Below, piece by piece: positions 1 to 64,000 of a stretch of 64,000 bases of DNA; the stretch's first letter is position 1, and each line of letters starts with the position of its first letter. Position numbers and translations under genes: made by a program. The notes beneath the pieces are model-generated. The model was not told the DNA's origin. It ran no database searches and saw only the letters and a program-made list of their open reading frames with translations. Origin of the DNA: a candidate division WOR-3 bacterium (lineage in GTDB: Bacteria > Hydrothermota > Tepidihabitantia > Tepidihabitantales > JBDRVQ01); the NCBI GenBank assembly GCA_039801905.1, contig JBDRVQ010000003.1, positions 203 to 64,202 of the forward strand, written 5' to 3'.

Positions 1-109
1 CGCTCTTTTGGGCGACCCAATGGCTCCATCAAAGAGACCTTTAACAGGAAAGGAAAGGAGAGAAGAGAGCAGCCTCTAAAACAGCCATTTGAAGAAACCT
101 TTCTCCCGA

Positions 110-205
110 GAAGGAATTGGGAAGGAAACTATGAGAGAAACCAGGGAAGAAATTGGGGAAAGAAACCCTATGGAAAATAGGGGAGAAATTAGGGGAGAAA
201 ATGCC
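110..205 (-). repeat. Eight tandem 12-nt units (plus strand gaaggaattggg/aaggaaactatg/.../ggagaaattagg/ggagaaaatgcc; minus strand CCYAATTTCTYC-like). Diverged relative of the GGTYTAAT arrays.
   Basis: I phased the 12-mers directly from 110 to 205. Read on the minus strand, the units keep CTAAT/CCAAT at a 12-nt spacing. They are preceded (about 260-215, minus) by TTAAAAGATAGGGGTCAG, which resembles the TTATAAAAAGGGGTGAAG head of the other arrays. Confidence 0.45.
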
Positions 206-318
206 CTTTTCTACCCCCCAGGGATGCCGTAGGGGGAACTGACCCCTATCTTTTAAGTCAAATGGCTCTAAGTCTTTGAAAATGAAAAACTTAAGCCAAT
301 TTTTCCCTTAATAAAAAG

Positions 319-334
319 TTATCTGATCAGATAA
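319..334. terminator. Perfect 16-bp palindrome TTATCTGATCAGATAA flanked by an A-run and a T-run. Possible weak bidirectional terminator or protein-binding site.
   Basis: aaaaagTTATCTGATCAGATAAtttttt read directly. The stem is AT-rich, so the function is uncertain. Confidence 0.3.
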
Positions 335-519
335 TTTTTTAGGAATTTATAAAATCCTTACGGATTAACTCCAAGAGATAAGAAAAGGATTTTGCCAAAG
401 TTTTTTGAAAGCCCTTTGGATTATTCCCAAAACTGGGTCTTAGAGTGGTCATGGTCACTATTCACACTTGCAGTATTGACTTTTATTAGAATTTACTTAA
501 ACTATAAAAAGCGAAGTTT

Positions 520-592
520 GGGGCCGTGGCGCAGTTGGGAGCGCGTTTGACTGGCAGTCAAAAGGTCACGGGTTCGAATCCCGTCGGCTCCA
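520..592 (+). tRNA. tRNA-Ala (anticodon GGC)
   Basis: 73-nt cloverleaf. Acceptor stem GGGGCCG/CGGCTCC includes the G3:U70 alanine identity pair. Anticodon loop is CTGGCAG (GGC). T-arm is GGTTCGAATCC. Discriminator is A, and no CCA is encoded. Confidence 0.93.
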
Positions 593-599
593 TTAGAAG

Positions 600-1775
600 A
601 TGCGAGAAAGAGACTTCTTGACTTTATTTCTTAAAATTGGACTATTATCTATTTTCACCTGTGCTCCCACCCAGCAAACAGTAAAACCACCATCAAGAGA
701 AGAGAGTGAGGAGAAGAGGCGTCTGGCGGAGCAGAATTATTCCCTGGGTGCCGAGTATTTCAAACAACGGGAATACGATAAGGCCTTAGAAAAATTCCTT
801 TCGGCAATTGAACTTGATACCACATTTTATGAGGCATTCATCGCCGCCGGTAATGTCTATAAGATAAAAAGGGATTTTGGGGAAGCGGAACGTTATTTCC
901 GACGGGCACTCTCCTTGGACCAAAGGAAGGTAAAAGGTTATGAGGCTTTAGCCGACCTTTACCTCTCCGCCAAAAGATACCAAGCCGCAGAAAGCCTCTA
1001 CCTTACAGGGATCCAATTTGATTCCACATTTTCCGAACTTTATTTGGGGCTGGCCGAAATCTATAATGAGACCGGGGAAAAGAGAAAAGCCGACTCTCTT
1101 TATAAAAGAATGCTTTCCCTCTTTCCGGACGATCTCGGTATTTATCGCCTCTACGGCGATTTCCTTCTAAGGGAGGAGCGGTATAAAGAAGCACGGGAGA
1201 TGTTTCGCCCCTGCTGCCAAAAATTTCCCGAATATGTGGAACTGAGAGAGAAGTATGCCGAAATACTCTTCAATTTAAAAGAATACGATAGTGCTTTAGC
1301 CCAACTCAATTTCATTTTGGAAAAGGAACCAGACAATTTGAGTGCCACCTTACGGCGGGCTGATGTTTATGCCCGGAAGGGAAATTTTAATAAAGCAAAG
1401 GAGGATTTAGCTAAGGCGAAGCGGTTAGCCCCAAATGATGCGCGGGTCTTTGTTCATAATGCCGATTTCTATCAAATGATTGGTGATTTAGCCAAAGGGG
1501 AGGAGGAGGTGAAGGCGGCTTTAAGAATTGACCCCAATTTGGATATTGCGCTCGTCGTCTACGGTGATATCCTAAAAACAAGGGCGGCGAGTGCCTATAA
1601 AGCAAAGAGAAAGGAAGATGCGTATTACCTCTATAAGGCGGCCTATTCCCAATACGAAAAGGTGCCCAGTAAGAGTCTTTATTATAGATATGCTTCCATA
1701 GAGATGAGCCGCTGTAAGACCTTTATGGACAAGATAAAGGAAGAGTTGTGGTTTGAAGGGAAAAAGATTGAATGA
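600..1775 (+). CDS. TPR-repeat protein, probable lipoprotein
   Basis: Repeated 34-aa TPR-like helices (AxxxYxxAL...P patterns). N-terminal hydrophobic segment ends in LSIFTC. Confidence 0.7.
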   Translation: MRERDFLTLFLKIGLLSIFTCAPTQQTVKPPSREESEEKRRLAEQNYSLGAEYFKQREYDKALEKFLSAIELDTTFYEAFIAAGNVYKIKRDFGEAERYFRRALSLDQRKVKGYEALADLYLSAKRYQAAESLYLTGIQFDSTFSELYLGLAEIYNETGEKRKADSLYKRMLSLFPDDLGIYRLYGDFLLREERYKEAREMFRPCCQKFPEYVELREKYAEILFNLKEYDSALAQLNFILEKEPDNLSATLRRADVYARKGNFNKAKEDLAKAKRLAPNDARVFVHNADFYQMIGDLAKGEEEVKAALRIDPNLDIALVVYGDILKTRAASAYKAKRKEDAYYLYKAAYSQYEKVPSKSLYYRYASIEMSRCKTFMDKIKEELWFEGKKIE

Positions 1776-2299
1776 GAAGAGAGATGACTGATGGTAAATG
1801 GCAGAAGAAGGTTCTTTTGCTTAATCAGAATTTTGAACCGATCACCATCACAGGGGCGAGGAAGGCGATTTGCCTCTTATACCTAAAAAAGGCAGAATTG
1901 GTATCATCTTACGAAGGGATGAAGGTGAAAGGTGTTTCTACATCTTGGCCCTTACCTTCCATCCTTCGCCTCTGCCATTATGTTCGGGTGCGCCGGCGGG
2001 AGATACCGCTGACCAAAAGAAATATCTTCCGCCGTGACAATTACCAGTGTCAGTATTGCGGTCGGACCAATGTCGCCTTAACTACCGACCACATCATCCC
2101 CAAATCCTTAGGGGGTGAGGATACCTGGGAAAACTTAGTCACCGCCTGCACCGAATGTAATACCAAAAAGGGCGCTAAGACCTCTAAGGAATTTCCCTTA
2201 AAACTTATCCGCCGCCCCAAAAAACCTAACACTTTTACCTTCCTTTTACATTCCCTTTCCGAAATTCCTGAAGACTGGAAACCTTATCTCTTCCAGTAA
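1772..2299 (+). CDS. HNH endonuclease family protein
   Basis: CQYCGR...TDHIIPKSLGGEDTWENLVTACTECNTKKG matches the HNH/CxxC motif layout. Its start overlaps the upstream stop by 4 nt. Confidence 0.8.
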   Translation: MRREMTDGKWQKKVLLLNQNFEPITITGARKAICLLYLKKAELVSSYEGMKVKGVSTSWPLPSILRLCHYVRVRRREIPLTKRNIFRRDNYQCQYCGRTNVALTTDHIIPKSLGGEDTWENLVTACTECNTKKGAKTSKEFPLKLIRRPKKPNTFTFLLHSLSEIPEDWKPYLFQ

Positions 2300-2312
2300 T
2301 ATTGGAAGGAAT

Positions 2313-3890
2313 TTGGCGCTTTTTACTTTTCTTTTCTTGAATGTAAGTGGTTTTTGGGTAGAGAAGGTCCAGATAAGAGGAAATCGGAATTTGCCGGAAG
2401 TGGCTAACCTCCAACTATTTTCCCGAAGCAAAGGAGAGATTTCCGATTCCCTCTTGGAATTAGACCGGAGGCATATCCTATCCTTCTATCAGGAGAATGG
2501 TTTTTGGGCTACTGAGGTCTCAGTTAAGAAGATAGAGCGGCGGGGGAAATTTGAGATCATTTTTGAGATTGAAGAAGGGAAAAGGATGAAGTATAAATGG
2601 TCGGGACGACCGGAAAGTTTACCCGTCCCGATTAAACTGGTTGTCAAAAAAGAAGAAGAGATAGAGGGGAATATCCATCGGTTATTAGAATATTATGCCA
2701 ATCAGGGAAGACCTTTTGCCCAAATCAGTCCGAAAAATTTTCTCCAGAAGGAAGATACTATCTTTTATGACTTAGCCATCACGGAAGGGGAAGAGGTGAT
2801 AATTAATAGTCTCTCATTCTCTGGGAATTTAACCAAAGAGGCGGTCTTAAAGAAGATGCTCTCCCTCCCTTTCCCTTTTCTCTTCTCCGAAAAGAAGATA
2901 AAGAGCCGGATGCGGAGATTGACCCAAGACCGGGATAGTCCGATAGAGTTTAAGGGGATGGAAATTCTCACCCCGGGTTATGGCTACACCCTATTAGTTC
3001 ATATACAGGAGCCCATCCGGCAGGAATTGGGACTATTTTTCACTTATTTACCAAAAGAGAAGGAACCAGCAGGATTCTTCTCTCTTACCCTTCCTAACCT
3101 TTTCTATACCCGGCGCAAGTTAAAATTAGAATGGGAAAAATACCCCCGCTCCCTCCGTTATCACTTCTTTTATGCCGAACCCTTATTCCTTTTTACCCGA
3201 CAGCTAAAAATCTCTTTCACCAATAAAACTTACGATACCTTAGAGGTGAAGAGTTCTCTGGAGGCAGGTTTTAACCTTTTCACCCCCCAAGATTTTCTCA
3301 CCTTCTCCTTCCTCTTCGGCTCGGAAAGGGTTCGGGAAAAGAAAAGAAATGATATCCGATTCACCCATCTTGGCCAGGAGTTGGTTTGGGAGACCCGCGA
3401 GGGAATCCTGCCGAGAAGTGGTCAATATTTCTCCTTCTATTCTTATTTCGGGGAGAGAAGAGATTCTACTGCGAAAGGGATAAAAGGGGGGCTAAGATTA
3501 AAAGGAGAAATGATTTTTGACTTGAAAAGATTCTTTCCCCACTTCTCTTTCTGGGCGGAAGGGATTTTTGCGGAAACCCTCTTAGAAAGGGAGAAGACCT
3601 ATCTTGGAGGGCGGGAACGATTGCGGGGTTTTAAGGAAGAAGAACTCCCCTCTTCTCTGATTTTCCTTTTGCGTCAGAATTGGAAACTTCCCTTAGGAAA
3701 TAGTTTCTTTTACCCCTTTTTTGATTTCGGCGTGCGCGAGAAAGAGGGTGGTGCGGAATGGCGAGGTAGTTTCGGTTTCGGCTTAGAACTCCTTTTTCGG
3801 AAGACCTATTTTGAATTAATTTACGGCGTCCCCTTCCGCCAAAATCTCCTCACCGGCCGGATCCATCTCTTAATGAAAATTGGCATCTGA
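2313..3890 (+). CDS. Omp85/BamA-family outer-membrane protein with a reduced POTRA region
   Basis: POTRA-like N-terminal segments (SFYQENGFWATEVSV, LEYYANQGRPFAQI) are followed by a beta-strand-rich C-terminal region. Non-ATG start, so the exact start is uncertain. Confidence 0.55.
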   Translation: MALFTFLFLNVSGFWVEKVQIRGNRNLPEVANLQLFSRSKGEISDSLLELDRRHILSFYQENGFWATEVSVKKIERRGKFEIIFEIEEGKRMKYKWSGRPESLPVPIKLVVKKEEEIEGNIHRLLEYYANQGRPFAQISPKNFLQKEDTIFYDLAITEGEEVIINSLSFSGNLTKEAVLKKMLSLPFPFLFSEKKIKSRMRRLTQDRDSPIEFKGMEILTPGYGYTLLVHIQEPIRQELGLFFTYLPKEKEPAGFFSLTLPNLFYTRRKLKLEWEKYPRSLRYHFFYAEPLFLFTRQLKISFTNKTYDTLEVKSSLEAGFNLFTPQDFLTFSFLFGSERVREKKRNDIRFTHLGQELVWETREGILPRSGQYFSFYSYFGERRDSTAKGIKGGLRLKGEMIFDLKRFFPHFSFWAEGIFAETLLEREKTYLGGRERLRGFKEEELPSSLIFLLRQNWKLPLGNSFFYPFFDFGVREKEGGAEWRGSFGFGLELLFRKTYFELIYGVPFRQNLLTGRIHLLMKIGI

Positions 3891-4653
3891 GATGAGAGAA
3901 CTCTTTTTTCTTCTAATCACCGGCCTCGTTCAGGGTTTAACGGAATTTCTACCGGTCTCCTCCTCAGCCCATCTCGCCCTTTTGGAAGAGATTTTTACCT
4001 TTCCGGAAAACAAGCGCTTGAGTTACACTGTATTTTTACACCTCGGTACCCTCGGTGCCTTAATTCTCTTCTTCGGGAAAGACCTTTTGCTAAAAATAAA
4101 GAGGCGTGACTCCCCCTTCTTTCTGAAGATAATTTTGGCTTCGCTTCTTCTCTTTTTGGTCATCCCTTTTCGGAACTGGGTGGCGACCAGTTTCTCTCAA
4201 ATCAAGGCGATTTCTACCTTCCTCCTCCTCACTGGCATTCTCCTCTTTGCCACTCGTTTTCGCCAAGGAACAAAAGAAGAGATCAGTTATCCGGCGGCTC
4301 TCCTTTGCGGATTCTTCCAACTCCTCTCTGTATTTCCCGGCATTTCCCGTTCCGGAGCGACAATCTCCATCCTTCTCCTTTTGGGGATTAAAGAAGAATG
4401 TGCTTATCAATTCTCTTTCCTTTTGGCAATTCCCGCGGTTACTTTTGCCAATCTTTATGAATTATCAAAAATTCTGCGGCAAAAGGACTTTCTTTTTCAT
4501 CCTTTAATCCTTTTGGGGATCTTTTTATCTTTCCTGAGCGGTCTCTTCGCCCTTTATCTCCTAAAGAGGGTCTTAATAAAAAGACGTTTTTACCTCTTCT
4601 CTCTTTATCTCTTTGCCTTTGCCCTTTTTTCCCTTTTTGTCAGTAGACGATGA
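3880..4653 (+). CDS. uppP: Undecaprenyl-diphosphate phosphatase
   Basis: GLTEFLPVSSSAHL and PGISRSGATI signature motifs in a polytopic membrane protein. Confidence 0.9.
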   Translation: MASEMRELFFLLITGLVQGLTEFLPVSSSAHLALLEEIFTFPENKRLSYTVFLHLGTLGALILFFGKDLLLKIKRRDSPFFLKIILASLLLFLVIPFRNWVATSFSQIKAISTFLLLTGILLFATRFRQGTKEEISYPAALLCGFFQLLSVFPGISRSGATISILLLLGIKEECAYQFSFLLAIPAVTFANLYELSKILRQKDFLFHPLILLGIFLSFLSGLFALYLLKRVLIKRRFYLFSLYLFAFALFSLFVSRR

Positions 4654-5701
4654 GTAAGGTAAAGATCTATCGGGCAAATTATCAAGACCTCCAAGAATTG
4701 ATCCCTGTTATCTTTCGCGATTTCCCCTTTAATTTTAAGAATAAGAAGGTCTTCTTAAAACCGAATATGCTCTCCGCCCGGAAACCTGAGGAAGGGGTAA
4801 CCACTCATCCCGAATTGGTGAGAGTCGTTGCTGAATATATTTTGGAGCAAGGAGGCGAATTGCTGGTGGGCGATAACCCAAGCCTTACGAGCGAAGGAAG
4901 CCAAAAGGAAGCCGGAGAAAAGACCGGATTGGCGAAGGCGAGTCTCGGTCATTTCTTAGATATCAGTCGCCATCCCCAGAAGGTAAGGGTTAAGGAATTG
5001 GGCGATTTGGCGGTCTCTTCCGAAATCCTCAATTGTGACATTTTAATCTCTTTACCCAAATTTAAAACCCATCCCTTGACCCTTTTAACCGGAGCGGTGA
5101 AGAATATGTACGGCATCTTAGTGGGTGAGGAGAAACCGCACCTTCACTATCAATTCCCCAACCCCACCGCCTTTTCCCAGATCCTCACTTTAATCTATGA
5201 GATAAGAAGACCAGATTTAATCATTCTGGATGGAATTGTGGCGATGGAGGGTTTCGGACCTTCTAATGGTGATCTCCGTTCCCTAAATCGGATAATTGTC
5301 AGCGGGATGGCTACGCCTGTGACTGGGTACTCGCCCGAATGGTAAAAAGAGACCCTGCCCGGATAAATTTTCTCTCCTGGGCGATGCGGAGGGGATTTTT
5401 TAATCCGAAGGCGATAGAAGTAGAGGGTGATTTTACGGAAATTGAGAAATTCCGACTCCCCTTAAAATTGGGAGACAGTCTCCCCTGGCGTTTAATCGTC
5501 AAATTAATCTACCACCCTTTCCGCTACAAAAGAGTGAGTATCATTAAGGAAAAATGTCGGCTCTGTGGAGCCTGCGAGAAGATTTGTCCAAAGGCGGCTT
5601 TAAGAATTGAGGGGAGAAAATTAAAATACGAAAAGGGAAGTTGTATCGCCTGTTTTTGTTGTCTGGAGGTTTGCCCGGAAGGAGCGATAAAGCCGAGTTA
5701 A
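4650..5701 (+). pseudogene. DUF362-domain protein with C-terminal 2x[4Fe-4S] ferredoxin domain, split by an apparent 1-nt frameshift near 5304-5306
   Basis: Frame 1 reads ...RIIVSGMATPV* and ends at 5345. The other frame is open from 5273 and reads DGYACDWVLARMVKRDPARINFL..., then CRLCGACEKICP and CIACFCCLEVCP. One extra G in the run at 5304-5306 would give the continuous sequence IIVSGDGYACDWVLARMV. Confidence 0.65.
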
Positions 5702-5740
5702 AAGAGTTGACGAAGGGATAGGATGCTATAAAATTAAATT

Positions 5741-6037
5741 ATGAGCCGCGGGTGCCTTTGGCAACTCCTCCTCGCCGGAATTATCCTCTTCCTTTTCATC
5801 TTTTTCTACTTTCGCTATTTTGAACCGAGGATAAAAAAGACCACCGAGGTCTTAAAAAGAATGGAAGAGGTAACCGGGGAGAGGCGGGAAAGAAGGAGGA
5901 AAAAGATTAAAGAGTTAAAAAGATGGGAAACCCCAAGGGAGACAACAGGAATCCCAGAAATTGACGAGTACCAGAAGATGTTAGAATCCGCTCGGAGAAA
6001 ACTGCGGGGGTTGAGAAGGATGATGACCCCGAGATGA
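5741..6037 (+). CDS. Small membrane-anchored protein with a charged coiled-coil tail (hypothetical)
   Basis: N-terminal TM segment followed by a K/R/E-rich helix. Its stop overlaps the next start. Confidence 0.5.
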   Translation: MSRGCLWQLLLAGIILFLFIFFYFRYFEPRIKKTTEVLKRMEEVTGERRERRRKKIKELKRWETPRETTGIPEIDEYQKMLESARRKLRGLRRMMTPR

Positions 6038-6831
6038 GAAAAGAGAACCCAAAAACCTCTTCCCTGAGCCTGCGCTTTTTAATCTTCGTTCTCCTCTTCC
6101 TTTTCTCCTGCCTTTTTCGTCTGGAGGTGAGGCAAGGAGGGGAAAGGGAAGGGATTGCCAATTTTACCTTAGATTGGGATGGAAAGGTCCTTCTCCTGAT
6201 GGCGGATGGTGAATATCTATTAAAAGTTGACACAAACCTTCTCCCCTTGGAGACAATTCCCCTCCCCCAAAGAATCTTCAATCCGAATAAGGTCTTAGCC
6301 AACTTCTCCTATCTTTTTATCACCAATTCCCAAAATCTCTTCATCCTGGAAAGAAAGAGTGGCTCTTTTAAGAAGATCTATTCTGAAGGAGAGATTAGTG
6401 ATTTTACCCTCTCTCCCTTTGGGGAGGTGGTCTTAGGGATAAAGAACGATAGGTGGTTGAAAAAAATTGACCGATTTTTCCGCCTCCAAAATTTCTCCCC
6501 TTCTCCCATCAACCCTTCCTTCCTCTCCCTTACCTACTTCGGCGATAATTTATACCTCTTGAACCAAAAGAAGGGAGAGATCCTATCTTACCGAATGGGT
6601 AACTTCCAGCCGCTCGCCTCCGGAGCGGAAATGATTGACTGCCGGTTCTCCCCTTATCAGGAAGGGAGGGAAATTTTTCTCTTCTCCCCAAAAGGGAAAA
6701 TCCTTAAATTACAAAAGGAAGGGAAGATTTCTTTGGTCGGCAACTTTAATCCCCTCAAATCATTTTTTGCCCAGGGTGACTTCCTCTTCCTTCTCACCGA
6801 TGATAGCCAAATCAAAAAAGTCAAAAGATGA
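6034..6831 (+). CDS. Hypothetical secreted protein or lipoprotein
   Basis: Signal-like LLFLFSC, then beta-rich sequence. Translationally coupled on both sides through ATGA overlaps. Confidence 0.5.
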   Translation: MRKENPKTSSLSLRFLIFVLLFLFSCLFRLEVRQGGEREGIANFTLDWDGKVLLLMADGEYLLKVDTNLLPLETIPLPQRIFNPNKVLANFSYLFITNSQNLFILERKSGSFKKIYSEGEISDFTLSPFGEVVLGIKNDRWLKKIDRFFRLQNFSPSPINPSFLSLTYFGDNLYLLNQKKGEILSYRMGNFQPLASGAEMIDCRFSPYQEGREIFLFSPKGKILKLQKEGKISLVGNFNPLKSFFAQGDFLFLLTDDSQIKKVKR

Positions 6832-9800
6832 GTTGGCAAAAAATCTTTCTCACCCTTCTCCTCTTTTTGTTTCTCTCCTCTTCCCCACTTCTCCGAAGGG
6901 AATACTATTTAGAATCCACTCCCCAGCCGGTAAAAAAGTTAAAGCTTTTAGATAATTTTATTGAACCGGGTTCCTTATCCCTCTTCATCGGCGATTCTCT
7001 TCTGCCGAAGGATCTTTACTCCCTGGACCTGAAGAAGGGCGAAGTCTATCTCTCTTGCTCCTTACCCCCAGGGGTACCAATTAAAGTCTCCTATTTTTAC
7101 TTTCCCTTCAAAAGACTAAAACCGGAGTACCTCCGCTACGAGTTAAAAGAAGAAGAGGAGACAATCCCTCATCCCGCGAAAGGAGAGGTGAGTCGGTTTA
7201 AGGATAATGACACCTCTTTTTCCGGGGATGGTGAGGAGATCCACCTTCAGGGATCAAAGTTGCTGGGCTTTAACTACTCCAATGAGGGTTTTGCCTTAGA
7301 ACAGGCGACCGATGTCAAACTTAGCGGGAAGGCAGGGGATTTTGAGTTGGAACTTTTCCTTCAAGATAAGAATCTTCCCCGCTTTGGTGAGGAGCAGACA
7401 TTGGAACTGAGGGAACTGGAGGGAGTTTCTTTAACTATAAGTCGCTTTCCTTACCGGTTTACCTTTGGCGATCTTCTCCACCTTTCCCCTTTTGGGAATT
7501 TCGGGCAGGTGAGGAGAAAAGGACAAGGGTTAAAGTTAGAGGGCAATCCCGAGGGGGGTAAGTTTTTCTTCGCCTATCTTAAACCGAAGAATAAGTTTGG
7601 GGTGGTTGAATTTTCAGGGGAAGATGGGAAAAAAGGACCTTACCTTTTAACTGCCGAGGGGAAAAGGGTGGTCGTGATCACTGGAAGTGAAGAGGTTTAT
7701 CTCAACGGTGAGAAAAAGAGAAGGGGCGAAAGAGAAGACTACACAATTAATTACGCCACAGGAGAATTGACCTTCACCAATCGGGTTTTGATTAATTCCC
7801 AATCCCGAGTTGAGGTGCGGTTTTTATACCAAGCCGAAGATTACGAAAGGGACGGTTACTCCCTTTATGGTGAGAAGAATCTCTTTGGAGGCTATCTCAA
7901 AGGATTTTTCTCTAATCTCTTAGAAAAGGATGATAAAACCAATAATCTCCTTTTCCCCTTAAGCCCTGAAGAGAGAAGGTATTTAGCAACGATTGGGGAC
8001 GATACAAGCAAAGCCTTCCTCCCCTCGGAACGCTACGTGGGGAAAAATAAGGGAGATTACAAAAAGGAGAACGGGGTCTTCGTCTATTGCGGAAAAGATT
8101 CTGGTGATTACGAGGTGACCTTCCTCTTTGTTGGAGAGGGTAAGGGAGAATATATCTATGACAACGAAATAAATGGCTATCGGTATCTCGGTCCGGGTTT
8201 AGGCCAATGGACACCAAAAAAGAAAATTACCCTCCCCCAAGAAAGAATTGTTTCCTCTTTAGGCATTGCCCTTTTCCCTTCTTCTCCCTTTAACCTCTCT
8301 GCTCAAGGAATCTGGTTAAAGGAAGACCGGAATACCTTTTCCCAAGAAGATGACGGGGATAACTTGGGGCTGGGTTATAACATTTTGGCGCAATGGGAAA
8401 AGGAGAAAATCTCTCTTGCCCTCCAGAGGGAGGGCTACCTAAAAAATTATCACCTCTTAGAAGAGGAAAACCAAGATTTCTTCTACACCTGGGGGGTAAG
8501 GAGGGATTCGGTAAAAGGGTTAACTCAACTCTTTGGTAAATTTTCCCCTTTTCCTTTTTTCCGCTGGGATTGGACCGGAGGCCTCTCGGAAAAAGGAAAA
8601 AACTTTAAAAGAAGGTTTTCTTCCTCTTTTCAACTCTTCTTCTTCGCGGGGGGAATAGAATATTTGGCTGAGAGGAAAAAATTTAACTTCTCCCTAAGAC
8701 CAAAAATTTCCTTCCTTCAACCAACCTTCTCTTTCCAAAGCGAAAGATACGACACCTCTCTCATTTCCACTTCTGAACCGAATCTTATCTTAACCTTCCC
8801 CCAAACCGAACTGGACTTCGGCTGGGAGGAAATCCAATGGCGAAAGCGAGAAGGAAACTTCTGGACCTTGGCAAAAAGGCAAAGGAGATTAAAAGGGGGA
8901 GGGAATTTTTCCTTCAAGTTTTTACATCTTTCCCTTCTCCTTGGGCAAGAAAGGATGAGGAATTTCCAAATTGGGGGGGAGAGAAGACAATTTTTCGCCG
9001 AGGGGGAGATCTCCTTTCCCGATTTCTCCTTCCTGAAGGGCAATTGGGAGGGGAAGATTCTCCACAAAGGAATAGAGGAAAAAGAAGTCCAATACCTCAA
9101 GGTAGAAGAAGGCAGGGGAGATTACAAGAAAGACCCCAATACCGGAAATTACTTCTATCATCCGAAAGGAGATTACATTCGGGTCTTTATCCCGACCGGG
9201 AAGATCATCCCGGCCCGAGAGTTTAACTTAAACTCCTACCTTTTTCTTCAACCCCACAAAAAGATCTCTGCGGAACTCAATCTCACCCGTACGGAAGCGG
9301 TATCGGAAGCGAACGAATCCCATTCCGAAAATGAGAATTACCTCTTAAATCTCACTTACTATCCCCTTTCCCATCTCCATCTCCGTTTGGGGAAAAATTA
9401 TAACTCCTTTTCCGACCAGAATCTCACCCTAGAAGGGGAAAGAGAAATCATTGATAAAAATTCCTTCACCATAGAAAATGACTTTGGAGAAAATTGGCGG
9501 GTTGCACCCGGTGTTGAGATAAACCGGCAAGAAAAGGAAAGAAATACTTTAACCCGCCGGTCATTAGAGAAAAAGGGAAAGGTTGCCATCTTTTTTGGCT
9601 TCCCCTTAGATATAGAATTGAATTTTGCCTTAGGAGAAATTTTCATCCAGGATTTTTCTCCCTCCGATTCCTTCAAAATTATAAAGGGAGAATGGGGACT
9701 CGCCCGCTCCCTTACTCTCTTTGATAAAGTTGGGGTAAATCTCACCTTTGACCTCACCCATCGGAAAAGTGAGGATAACCTTCCCTACGACTTACTCCTC

Positions 9801-9953
9801 ACGGAACCAATCGGTTGGACCTACGGCGCAGGGATAGAGATAAACTCTAATCCCAAGAAAAACCTCAACCTTTCTTTTCAATACCAAATAAGAAAAGACC
9901 CGATAGAGAAACTTGACCAAATCCTTAACGGGAGTGCCCGAATTAATTTTTAA
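6828..9953 (+). CDS. Large (1041 aa) hypothetical outer-membrane/surface protein
   Basis: Signal peptide, long beta-rich sequence, and a C-terminus ...GSARINF with a terminal aromatic residue typical of OMP beta-barrels. I recognise no named family. Confidence 0.6.
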   Translation: MSWQKIFLTLLLFLFLSSSPLLRREYYLESTPQPVKKLKLLDNFIEPGSLSLFIGDSLLPKDLYSLDLKKGEVYLSCSLPPGVPIKVSYFYFPFKRLKPEYLRYELKEEEETIPHPAKGEVSRFKDNDTSFSGDGEEIHLQGSKLLGFNYSNEGFALEQATDVKLSGKAGDFELELFLQDKNLPRFGEEQTLELRELEGVSLTISRFPYRFTFGDLLHLSPFGNFGQVRRKGQGLKLEGNPEGGKFFFAYLKPKNKFGVVEFSGEDGKKGPYLLTAEGKRVVVITGSEEVYLNGEKKRRGEREDYTINYATGELTFTNRVLINSQSRVEVRFLYQAEDYERDGYSLYGEKNLFGGYLKGFFSNLLEKDDKTNNLLFPLSPEERRYLATIGDDTSKAFLPSERYVGKNKGDYKKENGVFVYCGKDSGDYEVTFLFVGEGKGEYIYDNEINGYRYLGPGLGQWTPKKKITLPQERIVSSLGIALFPSSPFNLSAQGIWLKEDRNTFSQEDDGDNLGLGYNILAQWEKEKISLALQREGYLKNYHLLEEENQDFFYTWGVRRDSVKGLTQLFGKFSPFPFFRWDWTGGLSEKGKNFKRRFSSSFQLFFFAGGIEYLAERKKFNFSLRPKISFLQPTFSFQSERYDTSLISTSEPNLILTFPQTELDFGWEEIQWRKREGNFWTLAKRQRRLKGGGNFSFKFLHLSLLLGQERMRNFQIGGERRQFFAEGEISFPDFSFLKGNWEGKILHKGIEEKEVQYLKVEEGRGDYKKDPNTGNYFYHPKGDYIRVFIPTGKIIPAREFNLNSYLFLQPHKKISAELNLTRTEAVSEANESHSENENYLLNLTYYPLSHLHLRLGKNYNSFSDQNLTLEGEREIIDKNSFTIENDFGENWRVAPGVEINRQEKERNTLTRRSLEKKGKVAIFFGFPLDIELNFALGEIFIQDFSPSDSFKIIKGEWGLARSLTLFDKVGVNLTFDLTHRKSEDNLPYDLLLTEPIGWTYGAGIEINSNPKKNLNLSFQYQIRKDPIEKLDQILNGSARINF

Positions 9954-11181
9954 TTTTAGTGGTTTCGCCCAAAGAAGAGAGGATTTGACAGAGGGAATCG
10001 GTATGGGCTTGGAATTGTGCCATTAACTCCGGTGGGACCGGAGAAGAAGGGGGAGAGGCAATTTTTAAGGGGTTAACCCAAGAGCCATCTTTTAAAACCT
10101 CAAAATGGAGATGGGGGCCCGTGGCTAAACCACTACTCCCCACATAACCGATCACTTCTCCTTGCTTTACCCTTCTTCCTACCCTAATTCCTTTTTTAAT
10201 GCGCAAGAGATGTCCATATTTGGTAATGTAACTATTGGGATGGCGAATAACCACCAATCGGCCGTAGCCACCGCACCAACCAGCAAAAGTCACCACCCCA
10301 TCTCCTAAAGCCGAGACCGGTGTGCCGGTGGGCGCGCAATAGTCAACCCCCCGGTGGGGTCGAATAATTTTTAAGATCGGGTGGCGGCGCGCCCGGGAGA
10401 AATAGGAAGAGATGTGAGAAAACCTTAATGGTGATTTGAGAAACGCCCTTCTTAGGGCTCTCCCTTTTAGGTCATAATACTCACCCCCAAATTTCACGCC
10501 AAAGTAATTCCCTACCTGCCCCTTAAAAATTGCCAACCACAAATCGCCGTAACTAAAAAATTGGTCGCCCCCATAGACCTTTTCGGTAAGGATAATAAAA
10601 GAATCACCGGTTGAGACCTCCGTCCAAAAATCAATATCCCACTCTAAGATCTCAGCAAACCTCACCGCCAGTTCTGGCTTCTCACCAATTTTTAGAACCG
10701 ACTCGTAAAGAGAAGAGGTGACGGCGCCCCTTACCACCTCCAAACGAGATTCCCGCTTCTTGTAGACCATCGCCGACCGGAGGGGAGAGAGATAGACCCG
10801 AAAGGTTCTTAAAAAATCCTTCCGGTAATCAACCGAAAGGATTTGGGAGTCTCTTTGGTAAAAGAGAAGGGTTTCCCCTTCCTTTAAGGTGAAGAAGTTC
10901 AATCCACTTTCTCTTAAACCCTTTCGGATTAATTCCCGCTCCTGTTGGGAAAGGATACTCACTTTCTGTAAAATATTATCAATCGTCTCATTCTTTTTTA
11001 AACCATACCTTAGGGTATCAACCCGCAGAAAAATAGTTTCCTTCTCTAAATCCTTTAACACCTTCTCCCGCTCTCTTATCTTCTTGCCAATCCTCAATAA
11101 AAGAAAACCCAGAAATAGAAGAAGAAGAAACCAAAAGGCGAGATAAATTCTTTTACCACCCATAGTTGGGAATTTATCCAT
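9943..11181 (-). CDS. M23-family metallopeptidase (LytM-like), membrane anchored
   Basis: HRGVDY...G...GPHLHFEV zinc-binding motifs and an N-terminal TM helix. Confidence 0.85.
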   Translation of the reverse strand: MDKFPTMGGKRIYLAFWFLLLLFLGFLLLRIGKKIREREKVLKDLEKETIFLRVDTLRYGLKKNETIDNILQKVSILSQQERELIRKGLRESGLNFFTLKEGETLLFYQRDSQILSVDYRKDFLRTFRVYLSPLRSAMVYKKRESRLEVVRGAVTSSLYESVLKIGEKPELAVRFAEILEWDIDFWTEVSTGDSFIILTEKVYGGDQFFSYGDLWLAIFKGQVGNYFGVKFGGEYYDLKGRALRRAFLKSPLRFSHISSYFSRARRHPILKIIRPHRGVDYCAPTGTPVSALGDGVVTFAGWCGGYGRLVVIRHPNSYITKYGHLLRIKKGIRVGRRVKQGEVIGYVGSSGLATGPHLHFEVLKDGSWVNPLKIASPPSSPVPPELMAQFQAHTDSLCQILSSLGETTKIKN

Positions 11182-11425
11182 TTTTCATTCCTTGTCAAGG
11201 TATGAAATTCCCAACCGGAATGTTGACATTAGAAAAAGTTTGATTAATTTTTAACCTGTATGAATCCTTGCGCAGGGAGAAGACTTTTGGGAAATGGGGC
11301 TTAGAATTAGAAAGAGAAGATTCGGAAAAGGTCTGGTTGTCAGAAGAGATAAGAGGCTGGAGAAGGCTTTAAGGATTTGAAGATGCTCCTTTTTGGAATT
11401 TTCCAAAAGAGATTTAACCCTTAGA

Positions 11426-12568
11426 ATGGAGAAGATCGTTTGGATTTTATACTGCTCCCAAAAGGGAGGACATCGTTATCCCGCTGAGGCATTGTCTTCT
11501 GCCTTTAAAAACCTTGAACAATATCAATTGGTAGCGAAGGTATTTAACCTTCTCTCCTTCTCCCCTTTATCTTCCTTTATAAGCGAAATTAGCCGCTACG
11601 GGGATTTAAAATTCCGTTCCCTCTGGCGGGCGGGATATAAAAATCTAGAAAGGAGAAATCCCCTTTTCATCGGTATCTGGCAATGGCTTTCCGCTCTCCT
11701 CTTTTCTTTGGATGGCGTAAAAGGGAAACTCCTTAGGAAAGGTGGCTTGCCCAGTCTGATCATCTCTCTCCAACCAGAAATTAATGTCCTCGCTTCTCTT
11801 TTCAAAGGTTGGTTTGGTTGCCCTTTTCATACCGTAATAATTGACTTGGCTCTCCATGGTCTATGGGTGAATAAAGAGATTAACCACTACTACCTATTTC
11901 ACGACCGGCTCCTTAGTGAGGCTAAAATTCTTGGGGTAAGTGAAGAAAAGGTTACGATTTCCGGAATCCCCCTGAGACCCGATTTCGCCTCCATCCGGAA
12001 GAAACCGATCTCGGAGGTGAGGAGGAACCTCTCTCTCCCTGAAGACCTACCGACTATCCTTTTACTCGCGGGCCTTTTGGGGGAGATGGTTAAATTTGAG
12101 GAGATAATTAAAGAGATCTCCTCCTTACCCATTCCCATCCAACTTCTCATCGTCTGCGGAAAGAATGAGAAGGCAAAAAGGCATTTAGCACAATTTAACT
12201 TTAAGAATCCAACTTATCTCTACGGCGAAGTTTCTAATATGGCGGAGATGATGTGGGCAAGTGATCTGGTGATCTCCAAACCGGGTTCGGTAACGATGAG
12301 TGAATGTTTAGCCTTAGGGAAACCGATGATTGTCCTCACCCCCAAAGCGGGTTCGGCTCAGGAATTACGTTTTGCCAACTTCTTAGAAGAAGTGGGTGCG
12401 GGCATTTGGGTGAAAAGAATAAAAGAGTTACCGGCGGTGATTAAAGAAATTCTCTCTTCTCCAGAGGCCTACTCCCGGATGAAAGAAAATGCAGAAAGAG
12501 TAGGTCTTTTAAACTTAACCGCCTCCCAAACTATCGCCCAAAGTATCAGAAAGACCTTGGGGGGGTGA
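11426..12568 (+). CDS. GT28-type glycosyltransferase (MGDG-synthase / diacylglycerol glycosyltransferase-like)
   Basis: N-terminal [10 protein letters not shown] and C-terminal [20 protein letters not shown] resemble MurG/MGDG-synthase folds. The start is taken at the internal Met (MEKIVWILY); the ORF opens at 11393. Confidence 0.65.
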
Positions 12569-12569
12569 A

Positions 12570-13652
12570 ATGAGAGGTGTCGGTTTAATTACCGGTTCTT
12601 GCGGCTTAGTGGGCTCGGAGGCGGTTTCTTTCTTCATTGGGAAAGGTTTTGACATTGTGGGCATTGATAATGACCTCCGCTCCTATTTCTTTGGTCAAGA
12701 GGCCTCAACCTCCTGGCAAAAAGAGAATTTGAAAAGACATTACCCCTCTCACTATCGCCATTACGATTTGGACATCCGAGATTTTGAAGGGTTAGCCAAA
12801 ATCTTTAGGGAGTATAAATTTGACCTTATCATCCATACCGCCGCCCAACCTTCTCACGATTGGGCAGCAAAAGAACCGATTACCGATTTCACCGTGAATG
12901 CCAATGGCACCTTAAACCTTTTAGAACTGACAAGAAAATATTCTCCGGATGCAGTCTTCATCTTCACCTCCACCAATAAGGTCTATGGCGATCGACCAAA
13001 CCAATTGCCTCTGATTGAATTGCCATCCCGCTATGAGATAGAGAAAGAGCATAGATATTATGAAGGGATTGATGAGACGATGCCCATTGATGATTGCCTC
13101 CATTCCCTCTTCGGTGCCTCCAAGGTGGCAGCCGATATCTTAGTTCAGGAATACGGCCGATACTTCCATATGAAGACCGTCTCCTTCCGGGGTGGCTGCC
13201 TCACAGGACCGGCTCATTCCGGTACCCGCCTCCACGGTTTTCTATCCTATTTAGTACGCTGTGCCATAACCGGCATCACCTATCATATCTACGGCTATAA
13301 AGGAAAACAGGTGCGGGACAATATCCACTCCTATGATCTGGTCAACGCCTTCTACCATTTCTTCTTAAATCCCAAAGAGGGTGCGGTCTATAATATCGGA
13401 GGTGGTCGTTTTGCCAACTGCTCCATCTTAGAGGCGATACAATTGATTGAAGAGATTACAAATAAGAAGGTGAATTATCTTTACGAAGAACCGCCCCGCA
13501 GGGGAGACCACATTTGGTACATAAGTGATGTCCGAAAGTTTAAAAAAGACTATCCCCAATGGACTTATACCAAAGACCTGCGCGCCATCATTCAAGAAAT
13601 TTATGAGGAGCAAAAGAAATTACCCTTACAAGAGTTGATGTCTCAGAGTTAA
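12570..13652 (+). CDS. NAD-dependent epimerase/dehydratase (extended SDR, CDP-paratose 2-epimerase-like)
   Basis: GSCGLVGS Rossmann motif and an extended-SDR layout. The expected YxxxK appears as FGASK (see findings). Confidence 0.75.
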
Positions 13653-13657
13653 CCTGT

Positions 13658-15637
13658 TCAATCTTTAAGCCTTAAGCCAAAGAAAATGGTCCGGCCGGGT
13701 CGGGGATAGTCGCGGTCGGAAATCGTATTGCCAAAGGCTTCCGCATAAGTCACATCAAAAAGGTTTTCTGCCTTAAAGGCAAATACTAACCGGCTTATCA
13801 ATCTCCTCTCCAAGCGAAGGCCAAGAGTGAAATAACTCGGTAGCCGCTTCCTTTTCATATAGACCTTAGGAAAACTATCATAAGCGGGGTAGTAATTGAC
13901 CTTATCACCAACAAAATTCCCTTCCAAATGAAGAAGGGTATGGGTATCTCGGAAGAGAAGGGAAGGGGAAAGCTTAAATGAGGGGAGAAATGCCGCCCGT
14001 CGCTTTATTTCGGCAAAGGAATCCCAATAGACCATCTCCTTCCGCAATTGGGTCGCCTTTTTCCAATCGCCAGAAAGAGAGAAGAGAATATTATGGGAAA
14101 TTAGCCATTTCCCTTCCCATTCTAAACCGAAAACTTCCTGCTGGTCAACATTGGTTGGCCGCCAAAAGCCAGCGGTATCGGGAAACCAGGCGATTAAGTC
14201 CTTCGTCTTTCGGTAAAAGAAAGTTAGAGAAACGGGATTAATATCAAAACCTGACTGGAAAGTCCAACCCACCTCCGGTTTTAAGGAGAGATTACCACTT
14301 CTGGGCCAATATAAGTCGTTAAAGGTTGGCGCTCGAAATGCCCGAGCGAGATGAAAACGAAACTTACCGGAGGGAAGCGGGTAGGTGATACCGAAACTGG
14401 GACTAAAAAAGCCACAAAAGACCTTATCCCAGTCGTAACGAAAAGAGGAAAAGAGGGAAGGTTTTTCCCAAAAATTACCTTCCAGAAAGAGACCGACCCT
14501 TTCCCCCTTTGGGTTATACATAGTATCCTTATAGGAGTAAGTTCCTAAATCATAAAAGTAGGAATGGCTCTTAAAATCGTCCCTCTTAAAATCAATACCT
14601 CCGGCAATTTGGAGCGGCATCTCTTCTGGTGCCAGAGTGGAAGTCAGATTTCCGCCGTAGGTCTTTATCCAATAGGTATCTTGATAAATCGCCGTATCCG
14701 TTGAGAACTGGTCAACCCATTGGTAACGAGTGCGATTGGCATTAAAGAAGGGTGAAAATTTGATTTTAAGGTTAGAGGAAGGCGCAAAACTGATCTCACC
14801 ACCAATTCGGTATTGGTTATCCCTTTGCCGGTCATAGATTGAGGAAGCGGTAGAATCGCCATACCTCGGAATTGTCTCCCGTGGTGGCTTCGGCCCACAG
14901 ATTCCCATCTCCTTCTCTTCGTAATTAAAGTTTAATCGGAGGTTTTCTAAGTGAGCGAGAGAGAAACTTCCTCCTAAGGTACTGGCATCTTCATTTGACC
15001 GAACACCTTTGGTCTTCTCCCGGTGGAGAGAGAAAAGGAAGCCGGTTCTATCATCCCCATTGATACCAGAAGTGAAATTAAATAGGTAAGTGTTAAAAGA
15101 TGGACGGAGAGAATTAGAAAAGATATTGCCCCCACTCAACTCCCCCAAGATATTCAATCTCCTGGGTTTTAAGTGATAAGGACTCTTCGTGATAAAATTG
15201 ACCACTCCCCCTAAGGCATTTGCTCCATAAAGACTGGAAGCCCCTCCTTTTAAGATTTCTATCCTCTTTAGATTATCCGTGGGAATTAGCCCCAAGTCAG
15301 GAGTTCCGGTGGCTGGGGAATAGAAGGGGATACCATCAACCAAAACCAATACCTGTTGACTGGTGGAACCAAGGAGAGAAAGGGAAGAGAGACCCTTAAG
15401 GAAGGTATAATTCCGAAAATCAATCCCTTCTATACCGGAGAAGATACCTGACAAATCACCAAATCCCTTTAATCGGATAACCTCTTCGGAAATGATGTTA
15501 ACCGCTACCGGTAACTTCTCAATCTGGCTAGTGACCCGAGAGGCGGTGATGAAGATTGTATCAACCGTGTAGGTTTGAGCGAGTAAAGATAAGGGTATAA
15601 TCTCTAAGATAAAGAATGTGATTTTTTTTGGTAACAT
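13658..15637 (-). CDS. TonB-dependent receptor, BtuB-like (probable cobalamin/corrinoid uptake)
   Basis: Plug-domain motifs (ITASR..., IEILKGGASSLYGANALGGVVNFIT) and a long beta-barrel region. Start chosen at MLPKK, 6 nt after AAGGAGG. A cobalamin riboswitch lies immediately upstream. Confidence 0.85.
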   Translation of the reverse strand: MLPKKITFFILEIIPLSLLAQTYTVDTIFITASRVTSQIEKLPVAVNIISEEVIRLKGFGDLSGIFSGIEGIDFRNYTFLKGLSSLSLLGSTSQQVLVLVDGIPFYSPATGTPDLGLIPTDNLKRIEILKGGASSLYGANALGGVVNFITKSPYHLKPRRLNILGELSGGNIFSNSLRPSFNTYLFNFTSGINGDDRTGFLFSLHREKTKGVRSNEDASTLGGSFSLAHLENLRLNFNYEEKEMGICGPKPPRETIPRYGDSTASSIYDRQRDNQYRIGGEISFAPSSNLKIKFSPFFNANRTRYQWVDQFSTDTAIYQDTYWIKTYGGNLTSTLAPEEMPLQIAGGIDFKRDDFKSHSYFYDLGTYSYKDTMYNPKGERVGLFLEGNFWEKPSLFSSFRYDWDKVFCGFFSPSFGITYPLPSGKFRFHLARAFRAPTFNDLYWPRSGNLSLKPEVGWTFQSGFDINPVSLTFFYRKTKDLIAWFPDTAGFWRPTNVDQQEVFGLEWEGKWLISHNILFSLSGDWKKATQLRKEMVYWDSFAEIKRRAAFLPSFKLSPSLLFRDTHTLLHLEGNFVGDKVNYYPAYDSFPKVYMKRKRLPSYFTLGLRLERRLISRLVFAFKAENLFDVTYAEAFGNTISDRDYPRPGRTIFFGLRLKD

Positions 15638-15672
15638 AATTCCTCCTTTCCTCGCCAAGAGGAATTAAGAAA

Positions 15673-15872
15673 GTGGTAAAGAGGTCTCCTGGCTTGCGGG
15701 TCATCCTACTCTCCCCACCTTCCCATCCCGCAGATATTATGGGCGGGATAGTGGTATTAAGGGGATTTCGTCGCCGCTCACAGTGGGCAGGACCGCGCGG
15801 GATTTCCACCCGCTTCCCTAATCCCGATGGGATATTTATCGGGACTCCCCTTAAAGAGAGGACCTTTACCAC
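15673..15872 (-). promoter_or_regulatory. Cobalamin (B12) riboswitch
   Basis: The minus-strand RNA contains GGGAAGCGGGTGGAAATCCCGCGCGGTCCTGCCCACTGTGAGC and the B12 box AAGCCAGGAGACCTC. The closing helix is GTGGTAAAG (15872-15864) paired with CTTTACCAC (15681-15673). It sits between a promoter and the receptor SD/ATG. Confidence 0.88.
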
Positions 15873-15881
15873 CATCCTTTC

Positions 15882-15909
15882 ATTATAAAAAGTTGGGGGG
15901 GGAAGTCAA
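15882..15909 (-). promoter_or_regulatory. Sigma70-type promoter for the riboswitch-btuB-like transcript
   Basis: Minus strand reads TTGACT (15909-15904), 16-nt spacer, TATAAT (15887-15882), about 10 nt before the riboswitch P1. Confidence 0.7.
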
Positions 15910-16298
15910 GTAAAGTAATTCTCTTGGTTATTTGGAAGAAGATTTTGGCTAAAATAAAAGACTGCCCAAGAGATGCAATGCCCAAAAATACTATCTACCT
16001 CGCCTTAACTAAAGAAAAAGAGAATGACCTAAACGATAAAACAACAAAGATGTGGTTTCTAAAGTCCAATTTTTGGCTTGGTCTTGTGGTGAGGTATTTG
16101 GGGAGATGGCAGTCTGGTGGTTGCGTCTCTTTGGTTTTAGGAAAAAGGTTGTGATTTGGTCAGACGGTGGTTTGAGATTTTGATACTTCTCAACCTGGGG
16201 CTTAGGACCTCTTAAAACCTTTCAGGATCATCTTGACCATGAGCAAATCTTTATTAAGGTTTTTCCCTTTTTGGGTGTTATATTATATGGAGGCAAAT

Positions 16299-16522
16299 AT
16301 GGGAGTGAGAGATGCCTTAAACAGGATTAAGGTTGCTCCCTTTGGCATTATTTTACCGGAGGAGTTATGAGAATAAAGATAAAGAAGAAAGACCCGATTA
16401 AGAGGTTTGGAGATATACCACCAAAGATTTGGCTTTCAATTTCCCAAAGCGACCGAGCAGAAAATAAAGGTCTAATAAAGGAGGTCTTATTGGCAATCAC
16501 GGAGGTCCTCCAAAATAACTAA
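16299..16522 (+). other. Two coupled mini-ORFs (23 aa at 16299-16370; 51 aa at 16367-16522), unverified
   Basis: GGAGG lies 5 nt before the first ATG, and the two ORFs overlap as ATGA. ORF2 contains one array-like unit, ggtctaataaag (G-L-I-K). I recognise no homology. Confidence 0.25.
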
Positions 16523-16567
16523 TCCCAAAAGGGAAAATCCAAAGGAGAGAGGATGAAAGGTAAGAAA

Positions 16568-16812
16568 GGAGGGTTTTATCTTTATAAAAAGTGGGGGGCG
16601 ATATAGGGAGCGGTATCGGGGATCTAATAGGGGGCGTAAGGGAAGGTCTAAGGGAGGGTGTAATCCTGGATTTAATGGAGGGTCTAAGAGAGGGTTTAAT
16701 GGCGGATATAATAGAGGGTGTAATTGGGGGTCTAACCGAGAGTCTAATAGGGGGTGTAATCCCGAGCCGTATCGGGAAGGTAAGGGAGGGTTTAACTGGG
16801 GATATAATTGGG
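16568..16812 (+). repeat. Array A: conserved head (GGAGGG-N8-TTATAAAAAG-GTG...GGTATCGGG) plus 16 tandem 12-nt units, consensus GGTYTAATnnrr
   Basis: Units phased from 16621 to 16812, and 15 of 16 carry TAA at unit positions 5-7. There are no spacers. A GTG-initiated frame (16591-16875) is open, and so is an antisense frame. Confidence 0.85.
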
Positions 16813-16871
16813 AGAGACTTCCCAATAAAAGGTGGGTGCCACCAAAATCAGCACCCGCCAAAGGGTACACC

Positions 16872-17060
16872 ATGAGTATTTTTCTTAAAATCTCTAAAAA
16901 ATCAAGGGTTAAAAGAAACCGCCGAGAGCAAAAGAGAAGACGGAGGCTCCTTCAAAAAAATAGGCTCTGGCTAAAAAGTATCCTTGACGAGGTAGTGAGG
17001 AACGAGCTAAGGGATCAATTGAGGAAACCTCCGTTGGTGAGTTCCGAGGCATTCAGTTAA
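16872..17060 (+). CDS. Hypothetical highly basic small protein (62 aa)
   Basis: ATG ORF between the two convergent arrays (MSIFLKISKKSRVKRNRREQKRRRR...). Weak SD and no recognisable family. Confidence 0.2.
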   Translation: MSIFLKISKKSRVKRNRREQKRRRRLLQKNRLWLKSILDEVVRNELRDQLRKPPLVSSEAFS

Positions 17061-17143
17061 TGCTTAAAAGGAAACCTCGGTGGCGGATAGATTATCCGGA
17101 GTTAGTGGTGGAGGTATGAGAGGGGTGAGTGCTGTCTCTGTTT

Positions 17144-17424
17144 GGCTATAATCTTTCTAATTAACCCCTTATTTATTATTCCAATTAGTCTCTCAATTAG
17201 ACCTTCGTTTATTATCCCAATTAGAGCCCTTATTAGACCTCCGGTTAGATTCCTAATTACCCAGCCAATTATTATCTCTATCAGTCCTTATATTATAGTT
17301 CCAATTAGAAGTTCTATTATTCCCTTAATTAAACTTTCTATTAGGCCTCTTATTAAACCTATATTTAGACCCCCGATACCATCCCCTGTATGCTACACCC
17401 CTTTTTATAAAAATAAATCCCTCC
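17144..17424 (-). repeat. Array B: same head as arrays A and C plus 19 tandem 12-nt units on the minus strand
   Basis: Units phased from 17371 to 17144: 17 have TAA, one TGA and one TTA at unit positions 5-7. The head differs from array C by 1 nt over 36 nt. The G-L-I-x frame has TAG as codon 2 (17395-17393) and TAA at 17290-17288. Confidence 0.85.
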
Positions 17425-17469
17425 CTTTCTTTTGGAAACCAACCCTTATCCGCTTTTTAGTTTACTCTA

Positions 17470-17498
17470 ATTATAAACTAATACTTAAAATTTGTCAA
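17470..17498 (-). promoter_or_regulatory. Consensus sigma70 promoter driving array B
   Basis: Minus strand reads TTGACA (17498-17493), 17-nt spacer, TATAAT (17475-17470). It lies 45 nt upstream of the GGAGGG of the head. Confidence 0.7.
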
Positions 17499-17548
17499 CC
17501 TATCTCATAATGATAATCTTCCTTACCGCCTTAATTTTTTCTCCATCT

Positions 17549-17878
17549 CTAACTTCGGAGGATTCTCATAACGCCTTCCCCTTCGCCTGTGTGGAAGGGA
17601 GGAGAGTTGGTATACCCTAAGGGAGCTACCGAAGGGTTGTTTGTGGTGAAACTGCAAATTACAACAGCAGTATCCGAATAGCCGCCGACAACCGGGCAAT
17701 AATAATGGTTCCATCCTGATGTTTCAGTTGGACGGGCAAAACCAAGGTTTGTGTGGGGAGAGCGAAAGGTTACCGAATAGGAAGAATCCCGAACTGGATT
17801 ACCTATATTATCGGTCAGTTTGCCTTGATAGTTTAAGAGGAGGGGAATAGAGATAAGGAAATCTATATTATTTGTCAA
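17549..17878 (-). pseudogene. Probable gene fragment of a secreted repeat protein (LNYQGKLTDNIGNPV... motif)
   Basis: The ORF has no ATG; the TTG at its start is part of a TTGACA hexamer. It has no signal peptide and no sorting tail. Confidence 0.25.
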
Positions 17879-17961
17879 AGTCTTCTTTTGGTGATTCGGT
17901 TTTCCCCTTAACTTATCCTTGAAATTGAGAAGATATTAATTATAATTACTTAGGAGGATTT

Positions 17962-18636
17962 ATGAGTTTTATTCTCTTTGTCTCTTTCCTTTTTAATCTT
18001 GGCCAATGGGTCAGTTATTGTAATGAATATCCTGACCTCTTTGTCTTTTACGGGCCGGAGAAAGCGATGCTCATTAACCCAAGTGACTTTGGTATCACTT
18101 ATCCCTTAACGATTGAATCCTTACGCACCCGGTTTTACAGTTCCATGGGTGGTTTTACCGACTCCGCCTTCGTTTATAAGATTTATGCTGGGGATGGTCA
18201 AACCTTGCTTTTTGAATCGGAAACCCTTATCGCCCTTCGCCCGCCCCAACATTTCCGGTATGCTTTAAGAAATCCCGTAGTCATTGAAAGTGGTAACTTC
18301 TATGTGGCGATTGCCAGCCGGACCTATCGCGAACCCTTTGGTTATCCCTTCATCGCTACAGATGATAATTCAACTCCCCAAAAGAGTTTCTATGGTCTGC
18401 CGGGTCGCTGGACTTTATCCGACTACGGGGAGTACTTTATCTTCGCCTTTGTCAGTTGGACGCCAACTGGTGAAAAGGAGAGAAAAGGAGAATGGATTGG
18501 TGGAAAAAGAGGGAACGAAAGGATTAAGAAAATCTACAATGTGAAGGGAGAATTACTAACCGAAAGTAAAAAACTTCCCCCCGGGGTCTATTTCTTGAAG
18601 ACCGGGGATAAGGTGAGGAAGGTGATAAAGTTATGA
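17962..18636 (+). CDS. Secreted protein with a T9SS-type C-terminal sorting domain
   Basis: N-terminal hydrophobic signal. The C-terminal KIYNVKGELL...LPPGVYFLKTGDKVRKVIKL resembles Por-secretion tails. Confidence 0.6.
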   Translation: MSFILFVSFLFNLGQWVSYCNEYPDLFVFYGPEKAMLINPSDFGITYPLTIESLRTRFYSSMGGFTDSAFVYKIYAGDGQTLLFESETLIALRPPQHFRYALRNPVVIESGNFYVAIASRTYREPFGYPFIATDDNSTPQKSFYGLPGRWTLSDYGEYFIFAFVSWTPTGEKERKGEWIGGKRGNERIKKIYNVKGELLTESKKLPPGVYFLKTGDKVRKVIKL

Positions 18637-19475
18637 TGAAAAGGGTAAAAGTAGTAAAGAGGAAACTTTGGTGCCGCTTCCCTGTCGGAGGGATATTTTT
18701 CGTCTTTTTCCTATCCTTCTCTTGGGCGGAAAATATTCTTCCCAACCCCAGTTTTGAAATCTGGCTTGATACGATTGGCATCCATATGCCTTTTGGTTGG
18801 TTAACGAGTGAACTTATCCGCTCCGGTTCCGCAATAAAATCTACCTCGGCCCGCACCGGTCAATTCTGTGTCAATCTCTTGGCTTCCGATACCATCGCCT
18901 TCGTTACCACCACCGCCCTTGTTCGGCCCGGAGCGAGTTATCTCTTCTCTGGTTGGGCAAAGACCCAAAATCCCCTACCCGGTTCCTTCACCCTTCAGTT
19001 CTTAACCATTTTGGGAAATCCAATTGGTAACCCAATCCTTTTGCCGGTCTATTTCTCAACCAACTACCGGGAATATAGAACTTGGGTGACCGCACCCGAA
19101 AGCGCCTTCTTTTTAGTTTGCGCTCTAATCACTGCCCCCAATACCAATACCTTCGTTGACGATGTCACCCTTGATGACACATCCTACCTCGCAATTACCG
19201 AAGGGAAGAAAAACTTTTCTCTTTTGCCCCTACTCTTTTCCTCCTCCAGCCTAAAATTCTCCTTAGAGAAAGGAGAAAATGTCTCCCTAGCGATTTATAA
19301 CCTATTAGGAGAAGAGATAAGAAGGGTAGAATTTGGCTTTTTGCCTCCTGGTTCCTATCAGTGGCAATGGGATAAAAAGGATAATAAAGGGAAGAAAGTG
19401 TCCGCCGGCATTTATCTATTAAGACTTTTCACCAAAGAGAGAAGTTGGACCGGGAAAATCTACTTGCCCGAGTAA
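18633..19475 (+). CDS. Secreted protein with a CBM-like beta-sandwich and a FlgD-Ig/T9SS-type C-terminal domain
   Basis: NILPNPSFE opening typical of CBM4/9-like modules. C-terminal ...LPPGSYQWQWDKKDNKGKKVSAGIYLLRLFT... sorting-domain pattern. Confidence 0.6.
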   Translation: MMKRVKVVKRKLWCRFPVGGIFFVFFLSFSWAENILPNPSFEIWLDTIGIHMPFGWLTSELIRSGSAIKSTSARTGQFCVNLLASDTIAFVTTTALVRPGASYLFSGWAKTQNPLPGSFTLQFLTILGNPIGNPILLPVYFSTNYREYRTWVTAPESAFFLVCALITAPNTNTFVDDVTLDDTSYLAITEGKKNFSLLPLLFSSSSLKFSLEKGENVSLAIYNLLGEEIRRVEFGFLPPGSYQWQWDKKDNKGKKVSAGIYLLRLFTKERSWTGKIYLPE

Positions 19476-19499
19476 AAGGATAATTCAAGGAGGCGAAGA

Positions 19500-20207
19500 A
19501 TTAAAAGGATATTTATCGGCACTTCGGGTTGGCTTTATCCCTGGAACGAGGAAGGAACTTTTGATTGGTATCTTTTTAATTCCGGTTTGAATGCGATTGA
19601 ATTGAACGCCTCTTTTTATCGCTTCCCCTTTCCCAACCAGATTAAATCCTGGGCTAAAAAAGGGAGAAAGATTCGTTGGGTAATAAAGGTAAATCGTTTA
19701 ATCACCCACACCTTCAAATTGGGTGAGAGGGCAAAAGATACTTTTCTCCGCTTCCGAAACCTATTTTCCATAATGGATGAGATGATTGACTTCTACCTCT
19801 TCCAACTACCACCCAACTTCTCCCCGAAGATGAAAGAGAGGTTAGAAGATTTTTTTGATTGGGCTAATCTCAAAAAGCGTTTTGCCTTAGAAGTGAGGCA
19901 TAGCGCTTGGTTTGCCCAAGAAAATTACTCTTGGGCAAAAAATAAAGGTATCACCTGGGTCTCTCTTGATTCCCCGGATTTCCCAAGGGAGATAATAAAG
20001 ACAACCGATACGGTCTATTTAAGAATCCACGGCCGGAGTGGTTGGTATAGCCACGATTATTCCGATAAAGAATTAAAAGAGATGGCGAAAAAGATTATTT
20101 CCGTTAAGCCGAAATTGGTCTATATCTTCTTTAATAATGACCAGGCGATGCTTAAAAATGCCCAGAGGATGAAAGAGATTCTTGTTAAGAGTTCGTTGAC
20201 AGACTAA
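19500..20207 (+). CDS. DUF72 family protein; start codon uncertain
   Basis: The conserved DUF72 N-terminus IGTSGWLYPW lies upstream of the first listed start (TTG at 19587). The frame is open from 19476 with no ATG/GTG/TTG there. AGGAGG at 19488-19493 is followed by ATT at 19500. Confidence 0.6.
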   Translation: MKRIFIGTSGWLYPWNEEGTFDWYLFNSGLNAIELNASFYRFPFPNQIKSWAKKGRKIRWVIKVNRLITHTFKLGERAKDTFLRFRNLFSIMDEMIDFYLFQLPPNFSPKMKERLEDFFDWANLKKRFALEVRHSAWFAQENYSWAKNKGITWVSLDSPDFPREIIKTTDTVYLRIHGRSGWYSHDYSDKELKEMAKKIISVKPKLVYIFFNNDQAMLKNAQRMKEILVKSSLTD

Positions 20208-20228
20208 TTTTAGCCCTTATTATTAGCA

Positions 20229-21398
20229 ATGGTCTTAATCTATGAAGATGAGTCCTATAAAAATCTATTCCCCTTAACATATCTCCGGGCGGTCTTTGAA
20301 CTGAGGGTTGGACTTTTCTCGCCCTTAGAAAGATTTCTTCGGTTTTATAAAAATTTCCCAGTCGCCGTAATCGCCCGGGAGGAATTGAAAGAGGTATTAA
20401 AAGAGCGCTATCCCAATTTACTTTTTTTCTCCACCCAATCAAAGATTAGCCAATTAAAAGAGAAGAACCTTCTTTTCCTTTCCGGGAGGACAATTATTTT
20501 GGAAAAGATTCCCGAAGAAGGTGAAAATTGTCTCTTCTTCTCCGAGGAAGGGGAGTTGATCGGCTTTCGGCTTAATACAGAAACGGAAACCAGTATCTCA
20601 AAAATGGGTTGCCAAAGGGTTAAGGCTTTTTCCTTTCTCTATCTCTGGGACCTTATCACCCTGAACGAGAAGATTCTGCCTCTTGATTTACCCAAAGGGA
20701 AAATCCTTGGCTTCTTAGATAGAAGGGCAATCACTATCGGTAAAAAAGAAAATTTATTTCTGGCAAAAGGGGCAAAGGTCTTTCCCGGTAATGTCTTAAA
20801 CTTAGAAAAAGGGGGGATTTATATTGATGAAGGCGCAGAAGTGAAACCTTTTTCCTACATTGAAGGCCCGGTCTATATCGGGAAGAAAACCCAAATCCTT
20901 TCGGCAAGGATTCGCCCCTTTTCTAATATCGGCGAAGAGTGCCGGGTTGGTGGAGAAGTGGAAAGTTCTATTCTCTTGGGTTATGTGAATAAATACCACG
21001 AAGGCTTTTTAGGACATTCTTATCTCGGAGAGTGGGTAAATTTGGGGGCGGGAACTAATAATTCCGACCTAAAAAATAACTACTCACCGGTGAAAATTAA
21101 AATAGGGAAAAGGGAAGTTAATACCGGCTTATTGAAGTTAGGCTGCTTTATCGGCGACCACACAAAAACTGCGATTGGCACCTTAATCCCGACCGGAGCG
21201 GTGATCGGTATCTTTGCCAATGTCCTAAAAGGAGGTTTTGCCTCCAAATTTATCCCTAACTTCTACTGGGATGAGAAAAAAAGGTGGCGGATTAAAGAGG
21301 CACTTCGGACCGCCCGAGTGGTGAAGGAAAGGCGCGGTAAAAAATTGACCGAAGCGGAAGAGAATTTAATAAAAAAGATTTGGCTAAAGGAAAGGTGA
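20229..21398 (+). CDS. Sugar-nucleotidyltransferase-like protein with a left-handed beta-helix (hexapeptide) domain
   Basis: Hexapeptide-repeat region IGKKTQILSARIRPFSNIGEECRVGGEVESSIL...GAGTNNSDLKNNY. Confidence 0.6.
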   Translation: MVLIYEDESYKNLFPLTYLRAVFELRVGLFSPLERFLRFYKNFPVAVIAREELKEVLKERYPNLLFFSTQSKISQLKEKNLLFLSGRTIILEKIPEEGENCLFFSEEGELIGFRLNTETETSISKMGCQRVKAFSFLYLWDLITLNEKILPLDLPKGKILGFLDRRAITIGKKENLFLAKGAKVFPGNVLNLEKGGIYIDEGAEVKPFSYIEGPVYIGKKTQILSARIRPFSNIGEECRVGGEVESSILLGYVNKYHEGFLGHSYLGEWVNLGAGTNNSDLKNNYSPVKIKIGKREVNTGLLKLGCFIGDHTKTAIGTLIPTGAVIGIFANVLKGGFASKFIPNFYWDEKKRWRIKEALRTARVVKERRGKKLTEAEENLIKKIWLKER

Positions 21399-22285
21399 AA
21401 AGAATTGGGATTGATATCGGAGGGACAAATACCAAAATTGGCTTAGTGGCGAAGGGGAAAATCGAAAAGAAAAGGGTTATCCCGACGGAAAAAGAGCCAA
21501 AATCGGCAATCTTATCCCTTGTTAGTGCGATAAGAGAAATTGCTTCCCAAGAAGAGATTGCCACAGTGGGTATCGGCTGCGCCGGACTCATTGACCATAA
21601 GAAAGGGATTGTCCGCACCCCACCCAATCTCCCCAAATGGCATAACTTTCCCTTAAAAAGGGAATTGGAAAAAAGATTAAAAATTCCGGTTTTTGTGGGC
21701 AACGATGTCAATGCCTGTGCCTTAGGAGAATATTACTATGGTCTGGGAAAAGGGAAGAGAAATATCTTTGTCCTGACGATTGGCACCGGGGTTGGGGGTG
21801 GAATCATTTCTGATGGAGAGTTAATCCTTGGGGAAAACTTTGCCGCGGGTGAGTTTGGTCATACCTTAATCTTTCCCGAAGGAAAAAGATGCCAGTGTGG
21901 AAATCGGGGTTGTTTAGAGGCCTACATTGGAGAAAAAGGGATTCGGCAAATGGCGAAAATTCTCTTCGGTAAAGAGTTTTCGCCAGAAGAGATCAGTTTC
22001 TGGGCCAAGAGAAAAGATAAAAGAGCCATTGAGATAATTGAGAAGGTGGGTTATTATTTGGGACTGGCCTTGGTCAATGTGATCCATCTCTTTGACCCAG
22101 AGATAATAATTATTGGTGGTGGCATTTCGGGGTTCGGAAGAACTTTATTAGAAGCGACCAGAAAAACTATTAAAACTCGGATAATGAAACTGCCAAAAAG
22201 GAAGTTAGCAATAAAAATCTCCCAGTTAGGTTCTTCCGCTGGCATCTTAGGGGCAACGCGATTTTCCGAGATTCTTTCCGATTGA
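21380..22285 (+). CDS. ROK-family sugar kinase (glucokinase-like)
   Basis: IGIDIGGTNTKIGLV ATP-binding motif and the CQCGNRGCLEAY ROK zinc motif. Start is TTG, or GTG at 21395. Confidence 0.85.
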   Translation: MAKGKVKRIGIDIGGTNTKIGLVAKGKIEKKRVIPTEKEPKSAILSLVSAIREIASQEEIATVGIGCAGLIDHKKGIVRTPPNLPKWHNFPLKRELEKRLKIPVFVGNDVNACALGEYYYGLGKGKRNIFVLTIGTGVGGGIISDGELILGENFAAGEFGHTLIFPEGKRCQCGNRGCLEAYIGEKGIRQMAKILFGKEFSPEEISFWAKRKDKRAIEIIEKVGYYLGLALVNVIHLFDPEIIIIGGGISGFGRTLLEATRKTIKTRIMKLPKRKLAIKISQLGSSAGILGATRFSEILSD

Positions 22286-22303
22286 GAAGATTTTTCCCTA
22301 AAA

Positions 22304-23200
22304 ATGCCAATAAATTTTCCCTTTCTCGGTGAGACCCTGGCTCTTTTAAGTGCCCTATTCTGGGCATTGGCGGTCATCTTCTTTAAGAAGAGTGGGGAGA
22401 GGACCCATCCCCTCGGCTTAAATTTTTTCAAAAATTTTCTTGCCCTAATCCTTTTTCTTCCCACCCTAACTCTATTGGGCGAACCATTAGTCCCGCGGGT
22501 TTCCCTTTCGGAATTTGCTCTCTTTTTCCTAAGCGGACTTTTGGGGATGTCGGTTGGCGATACCCTATTTTTTGCCAGCCTCAATCGGCTCGGGGCGGGA
22601 ATTTCGGCGATCATCAGTTATACCTATAGCCCCTTACTCATTGGTCTTTCTCTCTTCTTCTTAAAAGAGAACCTCCGCTTAATCCAAATTTTAGGAATAA
22701 TTCTTATCCTCTTTGCTCTTCTCCTCACTACCCAAATAAAACTACCGGAAAAAGTAAAGAAGCGAACTTTACTCTTAGGCATTGCCCTGGGACTTCTTTC
22801 CACTGCTGCTACTGCCATCGGCGTCATTTTGATTAAACCCCTTTTAGCAAAAAACTCTCTTTTCGTGGTGACAGCAATCCGTCTTTTTGCTGGTCTCGTT
22901 GGGGTTTCCTTTTTTATCCTCTTTCTCCCCAATAGGAAAGAGATTATCAAATCGGCATTTGCCCGCAAAGGTTTTGGTTATAACTTGGGAGGAGCAATTT
23001 TCGGAACTTATATCGCCCTCACCATCTGGCTTGGGGGTATGAAGTTCACTCCGGTCTCGATCGCCGCCCCCCTCAATCAATTAAGTAATATCTTCATCTT
23101 TCTTTTAGCCGCCCTAATCTTAAAAGAACCGTTCAATCGGGAAAGGGTTTTCGCTTTGATATTCGCCTTTATTGGTGCCCTCTTGGTAATCATTGGTTGA
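22304..23200 (+). CDS. EamA/DMT-family transporter
   Basis: About ten TM segments with the duplicated EamA-like architecture. Confidence 0.75.
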   Translation: MPINFPFLGETLALLSALFWALAVIFFKKSGERTHPLGLNFFKNFLALILFLPTLTLLGEPLVPRVSLSEFALFFLSGLLGMSVGDTLFFASLNRLGAGISAIISYTYSPLLIGLSLFFLKENLRLIQILGIILILFALLLTTQIKLPEKVKKRTLLLGIALGLLSTAATAIGVILIKPLLAKNSLFVVTAIRLFAGLVGVSFFILFLPNRKEIIKSAFARKGFGYNLGGAIFGTYIALTIWLGGMKFTPVSIAAPLNQLSNIFIFLLAALILKEPFNRERVFALIFAFIGALLVIIG

Positions 23201-23230
23201 CATTGTCCGATTTTCCTTTATGCTTAATAA

Positions 23231-23455
23231 ATGAGAGTTGGGGTCTGTGGTATATTTTGCGAGAAATGCCCAAAGTTTCTTAAAAGGCATTGCTCGGGCT
23301 GTGCGGAAAATCCAGTTTGTGCTATGCCGGGTTGTGCCAAAGAAAAGGGTTATGCCTTATGCTTTGAATGTCCCTCCTTTCCCTGTCCCATCAACTACCA
23401 GTTCTTTCCCAAAAGTTGGCTTGACTTCTTAAAATCAGAAGAGGTTGTCGGATGA
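23231..23455 (+). CDS. Small Cys-rich protein (DUF3795-like)
   Basis: CGIFCEKCPKF...CSGC...CAMPGC...CFECPSFPC cysteine pattern. Coupled to the next gene by an ATGA overlap. Confidence 0.6.
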   Translation: MRVGVCGIFCEKCPKFLKRHCSGCAENPVCAMPGCAKEKGYALCFECPSFPCPINYQFFPKSWLDFLKSEEVVG

Positions 23456-24909
23456 TTATCCCAAAAGATAACCTAAGTCTGGAAGAATTCATTTCGGTGA
23501 CGAAAGGAGAATGGGTTAAAATCTCTAAGACTGGGATAAAAAGGGTAAAAGAGGGAAGAGAGGCATTGGAGAAACTATTAAAAGAGAATATCCCAATTTA
23601 TGGGGTGAATACCGGCTTTGGTGCCCTCTGTGATAAGAAAATTGAAAATAGGGATTTAGAAAGCCTCCAAAAGAATTTAATCCTTTCCCATGCCTTAGGG
23701 GGAGGAGAGATTTTTGATAAAGAGATAGTCCGGGGAGCAATGTTTTTAAGGGCAAATACCTTGAGCAAAGGATTCTCTGGGGTACGGTTAGAGTTGGTAA
23801 ATTTTCTTTTAGAACTTCTAAATAGAGATATCATCCCAGTTGTTTATAAGAAGGGTTCGGTCGGTGCCTCAGGCGACCTACTACCCTTAGCCCAAATTGG
23901 CCTTACCCTTCTTGGTAAAGGTGAGGTCTTTTATAAAGGGAGAAGGGGAAAGGCGGCAATCGCTCTAAAAAAAGAGGGTTTAGCGCCGATTAAATTAGAG
24001 CCAAAGGAAGGCCTCTCTTTAATCAACGGCACGGAGATTTCCACTTCTTACTTAGGCTTTAATCTCTACTTGATAAATAGACTCTTTCCCATCGCCAACC
24101 TAATCGCCACCCTCTCTTTTTATGCGGGAAAGGGTGATGTGAGGGTTTTGGATTTAAGGCTTCATCGGTTAAAACCTTATTCGGGGCAATTAAAAACCAC
24201 CCGGGCAATGAAAAGGATTTTAGGAAAACTTTCCTCACTTTCCAGGAAAATCCAAGACCCCTATTCTTTAAGATGTATCCCTCAGGTCCACGGTGCGGTT
24301 TATGAGGGGATAAAGTTTGCCAACGAAATCCTAAAAAAGGAGTTAAACGCGGTTACCGATAACCCTTTAATCTTATCCTCCTCGGAAGTGTTAACCGGTG
24401 GTAACTTCCATGCCCAGGCAATCTCCTTGGCGGGGGATATCCTGTCTATTGTTTTAACCACCCTCTCTTTAATCTCCGAGAGGAGGATCTTCTACCTCCT
24501 TTCCGGACCTCCCCCTTTCCTCATCTCGGATGAGGGTAAGAATTCGGGCTTAATGATGGCTCAGGTATTAGCAGCTTCCTTAGCGAGTGAGAATAAAACT
24601 CTATCCTTTCCCGCCTCGGTCACTTCTTTACCCACCTCCCTCAATCAGGAGGACTTTGTCAGTATGAGTATCAATTCTTTAACTAAGATGGAAACGATTC
24701 GGAAGAATTTAGAGATGATTTTGGCAATTGAAGGGGTCGTTTCGGCTCAAGGGATTGAAGTAAAAAATCTCCCAAAAAGAGGGATTATCGGTTCTTTATG
24801 CCGAAAGATTCGGGAATTTGTCCCTTTTCTTAAAGAGGATAAAGAGATCGGAGAAGGGATAAGAAAATTGAGCGAAAACCTCTACATCCTTTTTAAGACT
24901 ACCTATTGA
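23452..24909 (+). CDS. Aromatic/histidine ammonia-lyase family enzyme (MIO type)
   Basis: GSVGASGDLLPLAQ contains the Ala-Ser-Gly MIO-forming triad. Length and layout match HAL/PAL/aminomutases. Confidence 0.85.
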   Translation: MIIPKDNLSLEEFISVTKGEWVKISKTGIKRVKEGREALEKLLKENIPIYGVNTGFGALCDKKIENRDLESLQKNLILSHALGGGEIFDKEIVRGAMFLRANTLSKGFSGVRLELVNFLLELLNRDIIPVVYKKGSVGASGDLLPLAQIGLTLLGKGEVFYKGRRGKAAIALKKEGLAPIKLEPKEGLSLINGTEISTSYLGFNLYLINRLFPIANLIATLSFYAGKGDVRVLDLRLHRLKPYSGQLKTTRAMKRILGKLSSLSRKIQDPYSLRCIPQVHGAVYEGIKFANEILKKELNAVTDNPLILSSSEVLTGGNFHAQAISLAGDILSIVLTTLSLISERRIFYLLSGPPPFLISDEGKNSGLMMAQVLAASLASENKTLSFPASVTSLPTSLNQEDFVSMSINSLTKMETIRKNLEMILAIEGVVSAQGIEVKNLPKRGIIGSLCRKIREFVPFLKEDKEIGEGIRKLSENLYILFKTTY

Positions 24910-24942
24910 CAAATGTCCGTTTCTCACTATAATTTTTGAAAA

Positions 24943-26400
24943 ATGAGGCGTAAGGATATTGTGATCGGTCAACTACTAAATTGGGCACTTAATATTGACC
25001 AGGGGATACCGGTAAAAAGTTTTCGCCTTTTAACCCGTTTCCTCTATTCTTGGCTTAAAAATGAGATCAAAAAACTTGCCCGCAGCCCGGAGCATACCCA
25101 ATCGGAGAAGGTGGTTGAGGATTTATATTATATGATGCGGGCGATGATTCAATCGGCATTGCGGGTGCGCTGGACAAGAAATTCCTTAAACGCCTTTGTT
25201 CGGTCAATTTTATTGAATCAAGATGGCAAAAAGATAAAAGAAATCTGGCGGGAAAAATATGGGGAAGGACCGCCGGGATTTTTAGTGATCAGTCCCACCA
25301 AGTTCTGTAACCTCTCTTGTCCCAATTGCTATGCCAATGCCGCTACCGAGAAAGACCGTTTGGAATATTGGATTGTGCAAAGGATTGTGAAAGAAGCGAG
25401 AAAACTTTGGGGCGTTCGGTTCTTTGTTTTATCCGGAGGGGAACCTTTCGCTTACCACCACGAAGGAAAGGGTATTTTAGACTTGGCAAAAGAATTTAAC
25501 GATTGTATCTTTATGGCTTATACCAATGGTACTTTAATTAATGAAAAAGTTGCCAAGACCCTCTCCGAAATCGGTAATTTAACTCCGGCCATCTCCGTAG
25601 AAGGATTTGCGGAAACAACGGATAAAAGGCGGGGAAAGGGGATGTTTGAACGGATTATCAAAACAATAGAAAGGTTAAAAAAGAATAAGGTCCTTTTTGG
25701 TATTTCCTTAACCGCTACCCGTTATAACTGTGAGGAGATACTTTCCGAAGAATTTATTGATTTTTTCTTTAATAAGATGGGTGCTTCCTACGGCTGGATA
25801 TTCCACTATATGCCAATCGGCCGCGATGTGGAAATTAGTCTTATGCCCACCCCAAAACAGAGACTCTGGATGTGGGAAAGAAGTTGGGAGATTGTAAAAA
25901 AGAAAGGGATAATGCTCGCTGACTTTTGGAACCACGGCACAGTCTCCCACGGTTGCATTGCTGGGGGGAGAGAAGGCGGCTATTTCCATATCAATTGGCA
26001 CGGTGATGTCGCCCCTTGTGTCTTCTTCCCTTTTGCCGTTTCCAACATTAAAGAGATTTACGCCCGAGGGGGCAATCTTAACGATGCAATCCGAACACCA
26101 TTCTTTGAAAGCGTAAGAAATTGGCAAAAGAGATATGGGTTCTTCTCTAAAGGAAATAAGATTGAGGATGGCGATTGGTTACGCCCTTGTCCAATAAGAG
26201 ACCATTTTTTAGATGCCAAAAAAATTATAGAGAAGTATGGGGCAAGACCTATTGACTATGCACCGCATGAAATTTTGGAAGAAGAAAGTTATATTAAAGA
26301 GATGGTCAATTATGATAAGGAATTAGAAAGTCTTACTAAACCAATCTGGGAGAAAGTTTATATTAATCATTACAAAATTTTCCAAGATTCTCAAAAGTAA
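24943..26400 (+). CDS. Radical SAM protein with a SPASM/twitch-like C-terminal Cys cluster
   Basis: CNLSCPNCYA (CxxxCxxC), LSGGEPF, and later HGCIAGG...GDVAPCVF...RPCP. Confidence 0.8.
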   Translation: MRRKDIVIGQLLNWALNIDQGIPVKSFRLLTRFLYSWLKNEIKKLARSPEHTQSEKVVEDLYYMMRAMIQSALRVRWTRNSLNAFVRSILLNQDGKKIKEIWREKYGEGPPGFLVISPTKFCNLSCPNCYANAATEKDRLEYWIVQRIVKEARKLWGVRFFVLSGGEPFAYHHEGKGILDLAKEFNDCIFMAYTNGTLINEKVAKTLSEIGNLTPAISVEGFAETTDKRRGKGMFERIIKTIERLKKNKVLFGISLTATRYNCEEILSEEFIDFFFNKMGASYGWIFHYMPIGRDVEISLMPTPKQRLWMWERSWEIVKKKGIMLADFWNHGTVSHGCIAGGREGGYFHINWHGDVAPCVFFPFAVSNIKEIYARGGNLNDAIRTPFFESVRNWQKRYGFFSKGNKIEDGDWLRPCPIRDHFLDAKKIIEKYGARPIDYAPHEILEEESYIKEMVNYDKELESLTKPIWEKVYINHYKIFQDSQK

Positions 26401-26523
26401 AACTCTTTATAATTATAAATAATTTGTCTTTATTGTAAAAGTGTGAATAATGGGAAAAGAAAATAAGAGACAGAATGGGAACTATTTATTGCCTTTATAA
26501 AGAGAAAAAGATAAAGAAAAAGT

Positions 26524-26590
26524 TGTGGATAAGTGGATTAAACGAAAGATATCCACATAATCCACACATAATCCACAAAAATTATCCAGA
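26524..26590. promoter_or_regulatory. Cluster of six DnaA-box-like 9-mers
   Basis: TGTGGATAA at 26524-26532 is a perfect TTATCCACA on the minus strand. Also AGTGGATTA 26532-26540, ATATCCACA 26549-26557, TAATCCACA 26558-26566, TAATCCACA 26569-26577 and TTATCCAGA 26582-26590. AT-rich DNA lies at 26401-26520. Confidence 0.7.
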
Positions 26591-26592
26591 TA

Positions 26593-26620
26593 TTGACAAG
26601 GAAGAATTTATAACTATTAT
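26593..26620 (+). promoter_or_regulatory. Sigma70-type promoter abutting the DnaA boxes
   Basis: TTGACA (26593-26598), 16-nt spacer, TATTAT (26615-26620). The ATG at 26626 implies a very short or absent leader. Confidence 0.5.
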
Positions 26621-26625
26621 TAAAT

Positions 26626-26841
26626 ATGGCTAAAAAGGTTAAAAGAGAAGAAAAGAGAAAGGAATGGCGCCATCTACCTAACATCTCCTTCCAAAAGAAA
26701 AATTATCTCCTGCTCCTTTTAGCAATAGTAGTCATCATCACTGGTTTTATCGCCTTAGCAAAAGGTTCTATCACCTTAGCACCTTTACTTCTGGTCATTG
26801 GCTATTGTATCTTAGTACCTTTGGCAATTTTAATTAAATAA
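26626..26841 (+). CDS. Small two-TM membrane protein (DUF3098-like)
   Basis: Basic N-terminus followed by two hydrophobic helices. Confidence 0.5.
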   Translation: MAKKVKREEKRKEWRHLPNISFQKKNYLLLLLAIVVIITGFIALAKGSITLAPLLLVIGYCILVPLAILIK

Positions 26842-26852
26842 GAGAAGAATTT

Positions 26853-27776
26853 ATGAAATTATACCATATCATTGAGGCCCAACAATTTAACCGTTCCCTC
26901 TTGGAAGAGATCTTTACTTGTGCCGAAGAGATGGAGGAGATTGCCAAAAAGGGAGGTTGTGAGATATTAAAAGGAAAATTGATGGCAACCCTCTTCTATG
27001 AACCTTCAACCCGTACCCGGCTTTCCTTTGAATCGGCGATGCGCCGGTTAGGGGGAGGGGTAATTTCCACCGAAGATGCTAAGGAGTTCTCCTCCGCTGC
27101 CAAGGGGGAATCCTTAGAGGATACAATAAGGGTAGTTGGTGGTTATGTTGATATCATCGTTCTGCGCCATTATGAGAGCGGCTCGGCAAAAAGGGCGGCC
27201 CAGGTCTCACCGGTGCCAATCATTAATGCCGGAGACGGACCAGGTCAGCATCCGACCCAAGCCCTTTTAGACCTCTGGACAATAAAGAAGGAGATTGGTC
27301 ATTTGGACGGTTTAGCAATTGCGATGGTTGGTGATTTGGCGAACGGCCGCACGGTTCGCTCACTCTCCTACCTCCTGGCGAAGTATAAAGATGTGAAGAT
27401 TTATTTCGTTGCCCCCGAGGTGGTGAGAATGCGTGATGATATTAAAGATTATCTCAAAAGGCATAAAGTCGTCTTTCGGGAGGAAGAGGACTTACTTAAA
27501 ATTGCTCCCCAGGTTGATGTCATCTACGCCACCCGAATCCAAAAGGAGAGATTTGGTGAGAGGATTGAAGATTACGAGAAGGCAAAAGACCGCTACATTA
27601 TTGACAATAAGCTTTTACAGGTAATGAAGAAGAAGGCGATAATTATGCATCCCCTGCCCCGGGTTTCGGAAATCCGACCTGAGGTTGACCGAGACAAAAG
27701 AGCCGCTTATTTCCGCCAAGCCCAAAACGGTCTCTACATTCGGATGGCGCTTCTGAAAATGGTCCTTACAAGTTAA
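26853..27776 (+). CDS. pyrB: Aspartate carbamoyltransferase catalytic subunit
   Basis: STRTRLSFE, HPTQALLD and HPLPR motifs. Confidence 0.93.
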   Translation: MKLYHIIEAQQFNRSLLEEIFTCAEEMEEIAKKGGCEILKGKLMATLFYEPSTRTRLSFESAMRRLGGGVISTEDAKEFSSAAKGESLEDTIRVVGGYVDIIVLRHYESGSAKRAAQVSPVPIINAGDGPGQHPTQALLDLWTIKKEIGHLDGLAIAMVGDLANGRTVRSLSYLLAKYKDVKIYFVAPEVVRMRDDIKDYLKRHKVVFREEEDLLKIAPQVDVIYATRIQKERFGERIEDYEKAKDRYIIDNKLLQVMKKKAIIMHPLPRVSEIRPEVDRDKRAAYFRQAQNGLYIRMALLKMVLTS

Positions 27777-27779
27777 AAA

Positions 27780-29066
27780 TTGGAAGCCCTTTTAATTAAA
27801 AACGGTCGGGTTTTAGACCCCGCCAGTGATTTAGACCAAAAATTGGATATTTTAGTGGTCTGGGGGAAAATTAAAGAGATGGCACCAGAGATAAAAGTGG
27901 ATGATAGTTTCCTTAAAGAAAGGATGATGGTGATTGATGCGACTAATAAAATTATCACTCCCGGTTTGATTGACGTCCATGTCCACGCCCGGGAGCCAGG
28001 AGAGGAATATAAAGAGACAATCCGGACTGTGTCCCGGGCCGCAGCCAGTGGTGGGTTCACTACCATCATCTGTGCTCCGAATACCATCCCCCCGATTGAT
28101 AATCCTTGGAGGGTAAAAAGAATAATAGAAAGGGCAAGAAAGAAAAGTTTGGTAAATTTTTTCACCTACGCCTGCATTACAAAAGGGATGAAGGGGAAAA
28201 AGGTGGTCAATGTGGAAGGGATAAAGAGGGAAGGAGCGGTTGGTCTCACCGACGATGGCTTCCCCGTTAGGGATATAAAGGTGATGAAAGAAGCGGCAAA
28301 ATTGGCAAAGGAGTTTAGCCTACCAATCTGTCCCCATTGCGAGGAGGTGAAAGGGCCCTTCCTTTTGGAAGCAAAACTTATTAAAAGATATATCCGATCC
28401 GTTTTAAGAAAAATCCCAACCCATTTCCATTTCTTTCACCTCAGTCTGAAAGAATCGGTTAGATTGGTGGCGGAGGCAAAAAGGGAAGGACTTCCGGTCT
28501 CCGCAGAAGCAACCCCCCATCACTTCACCCTTTCGGAGAGAGAGAAGATGGGGGAGAAAATTAACCCCAACTTCCTTATGAATCCCCCTCTCCGTTCCTT
28601 AGAAGATGTGGCAGCGATAAGAGAAGGTTTGCGGGAGAATGTGATTGATGTCATCGCCAGTGACCATGCCCCCCATACCAAAAAGGAAAAGAATTCCCAG
28701 CACCCCCCTCTGGGCGTGATCGGGCTTGAAACTACCTTAGGCCTTGTCTTAACCCATTTGGTCAAAAGTAAAATCCTTTCCTTAAAAGAGGCGATTAGGA
28801 AGATGACAATTAATCCGGCCGGGATTTTCGGAATTGAGGGGGGGAGATTAGGGATTGGTCTGCCAGCAGATATCACCATCATTGACCCGGATTGGGAATG
28901 GACGGTAAAACCGAACCTTTTTGAGTCAAAAGGAAGAAATTGCCCATTTGCGGGGTGGCGATTGTGGGGAAAGGCGGTAATGACAATTGTTCGGGGAGAG
29001 GTAATAATGAGCCGAATGGAGAAAATAAAAGGGCGCTTTATCCCCAAAGATCTTAAAAAATCCTAA
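27780..29066 (+). CDS. pyrC: Dihydroorotase
   Basis: DVHVHAREPG metal-binding motif and an amidohydrolase fold of the expected length. TTG start. Confidence 0.88.
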   Translation: MEALLIKNGRVLDPASDLDQKLDILVVWGKIKEMAPEIKVDDSFLKERMMVIDATNKIITPGLIDVHVHAREPGEEYKETIRTVSRAAASGGFTTIICAPNTIPPIDNPWRVKRIIERARKKSLVNFFTYACITKGMKGKKVVNVEGIKREGAVGLTDDGFPVRDIKVMKEAAKLAKEFSLPICPHCEEVKGPFLLEAKLIKRYIRSVLRKIPTHFHFFHLSLKESVRLVAEAKREGLPVSAEATPHHFTLSEREKMGEKINPNFLMNPPLRSLEDVAAIREGLRENVIDVIASDHAPHTKKEKNSQHPPLGVIGLETTLGLVLTHLVKSKILSLKEAIRKMTINPAGIFGIEGGRLGIGLPADITIIDPDWEWTVKPNLFESKGRNCPFAGWRLWGKAVMTIVRGEVIMSRMEKIKGRFIPKDLKKS

Positions 29067-29084
29067 GTTTCCCTTGGGTGTTTT

Positions 29085-30029
29085 TTAAGGGCTTAGTAAG
29101 CCTTTGGCTTGGAAACTGAAATAATCGGTTTCGTTGCGACCGATGATGATATGGTCTAAGATCCTAATTCCCACCAAACTTAACGCTTTATTTAACTCTT
29201 TGGTAATGGCTATATCTTCGGAGGAAGGATCAGGTTCCCCAGAAGGGTGGTTGTGGACCAAAATGACCGAAGATGCTTGCTTCTGGACCGCCTCTTTTAA
29301 AACCTCTACCTTGTCAACGATACTGGCATCCCGACTCCCCCTTGATAACTCCTGACAATCAAGGACTTTATTTCGGTTGTCTAATAATACGAGGTAGAAA
29401 TACTCCTTTGGCGCATCTCTCAAATAAGGTCCGAGGAAGTTTTTAACAAACTTAATCGCGCCTCGGACATCTCTAATCTTCTCTTGGGCAAGTGCTTCTT
29501 CTCGGAAGAGCCTCTTCCCCAGTTCTAAGGCGGCTTTAATCTGCGTTGCCTTGGCGAAACCGATTCCGGGAATTTTTTGGAGTTCAGAAAGGGGGGCGTT
29601 ATCAATTCCCCTTAGGGAATGGAAGCGGTTGAGGAGTTCTCGGGCTAAATCTTCTGCGGAGCGCCCCTCACTCCCGGTTCTTAGAATAATCGCCAAAAGT
29701 TTTCCTAAGGAGAGTTTTTCCGCCCCTTCTTTTAAGAGTAACTCCCTAGGTCTTTCCTCCTTCACCCACTCCTTTATCGGTTTATGAGAGTTATCGCTTT
29801 TAAGTACCTCTTTAATCTTCCTTTGCCAAAGGAGGCACTCCTCTTTCGTTTGCAAGCCCAACTTCTCAATGATCTCCTCTTTCATCTTTTCCGGCAGTTT
29901 CCCTTTCCGGAAGATGACCTTTCCCGCCCGATAGATGGGATAAAGCCTCCTCGCAGTTAAAAAAGAGAAGACCTCTTGTTGGTCGCGAAAGAACATTAGG
30001 AAATATAAATCACTTTTTTTGTAAGTCAA
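29085..30029 (-). CDS. radC: RadC-family JAB/MPN protein with an N-terminal extension of about 85 aa
   Basis: ERPRELLLKEGAEKLS, a HhH region, and the HNHPSGEPDPSSEDI JAMM motif. The listed TTG start is part of a TTGACT hexamer; ATG at 29996 is an alternative start. Confidence 0.8.
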   Translation of the reverse strand: MTYKKSDLYFLMFFRDQQEVFSFLTARRLYPIYRAGKVIFRKGKLPEKMKEEIIEKLGLQTKEECLLWQRKIKEVLKSDNSHKPIKEWVKEERPRELLLKEGAEKLSLGKLLAIILRTGSEGRSAEDLARELLNRFHSLRGIDNAPLSELQKIPGIGFAKATQIKAALELGKRLFREEALAQEKIRDVRGAIKFVKNFLGPYLRDAPKEYFYLVLLDNRNKVLDCQELSRGSRDASIVDKVEVLKEAVQKQASSVILVHNHPSGEPDPSSEDIAITKELNKALSLVGIRILDHIIIGRNETDYFSFQAKGLLSP

Positions 30030-30101
30030 GGCGATAAAAAAAGATATGGGGAGAGGAGTGAGCGGACGGATGGCGAATTATTTTATAAGAAGTTTTATAA
30101 A

Positions 30102-30358
30102 TTAAGTTAAGCCGAGATTTAGACTTCCGGTTAGACTATCAATTGGGTTTTCGGTTAAACTTATAATTAAACCTCTAATTAGATTTCCAATTATCCTTCT
30201 TATTACCCCTACTTTTATTCTTTCTTTTAGACCCTTAATTAGAATGTCAATTAAGCCCAAGTTTAGACCAGGGATTAAACCATCATTTAGGGCTTTTATT
30301 AGGCTCCCGATACCATCCCCTGTATGCTTCACCCCTTTTTATAATGGTAAAGCCCTCC
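30102..30358 (-). repeat. Array C: conserved head plus 17 tandem 12-nt units on the minus strand
   Basis: Units phased from 30305 to 30102; 16 of 17 carry TAA at unit positions 5-7 and one carries CAA. The head is GGAGGG (30358-30353)-N8-TTATAAAAAG-GGGTGAAGCATACAGGGGATGGTATCGGG. The GTG frame 30332-30102 is open (76 aa). Confidence 0.85.
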
Positions 30359-30720
30359 TGTTTGATAAAGATTTTATGATTTAATGCCCTTTTTATTTAA
30401 GTACTACTTACCTGATAACACCTCCTCAATTTCTCTTCAAGGGTTGGGATTAGAACCCAATTTCTTACGGAACCCTTCTTCTCTATGACATCAAAAAAGG
30501 CAAAACCATTAATAATTAGTTTCTCCATAGTCCTCTATAATAAATAACGGAAATACCCCCCAATTTCTGACACCAAATTTTCCCCTTTTTTATAAGTCTT
30601 TGACTCTTCGCAACATATCTTTGCCAAAAGAATACCTCACCGGCCCTTTCCATTTTCCACATAATATCTCCGGGGACAAAGAAAATTGACTTTTTCTAAA
30701 TTTTAAGGATAATCCTTTCT

Positions 30721-31014
30721 ATGACGATAAACGAATTCCAAAATTTGATTAAAAGAATCTATTACCAAAAGGATAAGAAGAGGGGTATTGATGGTAGTTT
30801 CCGGTGGTTAGTGGAAGAGATTGGAGAATTAGCACGCTGTTTGAGGGCTAAGAAGAGGGATAAAGAAGAACTTAAAGAGGAGTTTGCCGATATCTTCGCC
30901 TGGCTCGTCTCCCTGGCTTCTTTATCCGGAATTAACTTAGAAGAGGCGGTAGAAAAGTATAAAAAAGGCTGTCCCAGATGCAAGAAGAGAAGGTGTGTCT
31001 GTTTTGAGGAATAA
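30721..31014 (+). CDS. MazG-like nucleotide pyrophosphohydrolase with a Cys-rich tail
   Basis: EEIGELARCL...EFADIFAWLVSLASLSGINLEEAV MazG helices, then GCPRCKKRRCVC. Confidence 0.75.
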   Translation: MTINEFQNLIKRIYYQKDKKRGIDGSFRWLVEEIGELARCLRAKKRDKEELKEEFADIFAWLVSLASLSGINLEEAVEKYKKGCPRCKKRRCVCFEE

Positions 31015-31028
31015 ACTTGGGAGGGATT

Positions 31029-32138
31029 ATGGTTTATCTTCTCTTATTTTTCTTCACCTTAGCGCCACCAACCAGTTTGTGCGTCTTTGATACCCCAAAC
31101 GATGCTGGAAAGAGTATCACTATCTCTTGGCAGAAATTGGAAGAGGAGGTGAGTTGCTATGAAGTTTGGCGGAGAGGTGAAGGGGAGACCGATTTTCAAC
31201 TTTGCGGTATCTTGCCCGCCACCGAATGCCAATTCGTTGATGATAAGGTTATAGACGGTAAGGTCTATTATTATAAGGTCGTAGCGGTTAAAGGAGAGGA
31301 AAGGGCAGAATCGGAAATTTCCAATCCGGTAAAATCTTCTCCCCAGTGGTTTGCCACCAATCGGATCAATGTTTTAGTTGGGGTTATCTTCTTTTCCGCA
31401 CTCCTCTTGTATTTCATTTACCATGCCCGAAAAGGAAAGAAGTTATTCATCCGCCGGATTTCGGGTTTGGATGCGGTGGAGGAAGCGGTTGGTCGGGCAA
31501 CGGAGATGGGAAAACCAATCCTTTATATTCCGGGTTTAGGGAGTATTGCCGATATCGCGACGATTGCTTCCCTAAATATCTTAGGGGAGGTGGCAAAGAA
31601 GACCGCCCAGTACGAGACGACCCTCTTGGTGCCCAATCGCGATCCGATTGTTTATACCGTTGCCTATGAGGTATGTAAGGAGGCTTACACCAATGTCGGT
31701 AGACCGGATGCCTTTAAGGGGGAGAATATCTTTTTTATTACTGATGCCCAATTCGCCTATGCCGCGGCGGTTGATGGGATTATGGTGCGAGAAAAACCGG
31801 CGACTAACTTCTTCATGGGGATGTTTTGGGCAGAATCTTTAATTTTAGCCGAAACGGGGGCAACGACCGGCGCGATTCAAATTGCCGGCACCGATGCCGT
31901 CCACCAACTTCCCTTCTTCATCACCGCCTGTGACTATACCTTAATCGGTGAAGAACTCTATGCCGCCTCCGCCTATCTCTCAAAAGAACCATTGTTGGTC
32001 GGTTCCCTAAAAGGGCAAGACTATGGGAAGTTGGTCATCCTCTTCCTCCTGCTCGTTGGCAGCTGCTTCCTTTTACTCTCCGCCCTGCCCCAATTCCGCT
32101 TCTTCCAAGTAATAATAAGATTCTTCTCAGTTTCTTAG
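31029..32138 (+). CDS. Membrane protein: exported FN3-like domain, TM helix, conserved unknown domain, TM helix
   Basis: ISWQ...YEVWRR...YYYKVVAV FN3-like pattern, followed by well-ordered non-repetitive sequence of unknown family. Start taken at the ATG 3 nt after GGGAGGG; the ORF opens at 31017. Confidence 0.6.
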   Translation: MVYLLLFFFTLAPPTSLCVFDTPNDAGKSITISWQKLEEEVSCYEVWRRGEGETDFQLCGILPATECQFVDDKVIDGKVYYYKVVAVKGEERAESEISNPVKSSPQWFATNRINVLVGVIFFSALLLYFIYHARKGKKLFIRRISGLDAVEEAVGRATEMGKPILYIPGLGSIADIATIASLNILGEVAKKTAQYETTLLVPNRDPIVYTVAYEVCKEAYTNVGRPDAFKGENIFFITDAQFAYAAAVDGIMVREKPATNFFMGMFWAESLILAETGATTGAIQIAGTDAVHQLPFFITACDYTLIGEELYAASAYLSKEPLLVGSLKGQDYGKLVILFLLLVGSCFLLLSALPQFRFFQVIIRFFSVS

Positions 32139-32148
32139 GAGGTAATAA

Positions 32149-32772
32149 ATGGCACGGACATTACCATTAGCCTTATGTTTCATAATGGGGGTCCTAATGG
32201 CTTGCCAGTTTTTTATCCCCCACCCTCTCTCCCAATCCTTTCTTGACTTGATTATCAAGTGGGTGAGGATAATCAGTGCCTTTGCCTTAGCCTTAGGGGT
32301 GAGAAGCGTCACTTTGAGACACTACGAGAGGATAAAACGGCGGAAAGGAGAATGGGGATTTTCGGTGGTGACGATCGTTTCGCTTCTTGCCACCGCTTTG
32401 ATTGGACTCATCTGGGGAGTAGGGGCTAAGTCCTACCTTCGGCTCATTTTTTCCAACATCATGGTTCCCTTAGGGGCGACGATGTTTTCTATACTCGCCT
32501 TTTATATGGCTTCCGCGGCTTATCGGGCTTTCCGCGCCCGGACCAAGGAGGCGACCCTTCTTTTGATTGCCTCTTTCATTGTGATGCTCGGGATGGTGCC
32601 CATCGGCACCGCGATCTCTCCCAGGCTATCCGACTTGGCGGAATGGCTCCTTTCCGTTCCTAATATGGCGGCAAAGCGGGGGATTATGTTCGGCGTGGCA
32701 TTGGGGGTGATTGCCACCTCCTTAAAGATCATCTTAGGAATTGAGAGAGGTTGGCTTGGAGGTAGGAGATGA
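32149..32772 (+). CDS. Polytopic membrane protein, unknown family
   Basis: GGAGG lies 6 nt upstream of the ATG. About 5-6 TM helices. Confidence 0.6.
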
Positions 32773-33608
32773 GTTTTTGGGAAAAACTGGGGAAGATTGA
32801 CCGCAAGATTATATTTTTGCTAATGGCGGTGGTCATTATTATCCCCCTCCTTTCGCCACTCAATCTGGTAGGGAAGGTTGGCCGGAGGACTCAGGAACTC
32901 TTCCGAGCAATTGATAACCTGCCCGAAAACTCTTACCTCTTAATCACCATTGATTTCGATCCCCAATCGATGCCGGAGTTATATCCAATGTATTTAGCAA
33001 TTCTCAGGCATGCCTTTGCCAAAAATCTCCGGGTGATTGTTACTGGCCTTTGGGTGACCGGTGTCGGTTTGGGCGAAGACGGATTGAAGACGGTAGCCCC
33101 GGAATATAACAAGGTTTACGGGAGAGACTATGTCTTTTTAGGCTGGAAGCCGGGTATAACCGCCGTGGTCTTAGGAATGGGTAGAAGTATGAAAGAGACC
33201 TTTCCTACCGATTATTATGGGACTTCTTATGATTCCCTTCCTATATTTACCAAAGATATCACTTACCGGGATATTCCCTTTATGGTGAGTCTCTCCGCGG
33301 GAGTTCCGGGTTATGAGACTTGGATTGCTTATGCCCAATCAAGATTTGGGATTCGGATTGGTGCTGGGGTAACTGCGGTCTCCGCCGCGGATGCCTATCC
33401 CTATCTCCAATCCGGACAACTCACCGGCTTATTGGGCGGGATGAAGGCGGCTGCGGAATATGAGTTCTTAAACGAGAAGGCCGGTTTCACCAAAGCCTTT
33501 AAGCCCGCCTCCCAACTTATGGATTCCCAATCCTTAGCCCATCTGGTGATAATGATTTTGGTCATCATTGGTAATATCAGTTATTTTGCTCTAAGGAGGA
33601 AGCGATGA
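32769..33608 (+). CDS. Membrane-anchored protein, unknown family
   Basis: ATGA overlap with the upstream gene. N- and C-terminal TM helices flank a domain of about 200 aa. Confidence 0.6.
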
Positions 33609-34231
33609 TACCCCAAGAGATTTGGATTTGGGTTGGCGCCATATTAACCCTTTTCATCTTCTCCTTTCTTTACGGGGATAATCCTTTCTATCGCTTTGCC
33701 GAGCACCTTTATGTTGGGGTTTCGGTTGGTTATACGATTGCCATCACCTGGCATAACTTCTTTTATCCGGATTTAGTGGTTCCGCTTTTTAAGCAGGGCA
33801 ATCTCTTTTATCTCATCCCCTTCCTCTTGGGTATTTTATACTTTTCCATCTTTTTCCCAAAGATCTCTTGGCTCATTCGGATACCGATGGGATTTGTTTT
33901 GGGTTATAGTTCCGGAGTGGCAATTCCGGCAATCTTACAGGCAAATATCATCAAGCAGATGCAGGGAACATTCCTCACCCCTGACCTCTTAAAGCGACCC
34001 GACCTTATCTTATGGGGAATTGTCTCCTTAATTGGGGTGGTGGCAACGGTTATTTACTTCTTCTTTTCTCGGGAACAGAAGGGGTTGACAAAGGGAATGG
34101 CCAATCTGGGAATCATCTTTCTGATGATTGGTTTTGGCGCCTCTTTCGGTTATACGGTTATGGCGCGGGTCTCTTTACTTTTGGGAAGGCTCCAATTTTT
34201 ACTCCGGGATTGGCTTGGGGTAATCAAATAA
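33605..34231 (+). CDS. Polytopic membrane protein, unknown family
   Basis: ATGA overlap with the upstream gene. About six TM helices. Confidence 0.6.
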   Translation: MIPQEIWIWVGAILTLFIFSFLYGDNPFYRFAEHLYVGVSVGYTIAITWHNFFYPDLVVPLFKQGNLFYLIPFLLGILYFSIFFPKISWLIRIPMGFVLGYSSGVAIPAILQANIIKQMQGTFLTPDLLKRPDLILWGIVSLIGVVATVIYFFFSREQKGLTKGMANLGIIFLMIGFGASFGYTVMARVSLLLGRLQFLLRDWLGVIK

Positions 34232-34233
34232 TC

Positions 34234-34797
34234 TCACTTTCCTTTCCCAGGGATAGAAAGGGGAATTCCCCGAGTGCAGAGAGGGCAGGAGTTGGGTTCG
34301 TAGTTAGGAATCTCTTTCCGATAGCAGGCAAAGAGAGGGAAAGGAAAATTTACCCCCGCACTCCGGTCAATGAAGACACCAATCCCGACAATCTGCACCT
34401 CATATTCTTTTAAAGCATTTATGGTCTCTTTAATGGAGGAGCCTGTCGTTAAGACATCGTCAACGACCAAAACCCTTTCCCCCTTCTTTATCTTAAATCC
34501 TTTACGAATTTTCCTTTGGCTGTTTTCCCTTTCGGCATAACAAAAACGAGCAGCGAGTTGGCGCGCTACTTCATAAGCAATCACTACCCCACCCGTGGTT
34601 GGTCCCACTACCAAACTAATTTCTTCCTTTTGGAAATTCTCTTTAAGGCGCCGGGCAAAGGTCTCTACCAGATTGGGATGTTGGAGAATTTTTGCCTTCT
34701 CAAAGTAAAATTCGGAATGGAGTCCGGAGGTTAGAAGAAAATGTCCCCTCTCTAATACTTCGTATTGATAGAGGATTTCTTCCAAATCTTCCCTCAT
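34234..34797 (-). CDS. pyrE: Orotate phosphoribosyltransferase
   Basis: VLVVDDVLTTGSS PRPP-binding motif. Confidence 0.9.
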   Translation of the reverse strand: MREDLEEILYQYEVLERGHFLLTSGLHSEFYFEKAKILQHPNLVETFARRLKENFQKEEISLVVGPTTGGVVIAYEVARQLAARFCYAERENSQRKIRKGFKIKKGERVLVVDDVLTTGSSIKETINALKEYEVQIVGIGVFIDRSAGVNFPFPLFACYRKEIPNYEPNSCPLCTRGIPLSIPGKGK

Positions 34798-35510
34798 GCG
34801 ATCTCCTTTCTAATTAACTCAATCACTTCAATCGGGTCCGGAACCTGGAGGATGGGTCGACCGATCACCAAAAAGTCCGCACCCCTCTCCTTGGCTTCAC
34901 CTGGGGTGAGAAATCTTTTCTGGTCATCTTTCGCCACGGAGGCGGTGGGCATTCTTATCCCCGGGCACATCACTAAAAAGTCCTTGCCGCATTCCCTTTT
35001 GATTTCGGAGATTTCAAAAGGGGAGGCGATCACCCCATCCAGACCCGCCTTTTTCGCCATCGTCGCTAAGTATAAGACCTTCTCTCGGAGATTGAAATTC
35101 CCCTTTATGCCGAAGGCATTTTTGCAGATCTCCTCATCCATACTGGTGAGAATCGTGACGCCGAAGAGGAGAGGACGGGTTTTTGTCCTTTCCTCTTCCC
35201 TTGCCACCACCTCCCTTGCCTTCCGCATCATCTCGTAACCTCCTAAGGTGTGTAAGTTAAAGATATCTACTTTCATCTTGACAAAATGGGCAGAGGCAGA
35301 TTCCACGATGGAAGGGATGTCAAAGAGTTTTAAATCCAAAAAGACCTTTTCACCCTTACTCTTGATGAATTTGACGATTCTCGGCCCGGAGCGGAAATAT
35401 AACTTATAGCCAACCTTATAGTAGTCAACCCAACCGGAAACCCTCTGCAAAACCTTGTTCACTTGGGTCGGTGTCTCTAAGTCTAAGGCTAAAACCAGTT
35501 TGGGTGTCAT
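34794..35510 (-). CDS. pyrF: Orotidine 5'-phosphate decarboxylase
   Basis: LALD..., DLKLFDIP and a C-terminal GRPI motif. Confidence 0.9.
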   Translation of the reverse strand: MTPKLVLALDLETPTQVNKVLQRVSGWVDYYKVGYKLYFRSGPRIVKFIKSKGEKVFLDLKLFDIPSIVESASAHFVKMKVDIFNLHTLGGYEMMRKAREVVAREEERTKTRPLLFGVTILTSMDEEICKNAFGIKGNFNLREKVLYLATMAKKAGLDGVIASPFEISEIKRECGKDFLVMCPGIRMPTASVAKDDQKRFLTPGEAKERGADFLVIGRPILQVPDPIEVIELIRKEIA

Positions 35511-35511
35511 T

Positions 35512-36420
35512 TCATACCTCCAATTTATTGATTAAATCCTCTACCGCCCAAATCTCTTTTTCTTTTAAGTAACGCTTTATCCCTTCAATAATCTCTAAAG
35601 GGGTAAAAGGGTTTAATAAGTTTTGGCTCCCCACCTGAAAGAGGGAGGCACCAGTGATTAGATATTCTAAGGCATCAGAATAGTTGGTGATGCCCCCACA
35701 ACCGATAATAGGGATGGAAACCACTTCTTTAACCTTTTGGATACAAAATAAGACGAAAGGTTTAAGAAAGGGACCGGATAAACCGCCGGTTTTCCCCCCG
35801 AGGCAGGGCTTAAAGGTTTCCGAAGAGATGACCAAGGCGGGGAGGGAATTGATTAAGGTGAGAGCGTCCACCCCCTCTTCGGCGCAAAGGTGGGCAAGGG
35901 CTAAAAGATCGGTAAGGCAAGGGGAGAGTTTGGCGATTAGGAGTTTCTTCGTCAGCCGGCGGGTCGCCCGGATTACCCGCTGGGCAGATTTTGGGGAGAG
36001 AGAAAAAAAGATACCTCCTTCTTTGACATTCGGGCAGGAGAGGTTCAATTCAAAACCATAAATTTCTGGCAAATCAAGAATCTTAACGAGGGTCTCAAAT
36101 TCCTCAACCGAAGAGCCGGCGAGGTTAGCAATGATTTTGGTGGGGAGTTTTTTTAAGTTGGGTAGAATATTATTGACAAAATAGATTGCCCCGGGATTTT
36201 CCAAACCGATAGAATTGACGATTCCCCCTTTTACCTCCCAAATCCGGGGTGGGGGATTTCCTTCCCGGGGCGAAAGGGTTAATCCCTTAGTGATGAAGCC
36301 GCCCACCTTGCTTATCACGGAGGGGAAGTTCTCCCCCCAGCCGTAGGTGCCGGAGGCGACGAGACAGGGGTTAGAAAATTCATAATTACCAATCCGCACC
36401 CGGAGGTCAGGCTTCTTCAT
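35512..36420 (-). CDS. pyrD: Dihydroorotate dehydrogenase 1B, catalytic subunit
   Basis: NPCLVASGT, ELNLSCPNV and GGI motifs. Start taken at MKKPDLRV, overlapping the pyrK stop; the ORF opens at 36525. Confidence 0.88.
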   Translation of the reverse strand: MKKPDLRVRIGNYEFSNPCLVASGTYGWGENFPSVISKVGGFITKGLTLSPREGNPPPRIWEVKGGIVNSIGLENPGAIYFVNNILPNLKKLPTKIIANLAGSSVEEFETLVKILDLPEIYGFELNLSCPNVKEGGIFFSLSPKSAQRVIRATRRLTKKLLIAKLSPCLTDLLALAHLCAEEGVDALTLINSLPALVISSETFKPCLGGKTGGLSGPFLKPFVLFCIQKVKEVVSIPIIGCGGITNYSDALEYLITGASLFQVGSQNLLNPFTPLEIIEGIKRYLKEKEIWAVEDLINKLEV

Positions 36421-37172
36421 AAATCTATGGTATCCAAATCTAAAATTGGTCCGTCTCGGCAGAGATGGAAATAGCCGCCTCCTTTCTTTCTGATCGCGCA
36501 AGAAAGGCAGAGCCCAGTGCCGCAACCCATCCTCTCTTCTAAGAAGGCATAAATTTTATTCGGGATTGACTTTTTTAGTTCGGTATACATCCCCTTCGGT
36601 CCGGAGGCAAAGACGATTGCTTTTTCGTTGAGGCGGTTCTTAATCAAAAGGTCCGTAACCTTTCCTTTCTCACCGATTTCCCCGTTTTCGGTGGCAAGGA
36701 ATATGTTTTCTATTCCGAGCCGGAGAAAATCATCGCGCATAATTACTTCCGAACCGGTTTTAGCACCGAAGAAAAGAAGAACCTTATTCCTTTTGACTAA
36801 GGTCTTGGCTAAAAAGAGGAGGGGAGCAATCCCAATCCCCCCGCCCACTAAAACGATCTCCTTATCCGAAACTTCGGGGGCGGGTTTTCCTAAAGGACCA
36901 AGAAGGGAGAGGAATTCCCCCTCTTTTACTTGTGAGAGGAGAGAAGTTCCTCTTCCCCTTATCCGGAAGACAATCCGCACTACGGGGCCGTCGGTGTCGG
37001 CAACGGCAAAGGGTCGTCTCAAGTAGGGGTCATAAGTTGTAGGGAAACGGAGGGAGATAAATTGTCCCGGAAGGGAATTTTTACCAATCTTGGTGGTGTC
37101 AAGATGAAGAGCAAAAATATCCGGGGCTAACGTCACCTTTTTTAATACCCGGCCGGATTCCAGATAGGTCAT
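36417..37172 (-). CDS. pyrK: Dihydroorotate dehydrogenase electron-transfer subunit
   Basis: FAD/NAD-binding fold (RPFAV, GGGIGIAP) and the C-terminal CGTGLCLSC 2Fe-2S motif. Confidence 0.85.
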   Translation of the reverse strand: MTYLESGRVLKKVTLAPDIFALHLDTTKIGKNSLPGQFISLRFPTTYDPYLRRPFAVADTDGPVVRIVFRIRGRGTSLLSQVKEGEFLSLLGPLGKPAPEVSDKEIVLVGGGIGIAPLLFLAKTLVKRNKVLLFFGAKTGSEVIMRDDFLRLGIENIFLATENGEIGEKGKVTDLLIKNRLNEKAIVFASGPKGMYTELKKSIPNKIYAFLEERMGCGTGLCLSCAIRKKGGGYFHLCRDGPILDLDTIDL

Positions 37173-38467
37173 CTTCCAGATAAGATATTTTTACTCTCTT
37201 TTGCGTATTCGGTTTGGGGATACCTCCGGATGAGCGTTAAAAAGAGGCTATCGCCTTCGGGTTCTTTCAGAAGGAATTTTTTAATCCAGGCGTAAGCATA
37301 TAAAGATTTTGGTGCCAAGGAATCTTCAGGATAAAGGGTAAACACCTTTTCGTATTCTCTTAATGCCCAATCCGGTTTTTCCAAGGATAGTAAGTATAGT
37401 TCGGCTCGGGCAAAATCCCGGGAAGCAGGGTTAAGACTATCATCCTCTTGGGCGAATTTTTCAATCAGTCTCTTCTTCTTTTCCGCCAGATAACCGAATT
37501 CGCTAGAACGGGAGAAGGAGATAGCGGTATCGTAGTAAATGAGGGCGCGGTTAAAGTCGCCGTTTTTCTCATAGTATTCACCAATGATAAAGTAACTTTC
37601 TGCCCCCTCCACTCCACCCCGGACTTCCGAAAGGAGGGCAAGAGCGGATCTCTCCTCGGGCAAGGAAAGGAAGATTTTCCCTTTTAAGAGATTTATTTTA
37701 TTCTTCAACTCGGGATAGAGGGTTGAGATCGCCGTTAGGCGGTTGAGAAAATTTTTTAAACTCTCTTGCTGGGTTTCATAATTTAAGAGGCACTCTCCGA
37801 TCTTTAATAAGATCTCCCCCTTCTTCCTCTTATCAGAAATTTCCTGGAAGTATTCTTCGTAATACCTTTTGCTTTCCCGATAGTCTGCTAATTGGAAGAG
37901 GGCTTGGGCTAAAAGGAGTTTAGCCGCTTTCCCTTCTTTAGTCTTGGGATAGGTGGCGATAAATACTTTTAAACTCTCCTTCACTAAGGAGAGTTCCCCC
38001 TTCTCTAATAAATAGGAAAGAATCGTAAATTTTATTTTCCGTTCCTCTTTCTTATCCTCTTCGGCTAAATTGCGAAGAAGAAAGATCCCCTCACTGAAAT
38101 CTCCCCCTTTGAGATAGGCGAGGGCTTGATAAAATTTCGCCCGGGAAGATAATTTATGGCGGGGATAGAGGGAGACAAAGAGTTGGAGTCGTTCCTTTGC
38201 CTTCTCGTATTCTGAGAGATGGTAATGGCAGAGGGAAGCCAAGAAGAGTGCCTCCGGAGCGTAACGACTTTTTGGATATTTTTTAATCATTAAGAGCGAC
38301 TTCTCCTTTGCTTTAATAAAATTTTCTCTTGCCTGGGTGGGATTTGTCTCCAAGATACTTTCTCCTTTTTTGAAATAAGAGCGGGCATTGTAGAAGAGGT
38401 TGAAATAGGCACAGTTTAAGGGGAAAAAGAGGAGGAAGAAGGAAAATCTTTTCCGAAAGAGAAGCAT
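37169..38467 (-). CDS. TPR-repeat protein, possible lipoprotein
   Basis: Multiple TPR-like helix pairs. N-terminal hydrophobic segment with FPLNC. Confidence 0.6.
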   Translation of the reverse strand: MLLFRKRFSFFLLFFPLNCAYFNLFYNARSYFKKGESILETNPTQARENFIKAKEKSLLMIKKYPKSRYAPEALFLASLCHYHLSEYEKAKERLQLFVSLYPRHKLSSRAKFYQALAYLKGGDFSEGIFLLRNLAEEDKKEERKIKFTILSYLLEKGELSLVKESLKVFIATYPKTKEGKAAKLLLAQALFQLADYRESKRYYEEYFQEISDKRKKGEILLKIGECLLNYETQQESLKNFLNRLTAISTLYPELKNKINLLKGKIFLSLPEERSALALLSEVRGGVEGAESYFIIGEYYEKNGDFNRALIYYDTAISFSRSSEFGYLAEKKKRLIEKFAQEDDSLNPASRDFARAELYLLSLEKPDWALREYEKVFTLYPEDSLAPKSLYAYAWIKKFLLKEPEGDSLFLTLIRRYPQTEYAKESKNILSGR

Positions 38468-38512
38468 ATTTTATTATATGCCCGAAAAGATTTCCGTCAA
38501 CAACTTTAAGGA

Positions 38513-38540
38513 TTGACTTTTCTCCAAAATTGTTTATAAT
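38513..38540 (+). promoter_or_regulatory. Sigma70-type promoter for the rpsM operon (a second candidate lies at 38549-38576)
   Basis: TTGACT-N16-TATAAT, followed by TTGACA-N16-TAAGAT. Confidence 0.6.
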
Positions 38541-38591
38541 AGATTTCCTTGACATTTTTGGTTTTTGCGATAAGATTGAAGGATAATATTT

Positions 38592-38990
38592 ATGGCGAGA
38601 ATTTTAGGTGTTGATTTAGAAGATAATAAGAAGGTCCTTTATGCGCTACCGAAAATTTACGGCATCGGTCTGAGCAATGCCTTAAAGATTTTGACCGATG
38701 TCGGGGTCTCTCCGGAGAAGAAGGTGAAGGAACTTTCCGATGACGAATTGACTAGGATAAGGAAGGAGATTGAAGCAAATTATAAAGTAGAAGGGGCCTT
38801 GCGGGCGGAGGTGAGTGGTAATATAAAAAGGCTGATAGAGATTGGTTCCTACCGGGGTTTAAGACATCAGCGGGGGTTACCGGTAAGGGGGCAAAGGACG
38901 CGGACCAATGCCCGAACGAGAAAGGGCCCCAGGAAGACGAGTGGGGTGATTAAGGCAAAGGGAGGACAAAGTGGCAAAGGTCAAAAGTAA
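38592..38990 (+). CDS. rpsM: 30S ribosomal protein S13
   Basis: MARILGVDL...[26 protein letters not shown]. Confidence 0.95.
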
Positions 38991-39345
38991 GAAGAAGGCA
39001 CCGGTTTTAGCCGTGGCGCATATTCAATGTACCTTCAATAATACAATTGTCTCCATCACCACTCCTCAAGGTGATACCCTCTGTTGGTCCTCTTCGGGAC
39101 GAGTTGGGTTCAAAGGAACAAAAAAGGGAACCCCTTTTGCCGCGCAGCAGGCGGGGGAGCAGGCTGGAAGAGAGGCATTCGCCATGGGGGTGAGGAAGGT
39201 AGAGGTTTTAATTAAAGGACCAGGAAGGGGAAGGGAAGCGGCGATTCGGGCTTTACAGAATGCCGGGCTTTCTATCGTCTCCATCCAAGATGTGACACCA
39301 ATTCCTCATAACGGATGTCGCCCTCCCAGGAGAAGGCGGGTCTAA
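38971..39345 (+). CDS. rpsK: 30S ribosomal protein S11
   Basis: [15 protein letters not shown]...[17 protein letters not shown] start 4 nt after AGGGAGGA. Confidence 0.93.
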
Positions 39346-39947
39346 TGGCGAGAGATACTGGACCAAGATGTAAAAAATGCTTACTGATTGGGGAGAAACT
39401 TCTATTAAAGGGTGAACGCTGCCTTTCCGACCGGTGTCCCCTTCACAAGTGGAAAGCGGGAGAAGGAGAGAGGAAGAAGGTATCGGTCTATTCTGTCCAG
39501 TTAAGGGAGAAGCAGAAGGCGAAGTGGATCTACGGGATTATGGAGCGGCAATTTCGCAGGTATTTTGCCCAGGCCGAGACGCGGGATAATCCGGGGGCTG
39601 CTTTAATCTCTCTCTTAGAGCGGCGTCTGGATAATGTGGTCTATCGTCTGGGATTTGCCCTTTCGCGGCCTCAGGCGCGCCAGTTTGTTCGGCACGGAGC
39701 GATTCGGGTTAATAATAAAAAGGTGGATATCCCCTCCTATCAGGTAAAAGTTGGCGACGAGATCTCGGTCTCGGAAAAGGCAAAGGAGAGGATAAGAAAT
39801 CTGGCAGCGGGTCGGGAACTGACTGTGGATTGGCTCACCCTTGATAAAGAAAATCTGAAAGGGATTGTGCGCCGTCTCCCGACCGAAGAAGACGTGAAAG
39901 ATGTGGGGATAAATCCCAAATTAATCGTTGAGTTCTATTCAAAATGA
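39345..39947 (+). CDS. rpsD: 30S ribosomal protein S4
   Basis: [12 protein letters not shown]... N-terminus and an S4 RNA-binding domain. TAATG overlap with rpsK; the ORF opens at 39315. Confidence 0.92.
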   Translation: MARDTGPRCKKCLLIGEKLLLKGERCLSDRCPLHKWKAGEGERKKVSVYSVQLREKQKAKWIYGIMERQFRRYFAQAETRDNPGAALISLLERRLDNVVYRLGFALSRPQARQFVRHGAIRVNNKKVDIPSYQVKVGDEISVSEKAKERIRNLAAGRELTVDWLTLDKENLKGIVRRLPTEEDVKDVGINPKLIVEFYSK

Positions 39948-40969
39948 AACTAAAACCATTTATTTTGCCAGAAAAGATTGAAGTAGAAGAGAGGAGAGAT
40001 AACTACTTCGCCCGGTTTTCTATCACTCCCTTTGAAAAGGGCTGGGGGCAGACGATTGGCAATAGTTTGAGGCGAGCGTTGCTCTCTTCGGTCCAAGGAG
40101 CCGCAATCACCCAGGTTCGGATCTCCGATGTTGACCATGAGTTTTCCGCGATTCCGGATGTGTTGGAGGATGTGCCTCAGATAATTTTGAATATAAAGAA
40201 GATTAGACTCCGGTTAAATTCGGAGGTGGCAAAGTTTTGCTACCTTCACGCCCGAGGCAAGGGAACATTCCGGGCAAAAGATATGACAATTCCGCCAGAA
40301 ATAATTATCGTCAACCCCGAACAGGAGATTTTGACGATTACCGACGAAAAGGGGAGAGTGGATATTGAGATGAAGGTGGAGAATGGTCGGGGCTATGTCC
40401 CTCAGGAAAGGTTAAAGAAGAAGGAGCCGAATGTGCCGTTAGGCACAATCTTTTTGGATGCCTTCTTTTCTCCGGTGAAGCGAGTGGCTTTCACCGTGGA
40501 GAATACTCGGGTTTTAGACCGGGCGGATTTTGAAAAACTCATTTTGGAGGTGGAAACCGACGGCACGGTCTTTCCTGAGGAGGCGATCATCCAAGCGGCG
40601 GCAATCGTTAAGAATCATATGGAAGCGATTATCCCTCAAGATAAGTACCCCCAGTTTGAGACCCAAGAAAAATACGATCGGGAGAAAGAGAAGTTAAAAG
40701 AACTCCTTCCCAAAGACATCCAAGAGTTAGGTCTTTCCTCCCGCGCCCTAAATGCCTTGAAGAAAGGGAGGTATAAAAGCACCCACGAGAAGGTGAACAT
40801 TAATACGGTGGGCGAACTCTTGCAGTTGACAGAAAGAGATATTTTAGATATTGAAAATGTAGGAGAAAAGACCTTAGAGGAGATAAAGAAGGCATTGGAA
40901 GGTTGGGGACTTTCCTTGGGTATGAAGATAGAGGAGACGGGGATCTATGAGGCACGGGAAGGCGGTTAA
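39944..40969 (+). CDS. rpoA: DNA-directed RNA polymerase subunit alpha
   Basis: GQTIGNSLRRALLSS motif, operon position, and a C-terminal HhH domain. Confidence 0.93.
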   Translation: MKLKPFILPEKIEVEERRDNYFARFSITPFEKGWGQTIGNSLRRALLSSVQGAAITQVRISDVDHEFSAIPDVLEDVPQIILNIKKIRLRLNSEVAKFCYLHARGKGTFRAKDMTIPPEIIIVNPEQEILTITDEKGRVDIEMKVENGRGYVPQERLKKKEPNVPLGTIFLDAFFSPVKRVAFTVENTRVLDRADFEKLILEVETDGTVFPEEAIIQAAAIVKNHMEAIIPQDKYPQFETQEKYDREKEKLKELLPKDIQELGLSSRALNALKKGRYKSTHEKVNINTVGELLQLTERDILDIENVGEKTLEEIKKALEGWGLSLGMKIEETGIYEAREGG

Positions 40970-41315
40970 AAAGTTAGGGAGAAAGAAGGAACACCGAAAA
41001 GCGCTCTTAAGAAATCTTCTCCGCGCCCTCCTCACTCACAGCCGGATCAAAACTACTTTGAGAAAAGCAAAGGAGGTGAAGAAATTGGCGGATAAGATAA
41101 TCGCCTTCGCCCGAGAGGATAACTTAAAAAATCGGAGGCGGGCGCAGCAAATACTTATGGATAAGAAATTGGTGAAAAAACTTTTTTTAGAATACGCCCC
41201 CCTGATGAGGGAGAGGACGGGAGGTTACTGCCGACTTTACCGTTCGGGTTTTCGGGTGGGAGACAATGCGGAGATGGCGATCTTAGAGTTAGTTGCCAAA
41301 CCGGAAAAGAAGTGA
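40947..41315 (+). CDS. rplQ: 50S ribosomal protein L17
   Basis: MRHGKAVKKLGRKKEHRKALLRNL... Confidence 0.93.
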   Translation: MRHGKAVKKLGRKKEHRKALLRNLLRALLTHSRIKTTLRKAKEVKKLADKIIAFAREDNLKNRRRAQQILMDKKLVKKLFLEYAPLMRERTGGYCRLYRSGFRVGDNAEMAILELVAKPEKK

Positions 41316-41325
41316 AAGAGGGACT

Positions 41326-41700
41326 ATGTTGCGCACGGTCTTGAAATCTAAGATTCATCGCATTAGAGTGACCGATAAAAACCTTTATTATGAGGGTAGT
41401 TTGACGATAGATGAGGAGATCTTAAAAAAGGCGGATATCTTAGAAGGGGAGATGGTTCAGGTCGTAAATATTACCAATGGGGAGCGTTTTGAGACCTATT
41501 TAATGAAAGGGAGAAAAGGTTCCGGAGAATGTATTTTGAATGGGGGAACTGCCCGTTTGGGTGAGGTGGGGGATGAATTAATCATTCTCTCCTTCGCCTT
41601 GATGGATACTACCCAGGCGAGGAGTTTTATCCCCAAAAAGGTTTTTTTGGATGAGAAGAATCAAATTCTGCCAACAAATAATACTTTTAAGGCCGATTAA
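41326..41700 (+). CDS. panD: Aspartate 1-decarboxylase
   Basis: MLRTVLKSKIHRIRVT and the YEGSLTID self-processing Gly-Ser site. The ORF opens at 41293. Confidence 0.9.
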   Translation: MLRTVLKSKIHRIRVTDKNLYYEGSLTIDEEILKKADILEGEMVQVVNITNGERFETYLMKGRKGSGECILNGGTARLGEVGDELIILSFALMDTTQARSFIPKKVFLDEKNQILPTNNTFKAD

Positions 41701-41707
41701 AAATTAA

Positions 41708-42526
41708 ATGACCGCCCTCATCTTAGCGGCCGGCAAAAGTAAGCGGATCAATCTTACCCTTTCCCAAGAGAAGAAGAGAAAATTCCTCTCTTGGTTAAAA
41801 AGCCATTTCCCTAATTGTTCTCTTCCGGAGGATAATTTTTTCCCCAAGGTGCTTCTCCCCTTAGGGGAGGAACCTTTAATCAGCCACATCATCAACCGAG
41901 CCAAAGAGATCGGAAGCGAACGGATCATTGTGGTAATTAACCCGGAATTTGATGTGGTGAGGGAGGTGGTGGTGCGAAGAGTAACCTCTCCTCCTTTGGT
42001 GGAATTTGTCTATCAGGAAAAGCCCTTAGGGACCGCAGATGCGGTGAAGAGATGTGCGGAGAAAGTAGAGAAGGGGGAAGTTTTAATTCTCTGTGGCGAT
42101 ACCCCTCTCTTGAAATCGGGGACCTTAAAGAGCCTCCACCAAATTTTTAAAACCAAGGGTTGCGACTTAGTTCTACTCAGCGCCTTTTTGCCCAATCCTT
42201 ATGGCTACGGACGTATCGTCCGTTCCGGCTCGGTAATTAAAATTGTTGAGGAGCGCGATGCGGATGAAGAGACAAAAAAGATCGGTGAGGTCAATGCCGG
42301 GGTATATCTCTTTAAAGCCTCTTCCCTTTTTCCCCTCCTCAGCGAAATTCAACCTTCTGGTTACCCACCCGAATATTATTTGACCGATACCGTCTCTCTC
42401 CTGCAAAAAAAGGGAGGGCGGATTGAAATTTTTACTACTCCCGACCCCACTGAGATCCTAGGGGTGAATACCGAAAAAGACTACGAATTGGTGAGAGATT
42501 TATGGCAATCAGGAAGGCGCCATTAA
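41708..42526 (+). CDS. Nucleotidyltransferase (GlmU N-terminal-domain-like), no acetyltransferase domain
   Basis: LILAAGKSKR...PKVLLPLGEEPLISHI...GTADAV. About 25 aa are inserted between the P-loop-like motif and PKVL. Confidence 0.7.
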   Translation: MTALILAAGKSKRINLTLSQEKKRKFLSWLKSHFPNCSLPEDNFFPKVLLPLGEEPLISHIINRAKEIGSERIIVVINPEFDVVREVVVRRVTSPPLVEFVYQEKPLGTADAVKRCAEKVEKGEVLILCGDTPLLKSGTLKSLHQIFKTKGCDLVLLSAFLPNPYGYGRIVRSGSVIKIVEERDADEETKKIGEVNAGVYLFKASSLFPLLSEIQPSGYPPEYYLTDTVSLLQKKGGRIEIFTTPDPTEILGVNTEKDYELVRDLWQSGRRH

Positions 42527-42530
42527 AGAA

Positions 42531-42980
42531 TTGAAGAGATACATTTTCATCCCTTTCTTGATTCTCTTTCTCGTTCTCCTCGGAAAAATTCTCTTCTTTA
42601 AGAAGAAAGAGAAGAAAGTTAGCAGGAGTTATTCGGAGATAAAGGTTGAGATTATAAACTGCTCTGGTCGGTACGAAATCGGGAAAGAGATTTTAGAAGA
42701 CCTGCGCCAAAGAGGTTTTAATGTTTACGATGTCGTCTTTGACCAAGATACCCTTTCCGAAAGTTGGGTGGTGGAGAGAAGCGATGAGCAAGGAGAGAAT
42801 GCTTTAATTTTGGCTAAGGAGATTGCGAGGAGAAAAAAGGTTGGGATTTTCCGAAAAGAGATTTTAATTATGCCCAAGATTAAAAAGGAGATCAACCGGA
42901 ACCTCTTTATTGATGTTTCGCTCATTTTGGGCAAGGATTATAAAATTTTCTTCCCAAAAGTATTTTCGGAAAAGAGGTAA
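42531..42980 (+). CDS. LytR_C-domain membrane-anchored protein
   Basis: N-terminal TM helix, then KVEIINCSGRYEIGKEILEDLRQRGFNV. Confidence 0.6.
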   Translation: MKRYIFIPFLILFLVLLGKILFFKKKEKKVSRSYSEIKVEIINCSGRYEIGKEILEDLRQRGFNVYDVVFDQDTLSESWVVERSDEQGENALILAKEIARRKKVGIFRKEILIMPKIKKEINRNLFIDVSLILGKDYKIFFPKVFSEKR

Positions 42981-43327
42981 TGATGCTTTCCGGAGAGGGG
43001 TTGGTTGATAAGATTATCAGTATCTTGATTGAAAAGAAAGGGGAGGATATTTTAGCCTTAAATCTGAAGCGTCTCTCGCCGATTACCGATTACTTCGTTA
43101 TCGCTACTGCCAACTCCTCGGTTCACGCCCGATTCTTAGCGGATACCATCTTAGAACGTTTGAAGAAAGAAGGGGAGTTGCCCCATCATATTGAAGGTTA
43201 TAATCAAGCCCAGTGGATTCTTTTGGATTATATTGACTGCGTCATCCATATCTTTTTAAAAGAGGTGAGGGAATTTTATGGTTTGGAAAGGTTGTGGGGT
43301 GATGCCCCGAGGTACGAAAAGATATGA
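42980..43327 (+). CDS. rsfS: Ribosomal silencing factor RsfS
   Basis: DYFVIATANSSVHARFLAD...WILLDYIDCVIHIF. Confidence 0.88.
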   Translation: MMLSGEGLVDKIISILIEKKGEDILALNLKRLSPITDYFVIATANSSVHARFLADTILERLKKEGELPHHIEGYNQAQWILLDYIDCVIHIFLKEVREFYGLERLWGDAPRYEKI

Positions 43328-44898
43328 TTAAGGAAAAGATTCACAAGGCTCTTCTTGAGATCATTGGGGAAATACCCGCTGGGCACGAGATAGAGCGAAT
43401 TAAAGGTGGGAAATGGGGAGATTTCTCCTCTAATATCGGTTTTCTCCTAAGAAAGAGGGGTGATTCCCTCTTAATAAAGAAGCTCTCCGAAGCGTTACCA
43501 AAAGATAAGGACTTTCAAGAGGTGAAGTTAGAAAAGGGGTATTTTAACTTTCGGCTGAGCGATGAATTTTTAAGAAAAGGTTTGCAAGAAGCACAGGCGG
43601 CTGATTTTGGACGGGGGAGTTGGGGTGGAGGGAGGAAGATCCTGTTAGAGTTCATCTCTGCCAATCCTACAGGCCCGCTTTCGGTTGTTCAGGCGCGGGC
43701 GGGTGCTTTGGGTCAGGCATTATCTAATCTCCTTCGTTATTCCGGATTTGAGGTGAAGACCGAATACTATGTCAATGATTCCGGAACGCAGGTTGAGTTG
43801 CTCCTTAAATCCTTAGAGGAGAGGATTAAGGAGTTAAAAGGGGGGAAAGCGGAAATCCCTCCGGGCGGCTACTTTGGAGAATATGTGAAAGAGATTGCCG
43901 CTGAGATTTTAGAAAAGGGAATCGAGGAGAAGAGGGAGTATGTAATTGATAGGATCTTAAATCAACAGAAGGCATCCCTTTCCGCTTTTAAGATCCATTT
44001 TGACTACTGGGTGCGAGAGAGTTCCCTCCGGCCTCGGGTGAAAGAGATAGTCAATGAGTTACAAAAGAAAGGTTTTGTTCAAGAGAAGGAAGGTGCCTTA
44101 TTCTTTAAGGCGCGCCTCTTTGGTGATACCGAAGATCGTGTTTTAATCACCAAAGACGGGCGCCCAACCTATTTTGCCACAGATTTGGCATACCACAAGG
44201 ATAAGTTTGAAAGGGGGTTTTCCCTCTTGGTGAATATCTGGGGACCAGACCATCACGGCTATATCCCAAGGATGAAGGCGGGGATTGAAGCCTTAGGTTA
44301 CGACCCCAACCGTTTAGTGATTATCATTGCCCAGCAGGTCTCTTTATTAGGAGAGGAAAAGATTTTGAAGATGTCCAAACGGGAAGGGAGGATTATCACT
44401 TTGGATGAAGTGCGGGAGGAGATTGGGACAGACACCCTGAAATTTTATCTCCTGATGCGGAAGTCATCGCAGGGAATTCAATTCGATTTAGAACAGGCGA
44501 AGAAAGAAACAGAGGATAATCCGGTCTATTATGTCCAATACGCCCACGCCCGTCTTAATAGCATCTTAAAATTTGCCGCCGAGAAAGGCTTTCCAACAGA
44601 AAGTTACCTAAAAGACCCACCTTTTGGCCTTTTGGGGGCAAAGGAACGAGAATTGATGATCGGTATCCTTTCCTTCCCGGATGTGGTGAAGATGGCGGCG
44701 GAGGCTTTTGAGCCCCATATCTTAACATACTACCTTATTGAATTGGCTGAAGTTTTTCATAACTTTTACGAGAAGGAAAGGGTGGTTAGTGAAAATAGGG
44801 AGTTAACCAGGGCAAGATTATTTCTTAGTTTTCTTTATAAAAAGATTCTCAAGGAAGGTCTCAACCTCCTTGGGATAGAAGCCAAAGAAAAGATGTGA
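43324..44898 (+). CDS. argS: Arginine--tRNA ligase
   Basis: SANPTGPL (HIGH-like) and KMSKREG (KMSKS) motifs, plus a DALR anticodon-binding C-terminus. Confidence 0.93.
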   Translation: MIKEKIHKALLEIIGEIPAGHEIERIKGGKWGDFSSNIGFLLRKRGDSLLIKKLSEALPKDKDFQEVKLEKGYFNFRLSDEFLRKGLQEAQAADFGRGSWGGGRKILLEFISANPTGPLSVVQARAGALGQALSNLLRYSGFEVKTEYYVNDSGTQVELLLKSLEERIKELKGGKAEIPPGGYFGEYVKEIAAEILEKGIEEKREYVIDRILNQQKASLSAFKIHFDYWVRESSLRPRVKEIVNELQKKGFVQEKEGALFFKARLFGDTEDRVLITKDGRPTYFATDLAYHKDKFERGFSLLVNIWGPDHHGYIPRMKAGIEALGYDPNRLVIIIAQQVSLLGEEKILKMSKREGRIITLDEVREEIGTDTLKFYLLMRKSSQGIQFDLEQAKKETEDNPVYYVQYAHARLNSILKFAAEKGFPTESYLKDPPFGLLGAKERELMIGILSFPDVVKMAAEAFEPHILTYYLIELAEVFHNFYEKERVVSENRELTRARLFLSFLYKKILKEGLNLLGIEAKEKM

Positions 44899-44907
44899 GG
44901 AGGGAAC

Positions 44908-45366
44908 TTGAATCTATCGGTCTTATTGAGAGAAGATAGAATAAAACTCTCTTTGGAGAGTAAAAAGAAGCCGGAGGTTTTACGGGAATTGGCTAGCCTC
45001 ATCACGAAAGGGGAAGAACTGGATGCCCTCTTAGAGACCTTATTGAAAAGGGAGGAGTTAGGTTCCACCGGAATTGGTAAAGGGATTGCCATTCCTCACT
45101 GCCGCTCCCTTCTCGTCCAAAAATTGGAAGTGGCTTGCGGCTATTCGGAGAAAGGAATTGATTTTGATGCCCTTGACGGAAAACCGGTCCGGCTTTTCTT
45201 TTTGGTGGTCGCCCCGCCGCAGGATATCGGCAACCAATATTTGCTCACCTTGGGGAGAGTGGCGATGATCTGTCAGGAGTTGACTAAAAAAAGGAAATTG
45301 ATAATCCCCAAGACCCCAGAAGAATTTATCCGGATGATTAAGGAGATTGAGGAGAAATTAAAATGA
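44908..45366 (+). CDS. PTS EIIA (fructose/nitrogen-type, PtsN-like)
   Basis: GIGKGIAIPH phospho-histidine motif. TTG start. Confidence 0.8.
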   Translation: MNLSVLLREDRIKLSLESKKKPEVLRELASLITKGEELDALLETLLKREELGSTGIGKGIAIPHCRSLLVQKLEVACGYSEKGIDFDALDGKPVRLFFLVVAPPQDIGNQYLLTLGRVAMICQELTKKRKLIIPKTPEEFIRMIKEIEEKLK

Positions 45367-45713
45367 ATAAGGCATTAGAACTTTTGCGCGCCTTGGAAGA
45401 GTTTGATATTCTCATAAAGGACCTTCAGCGACCAGATTACAAAAAGTTGGGATTTCGACTGAAGAAGAATGTCCTTGATTTCTTAAAATCGGTGGAAGAA
45501 GAGAAGGAGCGGATCAGAAAGAAGATAGATAAGAAGCTTTTATCCGAATACGATCAGATTAAGAATCGGTATGGAGAGCGGGTTGTGGTGCAGGTGATTA
45601 AGGAGTACTGTGGGGGGTGTTATGTGAGGTTGCCTTCGGAGATCGTCTGCCGTTGCCAGCGAGAAGTCCTTACTTGCCCCCACTGTGGAAGATTTCTTTA
45701 TCGGGTGAAATAG
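45363..45713 (+). CDS. C4 zinc-ribbon protein (DUF164/zf-RING_7-like, short form)
   Basis: Coiled-coil N-terminus, then CGGCYVRLP...CPHCGRFLY. Confidence 0.6.
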   Translation: MNKALELLRALEEFDILIKDLQRPDYKKLGFRLKKNVLDFLKSVEEEKERIRKKIDKKLLSEYDQIKNRYGERVVVQVIKEYCGGCYVRLPSEIVCRCQREVLTCPHCGRFLYRVK

Positions 45714-45732
45714 ACTAAATCGCTAACCGAAT

Positions 45733-46077
45733 ATGAAAGAACGGAAAAAGAGAGTTGCAAATTTAATCAAGGAGACGGTTACGGAGATAATCCAAAGGGA
45801 AATCCGAGATCCGAAGTTAGGTTTCTTAACGATAACCGGGGTGGAGTTGGGAAGTGATTTCAAGAAGGCGAAGTTCTTCTTTTCGGTCTTGGGAGATGAG
45901 AAAGTAGCAGAGACGACCCTTTCGGTTCTTAGGAAGGCGAAGGGTTTTATTCGCCACCAACTGGCGCAGAGGATTTCTCTAAAATTTGTCCCGGAATTGG
46001 ATTTTGAAATTGACCGCTGGGCTTTAGAGGAGAGGCGAGTGGCGGAGATTCTTAAAGATTTAAAAAGGGAGGAATGA
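45733..46077 (+). CDS. rbfA: Ribosome-binding factor A
   Basis: RVANLIKETVTEIIQREIRDPKLGFLTITGVEL... Confidence 0.9.
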   Translation: MKERKKRVANLIKETVTEIIQREIRDPKLGFLTITGVELGSDFKKAKFFFSVLGDEKVAETTLSVLRKAKGFIRHQLAQRISLKFVPELDFEIDRWALEERRVAEILKDLKREE

Positions 46078-46970
46078 GCCAATCCTCGGCTGACGGGATT
46101 CTTTTGGTGAATAAACCGCGGGGTCTCTCTTCTTACGATGTGATCCGGGAGATAAAAAAAGTTGCTACCTTTAAGAAGATTGGGCATGCCGGAACTCTTG
46201 ACCCAATCGCCACCGGTCTTTTAATCATCCTTTTCAATAATGCCACGAAAATTTTCTCCATCATAAATTCTTATCCCAAGGTTTATCGGGCAAAGATAAG
46301 ACTGGGGTTAATTACCGACACCGATGATTTGACCGGCAAAATTTTGGAAGAAAGGGAAGTAAAAAGATACGAGAAAGAGGAGGTTTTAAAAATCTTAGAG
46401 AGGTATCAAGGGGAAATTGCACAAGTCCCCCCAGTCTTTTCGGCTTTGAAAGAGAAAGGAGTTCCCAAGTATCTTAAAGCAAGAAGGGGGGAGGAGGTCT
46501 CTTTAAGACCGAGGAAGGTGAAAATTTTTTGGCTCGAACTCCTCTCTCTGGAGAAAGACTCTTTGGAGATCCGGGCGGAAGTGGGCAAAGGGGTTTATCT
46601 CCGTTCTTTAGCGCGAGACATTGGTAAAGATTTAGGTTGTGGCGGAACCCTCCAAGAGTTGACGCGGGAGCGGATCGGCAAGTTTCATTTAGAAGATGCC
46701 CTCTCCTTACCCATCACCTCAGAGGAGATAATAAAAAAAAATCTCCGCCCCCTCTCCGAAGCCCTCTATCCCTTTCCCGAAATCACCTTGGATGATAAAG
46801 GGGTAAAGAATTTATTGTTAGGGAAGAAAGTGCGATTTGACCTTCTCGTTCCTGATGATTACCTAAAAGTCTTTTCCGAAAGGCGAGATACTTTAATTTT
46901 AGCAAAAAGGGAAGGCACTTTTCTTAAACCGGTTAGGATTCTGTATGCGAATTCTGAGAACAAAGGATGA
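46074..46970 (+). CDS. truB: tRNA pseudouridine(55) synthase
   Basis: GILLVNKP.G.SS and GHAGTLDPIATGLL catalytic Asp motif. Confidence 0.92.
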   Translation: MSQSSADGILLVNKPRGLSSYDVIREIKKVATFKKIGHAGTLDPIATGLLIILFNNATKIFSIINSYPKVYRAKIRLGLITDTDDLTGKILEEREVKRYEKEEVLKILERYQGEIAQVPPVFSALKEKGVPKYLKARRGEEVSLRPRKVKIFWLELLSLEKDSLEIRAEVGKGVYLRSLARDIGKDLGCGGTLQELTRERIGKFHLEDALSLPITSEEIIKKNLRPLSEALYPFPEITLDDKGVKNLLLGKKVRFDLLVPDDYLKVFSERRDTLILAKREGTFLKPVRILYANSENKG

Positions 46971-47892
46971 GAAGATAAGGAAAGCGAGTATCACCATTGG
47001 CACATTTGACGGCCTTCATCTGGGTCATCAGGCCATTCTTAATCGGACGAAAGAAGAAGGTAAGAAACTATCTTTGCCGGTTGGTGTTCTAACCTTTGAA
47101 CCACCCCCCTATACCTTTTTTCATAAGGAGTTTCCGTTCCTTCTCACGCCTCTTTCCGAAAAATTATCCCTTCTGGCAGAAATGGGAATGGACTTCGTTT
47201 TGATCATTGATTTTGACGAAAGAATCGCAAACCTCTCTCCGGAGGATTTCTTAAATGAGATAAAGGAAGAGCTCTCCCCCCGGGTTTTAACGGTTGGCTC
47301 CGATTTCCGTTTCGGAAGAGAACGGAAGGGTGACATTAGATTTCTGCAAAGGGTAAGAGAGAAGTGCGGTTTCCAGTTGGTGGTGGTGGAATTGATTAAG
47401 AAGTCAGGGATATTGGTAAAGAGCACGACGATCCGCGAGAAGTTGCTTTTGGGCAATATGAAGTTAGTTAATCTCCTTTTGGGCAGAAGATATGCCCTTT
47501 TCTGCCGAGTCGTTAAGGGTACGGGTCGGGGGAGAGAGATTGGTTTTCCAACCTTAAATCTCCAACCTTTAGAGCCGAACAAACTTTTACCGATTGATGG
47601 GGTTTATGCAGTCTATTTCTATCCGGAGATCTCTTCCCGAAACTTTTATCAAGGGGTTATGAATATCGGAACAAGACCAACCTTTGAAGGAAGAGAGAGA
47701 CAGATTGAGGTTCATCTCATTGGGAAAGAGAAGTTAACTTTCCAACCGCAGGAGGTGAAGGTGGAGATCTGCCAAAGGATTCGTCCGGAGAAGAAGTTTT
47801 CTACCATTGAAGAGTTGAGAGAGGAGATCAAGAAAGATATCCAAAATGCGGAGCGAATTTTAAGAGAAGGAAAAGAAGGGATAAAAATTTGA
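46945..47892 (+). CDS. ribF: Bifunctional riboflavin kinase / FMN adenylyltransferase
   Basis: IGTFDGLHLGHQ, and a C-terminal GFPTLNL...MNIGTRPTF kinase domain. Confidence 0.92.
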   Translation: MRILRTKDEKIRKASITIGTFDGLHLGHQAILNRTKEEGKKLSLPVGVLTFEPPPYTFFHKEFPFLLTPLSEKLSLLAEMGMDFVLIIDFDERIANLSPEDFLNEIKEELSPRVLTVGSDFRFGRERKGDIRFLQRVREKCGFQLVVVELIKKSGILVKSTTIREKLLLGNMKLVNLLLGRRYALFCRVVKGTGRGREIGFPTLNLQPLEPNKLLPIDGVYAVYFYPEISSRNFYQGVMNIGTRPTFEGRERQIEVHLIGKEKLTFQPQEVKVEICQRIRPEKKFSTIEELREEIKKDIQNAERILREGKEGIKI

Positions 47893-47894
47893 TT

Positions 47895-49133
47895 TTATTT
47901 TAAATCTTTAAGCACTTTTAAGAGTTCGGCAATCTCTTCTTCTTCGTTGTAGAAATGGGGCGAGACCCGAATGTAGCCTTCTCTCAGAGAGAGGACAAAG
48001 CCCCTTTCAGTTAAGAAGGCAAAAAGAGATTCACTCGGTATCTCTCTTTTTCGGAAGGCAACGATACCACTCCCCAAACCACGGGGCAAAACTTCAAATC
48101 CCATCTCCTTTAACTGGGTGGTGAGATATTCCGTGAGGGATAACAGATATCTTTCAATATTTTTTATCCCAACTTCGGTTAGGAGTTTAAGGTTTTCTCT
48201 TAAGCCGACGATCCCTAAATAATTCTTTGTCCCTTCTTCGTACCGGGCGGCACTTTTCTTCAATTCCTTAGGGGTGAAGATTTGGTGGAAATCGGACCAG
48301 AGGCAACTGAGCCAACCTAAATGGTTTGGTTTTAATTTAGGTAAAATTTCCTTCTTAATGTAAAAGATTCCTATCCCCTGGGGTGGCAACAACCACTTTC
48401 CGGCACCCGCCGTCAAAAAGTCAATATCCAATTCTTGGAGATTTAAACTCAGAGCCCCTAACCCCTGAATGGCATCAATCAAAAGGTAAGAGCCTTTTTC
48501 CCGGCAGATTTGAGAGATCGCCTTCAGGTCTAAAGAATAACCTGTTAGGAAGTGGACCCAGTCCAGGGAGACGAGTTTTGTCTTGCTATTTATTTCCCGT
48601 GCTAATTGTTCCACCACTTCGCCCTTTAGGATGCGAACAAACTTTTTTTCAACTTGGGGTAAAGAGGAGAGGAAAGGGTAAAGGTTGGCGGGAAAATTGT
48701 CGGCGGCGATAATCACATTCTCATCCGGTTGGAATTCTAAGAGGTTAAGAACCGTGGTAATCCCTTCGCTCGTATTCCGGAGAAAGCAGATCTCTTCTGG
48801 TTGACAGGAGAGCAATTGGGCAACCAACGCTCTGGTCTCTTCTGACAGACGCTCAAAATCCTCCCAGGGAATATTTCCTTCTTCGGTGTAGCGCCCCAAA
48901 AAATCCTCAATCGCCTTCTTTGTTCGCAAAGGCATGGGTGAAGAACCCGCCGCATTGAGATAAATAAATTTCTTTAAGACAGGAAATTCCGCTCGGCAGG
49001 AAAGAAATCTTTCTTCCGGAGACATCTTCCATTTTATATCTTTTCCTATCGGAGTCAATAGTCCGGTGCAAGGTTCTACCAGTTCACCCTGATTGAAATC
49101 CGCGTTAGGCTTCGGTTCATTGCTTATTTTCAA
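47895..49133 (-). CDS. Class V aminotransferase-fold PLP enzyme (cysteine desulfurase/SufS-like)
   Basis: EFPVLKKFIYLNAAGSSP and a TAGAGKWL putative PLP lysine. The more likely true start is MSPEER at 49025. Confidence 0.75.
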   Translation of the reverse strand: MKISNEPKPNADFNQGELVEPCTGLLTPIGKDIKWKMSPEERFLSCRAEFPVLKKFIYLNAAGSSPMPLRTKKAIEDFLGRYTEEGNIPWEDFERLSEETRALVAQLLSCQPEEICFLRNTSEGITTVLNLLEFQPDENVIIAADNFPANLYPFLSSLPQVEKKFVRILKGEVVEQLAREINSKTKLVSLDWVHFLTGYSLDLKAISQICREKGSYLLIDAIQGLGALSLNLQELDIDFLTAGAGKWLLPPQGIGIFYIKKEILPKLKPNHLGWLSCLWSDFHQIFTPKELKKSAARYEEGTKNYLGIVGLRENLKLLTEVGIKNIERYLLSLTEYLTTQLKEMGFEVLPRGLGSGIVAFRKREIPSESLFAFLTERGFVLSLREGYIRVSPHFYNEEEEIAELLKVLKDLK

Positions 49134-49289
49134 GGGTTTACTTTTTCGGACGGCTGACGAATATTTTTAAGATAGAGTTTTCCTACTTTTGGGGTAGTCA
49201 AGATGTCCAAATTTTCAGATGTCTCATCCCAGATACGGGTTTTTGGAGGTTATCCCCCCGACCGTCTGCCCGAGAGCCTTTGGGAAGGG

Positions 49290-49440
49290 TTAAAAAGGGA
49301 AAATTCCGGATAGGGAATATCCCCAAAGGAAGTTCACCACTGACTCCGAAAAAGGGGATGGGAGAAGGGAGAAGAGAAAATTGGGAAAAAGAGAGGGAAA
49401 ACCTTCCGAAAATTCCTTCCCTTCTCCTTTCATCTTAAAT
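49290..49440 (-). repeat. Loosely 12-nt-periodic pyrimidine-rich (minus strand) tract upstream of the aminotransferase gene
   Basis: The minus strand reads ttttccctctct/ttttcccaattt/tctcttctccct/tctcccatcccc..., and the periodicity continues past the stop of the 60-aa ORF. Much less regular than arrays A-D. Confidence 0.3.
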
Positions 49441-49625
49441 TCCCAATTACCTTGCGGAAGACCTACCGTCAAAATTAAAAGTTTTTATTTTCTTTAAAAA
49501 GACCGCAAGAGTTTGCTAAGACTTTTGGCAGCCCATTAGAAGATAATCTCTTTACTTATAAAAAATTTTTGCTAAAATAAAAAACTTAAAGAAGCCGGTC
49601 TCAGCCGGTGGTATTTGGAGGAGAA

Positions 49626-50009
49626 ATGAAACTTAATTTTAAGCCGGGCGATATTGTGCGCGTTCATACGAAATACCGAGAAATAGAAAGAGATAAGGAA
49701 AAGGGGAAGGAGGAGGTCAGGGAAAGGACGCAAGTCTTTGAAGGAGTTGTTTTAAAGATTAAAGGGGAAGGTGAATCTAAGACCTTTACTGTGCGGCGGG
49801 TCTCCCGAGGGATTGGGATTGAGAGGATCTTTTTCCTTTCCTCCCCCCTTCTTTTGAAAGTGGAGGTGAAGAAAAGAGGAAAGGTGCGACGGGCAAAGCT
49901 CTATTACTTACGAGAGAAGAAGGGAAAGGCGGGAAAGATAAAAAGCGAAGAGGTCGTTCTTTCCCAGCCCGCAGAAGTTAAGGGAGAAGGTGAAAAGAAA
50001 GAAGGGTAA
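49626..50009 (+). CDS. rplS: 50S ribosomal protein L19 with a K/E-rich C-terminal extension
   Basis: [10 protein letters not shown]...R.Q.FEGVV...GIGIERIF... Start at MKLNF, 5 nt after GGAGGAG. Confidence 0.9.
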
Positions 50010-50571
50010 ATTGCTGGCCGGGGTTGATGAAGTCGGGAGAGGACCGCTGGCGGGTCCGGTGGTTGCCTGCGCCTTGATCTTAAAGCCGAAGGCAAGAATA
50101 AGAGGGGTGAAAGATTCTAAAAAACTCTCCGCCCGAGAGCGGGCGCGACTTTATCCCATCATTAAAAAGAATGCCTTAGCAATTGGGATCGGTAAGGTGA
50201 GTGAGAAGTTAATTGACCGACTGAATATCAGAGAGGCAACCCTTTTGGCGATGAAAAGAGCGCTCTCAAAACTTAAAATAAGACCCGATTTGGTGATTGT
50301 GGATGGTGATTCCTGCCCCAAGATGGATTTGCCAATTTTCCCTTTCCCCAAGGCGGATGAGAATGTCCTCCCTTGTGCCTGTGCCAGTATCATCGCTAAA
50401 GTAGAAAGGGATAGAATAATGGAGCGCTACGATAAAGTCTATCCGGAATACCAATTTGCTCGCCATAAAGGATACCCAACCAAGAAGCATAAAGAGATGC
50501 TCAAACGCTACGGACCATCGCCCATTCACCGCTTAACCTTTGCTCCGGTGAGGGAGGCGATGCGGAGATGA
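49990..50571 (+). CDS. rnhB: Ribonuclease HII
   Basis: [15 protein letters not shown] and DSKKLS motifs. Confidence 0.92.
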
Positions 50572-50936
50572 AGATTCCCTTCTTTTTCCGGAAGGCGCTT
50601 TCCAAAAGAGGAGAGGGAAAGAAGGGGGAGGAGAGGGCAAAGAAGTTTTTGGAAGATAGGGGATACAAAATCCTTTTCCAAAATTACCGAACGCGCTGCG
50701 GCGAGATTGACTTAATCTGTGAAGAAGGGGAGACGCTCGTCTTTGTAGAGGTAAGGCAGAAAAGAGGGGGTAAGTTTGGAACACCAATTGAGAGTATTGA
50801 CCAGAGAAAGATAGAAAAGATTAAGAAGACAGCGGAGATTTTCCTTTCGGAAAAAGGGATTTTTAATAGGGAGATAAGATTTGACTTCTTGGCGATTAGT
50901 GGGAAAAAGATAGAGTTGATTACCGATGCTTTCTAA
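50568..50936 (+). CDS. yraN: YraN-family (UPF0102) endonuclease
   Basis: GE.AE..A..FL...GY.IL..N.R...GEIDLI...LVFVEV pattern. Confidence 0.85.
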   Translation: MKIPFFFRKALSKRGEGKKGEERAKKFLEDRGYKILFQNYRTRCGEIDLICEEGETLVFVEVRQKRGGKFGTPIESIDQRKIEKIKKTAEIFLSEKGIFNREIRFDFLAISGKKIELITDAF

Positions 50937-52467
50937 GGTTTTTTCTGCTGGGATTTTGGGGATTGATGCCTACCAAGTGGAGGTGGAGACCGATCTGGCG
51001 ATGGGCATTCCTTCCTTTACCATCGTTGGTCTCCCAGATCCCGCGGTGAAGGAATCCCAACATCGGGTAACGACCGCCATTCGGAATTCGGGTTTCCCTT
51101 TCCCTTTAAGGAAAATTACGGTCAATTTAGCGCCCGCGGACATTAAAAAAGAAGGGGCTTCTTTTGACTTACCAATCGCCTGTGGTATCCTCTCCGCCTT
51201 TAATATCATCCGAGGAACTTCCCTTTCCAATTTTCTTTTGGCGGGGGAATTGGCTCTAGATGGTCGGCTCCGACCAATCCGGGGCGCAATCTGTCTTGCC
51301 ACTCTCTGCCGGGAGAAGGAATTTCAAGGTTTTATCCTGCCTAAGGATAATGCCCGAGAAGCGGCATTAGCTACAAACCTTCCAGTATTTCCTGCGGAGA
51401 ATTTGCAGCAGGTTGTTCTTTTCTTAAATGGAGAGGAGACGATGGAACCAATTAGGGTTGAGAAAGAAAAGATTTTTGAGGAGGCGCAGGATTATTATGT
51501 TGACTTTTCCGATGTGAAAGGGCAAGAGCATGCGAAGAGGGCGTTGGAGATAGCCGCGGCAGGTGGTCATAATGTTTTGATGTTAGGACCACCCGGGACC
51601 GGAAAGACGATGCTCGCCCGGAGGATGCCAACCATCTTGCCTCCTTTGGAATGGGAAGAGGCATTGGAGACGACAAAGATCTATTCGGTTCATGGCAGTT
51701 TAGAACCGGGTCAGGCGATTGTTGCTACCCGACCCTTCCGCTCTCCCCATCATACCTCTTCTGAGGCGGGAATGATTGGCGGTGGTGTCTTTCCTAAACC
51801 GGGGGAGGTATCATTAGCCCATAACGGGGTGCTCTTTTTAGACGAATTGCCGGAGTTCCACCGGGATGTCTTAGAGTCTTTGAGGCAACCCTTAGAGGAT
51901 GGTTTCGTAGTCATCGGCCGAGCGAAGATGAGCATCACCTATCCGGCCCGTTTTCTCCTCTTGGCTTCTATGAATCCCTGTCCCTGTGGTTATTTTTCTG
52001 ACCCGCTGCGGGAATGCACCTGCACCCCTTATCAGATCGCCCGCTATCGCAAAAAGATTTCCGGTCCTCTTTTAGACCGATTTGATATCCATATCCAGGT
52101 TCCTTCCTTGAAGTTTGAAGAGATTGTGAAAAAGGAATCCGGAGAGTCTTCCGCCTCCATTCGGGAAAGGGTGATTAAAGCCAGGAAGAGACAGGTTGAG
52201 CGGTTTCAAAAGCTAAGAAGGAAGAAAAGAATTTTTGCCAATTCCCAGATGGAGACAAACGAGATAAGACGTTTCTGCCCAGTGGGCAGGGAATCGGAGA
52301 ATCTATTAAGGAACGCCATTGAGAAGTTTGGCCTTTCCGCCCGGGCATACGACCGGATCTTAAAAGTTGCCCGGACGATTGCCGATTTGGCGGAGGAGGA
52401 AGAGATAAAACCAATTCACATTGCGGAGGCGATACAGTATCGGAGTTTTGATCGGTCTAATTGGTAA
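50926..52467 (+). CDS. YifB/ComM-family Mg-chelatase-like AAA+ protein
   Basis: Lon-protease-like N-terminal domain, GPPGTGKTMLA Walker A, and a conserved C-terminal helical domain. Confidence 0.9.
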   Translation: MLSKVFSAGILGIDAYQVEVETDLAMGIPSFTIVGLPDPAVKESQHRVTTAIRNSGFPFPLRKITVNLAPADIKKEGASFDLPIACGILSAFNIIRGTSLSNFLLAGELALDGRLRPIRGAICLATLCREKEFQGFILPKDNAREAALATNLPVFPAENLQQVVLFLNGEETMEPIRVEKEKIFEEAQDYYVDFSDVKGQEHAKRALEIAAAGGHNVLMLGPPGTGKTMLARRMPTILPPLEWEEALETTKIYSVHGSLEPGQAIVATRPFRSPHHTSSEAGMIGGGVFPKPGEVSLAHNGVLFLDELPEFHRDVLESLRQPLEDGFVVIGRAKMSITYPARFLLLASMNPCPCGYFSDPLRECTCTPYQIARYRKKISGPLLDRFDIHIQVPSLKFEEIVKKESGESSASIRERVIKARKRQVERFQKLRRKKRIFANSQMETNEIRRFCPVGRESENLLRNAIEKFGLSARAYDRILKVARTIADLAEEEEIKPIHIAEAIQYRSFDRSNW

Positions 52468-52637
52468 GTTATTTTTCAAACTAAACTCCAAATCTTAAAA
52501 AGATTGTTTTAATCTGTTAAATTGCTTTAAGTTATTGAAAATGAGAAACTTAAAACATTTTTTTCTTCTCCTTGGGTGATTATTGTTAATGTTTGGGTCA
52601 CTAATCAGTTTGATCCCGTCTGCTGAAAATGCGAACT

Positions 52638-52665
52638 TGACTTTATCTTTTCTCCGATTATAATA
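52638..52665 (+). promoter_or_regulatory. Sigma70-type promoter for rimP-nusA-infB
   Basis: TTGACT (52638-52643), 16-nt spacer, TATAAT (52660-52665), 15 nt before the rimP ATG. Confidence 0.65.
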
Positions 52666-52680
52666 TCCTATATAGATTCT

Positions 52681-53157
52681 ATGCTAAATGAGAAGATTAA
52701 AGAGATAATTGATGAAGTCTGTCAAACCTTTGGGCTCTTGCTTTACGATTTAGAGTACGATATGAAGACATTAAGGGTCTATATTGATACTTTAGATAAA
52801 AAGGATACCGTGACGATCGAGACCTGTGCCCGCTTCTCCGAAGCCCTCTCTTTAAGATTGGACCTTTTAGACTTAATTGACCATCCTTATACCTTGGAAG
52901 TCTCCTCCCCGGGCGTGGAGAGAAAATTGAAGGAGCCGTGGCATTTTAAGGCGGTTTTAGGGAGACGGGTCCAGATTATCTTCTCCCGGGAAGGGAAGAC
53001 AGAGTTCCTGGTTGGTGAACTGCTGACGGCGGATGAGGAGAAGATTGGGGTATTGGACGAGAGGAATCGGAAATTGGAGATAAAATACTCGGATATTAAG
53101 ACTGCCCAATTAAAGGTTTCCTCAAAGGAGTTATTCCAGGGGAGAGAAGATGAGTAA
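52681..53157 (+). CDS. rimP: Ribosome maturation factor RimP
   Basis: LEVSSPGVERKL motif and position upstream of nusA. Confidence 0.88.
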   Translation: MLNEKIKEIIDEVCQTFGLLLYDLEYDMKTLRVYIDTLDKKDTVTIETCARFSEALSLRLDLLDLIDHPYTLEVSSPGVERKLKEPWHFKAVLGRRVQIIFSREGKTEFLVGELLTADEEKIGVLDERNRKLEIKYSDIKTAQLKVSSKELFQGREDE

Positions 53158-54397
53158 GGAAATTGCCACTATGTTAGCTCAATTAGCTCGGGTAAGGAAT
53201 GTGGATATTGTTTACGTGGTGGAAACCCTCCGTTCGGCGCTCATCTCTGGGTTGAGGAGAAAATTTGGAGAGAAGGTGGAGCCGGAGGTGGAGATTAATC
53301 CCGAGACTGGGGAGATGAGAATCTTTTTAAGAAAAGTTGTCACCGAGACCGTTTCTGACCCTTTTACCGAAATCTCTTTAGAAGAAGCCCAGAAAATTTT
53401 CCCCGAAGCGAAGTTGGGTGAGATGGTAAAAGTGGAGTTGCCCACTTCCGAAATTAGCCGTTCCGTAGTGATGTGGGCGAATGACGAATTGACCCGACGC
53501 CTTCGGGAGGCGGAGAAGGTAAAATTATTTAAGGAATATCAAGATAAACTGAAAAAGATCGTAACCGGGACGATTCATAAGATAACGGAGAAGGAGATCA
53601 TCGTCAATTTGGGGGTGGTGGAGGGGATCCTTCTACCTAAAGACCAACTAAAAAACGATAGTTATCGGCAGGGGCAACCGATAAAGGCTTATGTCTACAA
53701 AGTGGAGAAGACCCCGGTGGGCCCAAAGATTTATTTGTCAAGAAGTCATCCGGACTTTTTACGTCGGCTCTTAGAGAAAGAGGTGCCGGAGATTAAAAGC
53801 GGGGTAGTTAAGATTCAAGGGATTGTCCGGGGTGACGGGCGGGCAAAGGTGGCGGTTGTATCTACGGATGATAAGATTGATCCGGTTGGTGCCTGTGTCG
53901 GTTTTCGCCGGCAGAGGATAGAAAATATCGTTAAGGAACTCTCGGGGGAAAAGGTTGACATCATCCACTGGTCGCGTGACCCTAAGATCTTTATCAGCCG
54001 GGCTTTAGGACCGGCTAAGGTGATAGATGTGTTTAAGGAGGAGGACTCTTGGACGGTCATCTGTTCCGACAAAGACTTTCCAATCGCCATCGGTAAATCC
54101 GGGCAGAATGTTCATCTCGCTAGTAAATTGGTTGGGGCAAAGATTACCGTGATCCGAGAATCGGATTATAAGAATCGGCTCATTATGGAAAAGGCGAAAA
54201 AGTTTCCCCTTCGGGAATTTCCCATCCCGAAAAATATCTTAGACCGGCTTTTAGAGGTGCAAGTCCTAACTGCCTTTGATTTACTCTCACCACTCGTGGA
54301 AGATTTGGCTCAGAGGACGGGTTTGGAGGTAGAATCGTTGGAAGCCCTGAGAAAAGAAGTGAGGGAAAGATTGGCGGAAGAAGTAGGTTCTGAATAG
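53150..54397 (+). CDS. nusA: Transcription termination/antitermination factor NusA
   Basis: S1 and tandem KH domains (DPVGACVG..., IAIGKSGQNVHLASKL). Confidence 0.93.
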   Translation: MSKEIATMLAQLARVRNVDIVYVVETLRSALISGLRRKFGEKVEPEVEINPETGEMRIFLRKVVTETVSDPFTEISLEEAQKIFPEAKLGEMVKVELPTSEISRSVVMWANDELTRRLREAEKVKLFKEYQDKLKKIVTGTIHKITEKEIIVNLGVVEGILLPKDQLKNDSYRQGQPIKAYVYKVEKTPVGPKIYLSRSHPDFLRRLLEKEVPEIKSGVVKIQGIVRGDGRAKVAVVSTDDKIDPVGACVGFRRQRIENIVKELSGEKVDIIHWSRDPKIFISRALGPAKVIDVFKEEDSWTVICSDKDFPIAIGKSGQNVHLASKLVGAKITVIRESDYKNRLIMEKAKKFPLREFPIPKNILDRLLEVQVLTAFDLLSPLVEDLAQRTGLEVESLEALRKEVRERLAEEVGSE

Positions 54398-54398
54398 T

Positions 54399-56471
54399 AT
54401 GGCTGGGATTAGGGTAAGAGATGCGGCAAAAAAACTTTCCCTCTCCTGTAAAGCCTTAGTGGCGATGTTGAGGGAGATGGGCTTCCCTGACCGGGGATAT
54501 AGCGCCTATCTCAATTTTGAAGAGTACCGAAAATTAAAGGAGAAGATTCGGGAAGAAAAGGAGAAGGCAAAGGAGGCTCTCCGTTTCAAAGGGGGGAGGA
54601 AACCTTTTAATCAACAAAAGGTTTTAGATGAGAAGGTTGTTCAAGAGAGAGTGCGGAAGACTTTAGTCTTTTCGGAAAGGGGAGAGACGGTAAAGAAAAA
54701 GCGCCGGGAGAGGAGAGAGGAGGAGAGGCAGGGGAAGAAGGTCATTAAAATAACTAATTATATGACGGTATCAGAATTGGCTGCTGCCTTTGAAAAATTA
54801 CCCTCGGAGATAATTAAAAAATGTTTAGAGGCGGGGATTGTGGTCACAATTAATCAGCGTTTAGATTTAGATACCGCCCTTTATCTGGCGGAGGAATTTG
54901 GGATTGATGTGGAAGTGGAGGAAGTGGAAGAGGTCTTGCCGCCGCCGGTTGGGGAAAAGAGGAGAAGACCGCCGGTGGTGGTAGTAATTGGCCATGTGGA
55001 CCACGGTAAGACTACCCTCTTAGACTATATTAAAAAGACTAAGGTGGCGGAAAAAGAAGCGGGGAGGATTACCCAGAATGTTGGTGCCTACGTGGTCAAT
55101 TTCCGAGAAGGGAAGATCACCTTTTTAGACACGCCGGGTCATGAGGCATTCACGGCGATGCGCGCTCGGGGAGTTCAGGTTACAGACATTGCGGTTCTTG
55201 TGGTGGCGGCGGATGAAGGGGTGATGCCACAAACCAAAGAGGCGATTGACCACGCCCGGGCTGCGCGGGTGCCGATTATCTGTGCGATAACCAAAATTGA
55301 TAAACCGCAAGCCAATCCCCACTGGGTAAAGAGCCAGTTGGCAGAATACGGGGTAAGGGTGGAAGGTTACGGAGGAGATACAATTTGTGTTGAGACTTCC
55401 GCTTACACTGGTCAAGGGATTGATGACCTATTAGCGGCAATCAATTTGGTAGCCGATTCCTTAAACCTTTCTGCGGTTTACGATACCGAAGCCCGAGGGG
55501 TGGTGCTGGATAGCCGGTTAGAAAAGGGGAGGGGCTGGGTGGCAACGGTTCTAATTCAAGAAGGAACCTTAAAGAAGGGAGACTTCTTCGTCTGTGGTGA
55601 ACTTTACGGCCGGGTACGGGAACTTCTAACCGAAAACTTTGAGAAGGTGCCGGAGGTAACACCGGGTCTACCGATCCAAATTTTAGGATTTCCTGGAGAA
55701 CCGAAGGGCGGGGAACGTTTCTTAGTAGTGAAAGATGAATGGCAGGCGAGGGAGATTGCCCAAAAGAAGGCTCTGGCAAAAAGGGATTCTCTCTTAAAAC
55801 TCCAGAGACGGCTCACCTTAGAGTTAATCCAGGATAAGATAAAGACCGGGGAGGTGAAGGAGTTACCTTTAATCTTAAAGGGTGGTGCCTCAGGACCGGT
55901 GGAGGCGTTGCGGGATGCCTTAGAAAATCTCTCCTTGAAGGATGTCCGGGTGAAAATTATCCATTCTTCTGCGGGTCCGATAACAAAGTCGGATGTCCTC
56001 TTAGCCGAAGCCTCGGAGGCGATTATCATCGGTTACAATACAGAACCTCTTCCGGAAGCCCGAATCTATGCCGAGCAGCAGGGGATTGAAATCAGGACTT
56101 ATGAGGTGATCCATGCCGCAATTGACGATGTCCGAGCGGCGATGCTTGGACTTTTAGAACCAGAGACGAAAGAGGTTCTTCTCGGTAAGGCAAGGGTGAA
56201 AAAACTATTTAACATCCCAAAAGTTGGCCTGGTGGCTGGTTGCCTAGTGGAAGAAGGGAAGGTGGAGAAAGGTGCTCTGGTACGCCTCTTCCGGGGAGGG
56301 AAGGAGATTTTTAAGGGGGAGATCGCTTCCCTAAAACACTTTAAGGAAGATGTCTCAGTAGTGGAGGCTGGACAGGAGTGTGGTATTTTAATTAAGGATG
56401 TGGATGACATTTTGGAGGATGATATCTTAGAAGTTTACCGCGAGGAGAAATTAGGACCAGAGAATAGGTAA
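54399..56471 (+). CDS. infB: Translation initiation factor IF-2
   Basis: [20 protein letters not shown] and TKID GTPase motifs. Confidence 0.95.
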
Positions 56472-56473
56472 TT

Positions 56474-56779
56474 ATGTTCATCGGGATGCTTTTGATTGAC
56501 TGCCTTTTAGGTAATGGCCACTCCCTCAAGGAGAAGCGACGCTATCTTATGCGTCTTTCCCAAAGGATAAAGAATAATTTTAATGTGGCGATTGGTGAGG
56601 TGGGGGGAGAAAATCTTTGGCAGAGGTCTTCCCTCTTAATTTTAACTATGAATACCTCTCAGAATGTTTTAAGAAAGAATTTAGAGAGGATCATCCAAAT
56701 GATGGAAAGGGAACCTTATTTCCAACTCCTCTCCTACGAAATTAAAGATTTAAGTATTAATCATTTCTTAAACAGATGA
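56474..56779 (+). CDS. DUF503 (YlxP-like) protein
   Basis: SLKEKR...V.EV......WQRS pattern and conserved position after infB. Confidence 0.75.
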   Translation: MFIGMLLIDCLLGNGHSLKEKRRYLMRLSQRIKNNFNVAIGEVGGENLWQRSSLLILTMNTSQNVLRKNLERIIQMMEREPYFQLLSYEIKDLSINHFLNR

Positions 56780-57174
56780 TTTACCGGATTGAGATCCAAA
56801 CTCACCACCGAAACGAACTTTTAGACATTACCGATAAGGTGAGTGAGGTAATTAAAAAGAGCAACGTTAAAAGCGGCACGGCAATTATTTTTGTGCCCCA
56901 TACAACAGCGGCTATTACCCTAAATGAGAATTACGACCCGAGTGTGGTTCGGGATATTACCGATAACTTATCCCGGCTCTTCCCAAAAAGTGGTCATTAT
57001 GCCCATACCGAAGGTAATGCGGATGCCCATATCAAATCCGCTCTTATTGGGGCTAGTCAAGTGGTCTTCTTTGAAAATGGCCAAATCTTATTTGGCACCT
57101 GGCAGGGAATTTTTTTCTGTGAGTTTGATGGTCCGAGACGGCGGGAAGTTTTTGTCAAAATTATTTCTGATTAG
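56776..57174 (+). CDS. YjbQ/UPF0047 family protein (secondary thiamine-phosphate synthase-like)
   Basis: VPHTTAAITLNEN...D...HTEGNADAHIKSALIG. Confidence 0.85.
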   Translation: MIYRIEIQTHHRNELLDITDKVSEVIKKSNVKSGTAIIFVPHTTAAITLNENYDPSVVRDITDNLSRLFPKSGHYAHTEGNADAHIKSALIGASQVVFFENGQILFGTWQGIFFCEFDGPRRREVFVKIISD

Positions 57175-57847
57175 CCACCTTCCGATAAATTAAGAGAAGA
57201 ATCTTATCTTGGAAAAGATAGAAGAGGGCAACGAGTAGGAAGAGGAGGCAACCAAAAACGAGCCACTCCCAAACTGTGAAAGAGAGGGCTTTTGCTCCCA
57301 AATAGGAGGAAAAGATTATTCCGGGCGAACGAGCAATCAAAACAGCCGGTAGAAAAAAGGAAAAAGGAAGGTCGGTTAAACCGTAGAGATAATAGAGAAG
57401 GTCGCCGAGCGGATTGGGGATTAAAAAGAGGAGAAAAAAGAGAAAAGGTCCGAACTCTTTTATTTTTTGATCAAACCTTTTTAATCTCTCTCCTCTGATA
57501 AAGAATTTCAGGACCTTTCTCCCCAAGTGTCGGCTCAAAAGGAAGGCGATTAGGGAACCGGATAGAACACCGAGTATGGAGAAGAGACTACCCATTCCCA
57601 CCCCAAAGATATAACCGCCAGCGAAATTCAATACATTACCCGGAATGATGGGGAAGAGAATTTGTAAAATTTGGCTGAGAAAAAAGAGGAAGGGAGAGAG
57701 AATGGGGAATTGGCGAACCCTCTCGCGGATGGAGAGGAGAGCGGAAAGTTCAATTTTTTGTGTCCCGCGGAAAGAGAGATAGAGGAGCAAGAAGATTAAA
57801 AGGAAAAGAGAAATGAGGAAAATTATCTTTCGGCTAATGAGTCCCAA
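57161..57847 (-). CDS. TVP38/TMEM64 (DedA-related) membrane protein
   Basis: Polytopic membrane protein with the PGNVLNFAGGYIFG motif. Confidence 0.7.
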   Translation of the reverse strand: MGLISRKIIFLISLFLLIFLLLYLSFRGTQKIELSALLSIRERVRQFPILSPFLFFLSQILQILFPIIPGNVLNFAGGYIFGVGMGSLFSILGVLSGSLIAFLLSRHLGRKVLKFFIRGERLKRFDQKIKEFGPFLFFLLFLIPNPLGDLLYYLYGLTDLPFSFFLPAVLIARSPGIIFSSYLGAKALSFTVWEWLVFGCLLFLLVALFYLFQDKILLLIYRKVANQK

Positions 57848-58598
57848 GGATTGTCTTTTGGAGGAGAAGAATCAAAGAGAGACCGAAGAGGAAGAACAAA
57901 AAAGAGACAAATGATTTCTTCCGGTTCTCTTCTTTGTGCAGTTCCGGGATGATATCGGAGGTAGCGATGTAGGTAAAATTACCGGCCGCGGTCGCCAAAA
58001 GGTAAGGAAGTAAGGAGTTGAGTTGGGAGAAGAGAAAGAACCCGAGGAAGGCGCCAAGGAGGGCGGTGCAGGCGGAGAGGAAATTGTAGGTTAAAGCCTT
58101 CCTTTTTGAGAATCCTCCGTAAAGGAGAAGGGAAAAGTCGCCAATCTCTTGGGGTAATTCGTGGGCAATGGTAGCGAGAGTAACAATGATGCCGGAGACG
58201 AGGCCGGAGAGGTAACCACCAGCGATAATTATGCCGTCAATAAAGTTATGCAAACCGTCACCATAAAGATTGAGATAGGTTAAAGGATGGGTGGGGCATT
58301 CTCTTTTGTGGCAATGGTGCCAGAGGAGAAAACGTTCCAGGAGATAGAAGGCTAAAAAACCTAAGATGAAGAAGAAGAAAGCGGTAAAAGGACTTATCTC
58401 TTCTATCGCCTCCGGTAAGAGATGGAGGAAGGAGACGGAGAAGAGAATACCTCCGGCAAAGGCGATAAGGTGGGAGAGGAGGGAGGTTAAAGTCCTTTCC
58501 TTTAGGAGGATAAAAAAGATGCCCACCAAGGATAGTAGACTGACAACCAAGGTGCTCAGAAGGATTAAAAAGATGGTAGGTATTACAGTTCTGACCAC
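57834..58598 (-). CDS. ZIP-family metal (zinc) transporter
   Basis: HNFIDGI and HELPQEIGDF motifs. Confidence 0.85.
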   Translation of the reverse strand: MVRTVIPTIFLILLSTLVVSLLSLVGIFFILLKERTLTSLLSHLIAFAGGILFSVSFLHLLPEAIEEISPFTAFFFFILGFLAFYLLERFLLWHHCHKRECPTHPLTYLNLYGDGLHNFIDGIIIAGGYLSGLVSGIIVTLATIAHELPQEIGDFSLLLYGGFSKRKALTYNFLSACTALLGAFLGFFLFSQLNSLLPYLLATAAGNFTYIATSDIIPELHKEENRKKSFVSFLFFLFGLSLILLLQKTILGTH

Positions 58599-59071
58599 TT
58601 TCTTGCCAACTCGTCCCGGCGCGGTTTATAGACCGTTTCGTAGAAATAGCGTTGGGAGAGTAATACCCCTTTATCGTATCCCCGACAGATCGCTACCGCC
58701 TCCGCCCAAGCCTTTGAAAAATTCCTCCCGAACCGACTTTCCACCTGGCGGGCAAAGTCTTCGGGGGTTTGGACGGCGTCACCGATCGTGAAAAGTTTTT
58801 CCCCTTTCACCTCTACCGCGTAAGCCATCTCGTCTCCCAGAGTATAGACACCGTAAGACTTTTTCACTGCCTCCAAGTTTACTTCTTTAGGCAATTTCAA
58901 CTTTGGTGTTTTCGGGAGGCCGGGTTTTGGTTTAATAAATCCCCTTTTTGCCGCGGCGTAGAAGATTGCTCGGTTCAGTCCCCAAGATTTCGCTTCTGCC
59001 AGTTTCATTCCCAGGCAATAAGCCCGGGCCGCTTGCAGGACAGCCATCACCTGGAAGCGTCCTACCGCCAT
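58583..59071 (-). CDS. Hypothetical 162-aa protein, coupled to the ligase-like gene
   Basis: Overlaps the upstream ligase-like gene by 10 nt and the downstream ZIP gene by 16 nt. I recognise no family. Confidence 0.5.
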   Translation of the reverse strand: MAVGRFQVMAVLQAARAYCLGMKLAEAKSWGLNRAIFYAAAKRGFIKPKPGLPKTPKLKLPKEVNLEAVKKSYGVYTLGDEMAYAVEVKGEKLFTIGDAVQTPEDFARQVESRFGRNFSKAWAEAVAICRGYDKGVLLSQRYFYETVYKPRRDELARKWSEL

Positions 59072-59670
59072 TTTAACTTCCGCCAGTTCTCAGTGGCGAT
59101 TGGCCCATCCTTACCTAAGAAGTAAGGAGAGTTAGCGTTTTTTAAGAGGACCCCTTCCCAAGCAAAGGGAGAAGGGAGGATTTCTACTATCTTTTCCGGT
59201 ACCGAAAGAGTTTCTTTTGGCAAAGGGATAGATTCTAAAAGGTAGAAAGGAGGCGAGAGGTTTAACTTCTTGAGGACCTCCTTCCGTTTGGTAAGTTTTT
59301 CTTGACCGAGAAATTCCCCTTCATAAAATATGATATCAAAGACAAAGATTACTGGTTCTGCCTTCTTCTTTTGGGCAAAGAGGGAAGGGATGAATCTTCT
59401 CCCTCCCGTAGAATAGAGTTCGCAATCCAAGATTATCCCTTTGGGGAGATTAAAAGAAGCGGGGATTAAAAAATCTAACCTTTTTGTCCAGTTCGGATTC
59501 TTCTCCAACCGCCGACCGTAAGCGGCAAATTCACCATCCTGGTATTTAATCACTTGCAGCCGCCAGCCATCAACCTTTGGTTCTAAAAGCCATTCCCCTT
59601 CTAATTTCTCACCGAAATAAGGGATCGGTTGCATCAACCAGACCGGTCCTTTTAAGATTTCCTTAATCAA
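59062..59670 (-). CDS. Minimal ATP-dependent ligase-like nucleotidyltransferase (202 aa, no OB domain)
   Basis: Motif I EPKVDGWR, motif III ILDCELY, motif IV-like EGVLLK and motif V-like WRKLK. TTG start. Confidence 0.65.
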   Translation of the reverse strand: MIKEILKGPVWLMQPIPYFGEKLEGEWLLEPKVDGWRLQVIKYQDGEFAAYGRRLEKNPNWTKRLDFLIPASFNLPKGIILDCELYSTGGRRFIPSLFAQKKKAEPVIFVFDIIFYEGEFLGQEKLTKRKEVLKKLNLSPPFYLLESIPLPKETLSVPEKIVEILPSPFAWEGVLLKNANSPYFLGKDGPIATENWRKLKWR

Positions 59671-59836
59671 TTTTAACTTTCCTTCGCTTCTTTTTTAACC
59701 CTTTAATCAAAATCCAGAAGCCAAAGATGATAAGGAGAAGGGGCCAATTTTTGGCTAAGGCGAAATGAGGAAAACCGATCCTTTCCAGCCAGATGAAAAG
59801 ACCAATTAAAATTAAAAATATCCCCAAGATCATCAT
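59663..59836 (-). CDS. Small two-TM membrane protein (57 aa, LiaF/DUF5668-like)
   Basis: My own translation: MMILGIFLILIGLFIWLERIGFPHFALAKNWPLLLIIFGFWILIKGLKKKRRKVKID. Its ATG abuts the upstream stop. It falls below the ORF-track cutoff. Confidence 0.5.
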   Translation of the reverse strand: MMILGIFLILIGLFIWLERIGFPHFALAKNWPLLLIIFGFWILIKGLKKKRRKVKID

Positions 59837-60436
59837 CTACTCTTCAATCACTGTCACCTTCTCCATCACCACCGGCTTTATCGGTTTATCCCGAGGGTCT
59901 CTCTCTACTTGGGCGATTTTATCCACACTCTCCATTCCCTCCACTACCTGCCCGATAATGGTATAGGCATTATCTAAAGAGGGTAAATCCCTCAGGCAGA
60001 TATAAAACTGACTCCCGCTTGACTTCCTTTCCGGATTCACCATATCCCCCCGGCGCGCCATTGCCACTGTTCCCCTTTTGTGTTTTAGATTGCTGATTTC
60101 TGCCTCCACTTCGTAACCGGGACCACCGGTCCCATCCCCTTTTGGGTCGCCACCCTGAATCACAAAATCGGGAACGACGCGGTGGAAAGTCAAGCCATTA
60201 TAGAAACCTTCCTTCGCCAATTTGATAATATTGGCACAGTTTTTGGGGGCGATGTGAGGGAAGAGTTCAATCTTTATCTCTCCGAAATCCTTTACCGCAA
60301 TCAAGAGGTATGTTTTCCTCTCCACTTTTTTCGTCGCCTCAGTCTCCGTCTTCTCTTCTCTTTTAGTTTCTAATCTTTCCGTCTTTTTTGGACCGCAAAA
60401 GAGAAAAAGACAAAGAAAGAGAATTAATATCTTCAT
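59837..60436 (-). CDS. Cyclophilin-type peptidyl-prolyl isomerase, lipoprotein
   Basis: FHRVVPDFVIQGGDP and SQFYIC motifs. Start at MKILILFLCLFLFCG (lipobox); the ORF opens at 60511. Confidence 0.88.
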   Translation of the reverse strand: MKILILFLCLFLFCGPKKTERLETKREEKTETEATKKVERKTYLLIAVKDFGEIKIELFPHIAPKNCANIIKLAKEGFYNGLTFHRVVPDFVIQGGDPKGDGTGGPGYEVEAEISNLKHKRGTVAMARRGDMVNPERKSSGSQFYICLRDLPSLDNAYTIIGQVVEGMESVDKIAQVERDPRDKPIKPVVMEKVTVIEE

Positions 60437-60913
60437 TTTTCCTCCACCTTTTATTTTAACCAATTCTTTTTTTCTGTCAAGAAAAAGGATGAAAGGAAAT
60501 TTATACCTCATCCTTACTTAAAAATCATCTGGGAATAATGGCATGTCTCAATAATTAAAAAGCAAATTCCGGTGGAGAGTTATTTTGATAAACCCAAAGA
60601 GAACCTAATAGGCTCTTGGGAAAAGTGGGCATTGGAAAATGGTTCGGTCTTATGTTGGTTATCGGCGGTATGATACCGAAGAGGAGTATGAAATTTGAGA
60701 CCCTCTTTTAAGGATTATTTCCCTCTATGTACGGTAAGATTCTATTTTGAGGAAAGAGGTTCAAATGCTTTTAGTGTGAGTAATTTAAGAATAAAAATTT
60801 GCCCAGACTAATCTCTCCTTAACCAAAAAGTTGAATGTCATTAAACTTTTTTAACGGCGGTCTTTTCTTATAAGTCCTTGATTTATAATAACTTATTTGA
60901 TTTGGGCTTGAAA

Positions 60914-61174
60914 ATGGGGGGCAGTATAGGGGATGGTATCGGAGGTTTAATAAAAGGTCTAACTTTTAGCCTAATTGAAGGTTTAATTTTAAGTCTAATC
61001 TTCGCTCTAATTAATGGTTTAATGGTAAGCCTAATCTCGGGTCTAATTAAGTGTTAAATGGAAAGCCTAATTAAAAGTCTAAAGGAAATTCTAATTTAGG
61101 GTATAGTTAGGGGTTTAATCTCTGGTCTAATTGAGGGAATAATAAAGGGTCTAAAAGAAGGAGTAATTGTCTAG
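60914..61174 (+). repeat. Array D: ATG-GGGGGC...GGTATCGGA head plus 19 tandem 12-nt units
   Basis: Units phased from 60944 to 61171: 17 of 19 carry TAA at unit positions 5-7, one carries TAG and one is shifted by 1 nt. The G-L-I-x frame hits TAA at 61055-61057 and TAG at 61097-61099, yet the periodicity continues to 61171. Confidence 0.85.
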
Positions 61175-61366
61175 GTGATGGAAAGGTATCTCGGTCATAA
61201 TTTCCCGTGAAAATGAAGGCAAGGAAAAAGGCAAAACTCTCATTCGTGTTTTCATAAGCCCAGGTTGAGAGGCATCAAACTCTGAACCATTGGCACGAAC
61301 TAACCCTTCCTTATAGCCAAGTGAATATTAGATTTGACAAATTATTTTTCCTTTTTAAGATTACCT

Positions 61367-62212
61367 ATGCGTTTCGGTTTTCATATTTCAATTGGAGGTG
61401 GTCTTTCCAAGGTTTTGGAAAGAGCCCAAAAAAGATCCTGTCAGACAATCCAAATCTTTTCCCGAAATCCGAGGGGCTGGCGGTATACAAAATTGGACTT
61501 AAAGGAAGTAGAAATCTTTAAGAAAGATATGGTGGAGAATGATATCTATCCCATCTTTGTCCATATGCCTTACTTGCCCAATTTAGCCACTAAGGCGAAG
61601 ACCTTATTCCAAAAGTCGGTCGTTTCCCTGATTGCGGAATTAGAAAGGTGTGAAATAATGGGCATTCCCTTCTTAATTATGCATGTCGGGAAAAGAATGG
61701 GAGCAACCGAAGAGGAAGGACTCCGCCGGGTGGCGGAGGGGATTAATGAAGCATTGGCGAAAGTAAAAAATAAAGTTATTCTACTTTTAGAAAATACTGC
61801 GGGGATGGGAAGTGAAATTGGTTATAAATTTGAGCAAATCCAAAAGATAATAGAGTTAGTAGAAGAGAAAAATCGGGTTGGGGTGGTTTTGGATACCGCC
61901 CACGCCTTTGAAGCAGGATACGAATTGAGAACAAAAGAAGGGTTAGATAATACCCTAAGGGAGTTTGATCAAATTATTGGTTTGAAAAGACTCTATTGCT
62001 TACACCTTAACGACTCAAAAACCGATTACGCCTCCAGGGTTGATCGGCACTGGCATATCGGTAAGGGGAAGATTGGTTTAGAAGGTTTCCGGTTGATTGT
62101 CAATCATCCCTTATTAAAGCACCTACCGGGAATTATGGAGACCCCAAGGGATGATACCAAATTGGATTTAATGAATATGAAGGTGATAAAGGGATTGGTA
62201 GAATCTCGTTAA
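61367..62212 (+). CDS. nfo: Endonuclease IV
   Basis: MRFGFHISI, HMPYLPNLA, HLNDS and a xylose-isomerase-like TIM barrel. The ORF opens at 61334. Confidence 0.9.
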   Translation: MRFGFHISIGGGLSKVLERAQKRSCQTIQIFSRNPRGWRYTKLDLKEVEIFKKDMVENDIYPIFVHMPYLPNLATKAKTLFQKSVVSLIAELERCEIMGIPFLIMHVGKRMGATEEEGLRRVAEGINEALAKVKNKVILLLENTAGMGSEIGYKFEQIQKIIELVEEKNRVGVVLDTAHAFEAGYELRTKEGLDNTLREFDQIIGLKRLYCLHLNDSKTDYASRVDRHWHIGKGKIGLEGFRLIVNHPLLKHLPGIMETPRDDTKLDLMNMKVIKGLVESR

Positions 62213-62742
62213 TAATACCAGATAAGGCAAACGGTGAGAGCGGTATTTCCCAAGGTGAAGGTAGTGGCTTTGTGGGGTTCGGTCTGGAAGTAGATACCAC
62301 TTATGGTTGTCAAATCAATTGAGAAGTGTTCACTCAGCCAATGTTCTAAACCAATCCCTAAAGGTAAACCAAATCCCGAAAAGAGGGTTGCGCCTCCTTC
62401 AGAAGAAGTGGCAAACTCGAAACCAATTTTGGGTGAGATATTTGTCTTTTCGTGTTCTAAAAAGGCATAATCAAAGAGTCCTCTTAAAATAAAAGCAGAG
62501 GCTTTCTCGTCGTTGGCGACAGAAAGGATTTGGAAGTTTGGTTCAATCACAATTCGGGATGATAGGCCAATCCTTGTCGTCACTACATTTGGTGATAATA
62601 AACCAAGCCCAAGACCATATTCATCTTGGGGCGCAGGTATTAACCAACCGGCACCGAAACCGATCTTGCCTTTTAAGTCAACCGCCCAGGCAGTAGATAA
62701 AAAGAAAAAAGTTAGAATTCCAATTAAAAGATTTCTTAACAT
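62209..62742 (-). CDS. Small outer-membrane beta-barrel protein
   Basis: Signal peptide MLRNLLIGILTFFFLSTAWA, alternating beta-strand pattern, C-terminal ...LIWYY. GGAGGTAAT precedes the ATG. Confidence 0.7.
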   Translation of the reverse strand: MLRNLLIGILTFFFLSTAWAVDLKGKIGFGAGWLIPAPQDEYGLGLGLLSPNVVTTRIGLSSRIVIEPNFQILSVANDEKASAFILRGLFDYAFLEHEKTNISPKIGFEFATSSEGGATLFSGFGLPLGIGLEHWLSEHFSIDLTTISGIYFQTEPHKATTFTLGNTALTVCLIWYY

Positions 62743-62761
62743 ATTACCTCCATTTAATAAA

Positions 62762-62785
62762 ACGGGGCGGAAATTTCCGCCCCGT
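62762..62785 (-). terminator. Rho-independent terminator after the 62807-63334 OMP gene
   Basis: Perfect palindrome ACGGGGCGGAAATTTCCGCCCCGT, followed on the minus strand by TTTTATT. Confidence 0.75.
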
Positions 62786-62806
62786 CCCTTTTTATTCGTT
62801 TGCTTT

Positions 62807-63334
62807 TTAGAATAAGAAGATACCAAGTCCGCCTTCCAGGAAGATATTACCTACAGTCTGTCCTTCCATCATATCCATCTGATAGCCGGCTTGAAGTGAA
62901 AAAACACCGTTTGTCCCCAAGGAGAGGCCAACCCCAGGTCCACCCTTAATCTGGAAGTAGGAACCGTCACCAGGCGAGATATATTTGAAGCCAGCGGCAA
63001 TAAAAGGTGTGAATTTGCTTTCCGGTTTGCTCAAGAAGTATCCGAGTTTGAGACCGGCGCCGAATGCGGTGTTACTTTCGCCACCCTCACTGTGATAGGT
63101 AAAGGATAAATCTGGACCCGCTCCCAGTTTATCCATAAAGAAATATAAAAGAGATGGGGAGAGAGTGAACTCGGTGGCGCCGTCACTCGGACTCACCTGG
63201 GTATAGAAGGAGAGAGAACCGGAAAGGAGCATGCTCCCTTTACCCGTGGGATATTTCTCCTCTTGGGCAAAGGCGAAAGAGAAAGCGATTAAAGCGATTA
63301 AAATAAAGATACTAAATAGACGGCTCTTTAACAT
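62807..63334 (-). CDS. Small outer-membrane beta-barrel protein (paralog-like of the 62209-62742 gene)
   Basis: Signal peptide ending AFAQ, beta-strand alternation, C-terminal ...LGIFLF. Confidence 0.7.
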   Translation of the reverse strand: MLKSRLFSIFILIALIAFSFAFAQEEKYPTGKGSMLLSGSLSFYTQVSPSDGATEFTLSPSLLYFFMDKLGAGPDLSFTYHSEGGESNTAFGAGLKLGYFLSKPESKFTPFIAAGFKYISPGDGSYFQIKGGPGVGLSLGTNGVFSLQAGYQMDMMEGQTVGNIFLEGGLGIFLF

Positions 63335-63414
63335 ATTACCTCCTGTATTTTATTAGGTTTTTGAAAAGACCTCCTTTTTGTAAAGGATAAACTATTTTTA
63401 TTCTTCATAATTTT

Positions 63415-63442
63415 ATTTTACTAATAATTTTTCCTTTGTCAA
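63415..63442 (-). promoter_or_regulatory. Sigma70-type promoter for the OMP gene
   Basis: Minus strand reads TTGACA (63442-63437), 16-nt spacer, TAAAAT (63420-63415). Confidence 0.55.
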
Positions 63443-63448
63443 TACCAT

Positions 63449-63973
63449 TTATTCGCCCAACCTCTTTAACATATTCTTCGCCACGGTATCATAAGGGTTG
63501 CGTCGCAGCCAATTAGATAAGACTTCTTTCGCCTTTGGGGTATCGGCCAGGGTCTGGAGATAAAGGGTGTATAATGCCTGGACCGGTTCTGGTCGGTTGG
63601 GAGCCAATTTTAAGGCTTCTTGAAAACTCTTCTCTGCTTTCTCAATCTGCCCTAAGGATTGCATAGCAATCCCCTTGCGCAAAAGGATTTCAAAATCTTT
63701 TACCCCCAATTTCTCAATGGAATCTAAATAGGCAATCGCCAAATCTGGTTTCTGTGCCAGAAGGGCAAAATAACTGAGGTTATAATATAAAAGCGATTTC
63801 CTCTGTTTATCCAGGTCAAACTGGACCGCCTTTTCCATCACTTCTATCGCCTTAGCCATCTCCCCCCGCTTCTGATATTCTTGGGCTAAGGCTAAATAAT
63901 TCGCCGCGTAGTTGATCAAAAGCCCCCGGGTATTCTCATCTTTCATCACCCTTTTATCAAGCATACTCTTCAT
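63449..63973 (-). CDS. TPR-repeat protein; the frame stays open to the window edge and may be longer
   Basis: TPR helices (AIAYLDSIEKL..., AEKSFQEALKLAPN...). There is no stop between 63973 and 64000 in this frame. Confidence 0.6.
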   Translation of the reverse strand: MKSMLDKRVMKDENTRGLLINYAANYLALAQEYQKRGEMAKAIEVMEKAVQFDLDKQRKSLLYYNLSYFALLAQKPDLAIAYLDSIEKLGVKDFEILLRKGIAMQSLGQIEKAEKSFQEALKLAPNRPEPVQALYTLYLQTLADTPKAKEVLSNWLRRNPYDTVAKNMLKRLGE

Positions 63974-64000
63974 CTTATAGACTGAATAGAGAAGGCTCTC

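Follow-up and report, generated by a model that had tools for sequence, protein, structure and literature searches.

Several well-described systems provide a basis for comparison with the repeat arrays reported here. In plasmid R1, the partition site parC consists of ten 11-bp repeats, which are bound by a small dimeric protein, ParR. RNAs of the CsrB/RsmZ type present repeated GGA motifs in hairpin loops, and ToxI of the type III toxin-antitoxin systems is made up of 36-nt repeats (in this class, 2-6 repeats of 34-45 nt that are almost identical precede a terminator and the gene for an endoribonuclease toxin). CRISPR loci combine direct repeats of about 23-50 nt with unique spacers of similar length. 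The capsid proteins of the filamentous viruses SIRV2 and AFV1 act as dimers, each of which covers 12 bp of A-DNA (PMC5517147). The adnaviral capsid fold to which these proteins belong has been described as unique to archaeal filamentous viruses, with no known bacterial link (PMC10848233).

In the window (i.e., the whole 64-kb stretch that was analysed, from a hot-spring member of candidate phylum WOR-3), a phase scan found runs of TAA at 12-nt spacing in four places only. Each of these four arrays, A to D, consists of 16-19 strictly phased 12-nt units standing back-to-back and without spacers, and nothing like them was described in the sources and libraries that we searched:

16621-16812, plus strand: array A, 16 phased units of 12 nt, 15 of which have TAA at positions 5-7 of the unit
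17371-17156, minus strand: array B, 18 phased units, with TAA in 17 of 18
30305-30078, minus strand: array C, 19 phased units, with TAA in 18 of 19
60944-61171, plus strand: array D, 19 phased units, with TAA in 17 of 19

Summed over the four arrays, 67 of the 72 units carry TAA, close to the 65 of 71 counted in the original prediction. The latter had described array A within the 16568-17498 layout exactly as found here (16 plus-strand units at 16621-16812) and had placed about 330 bp between the facing arrays A and B (331 bp as measured). For array B it had given 19 units reaching to 17144; 18 of these stand, up to 17156, while the nineteenth has TTA in place of TAA. The convergence of A and B, presented as a feature, turned out to be incidental: the orthologue of array A in another WOR-3 genome (L001) has no neighbouring B, and since the pairing is not conserved we attach no meaning to it.

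The proposed 12-nt period was recovered by the phase scan, by a scan of trimer periods and by Tandem Repeats Finder. When periods of 9-15 were compared, in-phase runs of any trimer occurred at period 12 only and at arrays A-D only, with none anywhere in the window at periods 9-11 or 13-15. Tandem Repeats Finder called arrays of period 12, 24 or 36 at A, B and D. The pattern of an array head (see below) followed by four phased TAA had 4 matches in the window vs 0 in 100 shuffles, and no phase slips were found over the 190-250 nt of the arrays. The unit consensus is RGTCTAATnrrr; in a set of 233 units, T, A and A at positions 5-7 were conserved at 95, 94 and 98%, respectively, and positions outside TAA held 0.06-0.6 bits. 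The sense strand of the arrays is purine-rich and C-poor (A 37%, G 23%, C 12%). Units within an array are hardly more alike (0.37-0.42) than random units of other arrays (0.36), which indicates that the arrays are old. That about 92-95% of units in such old arrays still keep the 12-nt phase and have TAA at positions 5-7 requires ongoing selection.

The common head that had been noted before arrays A and B was found there and also before C. It measures about 55 nt (GGAGGG-N8-TTATAAAAAG...GGTATCGGG) and is whole in A, B and C, while D keeps only its last 30 nt, with other sequence upstream. The heads and the elements close to arrays A and B are as follows:

16568-16620, plus strand: head of array A, with GGAGGG at 16568-16573, TTATAAAAAG at 16582-16591, GTG at 16591-16593 and GGTATCGGG at 16612-16620
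17372-17424, minus strand: head of array B, in which 'codons' 1-2 read GTG-TAG; 92% identical to the head of locus L198, an intact cassette (see below)
30306-30358, minus strand: head of array C, with GGAGGG at 30358-30353 and GGTATCGGG at 30314-30306
60864-60943, plus strand: upstream region and head of array D, with ATG at 60914 and GGTATCGGA at 60935-60943
17498-17470, minus strand: sigma-70-type promoter TTGACA-N17-TATAAT, directed into the head and array B
16831-16859, plus strand: conserved hairpin GGTGGGTGC-N11-GCACCCGCC, between array A and a basic ORF
16872-17060, plus strand: small, very basic ORF of 62 aa (MSIFLKISKKSRVKRNRREQKRRRR...)

The head is conserved over 15 copies and nearly identical across paralogues and species, and G-tracts cluster in it. 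Heads of the D type were also found at L015 and L025, and upstream of D, 60864-60898 repeats in inverted orientation the sequence that precedes gene1, a gene of the cassette described below. The promoter predicted before array B matches the consensus at 12 of 12 positions, and four further copies (L007, L013, L014 and L021) have a promoter and spacing identical to those of B. The hairpin is terminator-like when read on the minus strand, and the same element follows the arrays of L200 and L202. The basic ORF had no family match; it has a copy of 84% identity after the L200 array and accompanies some arrays, and whether it is part of the array system is uncertain. A cobalamin riboswitch near the arrays belongs to a TonB-receptor gene.

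A search of related MAGs, as had been proposed, yielded diverged array copies in no fewer than eight further WOR-3 MAGs that had been assembled independently, so that an assembly artefact can be ruled out. The orthologue of array A in L001 is about 92% identical and has no substitutions in TAA, and array B has homologues in L013 and L007, the indels between them being exactly 12 nt long. At least nine arrays were present in one related MAG, and array copies were found at contig ends, as is typical of dispersed repeats. Scanning genome contigs for the head plus four phased TAA gave 27 loci, of which 8 were real, all in one WOR-3 MAG; the corresponding scan of JGI metagenomes gave 48 loci, none of them real. 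Across the 596 Gb of genomes and the JGI metagenomes scanned, true arrays were restricted to WOR-3. This narrow distribution is common to the arrays and to gene2, the second gene of the cassette, whose homologues formed 6 clusters among 5.8 billion proteins, all from WOR-3. Searches of phage records with gene1 and gene2 (tblastn) returned nothing meaningful.

The arrays form part of a larger cassette, which also contains two small-protein genes that are paralogues of each other. Its order is gene1 (122 aa), gene2 (111 aa), head and array, with the array (16-21 units) as the 3' part; the two genes share a 4-nt overlap, and their paralogy is recognisable by hhalign (E=7.7e-4). Both genes and the array are intact at L198, L205, L206, L207, L208 and L209, and at L210 both genes are intact and the contig ends within the head. 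The intact loci lie in two genomic contexts, and the context of the cassette varies among genomes; in four of them the intact cassette adjoins the gene for the nucleoid protein HU. The called flanking genes are cellular (HU, an IF-2B-like protein, a cation-efflux protein, glycosyltransferases and an M48 peptidase), and no other viral genes, terminal inverted repeats or transposase were seen in the neighbourhood. Most arrays have no intact gene1 or gene2 beside them. Alignment to the intact cassette shows window copies A and C to be deletion derivatives of it:

16233-16522, plus strand: internally deleted remnants of gene1 (ORF 16233-16370) and gene2 (ORF 16367-16522), upstream of array A
30359-30630, minus strand: cassette remnant upstream of array C, with gene1 and gene2 deleted

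Upstream of A, positions 16311-16367 match the gene1 C-terminus (tblastn and blastn against the intact cassette L198), and 16341-16389 match the gene1/gene2 junction (L198 2535-2583) at 86% identity; the remnant ORFs have MxxRDALxRI...FGIxLPEE and MRIxIKKK...IKExL in common with the intact genes. At C, the region upstream of gene1 and the 5' leader are fused to the last gene2 codons. Specifically, blastn matched 30630-30532 to L198 2057-2154, 30461-30441 to L198 2158-2178 and 30434-30110 to L198 2866-3202.

Profile and structure comparisons weakly but repeatedly support a distant kinship of gene2 with the major capsid proteins of the realm Adnaviria, i.e., of filamentous archaeal viruses, each single match being below conventional significance. 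In Pfam, gene2 matched Sulf_coat_C (E=0.0044) and MCP_C (E=0.0055), both below the gathering thresholds; Sulf_coat_C was matched by five of six members of the gene2 family and MCP_C by three of six (E=0.003-0.08, all scores under gathering). A PDB-wide profile search had AFV1 ORF132 as its sole match (E=0.069 and 0.16). In hhalign comparisons, ORF132 ranked first among 40 AFV1 proteins (probability 73%, E=3e-5), scoring 33 vs 18.5 for the runner-up, and the SIRV2 capsid protein ranked second among 52 SIRV2 proteins, with the same region aligned. An AlphaFold2 model of a gene2-type protein was all-helical and of low confidence (pLDDT 60); its best Foldseek match in the PDB was AFV1 ORF140 (TM 0.50, E=1.4), with Foldseek E-values above 1 throughout and no significant matches in BFVD. 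When used alone, gene1 matched no capsid proteins. The paralogues gene1 and gene2 stand in tandem, as do the two capsid genes ORF140 and ORF132 of AFV1, whose products, like those of related enveloped filamentous viruses, form a heterodimer; the products of gene1 and gene2 are predicted to form a dimer as well. A viral genome context (a linear genome with other adnaviral genes) was not found around the cassette, and 12-bp phased arrays are absent from the AFV1 genome. The arrays repeat at exactly 12, the published number of bp per capsid dimer (PMC5517147). Taken together, the capsid likeness and this footprint offer both a specific candidate for the binding protein and an explanation of why the period should be 12.

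Our preferred reading, to which we give slightly less than an even chance, is that the arrays are phased binding tracks for the gene1/gene2 protein pair. The two products would be small alpha-helical paralogues, and one gene1/gene2 heterodimer would bind one 12-bp unit. Binding would be nucleated by the conserved head, and 16-21 dimers would then polymerise in register, covering 200-250 bp as a short nucleoprotein filament. TAA, which contains a flexible TA step, would recur once per dimer, and the same helix face would therefore be presented to each of them. The many 'solo' arrays of a genome would be served in trans by one or two intact gene pairs, and such action must be assumed because most arrays lack adjacent intact genes. 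The binding itself, the 12-bp register of the protein, the nature of the ligand (DNA or RNA) and the cellular role are inferred. Viral capsid proteins bind DNA without sequence specificity, which is a point against the model. The more specific proposal that chromosomal capsid relatives of WOR-3 assemble in 12-bp register on phased arrays, forming A-form-like segments, is a tentative prediction that we consider rather doubtful.

The promoter or operon position of the arrays and their strand bias are no less compatible with an RNA product than with a DNA site. Under this alternative, which we regard as unlikely, a highly expressed, largely unstructured and purine-rich array transcript of about 300 nt would serve as a multivalent scaffold or sponge with 16-21 UAA (RGUCUAAU) sites for an RNA-binding protein, which could be the gene1/gene2 products; in a variant, the transcript could pair with its template as an A-form RNA:DNA hybrid (R-loop). 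A promoter or operon precedes arrays in at least two types of arrangement: a perfect promoter points into B and the four copies that share it, and the cassette array is in operon position after gene2. The strong strand asymmetry and the G-tract cluster in the head also favour a transcript. However, the five promoter-type copies share ancestry and therefore count as one event, C and D lack a recognisable promoter, and neither a terminator nor a defined 3' end was found. The predicted folds of A and B were no more stable than those of shuffled sequences (z = -0.5 and +0.4), as expected of a single-stranded binding platform, while an alignment of 15 heads (-2.8 kcal/mol) had no conserved structure or compensatory pairs, and this missing covariation speaks against the RNA reading. 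In Rfam 15, the arrays had no match at the gathering threshold (whole window) or at E<=1 (16200-17700), which counts against the RNA and bears out the original statement that they belong to no described RNA family. If its homology is real, the only candidate binder comes from a duplex-DNA-binding family.

A further reading is that the arrays are present or recent genes for small tetrad-repeat peptides, many of whose members are pseudogenes; we consider it quite improbable. The peptides would have the form (G/S/N/D)-(L/V/I)-(I/T/x)-x over about 50-95 aa, would be hydrophobic or amphipathic and would turn over rapidly. Frame 0 is indeed open in A (16591-16875), in C (30332-30102 on the minus strand, with the ORF stopping inside the array) and in L015, L025, L198, L200, L202, L203 and L208. 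Gene callers annotate ORFs over arrays, and GLxx tetrad-repeat proteins are known elsewhere (e.g., P0005). Purines occupy all four first-codon positions, and the few head substitutions in GGG-GAT-GGT-ATC-GGG fall at third positions; both patterns look coding-like and count against our preferred reading. Unit position 9, which is the least constrained, falls at the third position of a codon, and D-type copies begin with ATG.

Against this stands the observation that frame-0 stops are as frequent as the motif alone predicts, with 14 seen vs 16.0±3.0 expected in arrays found by DNA pattern, and 15 vs 19.7±3.3 (P=0.10) once arrays known from ORF calls are added. All three stop codons occur in frame, so a change of genetic code cannot rescue it. 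In agreement with the original description, the frame open in A and C is broken in B (TAG as codon 2, TAA in unit 7); it is also broken in D (TAA and TAG). Among GTG-type heads, 8 of 14 have TAG at codon 2, intact cassettes included, and the periodicity continues unchanged beyond the stops: in L205 and L207, where the gene pair is intact, an array with TAG and an internal TAA has its phased TAA in 17 of 17 units. Broken frames occur in the copies with the best promoters. Codon usage is equally at odds with a protein: 'codon 2' is NTA in 92% of units vs 25% of Leu/Val/Ile codons in the long ORFs of the window, and its third position is A in 94%, even though rare codons result (CTA makes up 7% of Leu codons in those ORFs), while 'codon 3' has only its first base, A, in common and would give I/T/R/N/K/M/S. 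GGAGGG precedes the GTG by about 18 nt, and no Shine-Dalgarno sequence stands at a working distance; the ATG of D-type copies has none at all. Neither frame-0 nor antisense ORFs matched Pfam or NCBIfam. Word-based protein searches matched only near-identical WOR-3 calls, and an exhaustive profile search added five more array-derived ORF calls, the other inspected matches being unrelated low-complexity tetrad-repeat proteins.

Stop count, third positions and start-codon spacing all speak against a protein-coding tetrad-repeat gene: the arrays are without selection for an ORF, and we read them as non-coding. Conservation was originally proposed to act at the nucleotide level (TAA every 12 nt) and not at the protein level, and the stop rate, the NTA bias and the TAG at codon 2 support that view. 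Among the three hypotheses then offered, a decaying peptide family is the least supported, and a DNA iteron array and a multi-site protein-binding RNA are both possible. Antisense coding was also discarded; one frame had 9 stops vs 16.5 expected (P=0.015, uncorrected over six frames), and it crosses the promoter of B and has no other support.

That the arrays are functionless relics of a selfish or once mobile cassette, like the solo copies left by a decayed element, is very improbable. Many copies with differing upstream junctions and deleted genes, copies at contig ends and a cassette context that differs between genomes would suit such relics, yet TAA and phase are kept in old arrays, the heads are nearly identical across paralogues and species, and neither terminal inverted repeats nor a transposase were seen.

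If the link between the phased binding tracks and capsid proteins holds, gene1 and gene2 would represent the first cellular and the first bacterial counterpart of the adnaviral capsid fold, whether as a domesticated capsid or as a survivor related to the cellular ancestor of the capsid, and the arrays would be a natural 'positioning sequence' for such a filament. This would bear on the origin of the Adnaviria capsid and would point to a new bacterial way of packaging or marking defined chromosomal segments. Should the link fail, the arrays would still form a new class of element, with phased, spacer-less 12-nt units, one invariant trinucleotide and many copies per genome maintained by selection. 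They also pose an annotation issue, as gene callers label them hypothetical proteins on either strand.

Compared with known systems, the arrays are not CRISPRs, as had been stated from the outset: their 12-nt units abut and have no spacers, and with no Rfam match a known non-coding RNA or riboswitch-like leader was likewise rejected. They resemble ToxI in being a spacer-less tandem repeat of RNA type beside protein genes, and A, B and D show a super-period of 36 nt. However, their units are degenerate and of 12 nt, the 36-nt signal is missing in most arrays, the genes lie upstream instead of downstream, and PADLOC and Pfam toxin families were not matched; a ToxI-like 36-nt super-repeat was rejected, being confined to A, B and D, with a lag-3 unit identity of 0.40 vs a baseline of 0.36. 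If the arrays act as RNA, they share with the sponge RNAs CsrB/RsmZ and CrcZ the many short, regular and degenerate motif copies, but they have no conserved GGA or CA motif, no hairpins and no Rfam match, and nothing in those RNAs corresponds to the strict 12-nt phase. A CsrB/RsmZ-type sponge was discarded on a position weight matrix lacking conserved GGA and on folding energies equal to those of shuffled sequences.

Closer in logic are parC/ParR and iterons, in which short direct repeats likewise stand head-to-tail beside the gene of the presumed binder; the cooperative coating of parC by ParR into a higher-order nucleoprotein structure is the logic proposed for the arrays. The arrays differ from parC in their period (12, not about one B-DNA turn), in units that are highly degenerate but for TAA, and in having 16-21 units each and many dispersed copies per chromosome. 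A plasmid partition centromere was rejected: the cassette has no partition NTPase/ATPase, and gene1 and gene2 matched neither ribbon-helix-helix proteins nor any other known DNA-binding family. The comparison with Adnaviria nucleocapsids also has two sides. The host of the arrays is bacterial, the locus is chromosomal and has no other viral genes nearby, and the arrays are short (200-250 bp) with a phased sequence motif, whereas the viral proteins cover an entire genome irrespective of its sequence; the homology of gene2 falls short of standard thresholds. On the other side, both the nucleocapsid (a homodimer in SIRV2, an ORF140/ORF132 heterodimer in AFV1) and the cassette involve small proteins that are alpha-helical (by prediction in the cassette), two tandem paralogues in the case of AFV1 and gene1/gene2, with a weakly similar C-terminal helical core and a common motif, [IV]xxxLxxxGIx7YxxFGxK. 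The 12 bp covered by each viral dimer equal the period of the arrays, whose own DNA form and filament are predictions.

We located the arrays with a phase scan of the 64-kb window for TAA at 12-nt spacing, which returned four, referred to as A to D:

16621-16812, plus strand: array A, TAA in 15 of 16 units
17371-17156, minus strand: array B, TAA in 17 of 18 units
30305-30078, minus strand: array C, TAA in 18 of 19 units
60944-61171, plus strand: array D, TAA in 17 of 19 units

Chance does not explain this phasing: a pattern combining the head (the conserved sequence before the array) with four phased TAA matched the window four times and 100 shuffles never, and in-phase runs of any trimer occurred at period 12 only, confined to A-D (periods 9-11 and 13-15, also scanned in the window, gave none). 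The original prediction had described 16568-17498 as two 12-nt-periodic arrays sharing a head, the second behind a TTGACA-N17-TATAAT promoter. Reading 16300-17800 bore out this description, the scan, shuffles and trimer runs recovered the period, the promoter preceding B matches the consensus at 12 of 12 positions, and the head (GGAGGG-N8-TTATAAAAAG-GGGTG-N-AGCATACAGGGGATGGTATCGGG) is common to A, B and also C. D carries only the final 30 nt of this head, and its upstream sequence differs from that of A-C.

Across 233 units from 13 arrays the unit consensus was RGTCTAATnrrr, with T5, A6 and A7 conserved at 95%, 94% and 98% and the remaining positions holding 0.06-0.6 bits; the array sense strand is rich in purines and low in C (A 37%, G 23%, T 28%, C 12%). 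Two units of one array resemble each other little more (0.37-0.42) than units picked at random from other arrays (0.36), which marks the arrays as old, with the motif and its phase alone preserved. Homologous arrays differ by indels of exactly 12 nt. A 36-nt (three-unit) super-period outscored the 12-nt period at 16637-16723, 17172-17247 and 60943-61096 (A, B and D); it was seen neither in C nor in most arrays of a related MAG, and probably reflects local three-unit duplications.

At six loci in other WOR-3 MAGs (L198 and L205-L209) a pair of overlapping genes stands before the array: gene1 (122 aa, MKDALRRIEKY...FGITLPEEI) and gene2 (111 aa, MRIEIKKKK...EIKEALSEK), followed by a spacer of about 35-130 nt, the head and 17-19 units, together referred to as the cassette. 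At L210 both genes are intact; the 1,087-bp contig stops within the head, and no array is visible on it. The whole cassette occupies at least two different genomic settings; four genomes (L198, L206, L208 and L209) have it intact directly upstream of a gene for the nucleoid protein HU (Bac_DNA_binding), and a functional tie to nucleoid proteins is possible. At L198, an ORF called over the array overlaps the HU start. Within the window, ORFs 16233-16370 and 16367-16522, upstream of A, are what internal deletions have left of gene1 and gene2. C retains the sequence upstream of gene1 and the final gene2 codons and has lost all that lay between them, and D adjoins the gene1 upstream region in an inverted copy. 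B-type copies still have a piece of the spacer (…gcggataag…; compare that of L208) behind the consensus promoter. The inverted copy before D-type arrays (60864-60898 against L198 2067-2101) is 91% identical over 35 nt, and in L198 this region instead drives an ORF of 50 aa in the divergent direction; the element may be reusing a bidirectional promoter module.

Two other features accompany a subset of arrays:

16831-16859, plus strand: conserved hairpin with a 9-bp stem, GGYGGGTGC-N11-GCACCCGCC
16872-17060, plus strand: very basic ORF of 62-75 aa, KRNRREQKRRRR, after the hairpin and a Shine-Dalgarno sequence

Both recur at L200 (3330-3554) and in L202 after its array. Read on the other strand, the hairpin has the form of an intrinsic terminator; the ORF had no family match and may be either an additional component that binds nucleic acid or an unrelated passenger. 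Elsewhere in the window, a cobalamin riboswitch (Rfam RF00174, 102.8 bits; 15662-15884, minus strand) lies directly upstream of a 666-aa ORF (13658-15658, minus strand) whose counterpart at the near-identical locus L002 has the Plug domain found in TonB-dependent receptors; the gene is an ordinary one for B12-regulated uptake, with no relation to the arrays. Downstream of C, the gene at 29085-30029 (minus strand) carries an HNHPSG motif, which is typical of RadC-like JAB-domain proteins; a promoter-like site of its own lies at 30029-30002, making it unlikely that the gene is transcribed through array C.

Protein-level relatives of the ORF over A in frame 0 (the candidate reading frame along the arrays) were few and annotated as candidate division WOR-3 MAGs. 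Scanning one genome per species (596 Gb) for the head and four TAA gave 27 loci, of which 8 were real arrays, every one in the WOR-3 MAG JBDRVU01; the remaining loci held just the four TAA that the pattern requires. The same pattern found no real array in JGI metagenomes, and a profile run exhaustively against 1.8 billion representative proteins added five gene calls overlying arrays, on contigs of other WOR-3 MAGs. Diverged copies in at least eight other assemblies show that the element is real and not the assembly artefact for which the original prediction had allowed. Across genome, metagenome and protein searches it was limited to a narrow clade within WOR-3. JBDRVU01 has at least nine copies and the window four; these numbers are probably underestimates, because several arrays (L007, L015 and L025) lie at contig ends. 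Among 5.8 billion proteins, homologues of gene2 form only six clusters, all WOR-3, and genes and arrays thus have the same narrow distribution.

By their alignment (hhalign E=7.7e-4; 79 columns, 30% identical) gene1 and gene2 are paralogues. Below the gathering score, gene2 matched Pfam Sulf_coat_C (E=0.0044; 5 of 6 family members match) and MCP_C (‘filamentous archaeal viruses coat protein’; E=0.0055, 3 of 6 members). A profile search of all PDB sequences returned solely ORF132 of the filamentous archaeal virus AFV1 (3fbl, E=0.069; 5w7g, E=0.16). By hhalign, ORF132 ranked first of 40 AFV1 proteins (probability 73%, E=3e-5, score 33.3 vs. 18.5 for the runner-up), and among 52 proteins of SIRV2, another such virus, capsid protein ORF134 ranked second over the same segment; the core shared by gene2 and the capsid proteins is [IV]xxxLxxxGIx7YxxFGxK. 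The AlphaFold2 model of gene2 is all-helical and of low confidence (pLDDT 60), its best PDB match being AFV1 coat protein ORF140 (TM 0.50, E=1.4); in BFVD, rudivirus and lipothrixvirus coat proteins appeared for gene2 only among non-significant matches. Gene1 by itself had no match reaching capsid proteins. We consider homology of gene2 to the capsid proteins of filamentous archaeal viruses probable.

In SIRV2 and AFV1 each capsid dimer covers 12 bp of A-form DNA, so the DNA repeats every 12 bp in the frame of the protein helix, which has 14.7 or 9.3 dimers per turn (PMC5517147). A motif spaced by 12 bp would show the same helix face to each dimer, in our inference the same logic as that of nucleosome rotational positioning sequences, and an array of 16-21 units would accommodate 16-21 dimers, or about one to two turns of a viral helix. 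The TA step in DNA is flexible, a property that may matter in the invariant TAA. Our best reading, held tentatively, is that gene1/gene2 heterodimers nucleate at the head and then polymerise in register along the array, with intact gene pairs acting in trans for many solo arrays (those lacking adjacent intact genes). Binding of the array by gene1/gene2 is itself a proposal, with duplex DNA, RNA or an RNA:DNA hybrid as candidate ligand.

The main rival, an RNA or co-transcriptional component of array action, seems to us unlikely, if worth weighing; in its favour, B-type copies have a consensus promoter, the array occupies an operon position within the cassette, its sense strand is rich in purines and the head contains G-tracts. 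The arrays are not a structured or known RNA. Rfam gave no match over them at gathering or E<=1 thresholds, in keeping with the earlier statement that no described RNA family has this architecture; array transcripts folded no better than shuffled sequence (z = -0.5 and +0.4), and the head had no supported structure and no compensatory pairs.

A second, minor rival is a peptide origin of the arrays, or their occasional translation. The only plausible frame, GGT-CTA-Axx-xxx, contains 14 stops against 16.0±3.0 expected from the motif (shuffling within each unit column; the motif itself bars stops in two of four codons), or 15 against 19.7±3.3 (P=0.10) after inclusion of arrays found via ORF calls, which are biased to open frames. 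TGA, TAG and TAA all occur, so an altered genetic code cannot restore the frame and was ruled out, and the 12-nt periodicity continues unaltered past the stops. ‘Codon 2’ is NTA in 92% of units, vs. 25% of Leu/Val/Ile codons in the window's long ORFs, where CTA makes up 7% of Leu codons; ‘codon 3’ has its first base alone in common (residues I/T/R/N/K/M/S). GTG-TAG starts 8 of 14 GTG-type heads, intact cassettes included; GGAGGG lies about 18 nt from GTG, and D-type copies lack a Shine-Dalgarno sequence. Copies with a perfect promoter (B, L007, L013, L014 and L021) have all either lost the start or contain internal stops. That the array works without translation is most clearly indicated by L205 and L207, where both genes are intact and encode the same protein sequences in each genome: codon 2 of the array behind them is TAG and unit 8 contains TAA, yet phased TAA is present in 17 of 17 units. 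The stop counts, NTA excess, codon-2 TAG and 12-nt indels show that what is maintained is the nucleotides and their 12-nt register, as originally proposed. The decaying tetrad-repeat peptide offered alongside fares worse, and is kept as a minor rival because the unit has purines at all four first-codon positions, its least constrained position (9) is a third-codon position, and the few substitutions in GGG-GAT-GGT-ATC-GGG are at third positions.

Three observations touch on reading frames. The G run after GTG in head A (16591-16599) has 6 G and that of the orthologue L001 (about 4893-4903) 7 G, which shifts the frame at its very start and could reflect either noise in the assembly or a tract prone to slippage. 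One antisense frame (frame 1) has 9 stops vs. 16.5±3.3 expected from the motif (P=0.015, uncorrected for six frames); for example, ORF 17142-17510 (plus strand) across B has (I/L)-x-P-x repeats and extends through the B promoter. P0004 and P0005, unrelated proteins from the profile search, have long GLxx or GGLxGGL tetrad repeats (e.g., about 35 GLxx units in a 432-aa protein); such repeats exist as real proteins and can give spurious profile matches.

The coat genes of AFV1 are arranged like gene1 and gene2, in tandem and overlapping. A purely viral interpretation is disfavoured by the chromosomal, syntenic context of the cassette and by AFV1 itself, in which we looked for phased arrays and found none. 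Membership tests ruled out a CRISPR array (as originally predicted), a ToxI-type antitoxin, a Csr/Rsm sponge and a par centromere; our literature search found no description of such phased arrays. Reviews call the adnaviral capsid protein unique and its realm unconnected to bacteria (PMC10848233). If the capsid homology holds, head-nucleated polymerisation of gene1/gene2 along the array would represent a cellular version of the adnaviral nucleocapsid, phased by sequence.

What the first reader, a model, noticed from the sequence alone, without database searches (positions are those of the whole stretch)
30102..30358. Third array copy (17 units), co-oriented with and immediately upstream of radC
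Minus strand 30305-30102 consists of 17 phased 12-mers; 16 carry TAA at unit positions 5-7 and one carries CAA.
Its 36-nt head, TAAAAAGGGGTGAAGCATACAGGGGATGGTATCGGG, differs from array B by a single nucleotide. That nucleotide is the one that makes TAG in B. This level of identity across about 13 kb contrasts with the divergent unit sequences.
The array points toward radC (29085-30029, same strand), with only about 70 nt between the array end and the radC ORF. It could therefore be a long 5' leader or a co-transcribed element.
GGAGGG lies 21 nt before the GTG, which is too far to act as a normal SD for that start.
Basis: partly seen in the sequence, partly recalled or inferred. Interest (0 to 1): 0.7.

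Follow-up and report, generated by a model that had tools for sequence, protein, structure and literature searches.

The report
High-copy 12-nt TAA-phased repeat arrays
This is one copy of a family of repeat arrays (a conserved 39-nt head followed by about 17 units of 12 bases, each keeping TAA in the same place) found at roughly a hundred copies per genome-equivalent in hot-spring WOR-3 bacteria; it looks like a nucleic-acid element of an undescribed kind, not a small protein gene and not a leader of radC.

Summary
Minus strand 30305-30102 holds 17 phased 12-mers, 16 with TAA at unit positions 5-7. Its head differs from array B by the one base that makes TAG.

The window (a hot-spring candidate division WOR-3 MAG) holds exactly four such arrays. 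Related ones occur in two other WOR-3 genomes. In the source metagenomes the 39-nt head has 130-190 times the depth of the flanking single-copy DNA, so this is a dispersed high-copy family.

The 76-aa ORF over array C is probably a by-product:
- Leu, Ile and Val are NTA in 96 of 97 cases. Ser is AGY in 23 of 23.
- In-frame stops are not significantly depleted (7 seen, 10 expected).
- None of 26 substitutions between copies hits TAA.

The radC link is not supported. radC has its own promoter-like site. The array is missing or replaced at this locus in relatives, and other copies have unrelated neighbours.

My best reading, which is inferred: each copy is its own small transcription unit making a C-poor, unstructured RNA that displays evenly spaced (C/U)UAAU motifs behind a G-rich head, as a multivalent binding platform.

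Function is untested and RNA evidence is thin. No match was found in Rfam or Pfam, and the arrays do not fit TIGR, CRISPR or ToxI.

The parts
30102..30305 (-). Array C: 17 units of 12 nt, consensus RGYCTAATNRRR, with TAA at unit positions 5-7 in 16 of 17
30306..30344 (-). Head core (ATTATAAAAAGGGGTGAAGCATACAGGGGATGGTATCGGG): the high-copy, nearly invariant part of the family. It contains a TATAAA -10-like hexamer and the nominal GTG at 30332
   Evidence: 39 nt, 97% identical to 17372-17410. Depth about 2040 against 15 in X1 and about 3950 against 20 in X2
30345..30360 (-). Extended head with GGAGGG (30358-30353), kept 9-10 nt upstream of TTATAAAAAG in copies A, B, C, E and in the consensus of other copies
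   Evidence: loose-end consensus ...AAAAAGGGAGGGGTTTATCT
30102..30332 (-). 76-aa ORF (GTG start) reading the units as (small-L-I-x)n. Annotated as a hypothetical protein in public MAGs; judged a probable by-product of the nucleotide pattern
30036..30075 (-). C-rich tail (CGCCATCCGTCCGCTCACTCCTCTCCCCATATC) followed by T7 (30042-30036). It can pair with the G-rich head; possible 3' end of the array transcript
30002..30029 (-). Promoter-like site of radC itself, TTGACT-16-TATATT (10 of 12), between the array and the radC ATG at 29996
30544..30605 (-). Second multi-copy module (holds CTTATAAAAAAGGGG), 198 nt upstream of the head here and 55 nt upstream of a head in another copy
16568..16812 (+). 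Array A with its head (GGAGGG...TTTATAAAAAGTGGGGGGCGATATAGGGAGCGGTATCGGG, then 16 units); frame f0 open (94-aa ORF 16591-16875)
17156..17425 (-). Array B with its head (18 units); in-frame TAG at codon 2 and an internal TAA
17470..17498 (-). Perfect sigma-70 consensus TTGACA-17-TATAAT about 50 nt upstream of the head of array B, same orientation
60884..61171 (+). Array D (19 units), a more diverged head (ATGGGGGGCAGTATAGGGGATGGTATCGG) and an upstream TATAAT (60884-60889). In-frame TAA and TAG, with the repeat continuing in frame after each

Best explanation
Array C is one copy of a dispersed, high-copy head-array-tail repeat family confined to a clade of hot-spring candidate division WOR-3 bacteria. 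It is not a leader of radC.

Shown:
- The family exists and its head is present at about 100 or more genome-equivalents.
- Selection acts on nucleotides: R-G-Y-N-T-A-A-(T) plus 4-5 nearly free bases, every 12 nt.
- Arrays differ in unit content and number between copies.
- Their genomic neighbours are unrelated.

Inferred:
- The 76-aa ORF is a by-product of a purine-rich pattern in which TAA is out of frame.
- Each copy is its own small transcription unit, with promoter-like elements at or upstream of the head and a T-run 75-100 nt after the last unit.
- The product would be an RNA of about 300-400 nt that is C-poor and unstructured.
- That RNA would present about 17 evenly spaced single-stranded (C/U)UAAU motifs behind a conserved G-rich head. 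It would act as a multivalent platform (sponge, scaffold or nucleation-and-spreading site) for a sequence-specific nucleic-acid-binding protein that is not yet identified.
For: Family and copy number:
- Four arrays in the window.
- A 19-unit and a 7-unit array in GCA_900174595.1, and a 5-unit one in the closest sister species.
- Head depth 2040 against 15 (X1) and 3950 against 20 (X2), with 37-59 distinct contigs per run joining the head to different array starts.
- Public MAG contigs break at heads.

Constraint on nucleotides rather than on protein:
- NTA in 96 of 97 Leu/Ile/Val codons, against 25% background (P about 5e-57).
- CTA, the rarest Leu codon here (6.8%), is used 50 times.
- Ser is AGY in 23 of 23 cases, against 22.7% background.
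- 7 in-frame stops in 101 units against 10.0 +/- 2.2 expected from column shuffles; 4 of 7 arrays have internal stops and the repeat carries on in phase after them.
- 26 substitutions between copies or strains: none at TAA (P = 5.6e-4). The f0 third position 6 never changes, while position 3 changes 5 times. The ratio is 8 synonymous to 18 non-synonymous.
- The element that follows array A is read in a different frame in P0204.
- SD spacing is wrong for the GTG.
- No Pfam or NCBIfam family. AlphaFold gives only a low-confidence helix.

RNA rather than DNA:
- Perfect TTGACA-17-TATAAT in front of B.
- TATAAT in front of D, conserved in other copies.
- T-runs after all five arrays and a terminator-like hairpin after the L140 array.
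- Forward strand 55-67% purine and 8-14% C.
- Array body no more structured than shuffles, z = +1.1 and +0.4.
- Contigs with head plus array in three metatranscriptome assemblies.

Not radC.
Against: - No strand-specific RNA evidence. Three hot-spring metatranscriptomes read as raw reads held no reads of this organism at all.
- The metatranscriptome contigs with heads have low depth (2-7), carry no direction and may come from DNA carry-over, which multi-copy sequence favours.
- Only B has a canonical promoter, and only the L140 copy has a canonical terminator.
- No partner protein is identified, and the motif matches no known binding site.
- The stop-codon test is weak (P = 0.12 for depletion). 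Two of the five long arrays and at least three paralogues keep f0 open for 57-137 aa, so a peptide product of some copies is not excluded.
- Head-tail pairing may be a trivial result of G-rich against C-rich composition.
- The sample is only 7 arrays plus fragments.
Confidence: 0.45

Rival explanations
1. DNA-level or selfish element. The arrays work as double-stranded DNA (phased binding sites for a nucleoid-associated or other DNA-binding protein, or a recombination or insertion hot spot), or they have no host function and spread as a MITE-like repeat. On the selfish reading the head is conserved because a transposase or recombinase recognises it, and the interior drifts by slippage.
For: - Very high copy number and assembly breaks at heads.
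- Paralogous C-type copies with unit insertions and deletions.
- Partial head-tail complementarity that could be read as imperfect terminal inverted repeats.
- Several other small multi-copy modules in the same intergenic regions.
- Patchy distribution among close relatives.
- YTAA resembles target sites of some IS5-group elements (my own knowledge, not tested).
Against: - Only one end (the head) is high-copy. The C tail shows no excess depth.
- A 12-bp period is out of phase with the DNA helix.
- There is strong strand asymmetry, and promoter-like and T-run features lie in a consistent orientation.
- TAA is kept under purifying selection inside the arrays, which a drifting stuffer would not need.
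- No transposase was seen next to any copy.
Confidence: 0.25
2. A multigene family of small repeat proteins, (small-L-I-x)n with N-terminus M-x-x-x-GDGIG. Array C is an intact 76-aa gene, and B, D and the L140 copy are pseudogenes. These could be amphipathic or membrane-active peptides, or type I toxin-like genes that are often inactivated.
For: - f0 has the fewest stops of the forward frames.
- A and C are open, and three paralogues are annotated as hypothetical proteins of 69-137 aa.
- A start codon (GTG or ATG) sits at the same place in the head.
- AlphaFold predicts a helix.
- Head-tail pairing recalls the 5'-3' fold-back of type I toxin mRNAs (the analogy is from my own knowledge).
Against: - Codon choice is fixed at synonymous sites (NTA 96 of 97; AGY 23 of 23) far beyond any codon bias.
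- Stops occur at about the chance rate, and the repeat continues in phase after them.
- The ratio of non-synonymous to synonymous change is near neutral.
- There is no usable SD.
- Physico-chemistry differs widely between copies: A is highly charged, D is hydrophobic.
- An exact 4-residue period does not give one amphipathic face on an alpha-helix.
- A reverse frame is equally open.
- phmmer against 1.84 billion representative proteins finds only 3 relatives.
Confidence: 0.15
3. One reading: a long 5' leader or co-transcribed regulatory element of radC (and likewise of nfo for array D).
For: Same strand as radC; about 105 nt to its ATG; no canonical hairpin terminator between them. Array D likewise points at nfo.
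Against: - radC has its own promoter-like site and a T7 run lies before it.
- The array is absent or replaced at this locus in relatives with 77%, 67% and 62% identical RadC.
- A and B face each other with no downstream gene. The L140 and L146 copies have other neighbours.
- With more than 100 copies, any single gene link is implausible.
Confidence: 0.05
4. A guide-RNA or antitoxin-type array: a TIGR or CRISPR-like array, or a type III (ToxI-like) repeat RNA that neutralises a downstream toxin.
For: Leader plus array layout at many loci. Tandem Repeats Finder reports 24- and 36-nt periods. The array sits just upstream of a gene, as toxI does.
Against: - No 24- or 36-nt super-period beyond chance.
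- One 8-nt conserved block with only 4-5 free bases per unit, not two alternating repeats with 9-nt spacers (PMC12045711).
- No box C/D motifs.
- No Nop/Tas or cas gene nearby; the 391-aa neighbour of an HNH gene at 600-2299 is a TPR protein.
- Units are 12 nt and divergent, not 34-45 nt and near-identical.
- The downstream gene is a housekeeping RadC/JAB protein.
Confidence: 0.03

Closest known systems
CsrB/RsmZ/CrcZ-type protein-sponge sRNAs
   Same: An RNA of a few hundred nucleotides carrying many (6-22) copies of a short motif that titrate a protein. This is the working analogy for how the arrays may act.
   Different: In those RNAs the motifs (GGA, or A-rich CA motifs) sit in hairpin loops at irregular spacing, and there are 1-3 genes per genome. 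Here the invariant is UAA in a strict 12-nt phase, the RNA is predicted to be unstructured, and there are about 100 copies. No partner is known.
TIGR arrays (TIGR-Tas; Faure et al. 2025, PMC12045711) and CRISPR arrays
   Same: Arrays with short conserved blocks alternating with short variable blocks, a leader-like conserved start and a terminator-like end.
   Different: TIGR arrays have two distinct alternating 8-12-nt repeats, 9-nt spacers, a 36-nt unit, box C/D motifs and an adjacent Tas (Nop-domain) gene. None of these is present here. The variable part here is only 4-5 nt.
Type III toxin-antitoxin repeat RNAs (ToxI, CptI, TenpI)
   Same: A tandem repeat RNA directly upstream of, and co-oriented with, a protein gene.
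   Different: Those have 34-45-nt near-identical units that fold into pseudoknots, 2-6 copies, and a ToxN-family endoribonuclease downstream. Here the units are 12 nt and divergent, and the downstream gene is RadC with its own promoter.
Dispersed intergenic repeat families (REP/BIME, Correia/NEMIS MITEs, MIRU, cyanobacterial STRR heptamer arrays)
   Same: High-copy intergenic elements that break short-read assemblies. MIRU and STRR are tandem arrays at many loci.
   Different: REP elements and MITEs are palindromic or bounded by inverted repeats and are not internally periodic. MIRU units are 40-100 bp and STRR units are near-identical heptamers. None combines a unique conserved head with degenerate units that keep one trinucleotide in phase.

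Membership tests
TIGR array (TIGR-Tas) | Two distinct alternating 8-12-nt repeats separated by ~9-nt spacers (unit ~36 nt) | tested here: not met
   There is a single 12-nt unit with one conserved block. Identity at unit lags 2 and 3 is not consistently above the shuffled unit-order null. Definition taken from PMC12045711.
TIGR array (TIGR-Tas) | Box C (RUGAUGA) and box D (CUGA) motifs in the repeats | tested here: not met
   No RTGATGA on either strand of A-D; CTGA occurs 0-2 times.
TIGR array (TIGR-Tas) | Adjacent gene for a Nop-domain Tas protein | tested here: not met
   The neighbours are radC, mazG, nfo, a 224-aa protein with no Pfam family (17962-18636) and a riboswitch-controlled gene. 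The TPR + HNH pair at 600-2299 is 15 kb away and has no Nop domain.
CRISPR array | Near-identical 25-36-nt repeats separated by unique spacers of similar size | tested here: not met
   The units are 12 nt, with about 8 conserved and 4-5 variable positions.
Type III TA antitoxin RNA (ToxI-like) | 2-6 near-identical 34-45-nt repeats followed by a terminator and a ToxN/AbiQ-family toxin gene | tested here: not met
   Units are 12 nt and about 40-50% identical at the variable positions. The downstream gene carries PF04002 RadC and PF20582.
CsrB/RsmZ-type sponge sRNA | Repeated GGA motifs presented in hairpin loops that bind CsrA/RsmA | tested here: not met
   The invariant is TAA, not GGA. GGA counts vary from 6 to 12. 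The fold is no better than shuffles. Whether the genome has CsrA was not tested.
Known Rfam RNA family | Match to a covariance model at or near its gathering score | tested here: not met
   At gathering threshold only a cobalamin riboswitch and a tRNA are found in the window. E-value scans of the array regions give only chance hits with E > 3.
Known protein family (Pfam / NCBIfam) | Significant profile match of the f0 translation | tested here: not met
   No family at E < 0.1 for A, B, C or D.
MITE / REP-type mobile repeat | Terminal inverted repeats (or a palindrome) with target-site duplication and insertion polymorphism | tested here: inconclusive
   The G-rich head can pair with the C-rich tail (B p~0.95, C ~0.5-0.6), but this may reflect composition only. 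The tail is not high-copy. Target-site duplications were not examined. Presence and absence among relatives was seen.
cis-acting 5' leader of radC | Conserved association with radC and transcription continuous with it | tested here: not met
   Association is not conserved. radC has its own promoter-like site. Continuity of transcription is not testable here, since no RNA reads of this organism were available.

The most novel reading that the evidence does not exclude
The arrays are the nucleic-acid component of an undescribed ribonucleoprotein (or nucleoprotein) system. The conserved head nucleates binding, and one protein subunit then binds per 12-nt unit by reading (C/U)UAAU. About 100 loci per genome would each make a filament-like or multivalent particle, a kind of bacterial RNA array that is neither CRISPR/TIGR guide, sponge sRNA of the Csr type, nor antitoxin.
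Probability: 0.15. Interest if true: 0.85.

Novelty: categorically new. Interest (0 to 1): 0.66.

Why it matters
If these arrays are functional RNAs or protein-binding arrays, they are a new class of high-copy element in an uncultured phylum. Their defining signature, one trinucleotide held in a strict 12-nt phase behind an almost invariant head, matches nothing in Rfam or Pfam and does not fit CRISPR, TIGR or ToxI arrays.

There are practical consequences too:
- They are currently annotated, inconsistently, as hypothetical proteins of 38-137 aa.
- They break short-read MAG assemblies of these organisms.
- They show how a periodic nucleotide constraint can create long ORFs that mislead gene callers.

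A simple experiment would settle the main question: strand-specific RNA-seq plus a pull-down with one array.

Tried and rejected
- Protein homology. The search for homologous proteins with the C peptide gave nothing. phmmer against 1.84 billion representatives gave only three paralogous array ORFs and one chance hit. Pfam and NCBIfam gave nothing.
- Genome-contig scan with eight phased TAAs. No relative was recovered. This was a poor use of the single scan.
- Metagenome contigs and viral-contig scans with GGTATCGG plus four phased TAAs: only chance matches in unrelated phage genes.
- Viral-contig scan with five RGYYTAA units: only simple repeats.
- RNA evidence. Three raw-read hot-spring metatranscriptomes and one assembled one held nothing from this organism.
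- TIGR idea, prompted by a literature hit: rejected on anatomy.
- The Arg-rich 62-aa ORF beside array A as a candidate partner: no other copy in the loci I hold and no Pfam family.
- Head-tail pairing as evidence of structure: seen, but not separable from composition, and whole-element z-scores are positive.
- AlphaFold of the C peptide: low-confidence helix, uninformative.
- Ideas considered from memory and not supported by any test: primase initiation sites (CTA/TTA; both orientations occur within 64 kb), antisense rut sites for Rho, IS5-type target traps, G-quadruplex in the head.

Full report
**1. The observation**

Read on the minus strand, 30305-30102 is 17 consecutive 12-mers. Sixteen carry TAA at unit positions 5-7. 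Unit 14 (AACCCAATTGAT) carries CAA.

The 36-nt head occurs at 30306-30341 and, with a single A>T change that creates GTG-TAG, at 17372-17407. Shuffles expect no match. BLAST extends the shared core to 39 nt, 30306-30344 against 17372-17410.

A scan for at least 6 of 8 TAA at a fixed spacing gives 47 windows at period 12 and none at periods 9-11 or 13-15. All hits fall in four arrays:
- A, 16621-16812 (+)
- B, 17371-17156 (-)
- C, 30305-30102 (-)
- D, 60944-61171 (+)

Over 72 units the consensus is R-G-T-C-T-A-A-T-T-G-A-R. T5, A6 and A7 are present in 68, 68 and 70 of the 72 units.

**2. Source and relatives**

Exact-protein look-ups place the window in several near-identical MAGs from hot-spring metagenomes: GCA_039801865.1, GCA_039801945.1 and GCA_965648995.1. 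RadC homologues are named candidate division WOR-3. The C locus is 100% identical in all these strains.

**3. A high-copy family, not a local feature**

When the contigs of the source metagenomes are laid on the locus, the head core has depth about 2040 against 15 for the flanks in run X1, and about 3950 against 20 in X2. Between 37 and 59 different contigs per run join the same head to different array starts and different upstream sequence.

The array starts recovered from these loose ends are again phased units, for example TGTCTAATTATT GGTTTAATAGAA. One public MAG contig ends at window position 17444, next to the head of B.

A phmmer search of 1.84 billion representative proteins with the C translation finds only three relatives. 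All come from the same MAG series, including two in one genome (locus tags ABIK99_05290 and ABIK99_03325). They are C-type arrays with 67-72% identity, the same unit order, and whole-unit insertions and deletions. Copies therefore arise by duplication of whole arrays and then diverge.

Outside this species I found:
- a 19-unit array with a recognisable head (GGAGGGGATTATCTTTATAAAAAGTGGGGAGCGATACAGGG) and a terminator-like hairpin in GCA_900174595.1 (L140 1748-1521);
- a 7-unit array after mfd in the same genome (L146);
- a 5-unit array in the sister species (L136-L138).

About 19 kb from a further relative, and about 95 kb from more distant WOR-3 genomes, held none.

**4. Coding or not**

In frame f0 every unit reads small-L-I-x. 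Array C is an open 76-aa ORF and A an open 94-aa ORF. Public annotations call some copies hypothetical proteins. Four lines of evidence argue that the constraint is on nucleotides.

(a) Synonymous sites are frozen.
- 96 of 97 Leu/Ile/Val codons are NTA, against 25% in the long ORFs of the window (P about 5e-57).
- CTA, the rarest Leu codon here (6.8%), is used 50 times.
- All 23 Ser codons are AGY, against 22.7% background (P about 1e-15).

(b) Stop codons are not avoided.
- There are 7 in-frame stops in 101 units, against 10.0 +/- 2.2 when each unit column is shuffled (P = 0.12).
- B, D, the L140 array and the L146 array have internal stops of all three kinds, and the repeat runs on in phase after them.
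- The chance that 17 units stay open is about 0.3, so two open arrays out of five long ones is what chance gives.

(c) Substitutions look nearly neutral outside TAA.
- There are 26 substitutions between array copies or strain variants in the metagenome contigs. None falls on T5, A6 or A7 (P = 5.6e-4).
- The f0 third position 6 never changes, while position 3 changes five times.
- The split is 8 synonymous to 18 non-synonymous, which is near neutral.

(d) Translation signals and frames do not fit.
- GGAGGG lies 17-21 nt from the nominal start, whereas SDs in this window sit about 5 nt from the start.
- The element that follows array A is read in a different frame in P0204.
- One reverse frame is as open as f0.

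Pfam and NCBIfam give nothing, and AlphaFold gives only a low-confidence helix. I conclude that the ORF is most likely a by-product. A peptide product of some copies is not excluded.

**5. The link to radC**

radC in the MAG annotations and in all homologues is about 300 aa and starts at ATG 29996. The TTG at 30029 is the -35 hexamer of TTGACT-16-TATATT. A T7 run (30042-30036) lies between the array and that site.

At the same locus in relatives:
- the 77% RadC relative has only a 5-unit array, on the opposite strand;
- the 67% relative has a 48-nt mazG-radC spacer;
- the 62% relative has other genes upstream of radC.

Arrays A and B face each other with no gene downstream. Read-through itself could not be tested.

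**6. Anatomy that bears on mechanism**

Head. The alignment of five copies keeps AGGAGGG, 9-10 nt, TTATAAAAAG, (T)GGGG, GC-AT-A-Y-AGGG and then, in four of the five, GATGGTATCGG. The consensus of 8-14 further copies extends this upstream to AAAATTTTATAAAAAGGGAGGGGTTTATCT. The last 24 nt of the head look like two degenerate units, with TAC or TAT in place of TAA.

Promoters. B has a perfect TTGACA-17-TATAAT about 50 nt upstream of its head. D has a TATAAT whose surroundings recur next to other copies. The TATAAA inside the head may itself be a -10 element; that is inference only.

Upstream module. A second multi-copy module (30544-30605, holding CTTATAAAAAAGGGG) lies 198 nt upstream of the C head and 55 nt upstream of a head in another copy.

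Body. It is 55-67% purine and 8-14% C. It is predicted to be no more structured than shuffled sequence, z = +1.1 and +0.4.

Tail. All five long arrays have a T-run 75-100 nt after the last unit. In B and C a C-rich stretch before it can pair with the G-rich head (p about 0.95 and about 0.5-0.6). I do not weigh this heavily, because composition alone could produce it.

There is no 24- or 36-nt super-period.

**7. RNA evidence**

Three raw-read hot-spring metatranscriptomes and one assembled one contain nothing from this organism.

Three other libraries labelled metatranscriptomic (X8, X13, X14) contain short low-depth contigs that join a head to array units of other copies. In X8 the contig extends 51 nt upstream of the head, which is similar to the distance of B's promoter.

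These contigs carry no direction, and DNA carry-over would favour multi-copy sequence. This is weak support only.

**8. Most likely mechanism**

Shown: a dispersed high-copy family with selection on a phased nucleotide motif and on the head.

Inferred: each copy is its own small transcription unit. Its RNA would display about 17 evenly spaced single-stranded (C/U)UAAU motifs behind a conserved G-rich head. This is the layout expected of a multivalent binding platform, with the head as a nucleation or processing site. The partner is unknown.

Rivals:
- a DNA-level or selfish repeat (0.25)
- a small repeat-protein family with many pseudogenes (0.15)
- a radC leader (0.05)
- a guide or antitoxin array (0.03)

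**9. Comparison with known systems**

Rfam has no match.

TIGR arrays (PMC12045711) have two alternating repeats, 9-nt spacers, box C/D motifs and a Tas gene. None of these is present here.

CRISPR and ToxI-type arrays fail on unit size and on identity between units.

Csr/Rsm sponge RNAs are the nearest functional analogy, but they differ in motif, structure, phasing and copy number.

REP, MITE, MIRU and STRR repeats share dispersal or tandem structure, but none has the combination of a unique head and degenerate phased units.

**10. Verdict**

This is a real and statistically overwhelming feature. It is best regarded as a member of a previously undescribed high-copy element family in a WOR-3 clade, probably non-coding, with its function still to be shown.

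Noticed in passing
window 30544-30605 (-): A module of about 60 nt (AAGACTTATAAAAAAGGGGAAAATTTGGTGTCAGAAATTGGGGGGTATTTCC...) at roughly 27 times the flanking depth in the source metagenome. Assemblies break here. In another copy it lies 55 nt upstream of an array head instead of 198 nt.
   Followed up: partly
window 16824-16987 (+), ORF 16872-17060: The stretch after array A is itself multi-copy (depth 134 against 15) and holds a 62-aa Arg-rich ORF (KKSRVKRNRREQKRRRRLLQK...) with no Pfam family. The same element follows a C-type array elsewhere (P0204), read in another frame. It also appears in 600-750-nt contigs of two metatranscriptome-labelled runs.
   Followed up: partly
window 60631-60723 and 16249-16355: Two further short multi-copy segments (about 25-40 times and about 7 times the flanking depth), each a few hundred bases upstream of an array head. 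The genome seems rich in small dispersed modules around these arrays.
   Followed up: no
window 60755-60847: Zero depth in the contigs of runs X1 and X2 although both flanks are covered. This is either a strain-specific stretch or an assembly gap just upstream of array D.
   Followed up: no
window 15662-15884 (-): Cobalamin riboswitch (RF00174, 102.8 bits) upstream of the 666-aa ORF 13658-15658, next to the intergenic region that holds arrays A and B.
   Followed up: no
window 16834-16856 (-): Terminator-like hairpin GGGTGCTGATTTTGGTGGCACCC plus a T-run on the minus strand, about 300 nt downstream of array B. A B transcript reaching it would be antisense to the Arg-rich ORF and to the end of array A.
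   Followed up: no
window 600-2299 (+): A 391-aa TPR protein overlapping by 4 nt a 175-aa HNH endonuclease (PF01844, PF14279). I checked it as a possible TIGR-Tas-like pair and found no Nop domain.
   Followed up: yes
window 17444 (end of contig JBDRVO010000004.1); start of L145: Public MAG and Logan contigs end at or next to array heads, so these elements fragment short-read assemblies of this lineage.
   Followed up: partly
L157 2731-2862 (-): An unrelated 12-nt tandem repeat (CCCCTAACGCTT / CCCTAGACGCTT alternating) in a 59% GC WOR-3 contig, next to an ISL3 transposase and a HEPN gene. It is a different kind of array.
   Followed up: no
window 30397-30528 (-): A 43-aa ORF between the upstream module and the head of C, called as a gene in two MAG annotations. 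It has no Pfam family, and no credible second copy turned up in the loci I hold.
   Followed up: partly
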